From assembly GCA_964565125.1 (NCBI GenBank), contig CAZMCX010000054.1:1-5719 (forward strand): DNA of 5,719 bases. Reading direction: 5' to 3'. The translations under genes were made by a program, and so were the position numbers. The stretch comes from an uncultured archaeon (lineage in GTDB: Archaea > Iainarchaeota > Iainarchaeia > Iainarchaeales > 0-14-0-20-30-16). Under the pieces are notes generated by a model. It saw only the letters and a program-made list of their open reading frames with translations, was not told where the DNA came from and made no database searches. Position 1 is the stretch's first letter. Every line of letters begins with the position of its first letter. This document shows positions 1-5,719 of the stretch, in pieces.

Positions 1-5
1 ATTTT

Positions 6-737
6 ATGTTAAAAGTTAAGAATATCGTGACAAATAGCCTTTTGAGCTACTTTAAGCATTTCCACGTTGTAATTGGATATGCTATTGCTTTGCTTATTAC
101 CCTTTTTATAAACAATTTTGCATTTTCTTTGATGGGAAATGATGTAACTTTTGTATATGCTGCAAGCTACCCTATTTATGTTTATTTACTTGTTTTACTA
201 GCAATTGTGCTATCCAGCCTAATTTACTCTATGTTTACCTCAATCCTTGTGTTTGTAGTAAGAAGAGACCTATTCCAAGGAGTAAAGAAGATGGAAATGG
301 TAAAACACATAATAAAGTCAACTGCGAGCTTGTTTGTTGTGGCTTTAGCTGTTAACATAATTTACTTTATAATTTACTATATTTTTGTTGGAACTGTTGT
401 GGCATTCTTGATTCCGGTGTTGTACTTCATATTAGCAATATTTGTATTCTATTGCGCCCAGTCAATCATAATTGATGAAGAGGGGATTGGAGTTGCTCTA
501 GAACACAATTATAAGTTTATGAAAAATAATAAGTTAACTACTTTGGCGGTTTATCTTGTATTTGTTGTATTGATATTCATAGTTAGCTTAATTTCGATGT
601 GGATAGGTGGAACAACTGGATTGATAGTTGGATTAGTATTAAATACAATATTTATTGTACCATTGTTGGAAATAACAAAAACAGTAGTTTACTTAACAAA
701 ATTCAATATATTTAATTCTTATTTAAGACATAGATAA
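6..737 (+). CDS. Polytopic integral membrane protein, function unknown (about six predicted TM helices)
   Basis: 243-aa ORF with ATG at 6 and TAA at 735-737. It is very hydrophobic, with TM-like segments such as VVIGYAIALLITLFINNFAFSLM, LFVVALAVNIIYFIIYYIFVG and LAVYLVFVVLIFIVSLISMWIGG, plus one polar loop (DEEGIGVALEHNYKFMKNNK). No catalytic motif recognised. The ATG is 5 nt from the window edge with no upstream in-frame stop in the window, so the true start could lie upstream. Confidence 0.6.
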   Translation: MLKVKNIVTNSLLSYFKHFHVVIGYAIALLITLFINNFAFSLMGNDVTFVYAASYPIYVYLLVLLAIVLSSLIYSMFTSILVFVVRRDLFQGVKKMEMVKHIIKSTASLFVVALAVNIIYFIIYYIFVGTVVAFLIPVLYFILAIFVFYCAQSIIIDEEGIGVALEHNYKFMKNNKLTTLAVYLVFVVLIFIVSLISMWIGGTTGLIVGLVLNTIFIVPLLEITKTVVYLTKFNIFNSYLRHR

Positions 738-739
738 AT

Positions 740-854
740 GGATAAGGGCCAAAATATTGTGTCCTTCTATTATGGGGTGTTCTTTGGCTTAACTATTCAC
801 TTATTTTTACCTTGTTTTTTCAACTTTAAACCTAACTAAAACAGGCCCTTTCCC
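740..854. repeat. GC-rich imperfect inverted repeat (arms 740-750 GGATAAGGGCC and 844-854 GGCCCTTTCCC) framing the convergent intergenic region
   Basis: Read directly. The core AAGGGCC (744-750) is perfectly complementary to GGCCCTT (844-850), and 9 of 11 positions pair when the arms are extended. The arms enclose 93 nt of AT-rich sequence between the stop codons of the membrane-protein gene and topA. Confidence 0.3.
804..820 (+). terminator. Oligo-T tracts (T5 at 804-808, T6 at 815-820), candidate archaeal-type termination signal for the 6-737 CDS
   Basis: T runs lie 67-85 nt downstream of the TAA stop on the coding strand. Archaeal RNA polymerase typically terminates at oligo-T. No experimental support. 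Confidence 0.35.
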
Positions 855-864
855 TATTAGCAGT

Positions 865-2967
865 TTATTCCTTTTTCTTTTTTGTTTTTCTAGGAGTCTT
901 TGCTTTTATGGGTTTAGTTGCAACTATTGTGGCTCTGGCTGCTGCTGCTGCTTCCCTTTTTCTGGCATATTCTTTTTGGGATGGGCAGTTATTGTTCAAA
1001 CAAAACTCGTGCTTTCTTTTGCCCTTCCTTAACTCTATTTTGGGGGCATTACATATGCTACATTTACCTGCGTAGGTATAGAAATCTTTCTGAGGCAAAG
1101 AATAAGTTATTTTACAATTGGGGTAATTGCTACAACCAAGGAATGATTTTCCCATTCTAGAAGTAAGCTTTCTTAAACTTCCACCACATAGACAAGGACC
1201 AAAAGAATCGTGCCTGCTGATGCCGCCAATAAGCTTCTGAGCTATCTTTCCTTTGTTTTCTAATAATTCGTTTAATATTTTTAATAAAAGGTCTCTAGAA
1301 TCATTTACAACTTTCTCTTTTGTGGTTTCTTTGTTTTCTATAGAAGTCATTTGATCTTCTAGCTTTGCGGTTGTTTCTGGAAGAACTATTGCTTTTGCAT
1401 ATTCTTGTAAAGCAGATATTACTGCTTTAGCAATTTCTGTAGAGTTTACTTGTTTTTCACCATCTATGTAGTTTCTAGAATAAAGCTTTTCGATTATTGT
1501 TGGCCTTGTGCTCTTAGTGCCCAGCCTTAGGTCTTCCATGAGCTTAATTAAAGTTCCTTGAGAATATTTTGCTGGCGGCTTGGTCTCTTTTGCAAGAATT
1601 TCTTTTTTTAATACAGGTAATTCTTCGCCAACTTCCATACTAGGTAAAAAGGATTCTGAAACTTTTCTATATGGATAAAACCAAAGCCAACCTTCTTTTA
1701 AAATTTCTAGACCTTCCGAAACAAATAAGTATTCGGGGGTTGAAAAATATACTTTTGTAGTATTTGCCTCTGCGTCTTCAGCAAGAGTTGCAAAAAATCT
1801 GTTAACTACTAACTTATAAACTTTCCATTCGGGCTTAGAAAGCGTATTTTCGCTTGCAAGAGTTACTGGGTGGATTGGTGGATGATCTTTAGTTTCTTCT
1901 CCCGCGGAAGGGACTATTTTGTCCTGTTTTCTTAGTTTCTCTACTTCTTTCTTAAAGCCGGGCTCTAAGTCAGAAAGTATTTTTGGTATATCTACCCCAA
2001 CATACTTCTTGTTGTCGGTTCGAGGATAGCTTATAAGCCCATTCATATACAGGTGTTCTGCAATACTTATTGCTTTTCCTGCTGAAAATCCAAGCTTTAT
2101 TGCTTCTCTTAAAAAATCTGTAGTGTTAAATGGCGTTGGTCTTGGAATTTTCTTCTTCTTTTTATCTAAACTGTGGACTTTTACTGTTTCCTTTACCGCA
2201 TTAAATATTTTTTCTGCTAATTCGTTATTGTCAATTTTTTCTTTTTCGTAAAGGGCAGTAAATTCTTCTCCTTTTTTCAAAGTTAATTCTACTTGCCAAT
2301 ATTTTTCGGGTACAAAATTTGCAATTTCCAGATCTTTTTCAACTATTTTTGCAAGAGTTGGGCTCTGAACTCTTCCTGCAGATAAAAAATCTGGGCCTAA
2401 TCTTTTTATTATTAAAGATAAAAATCTTGTAAGAACCGCACCCCAGATTAAATCTATTTCTCTACGCGCATCCGCGGCATCTGCTATGCCATAGTTAAGC
2501 TCTTGCAAATTTGAGAATGCTTTTGATAATTCGTCTTTTGTAATCGCTGAATAATATGCCCTCTTTATTTCTAGGTTTGGGTTTTCTTCTATAACATAAG
2601 TTACCGCCTCTTTTCCGATGGATTCTCCCTCTCGATCCGCATCGGTTGCAATTATAATTTTGTTTACCTCTTTTGCGTATTTTTTTAGAAGGGCGGCAAT
2701 TTCCTTTTCTTTCATTATATATCTTATTTCCGGCTTTTGAACTAAATCCTTTAGGTCTGTTCCAAGCCATCTTGAATATTTGAGTGGAAAAGCAACATCT
2801 GAAATGTGTCCTTTTAGCGGAATTAACACTACATCTCCAAGCTCTTTAGACGAAAATTCAAAATAAGGCATTTTGTTATAAAATTTTGAAGAGTAGTTCT
2901 TACTTGAAAGAATTTCGGAGATTGTTTTTCCTGCAATCGGTTTCTCTGCAACTACTATTGTTTTCAT
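865..2967 (-). CDS. topA: DNA topoisomerase I (type IA, TopA/Topo III-like) with two C-terminal zinc ribbons
   Basis: 700-aa ORF. N-terminal Toprim domain (VVAEKP with Glu8; DADREGE at residues 109-115). Type IA active-site motif GLISYPRTDN with Tyr314 (codon 2026-2028). RVQSPTL motif. Two C4 zinc ribbons (C592/C594/C612/C618 and C636/C639/C656/C661; nt 985-1194). Lys-rich C-terminal tail. ATG at 2967 is preceded by GGTG with a 5-nt spacer. Stop TAA at 865-867. Confidence 0.95.
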   Translation of the reverse strand: MKTIVVAEKPIAGKTISEILSSKNYSSKFYNKMPYFEFSSKELGDVVLIPLKGHISDVAFPLKYSRWLGTDLKDLVQKPEIRYIMKEKEIAALLKKYAKEVNKIIIATDADREGESIGKEAVTYVIEENPNLEIKRAYYSAITKDELSKAFSNLQELNYGIADAADARREIDLIWGAVLTRFLSLIIKRLGPDFLSAGRVQSPTLAKIVEKDLEIANFVPEKYWQVELTLKKGEEFTALYEKEKIDNNELAEKIFNAVKETVKVHSLDKKKKKIPRPTPFNTTDFLREAIKLGFSAGKAISIAEHLYMNGLISYPRTDNKKYVGVDIPKILSDLEPGFKKEVEKLRKQDKIVPSAGEETKDHPPIHPVTLASENTLSKPEWKVYKLVVNRFFATLAEDAEANTTKVYFSTPEYLFVSEGLEILKEGWLWFYPYRKVSESFLPSMEVGEELPVLKKEILAKETKPPAKYSQGTLIKLMEDLRLGTKSTRPTIIEKLYSRNYIDGEKQVNSTEIAKAVISALQEYAKAIVLPETTAKLEDQMTSIENKETTKEKVVNDSRDLLLKILNELLENKGKIAQKLIGGISRHDSFGPCLCGGSLRKLTSRMGKSFLGCSNYPNCKITYSLPQKDFYTYAGKCSICNAPKIELRKGKRKHEFCLNNNCPSQKEYARKREAAAAARATIVATKPIKAKTPRKTKKKKE
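938..952. repeat. (GCT)5 trinucleotide repeat inside topA, encoding a short poly-Ala run (A673-A677)
   Basis: Read directly: gct x5 at 938-952, translated on the minus strand as GCA GCA GCA GCA within ...KREAAAAARA... Confidence 0.8.
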
Positions 2968-2972
2968 AAAAA

Positions 2973-2976
2973 CACC
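2973..2976 (-). promoter_or_regulatory. Shine-Dalgarno-like GGTG for topA
   Basis: Minus strand reads AAAAGGTGTTTTTATG. GGTG is complementary to the conserved 16S rRNA 3' end (..GAUCACCUCC..). The spacer to the ATG is 5 nt. Confidence 0.5.
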
Positions 2977-2980
2977 TTTT

Positions 2981-3035
2981 ATGAACCTGTTTGACGTTTT
3001 GCGAATTTTCTGAGCACAAACTCAAACTTGTTCAT
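2981..3035. repeat. Extended imperfect hairpin / palindromic intergenic element, copy A (between lrp and topA)
   Basis: Plus strand: ATGAAC-CT-GTTTGA-C-GTTTTGC-[GAATTTTCTGA]-GCACAAAC-TCAAAC-TT-GTTCAT. It has a 6-bp outer stem, a 2x2 internal loop, a 6-bp conserved middle stem, a 7-bp inner stem with one bulged C on each side, and an 11-nt loop. Homologous to copy B. Confidence 0.6.
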
Positions 3036-3064
3036 CATACCACACTAATAAGGCAAAACAAGTT

Positions 3065-3541
3065 TTAATGCCTATAATAAACTTGTAGACTGGATAATGG
3101 CAAAGAATCTTTTTCATATTCCTTTCCAGTAACTATTAATATTTTGAAATCTATTACACCTTCTAATTTTGTTAACAAATTGTCCAATAATTCTACTTGA
3201 GACATATCTGGAACTAAGTAAAAAAGGGTTATGTTATAGTCTCCCGCGGTTCTGTAAATACTTTTTACAAAATCTTCTGATTTAAGAGACGCCATTATTT
3301 TTTTATAAAAGAAATTATTTACTTTAAGCAAAACTAAAAACAAGCCCTGGAACCCAACAACATCATAGCCAATATCTATTGATATCTGTTTTATTATTTT
3401 TTTTGAAATAAGTCGCTCGAACCGTTTTTTTACTGCAACATCGCTTATGCCTATTTCTTTAGCCATATTACTAAAAGAAGCCCGCCCATCCTTTATTAAC
3501 ATTTGAAGTATTTTGAAATCATATTGGTCTAATACTGCCAT
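3065..3541 (-). CDS. Lrp/AsnC-family transcriptional regulator (N-terminal HTH plus C-terminal RAM/ligand-binding domain)
   Basis: N-terminus MAVLDQYDFKILQMLIKDGRASFSNMAKEIGISDVAVKKRFERLISKKII is a typical AsnC-type HTH, and about 158 aa is the usual family size. The ORF track begins at a GTG (3550), but the GGTG SD (3553..3550) overlaps that codon. The ATG at 3541 has an 8-nt spacer, so it is preferred. Stop TAA at 3065-3067. Confidence 0.9.
   Translation of the reverse strand: MAVLDQYDFKILQMLIKDGRASFSNMAKEIGISDVAVKKRFERLISKKIIKQISIDIGYDVVGFQGLFLVLLKVNNFFYKKIMASLKSEDFVKSIYRTAGDYNITLFYLVPDMSQVELLDNLLTKLEGVIDFKILIVTGKEYEKDSLPLSSLQVYYRH
3073..3081 (-). promoter_or_regulatory. TATA-like box (TTTATTATA on minus strand), candidate topA promoter inside the 3' end of lrp
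   Basis: Sequence resemblance only. If used, the start site would fall near 3051, placing hairpin copy A at the 5' end of the topA leader. Co-transcription with lrp is equally possible. Confidence 0.25.
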
Positions 3542-3549
3542 AAAAATCA

Positions 3550-3553
3550 CACC
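3550..3553 (-). promoter_or_regulatory. Shine-Dalgarno-like GGTG for lrp
   Basis: Minus strand reads AAAATTAAGGTGTGATTTTTATG, giving GGTG, an 8-nt spacer and the ATG at 3541. Confidence 0.5.
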
Positions 3554-3561
3554 TTAATTTT

Positions 3562-3619
3562 GATGGCCTGTTTGAAATTTCTGCAATTTGCCAGTGAGCA
3601 GGAATTCAAACTTGCCATC
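3562..3619. repeat. Extended imperfect hairpin / palindromic intergenic element, copy B (between nuclease gene and lrp)
   Basis: Plus strand: GATGGC-CT-GTTTGA-AATTTCTGC-[AATTTGCCAGTGA]-GCAGGAAT-TCAAAC-TT-GCCATC. The architecture matches copy A: a 6-bp outer stem, the same CT/TT internal loop, the same GTTTGA/TCAAAC middle stem, an 8-bp inner stem (one G-T wobble, one bulged A) and a 13-nt loop. Confidence 0.6.
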
Positions 3620-3645
3620 TTATTCACCTTACTATGTATTTTAGA

Positions 3646-3653
3646 TAATATAT
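3646..3653 (-). promoter_or_regulatory. TATA-like box (ATATATTA on minus strand), candidate lrp promoter immediately after the nuclease stop codon
   Basis: Sequence resemblance only. A start site about 25 nt downstream would fall near 3623, just 5' of hairpin copy B. Confidence 0.25.
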
Positions 3654-4061
3654 CTATTTAATTCTATATTCATACCAGCGCACTCGTTTTGCTTCTATCG
3701 CGTCCTTTAGGGACCGTTCTGTTTTGCTCATAACTGAACCGCCAGTTTTTACTTCTACAAAGACTACTTCTTTTATGGATTTGGTATCTAAACCGCTGAA
3801 AACTATAAAATCTATCGGTTTACCTAAAAACTTCAGCTCAGAAGGGTTAAATGGAAAATTTGGCAGGTATGGCGCCAATTGCTCATTTACAAGCCCGGAA
3901 AGAACAGACCTGGATCGCTTTATTGCATCTTTTCTGTTTTCTTTTACTAAAGAATAGATTTCTGATTCATATTTAGAAATTTGGATTTTCATAAGAATAA
4001 AACCAAGAATAAATCCAATTACTAACGCAACCAAAATAAACAAGATAAATATATAATCCAC
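3654..4061 (-). CDS. Membrane-anchored PD-(D/E)XK endonuclease, Hjc-related (COG4741 / Pfam Endonuc_Holl-like)
   Basis: Residue numbers follow the 138-aa maximal ORF. N-terminal TM helix YIFILFILVALVIGFILGFILM, then a K/R-rich linker. C-terminal domain carries PID (D87, codon 3810-3812) and VEVK (E106, K108; codons 3747-3755), a PD-(D/E)XK signature. The flanking FLGKPIDFIVFSG....VVFVEVKTG....ERSLKDAIEAKRVRW matches my memory of the Endonuc_Holl family. Maximal ORF starts at GTG 4070, directly abutting the elp3 TAG stop. I prefer GTG 4061 because GGTGA (4071..4067) sits 5 nt upstream, the same SD geometry as topA. Stop TAG at 3654-3656. Confidence 0.7.
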   Translation of the reverse strand: MDYIFILFILVALVIGFILGFILMKIQISKYESEIYSLVKENRKDAIKRSRSVLSGLVNEQLAPYLPNFPFNPSELKFLGKPIDFIVFSGLDTKSIKEVVFVEVKTGGSVMSKTERSLKDAIEAKRVRWYEYRIK

Positions 4062-4070
4062 GCAAGTCAC

Positions 4071-5630
4071 CTACAATTTCTTAGAAACATAATCTCCATC
4101 TACCTTATAACCTAACTTGTAATAATACTGACGAGCGCCTATACCTGAAATAACTGAAAGCTTATTGTATTTCTCCTTAGCTATTTCTTCTGCCATATTT
4201 AACAGTGTTTTCCCAAAACCTTTGTGCTGGCCAAAAGCACTTTTATTTTCTTGACCAACGGGAGTCATATTACCATATACATGTAATTCTCTTATTATTG
4301 CGGAATCTTTTAAATTTTCTATAAAAGGCTTATATGGAAATCTAAGTCTTACAAAACCAAACAAAGTTTCTCTGTTTGGATCTTCTGCAGAAATAAAATA
4401 TTCTGTGCCTTTGCTTGCTTTATATTTTTCAATAAAATATTTTACATTTTGTGTTTTGGGTGGACCCTTTTTCCCGACTTCTCTAGCACGGATTTCTTTG
4501 ATTTTGTTAAGATCTAATTTCTTTAAAATTATATCCCTAAAATTGCTTTTTGTTGGCCCCGCCTCAATTTTTGTAGACGGAATATCTCTTTGGATACGCA
4601 TTAATCTTACCCAGTATGGAATTTCATAATATGTTTTTGAAAGATATTTTTCAAGTTGAGAATTTGTATATGGTTTATAGGCCCCTTTTTTCCAGAGGTC
4701 GTATAGTTTAGTGCCTTTTATTACAAGACAAGGATATATCTTTAACATATCCGGAGAAAATGGCTCTGAAAAAAGTTTTTTGAAATCTTTTACATCTTGT
4801 GAAAATTTGTTTTTATATAGGCCCGGCATTATATGATATAACACTTTAAAACCAGAATCTTTTAGATTTTGGGTTGCAGAAATTACATCTTTAACTGTGT
4901 GCTTTCTGTTGTTTATTTTTAAAACTTGGTCATTTAAACTTTGGACTCCAAGTTCTACTCTTGTTCCACCAAAATAAAGCATATTTTTTATCTGTTCTTT
5001 ATTTGCGGAATCTGGCCTTGTCTCAAATGTGACCCCTATTGGCCGATATTTATAAACTTCCATTTTTTTCTTTGCAATTTCAAATGTTTTTGATTTTTTT
5101 TCATCAAAAGAAACACCATCAAATACCCCTTTCATAAACTTTTTCTGAAACGAAAAATCATAAGATGGAAATGTTCCGCCCATAATTATTATTTCTAATT
5201 TGGATATATCGTGCCCAACATTTTTTAGTTGTTCTAGCCTATTTTTTGTTTGCTTATAAGAATCATAAGAATTTTGTTTTGCCCTCATTGCCGCAGGTTC
5301 ATACCCAGTGTAACTTTGTGGAAGATTTTCATCTACCCCCCCTGGACAAAAAATACAACGCCCATGTGGGCATTTTTTAGGCGGAGACATAACCGCTATT
5401 ACATTAACTCCTGCGTTGAGTCTAACATTTTTTATTTGCAATAAATGTTTAATTTTGTTTTGGTCTTTTTTATTACAATACCCTAAAGTTTCTGAGTTCA
5501 ATGGTAATTGCTTTAACATATGTTTTTTGCATAATTGCATTTTCACAGAATTAAGTTTTAACTGCGAAATAGCGGGATTAGATTTTAAAAAAGATATTAA
5601 TTCTAAAGAATATTTTTTTTTGTTATTCAT
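4071..5630 (-). CDS. elp3: Elp3-type radical SAM / GNAT acetyltransferase (tRNA U34 carboxymethyl-modification enzyme homologue)
   Basis: 519-aa ORF. Radical-SAM cluster motif CPHGRCIFCPGG (C87-x4-C92-x2-C95; nt 5346-5372). Central TIM-barrel-like region (IIIMGGTFPS, ETRPD, RVELGVQS). C-terminal GNAT domain with acetyl-CoA motif QHKGFGKTLL (Q468 codon 4227-4229) preceded by RELHVYG. ATG at 5630, stop TAG at 4071-4073. Confidence 0.93.
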   Translation of the reverse strand: MNNKKKYSLELISFLKSNPAISQLKLNSVKMQLCKKHMLKQLPLNSETLGYCNKKDQNKIKHLLQIKNVRLNAGVNVIAVMSPPKKCPHGRCIFCPGGVDENLPQSYTGYEPAAMRAKQNSYDSYKQTKNRLEQLKNVGHDISKLEIIIMGGTFPSYDFSFQKKFMKGVFDGVSFDEKKSKTFEIAKKKMEVYKYRPIGVTFETRPDSANKEQIKNMLYFGGTRVELGVQSLNDQVLKINNRKHTVKDVISATQNLKDSGFKVLYHIMPGLYKNKFSQDVKDFKKLFSEPFSPDMLKIYPCLVIKGTKLYDLWKKGAYKPYTNSQLEKYLSKTYYEIPYWVRLMRIQRDIPSTKIEAGPTKSNFRDIILKKLDLNKIKEIRAREVGKKGPPKTQNVKYFIEKYKASKGTEYFISAEDPNRETLFGFVRLRFPYKPFIENLKDSAIIRELHVYGNMTPVGQENKSAFGQHKGFGKTLLNMAEEIAKEKYNKLSVISGIGARQYYYKLGYKVDGDYVSKKL

Positions 5631-5651
5631 AAATAAATAAAAGTAGAAAAG

Positions 5652-5667
5652 TGATATATGCCTTTCG
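5652..5667 (-). promoter_or_regulatory. Candidate BRE/TATA promoter for a leaderless elp3 transcript
   Basis: Minus strand reads CGAAAGG-C-ATATATCA-N21-ATG. The TATA-like box (5659..5652) is centred about 26 nt upstream of the elp3 ATG. There is no GGTG-type SD in between, which is the geometry expected for an archaeal leaderless mRNA. Confidence 0.3.
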
Positions 5668-5683
5668 GGGTCAAATTACCCCG
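5666..5683. other. GC-rich hairpin CGGGGT-[CAAATT]-ACCCCG upstream of the elp3 promoter
   Basis: Read directly: a perfect 6-bp stem with a 6-nt loop, which stands out in AT-rich surroundings. Confidence 0.3.
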
Positions 5684-5692
5684 TTCAAATTG

Positions 5693-5709
5693 TATGGCCT
5701 AAAGCCATA
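5693..5709. other. Hairpin TATGGC-[CTAAA]-GCCATA near the window edge
   Basis: Read directly: a perfect 6-bp stem with a 5-nt loop. Its 5' arm plus two loop bases (ATGGCCT) is identical to positions 3563-3569 of hairpin copy B. Confidence 0.3.
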
Positions 5710-5719
5710 AGAACGCTAT

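What the first reader, a model, noticed from the sequence alone, without database searches (positions are those of the whole stretch)
2981..3619. Two paralogous extended hairpin elements with compensatory stem changes, positioned just upstream of the lrp and topA ribosome-binding sites
Copy A (2981-3035) reads ATGAAC-CT-GTTTGA-C-GTTTTGC-[loop 11]-GCACAAAC-TCAAAC-TT-GTTCAT. Copy B (3562-3619) reads GATGGC-CT-GTTTGA-AATTTCTGC-[loop 13]-GCAGGAAT-TCAAAC-TT-GCCATC. Both copies share CCTGTTTGA on the left and TGAGCA-N5-TCAAACTTG on the right with identical spacing. Both also have the same 2x2 internal loop, which is CT/TT on the plus strand and AA/AG on the gene-sense minus-strand RNA (tandem purine mismatches). 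Where the copies differ, complementarity is preserved. The outer stem is ATGAAC/GTTCAT in A and GATGGC/GCCATC in B. The inner stem base is G2996:C3021 in A and A3577:T3605 in B, and the remaining inner stems differ yet are each self-complementary. Sequence drift with a retained fold argues for selection on a hairpin (RNA or single-stranded DNA) rather than only a duplex protein site. On the minus strand both copies end 4-8 nt before an A-rich spacer, a GGTG SD and the ATG of lrp or topA, and both begin about 30-35 nt after the preceding stop codon. From memory I cannot match them to tRNA, C/D or H/ACA sRNAs, or a known riboswitch. I see four hypotheses. (1) A shared cis-regulatory 5'-leader RNA bound by a protein. 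(2) A REP-like intergenic stabiliser or terminator repeat. (3) An operator for the adjacent Lrp regulator, using GTTTGA/TCAAAC half-sites 33-36 bp apart. (4) A supercoiling-sensitive cruciform in front of the topoisomerase gene, which is less likely given the 11-13 nt loops.
Basis: partly seen in the sequence, partly recalled or inferred. Interest (0 to 1): 0.7.

Follow-up and report, generated by a model that had tools for sequence, protein, structure and literature searches.

The report
Mobile hairpin repeats at archaeal start codons
The two hairpins are real, but they are copies of a small mobile palindromic DNA element of DPANN (Iainarchaeota-like) archaea that lands on start codons and leaves a second ribosome-binding site and start codon behind, not a conserved regulatory RNA of lrp and topA.

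Summary
Both hairpins exist as described and are far beyond chance. They are not conserved leaders: three syntenic relatives (L135, L141, L138) have short, hairpin-free spacers in front of lrp and topA. Related strain contigs differ by a precise 77-nt presence/absence of a third copy just outside window position 1. About 25 further copies, in several sub-families with different cores, sit in front of unrelated genes (ribosomal proteins, RNA polymerase subunits, PCNA, MCM, SecE and others). All share one architecture on the gene-sense strand. It runs: old SD–ATG–NN, then C-AA-[palindromic core]-AG-G, then a segment complementary to spacer+ATG+NN, then an A-rich linker, then a second SD–ATG–NN that starts the gene. 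One inner-stem pair does covary (G-C/A-U). The topA start was hit independently three times by different sub-families. Best reading: a selfish, non-autonomous hairpin element specialised for translation-initiation regions. I found no description of this architecture. How the target-complementary arm arises, and which enzyme if any moves the element, are unresolved.

The parts
2986..3030 (-). Copy A, conserved core: C-AA-GTTTGA..TGCTCA..TCAAAC-AG-G (sub-family 1)
   Evidence: cmsearch 74.7 bits. The core is nearly identical to polymorphic copy C in L003.
3031..3048 (-). Copy A, upstream pseudo-initiation region (TTAGTGTGGTATGATGAA). It is a decayed duplicate of the topA SD-spacer-ATG-AA, and its ATGAA forms the 5' outer arm.
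   Evidence: Compared with the empty topA sites ATGTGATTTTATGAAAAC (L141) and GGGTTGTTTTATGAAAAC (L138).
2977..2985 (-). Copy A, 3' arm TTCAT+AAAA, complementary to TTTTATGAA of the topA initiation region
   Evidence: 9/9 match to the functional region.
2960..2976 (-). Functional topA initiation region: SD GGTG (2973-2976), ATG (2965-2967)
3567..3614 (-). Copy B, conserved core (diverged sub-family 1 member)
   Evidence: cmsearch 74.1 bits.
3615..3631 (-). Copy B, ancestral lrp initiation region, now upstream of the core (TAAGGTGAATAAGATGG; SD1 3625-3628, ATG1 3616-3618). GATGG forms the 5' outer arm.
   Evidence: It matches the empty orthologous sites AAGGTGAGAAAATGGC (L135), AAGGTGAGCAAAATGGC (L141) and AAAGGTGAAAAAATGGC (L142).
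3556..3566 (-). Copy B, 3' arm CCATCAAAATT. It is complementary to the start region and mirrors the ATTTT spacer of the downstream region, not the ancestral spacer.
3536..3555 (-). Present lrp initiation region: SD GGTGTG (3548-3553), ATG (3539-3541). The SD and spacer are not ancestral, and the same GGTGTGATTTT module occurs in copies C and L012, so they appear to have arrived with the element.
1..10 (+). ATTTTATGTT: start-codon repeat of the membrane-protein gene (6-737). A third, polymorphic copy (C) lies immediately upstream of it in some strains. The window ends here.
   Evidence: L003 filled versus L002 empty, a 77-nt difference. The window starts, and contigs L001 and L004 end, at this gene's start codon.

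Best explanation
The two hairpins are copies of a non-autonomous palindromic mobile element, MITE/REP-like and adding about 68-77 nt per insertion, found in Iainarchaeota-like DPANN archaea. It inserts into translation-initiation regions immediately after ATG plus 1-3 nt.

Shown:
- Every copy has the same order on the gene-sense strand: [old SD-spacer-ATG-NN] - C-AA-[conserved palindromic core]-AG-G - [segment complementary to spacer+ATG+NN] - [A-rich linker] - [second SD-spacer-ATG-NN + gene].
- The element is absent from orthologous sites in close relatives and polymorphic within a population.
- It recurs at the same site with different cores, and copies nest inside each other.
- In some copies, including lrp copy B, the SD now used by the gene is not the ancestral one.

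Inferred:
- Because an intact SD/ATG is regenerated downstream, insertion does not kill the gene. That lets the element persist in a genome whose intergenic spacers are otherwise 0-40 nt.
- In the mRNA, the old start codon tends to be locked in the hairpin's outer stem by the complementary arm. The new SD/ATG then directs translation. Support for this step is weak.
- Spread (my best guess, about 0.4): homology- or microhomology-assisted copying, meaning template switching or gene conversion, between the mutually similar initiation regions of different genes. Crossovers would fall in the two conserved blocks, the SD core GTGAT or ATG-NN, with 1-4 nt of CAA microhomology at the 5' junction.
- The conserved AA/AG loop next to the junction is probably the feature that a trans-acting protein recognises.
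For: - Hairpins real.
- Family: exact-pattern scans, a covariance model and repeat scans give 16 distinct sub-family-1 copies plus about 10 copies with other cores, all in AT-rich archaeal contigs.
- Empty orthologous sites: L135 (Lrp 91% identical), L141 (TopA 87%) and L138 (Lrp 54%) have spacers of 33-36 nt before lrp and at most about 30 nt before topA. The window has 113 and 97 nt. The S17e site is filled in L001 and empty in L135, L141 and L142.
- Polymorphism: L003 versus L002 differ by exactly 77 nt, flanked by ATTTTATGTT.
- Independent hits at the topA start: sub-family 1 in the window, sub-family 2 in L142 with a perfect 16-nt repeat GGTGTGACTTTATGAA, and three nested elements in L136.
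- Flanking direct repeats of 10-16 nt, perfect and containing ATG (L011, L022b, L110, L105b, L011b, L136, S17e, L142).
- Unusual SD variants shared by both repeats of one copy: L059 GAGTGA, L118 GGGGG.
- The 3' arm matches its own initiation region better than those of other copies (0 of 20,000 permutations reach the observed sum, 20 copies).
- Repeat lengths fall into two groups, 5-11 nt and 13-16 nt. The long group starts at the GTGAT SD core (GGTGAT/TGTGAT in three copies) in six of its eight members.
- Downstream genes are unrelated: L37ae, SecE, L10, RpoA', RpoL, a 601-aa protein I read by eye as RNA polymerase subunit B (not scanned), MCM, PCNA, S4, S6e, S17e, a methyltransferase and membrane proteins.
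- No Rfam family reaches its gathering score.
Against: - No transposase, HUH enzyme or reverse transcriptase was identified, and no whole genome was available for a census.
- The origin of the target-complementary arm is unresolved. It is imperfect even where the flanking repeats are perfect (L011, L110, L022b, L142). In copies B and L142:6533 it mirrors a foreign spacer. Both facts fit inheritance from a donor. Against that, identical cores carry unrelated arms (L022b vs L059, 45/45 nt in the core), which fits re-templating at each insertion or concerted evolution of the cores.
- Predicted RNA folds separate the two start codons only weakly: mean pairing probability 0.75 for ATG1 and 0.56 for ATG2.
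- Downstream genes are enriched for information-processing functions, and the AA/AG loop is conserved across sub-families. Either could reflect a host function that I cannot exclude.
- Presence/absence could formally reflect precise deletions between the direct repeats. However, three different element types at the topA start argue for repeated gains.
Confidence: 0.8

Rival explanations
1. A host cis-regulatory RNA. The leader or intercistronic hairpin would be bound by a protein through the AA/AG purine loop and the conserved TGCTCA loop. It would control translation, for example through competition between the decoy start and the real start for the complementary arm, for a set of growth-related genes.
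For: The element always has the orientation of the downstream gene and sits 10-25 nt before its SD. The AA/AG loop is conserved across sub-families with different cores. The downstream genes are enriched for ribosomal, RNA polymerase and replication proteins. The 3' arm can pair with either start region. One G.U-preserving SNP occurs in copy B (GCCATC to GTCATC in L003, L006 and L007).
Against: The element is absent from all three orthologous sites in the nearest relatives and polymorphic within a population. Different cores occupy the same topA site in different lineages, and copies are nested. Some copies lie in intergenic DNA that is not a start site (L032:141, L012:647). Mismatches in the outer stem include A.C, which is a wobble only on the antisense strand (copies C, L124, L142). 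The upstream ORF falls in two different frames.
Confidence: 0.1
2. A classical MITE or an ssDNA hairpin element mobilised by an enzyme. The enzyme could be a DDE transposase or a casposase-like integrase making a ~14-bp staggered cut. Alternatively it could be an HUH/IS200-IS605/RAYT-type enzyme that reads the hairpin and uses the 3' arm as a guide that base-pairs with the target.
For: Six young copies have 13-14-nt perfect target repeats. The termini are imperfect inverted repeats, CAAGTTTGA / TCAAACAGG. A mismatch loop is conserved at the junction. The 3' arm is complementary to the sequence immediately 5' of the insertion point, as with IS200/IS605 guides (general knowledge). The arm is imperfect even in young copies, and copy C carries a single A.C mismatch, which fits an inherited guide.
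Against: Repeat length is not fixed (5-21 nt, in two groups). The one insertion whose pre-insertion sequence is known (copy C) has only a 10-nt repeat and carries a foreign SD. IS200/IS605 and REP elements make no target duplication. No candidate enzyme was seen in about 170 kb of related contigs.
Confidence: 0.35
3. An operator for the adjacent Lrp/AsnC regulator, or a supercoiling-sensitive cruciform that tunes topA.
For: Only the location next to lrp and topA in this window, and the GTTTGA/TCAAAC half-sites.
Against: The same core precedes many unrelated genes on contigs where no lrp gene is seen near it. lrp and topA orthologues in L135, L141 and L138 lack it, and L142 has a different core at topA.
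Confidence: 0.02
4. A domesticated REP-like mRNA stabiliser or processing signal. The selfish origin would be the same, but copies would be retained because the 5' or intercistronic hairpin protects downstream cistrons from 5'-3' decay or marks processing sites.
For: The intercistronic position inside apparent operons (ELP3-Holl-lrp-topA). The hairpins are stable (-17 to -26 kcal/mol). Old copies persist with a decayed upstream repeat, such as copy A.
Against: There is no conservation at orthologous sites. There are no expression data. The core, not merely the stem stability, is conserved in sequence, including the loop.
Confidence: 0.1

Closest known systems
Prokaryotic MITEs (e.g. Neisseria Correia/NEMIS, pneumococcal RUP/BOX, Sulfolobus SM elements)
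   Same: Short, non-coding, multi-copy and hairpin-forming. Flanked by direct repeats of the target. Presence/absence polymorphism. Co-transcribed with neighbouring genes and able to supply expression signals.
   Different: The repeat is long and variable (5-21 nt) and consists of the SD-ATG region itself. There is an additional inverted copy or complement of the target inside the insertion. No parent IS with the same ends is known. Insertion is at a fixed position relative to the start codon.
REP/BIME/REPIN elements with RAYT transposases, and IS200/IS605-derived palindrome-associated elements
   Same: A small extragenic palindrome with conserved mismatches. It is probably recognised as a single-stranded hairpin. 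The logic of target recognition by base pairing next to the hairpin foot is similar.
   Different: REPs carry a GTAG/CGTC tag, usually lie 3' of genes and make no target duplication. No RAYT or TnpA was found here. These copies are archaeal (DPANN) and sit at gene starts.
Mycobacterial interspersed repetitive units (MIRUs)
   Same: Intercistronic position inside operons, same orientation as the genes, and short ORFs whose ends overlap the neighbouring genes' stop and start signals.
   Different: MIRUs are tandem direct repeats, not hairpins with target-derived stems, and they are bacterial.
Selfish palindromes of organelle genomes (yeast mitochondrial GC clusters, Volvox palindromic repeats, Magnusiomyces 'byp' elements)
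   Same: Short hairpins that invade compact AT-rich genomes, nest into each other and are flanked by short matching sequences. Byp elements are flanked by identical take-off and landing codons.
   Different: Those lie in organelles, and some sit inside coding sequence where translational bypass is needed. Here a complete initiation region is regenerated, so no bypass is needed.
Quasi-palindrome template-switch mutagenesis and microhomology-mediated template switching
   Same: These would generate or extend a hairpin stem by copying the opposite arm. They would also give variable-length junction repeats with 1-4 nt of microhomology.
   Different: They are known as mutational mechanisms, not as the dispersal route of a conserved element family. 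This is inferred here and not demonstrated.

Membership tests
Any Rfam RNA family (riboswitch, leader, sRNA, C/D or H/ACA) | Match to a curated covariance model at its gathering score | tested here: not met
   The best overlap is SNORA33 at 20.5 bits against a gathering score of 74, E = 9.7. Nothing else falls on the hairpins. No tRNA was found.
Conserved cis-regulatory leader of lrp/topA | Present at orthologous leaders in related genomes | tested here: not met
   L135, L141 and L138 are empty at both sites. L142 is empty at lrp and carries a different core at topA.
MITE | Multiple dispersed copies, no coding capacity, size under about 300 bp | tested here: met
   About 25 distinct copies, each insertion adding 68-77 nt. 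The upstream ORF falls in two frames, so no peptide is conserved.
MITE | Terminal inverted repeats | tested here: met
   CAAGTTTGA / TCAAACAGG, imperfect, with a constant AA/AG mismatch. The same holds in the other sub-families.
MITE | Target-site duplication of a length fixed by the transposase | tested here: inconclusive
   Direct repeats are always present, but they measure 5-11 nt or 13-16 (up to 21) nt.
MITE | Insertion polymorphism with precise empty sites | tested here: met
   L002 vs L003. L135, L141 and L138 vs the window and L001.
MITE | A related autonomous IS with the same ends | not tested
No transposase was seen in the gene calls of the related contigs.
REP / REPIN | GTAG or CGTC tag at the hairpin foot and a RAYT gene in the genome | tested here: not met
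   No such tag is present; the foot reads C-AA / AG-G. The presence of a RAYT gene could not be tested.
IS200/IS605-type palindrome-associated element | Insertion 3' of a short fixed target without target duplication | tested here: not met
   Insertion is 3' of ATG-NN, but with a duplicated flank.
Lrp/AsnC operator | Sites confined to the regulon and promoters of the regulator | tested here: not met
   The sites lie in front of unrelated genes on other contigs and are absent from lrp orthologues.
Intrinsic terminator | Hairpin followed by a T run on the transcribed strand | tested here: not met
   The hairpin is followed by an A-rich tract and an SD on the gene-sense strand.

The most novel reading that the evidence does not exclude
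A previously undescribed class of archaeal mobile hairpin that hops specifically between translation-initiation regions. It uses the short homology that all SD-spacer-ATG regions share, or a target-pairing 3' arm that is rebuilt or selected at each insertion. It can deliver a portable SD and start codon, so essential genes survive the hit. If so, it works without a classical fixed-stagger transposase. It would also explain how selfish DNA persists in ultra-compact DPANN genomes.
Probability: 0.4. Interest if true: 0.8.

Novelty: new variant of a known kind. Interest (0 to 1): 0.65.

Why it matters
1. It shows how selfish DNA can colonise an extremely compact genome: insert at the start codon and regenerate the ribosome-binding site and ATG. 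Even genes for RNA polymerase, ribosomal proteins, PCNA and MCM carry copies.

2. It is a caution for RNA discovery. Paralogous hairpins with apparently compensatory stems can be produced mechanically, by target duplication plus a target-matched arm, without selection on an RNA fold.

3. It has practical consequences. These elements can mislead start-codon calls, since each copy has two SD/ATG pairs. They create spurious ORFs, such as the 71-aa call in L136, and they break metagenome assemblies, as the window's own end shows.

4. The SD that lrp now uses appears to be element-borne, so the elements rewire translation signals.

5. The target-complementary arm hints at a pairing- or templating-based insertion mechanism that would be new for archaeal non-autonomous elements.

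Tried and rejected
- Rfam scan of the window at E <= 10: nothing relevant.
- C/D-box or H/ACA readings were considered because of UGAUGA in copy A and the weak SNORA33 hit. I rejected them because the other copies lack the boxes.
- A conserved small peptide from the upstream ATG: rejected, because the frame differs between copies (N = 1 or 2 nt before CAAG).
- A K-turn or BHB motif at the AA/AG loop: the symmetric 2x2 geometry does not fit either. This rests on knowledge, not on a test.
- A promoter role for the A/T-rich linker (TTAAATATA-like): its distance to the ATG is too short for an archaeal TATA box. This is inference.
- A fixed-length TSD model: contradicted by the 5-21-nt repeats.
- A-specific mis-templating, as in DGR retroelements, was considered because mismatches in the 3' arm are mostly T>C (12) with A>G only once. 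I set it aside because the A-run opposite the T-run of the spacer makes the comparison low-complexity, and C>T is also common (8).
- RNA folding of 19 leaders to test sequestration of the old start codon: only a weak difference.
- Five literature searches and one 2024 MITE review found no description of such elements.
- The viral contig scan gave only chance hits.
- Most of the 118 metagenome pattern hits were chance matches in GC-richer coding DNA.
Full report
**Observation.** The window is AT-rich archaeal DNA. Four genes lie on the minus strand: an ELP3-type radical-SAM/GNAT protein (5630-4071), a membrane-anchored Holliday-resolvase-like nuclease (4070-3654), an Lrp/AsnC regulator (3541-3065) and topoisomerase I (2967-865). 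A membrane-protein gene lies on the plus strand at 6-737. Each folds on either strand, with z-scores of -3.9 to -5.0 and at most 1 of 200 shuffles as stable. The shared GTTTGA...TCAAAC frame occurs twice against 0.01 expected. No Rfam family matches and there is no tRNA.

Read on the gene-sense strand, the 5' outer arm is a copy of the downstream gene's own start. Copy A reads ..GTGTGGTATG**ATGAA**-C-AA-GTTTGA...TCAAAC-AG-G-**TTCAT**-AAAA-GGTGTTTTT**ATGAA**AACA (topA). Copy B reads AAGGTGAATAAG**ATGGC**-AA-GTTTGA...TCAAAC-AG-G-**CCATC**-AAAATTAAGGTGTGATTTTT**ATGGC**AGTA (lrp). The variable outer stem is therefore the start-codon region, its complement, and then the start-codon region again.

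**Family.**
- The same contig from other samples (L001-L010) carries both copies.
- L003 carries a third copy (C) directly upstream of the membrane-protein gene. L002, a related strain, lacks it precisely. The difference is 77 nt flanked by ATTTTATGTT.
- The window starts, and contigs L001 and L004 end, at that gene's start codon. This looks like an assembly break at the repeat.
- Exact-pattern scans of GTDB genomes and JGI/ENA metagenomes recovered further copies. They include L011, L012 (a 'Candidatus ainarchaeum' MAG), L022 (two copies), L023/L051, L032, L059, L087, L095, L105, L110, L118 and L124. Most other pattern hits were chance matches.
- TopA homologues carry source names of Diapherotrites/Iainarchaeota.
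- Sixteen distinct sub-family-1 copies align with an almost invariant core, including the loop motif TGCTCA.
- On this alignment 91% of cells pair, against 83% in shuffles. One core pair covaries, G-C in 4 copies and A-U in 11 with one exception.
- A covariance model re-found all copies. It also picked up weaker hits that turned out to be other sub-families: different cores with the same architecture and the same C-AA...AG-G foot.
- One of these lies in the same contig as the window, in front of the ribosomal protein S17e gene. Its flanking repeat GATATTATGGGCAAA is 15/15 nt.

**Insertions, not conserved leaders.**
- Three syntenic relatives have short, hairpin-free spacers. L135 (Lrp 91% identical) has 36 nt before lrp. 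Its annotated topA start overlaps the lrp stop, and the MKTI start codon lies 14 nt further on. It has 11 nt before S17e.
- L141 (TopA 87%) has 33 and 29 nt. L138 is also empty at topA.
- The empty sites show the ancestral initiation regions. For lrp this is AAGGTGAG(C)AAAATGGC, which is what now lies upstream of core B. The SD and spacer that lrp uses today (GGTGTGATTTTT) are different. The same module occurs in copies C and L012.
- The topA start was hit independently three times: sub-family 1 in the window, sub-family 2 in L142 with a perfect 16-nt repeat, and three nested elements in L136 that were annotated as a 71-aa ORF.
- L142 has a further copy at another gene. There too the upstream region is the ancestral one and the downstream SD is foreign.
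- Downstream genes are functionally unrelated to Lrp: ribosomal proteins L37ae, L10, S4, S6e and S17e, RpoA', RpoL, SecE, MCM, PCNA and a methyltransferase by Pfam. There are also a 601-aa protein that looks like RNA polymerase subunit B (not scanned) and membrane proteins.
- Two or three copies lie in intergenic DNA away from a start codon.

**The target-matched arm.**
- Across 20 copies, the 12-14 nt after the core match the reverse complement of the copy's own initiation region better than those of other copies. None of 20,000 permutations reached the observed sum.
- The arm matches the downstream, functional region better than the upstream arm it pairs with in the hairpin (261 vs 199). The outer stem is therefore not being maintained by compensatory evolution.
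- How the arm arises is unresolved. Inheritance from a donor is favoured by three facts. The arm is imperfect even when the flanking repeats are perfect (L011, L110, L022b, L142). In copies B and L142:6533 it mirrors the foreign spacer. In the very young copy C it has a single A.C mismatch and sits next to a foreign SD.
- Re-templating at each insertion, or concerted evolution of the cores, is favoured by two facts. Identical cores carry unrelated arms (L022b vs L059). Unusual spacers are mirrored copy-specifically (S17e, L059, L118).
- The lengths of the flanking repeats fall into two groups. Short repeats of 5-11 nt end in the ATG block and go with a foreign SD. Long repeats of 13-16 nt mostly start at the SD core GTGAT.
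- The 5' junction often shows 1-4 nt of microhomology: the host reads ATG-NN-CA(A) and the element begins CAAG.
- I read this as copying between the mutually similar initiation regions of different genes, with crossovers in their two conserved blocks, rather than a fixed staggered cut. This is inference, at about 0.4. An enzyme-mediated route (a ~14-bp stagger, or an HUH-type hairpin enzyme using the arm as a guide) remains a serious rival.

**Consequences for expression (inferred).** The element is co-oriented with the gene and probably transcribed in its leader. The ancestral lrp promoter-like region is contiguous with the upstream repeat. Predicted folds pair the old ATG more often than the new one, but the difference is modest: mean pairing probability 0.75 vs 0.56. 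The short ORF from the old ATG falls in two frames across copies, so it has no conserved product.

**Comparison and novelty.**
- The nearest known kinds are prokaryotic MITEs and REP/REPIN or IS200/IS605-derived palindromes. MIRUs and organelle palindromes are positional and ecological analogues.
- The element meets the MITE criteria of small size, copy number, inverted termini, flanking repeats and insertion polymorphism. The repeat length is not fixed, and no parent IS is known.
- It fails the defining features of REP (tag), IS200/IS605 (no duplication), Rfam families, a conserved leader, an Lrp operator and an intrinsic terminator.
- Five full-text searches and a 2024 review of prokaryotic MITEs gave no description of a start-codon-specific hairpin element that duplicates the RBS.
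- I therefore class it as a new variant of a known kind, with moderate-to-high interest.

**Limits.**
- There was no complete genome, so there is no copy census.
- No transcript data were available.
- The mobilising activity is unknown.
- The single insertion with a known pre-insertion sequence (copy C) cannot settle the mechanism.

Noticed in passing
window ~5650-5719 (minus-strand sense, upstream of ELP3); L002:37-134, L003:90-223, L004, L005: A 64-nt tandem repeat that contains the hairpins GGGGTAATTTGACCCC and ATGGCTTTAGGCCAT. Copy number differs between strain contigs: 1 in the window, L001 and L010; 2 in L002, L003 and L007; 3 in L004 and L005.
   Followed up: partly
window 1-10: The window starts, and contigs L001 and L004 end, at the start codon of the membrane-protein gene. 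That is the repeat (ATTTTATGTT) flanking the polymorphic third hairpin copy, so this is probably an assembly break caused by the repeat or the polymorphism.
   Followed up: partly
L001:1525-2043 (same contig as the window, about 8 kb upstream of the ELP3 gene in gene orientation); also L141 and L142: A 520-nt intergenic region with a cluster of eight palindromic (G)GTAATTAC(C) motifs next to what looks like a tRNA gene (not scanned). The cluster is conserved in the relatives. It could be origin-recognition-box-like or a set of regulator sites.
   Followed up: no
L136:557-772: A called 71-aa ORF between lrp and topA consists entirely of three nested hairpin elements. It is a likely spurious gene call.
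   Followed up: yes
L138:8063-10098: The topoisomerase I gene of this relative is called as two ORFs (264 + 400 aa). It may be split, frameshifted or interrupted.
   Followed up: no
L032 (MCM gene starting after the element at ~2955): The MCM sequence departs from the P-loop domain right after GKTASGAGL (..CVGRNTFVFDNYNLHKIGD..), which suggests an intein.
   Followed up: no
window 3542-3550: The mechanical ORF list starts lrp at a GTG (3550) that lies inside the element-borne SD (GGTGTG). The gene calls of the public contigs and the orthologues support the ATG at 3541.
   Followed up: yes
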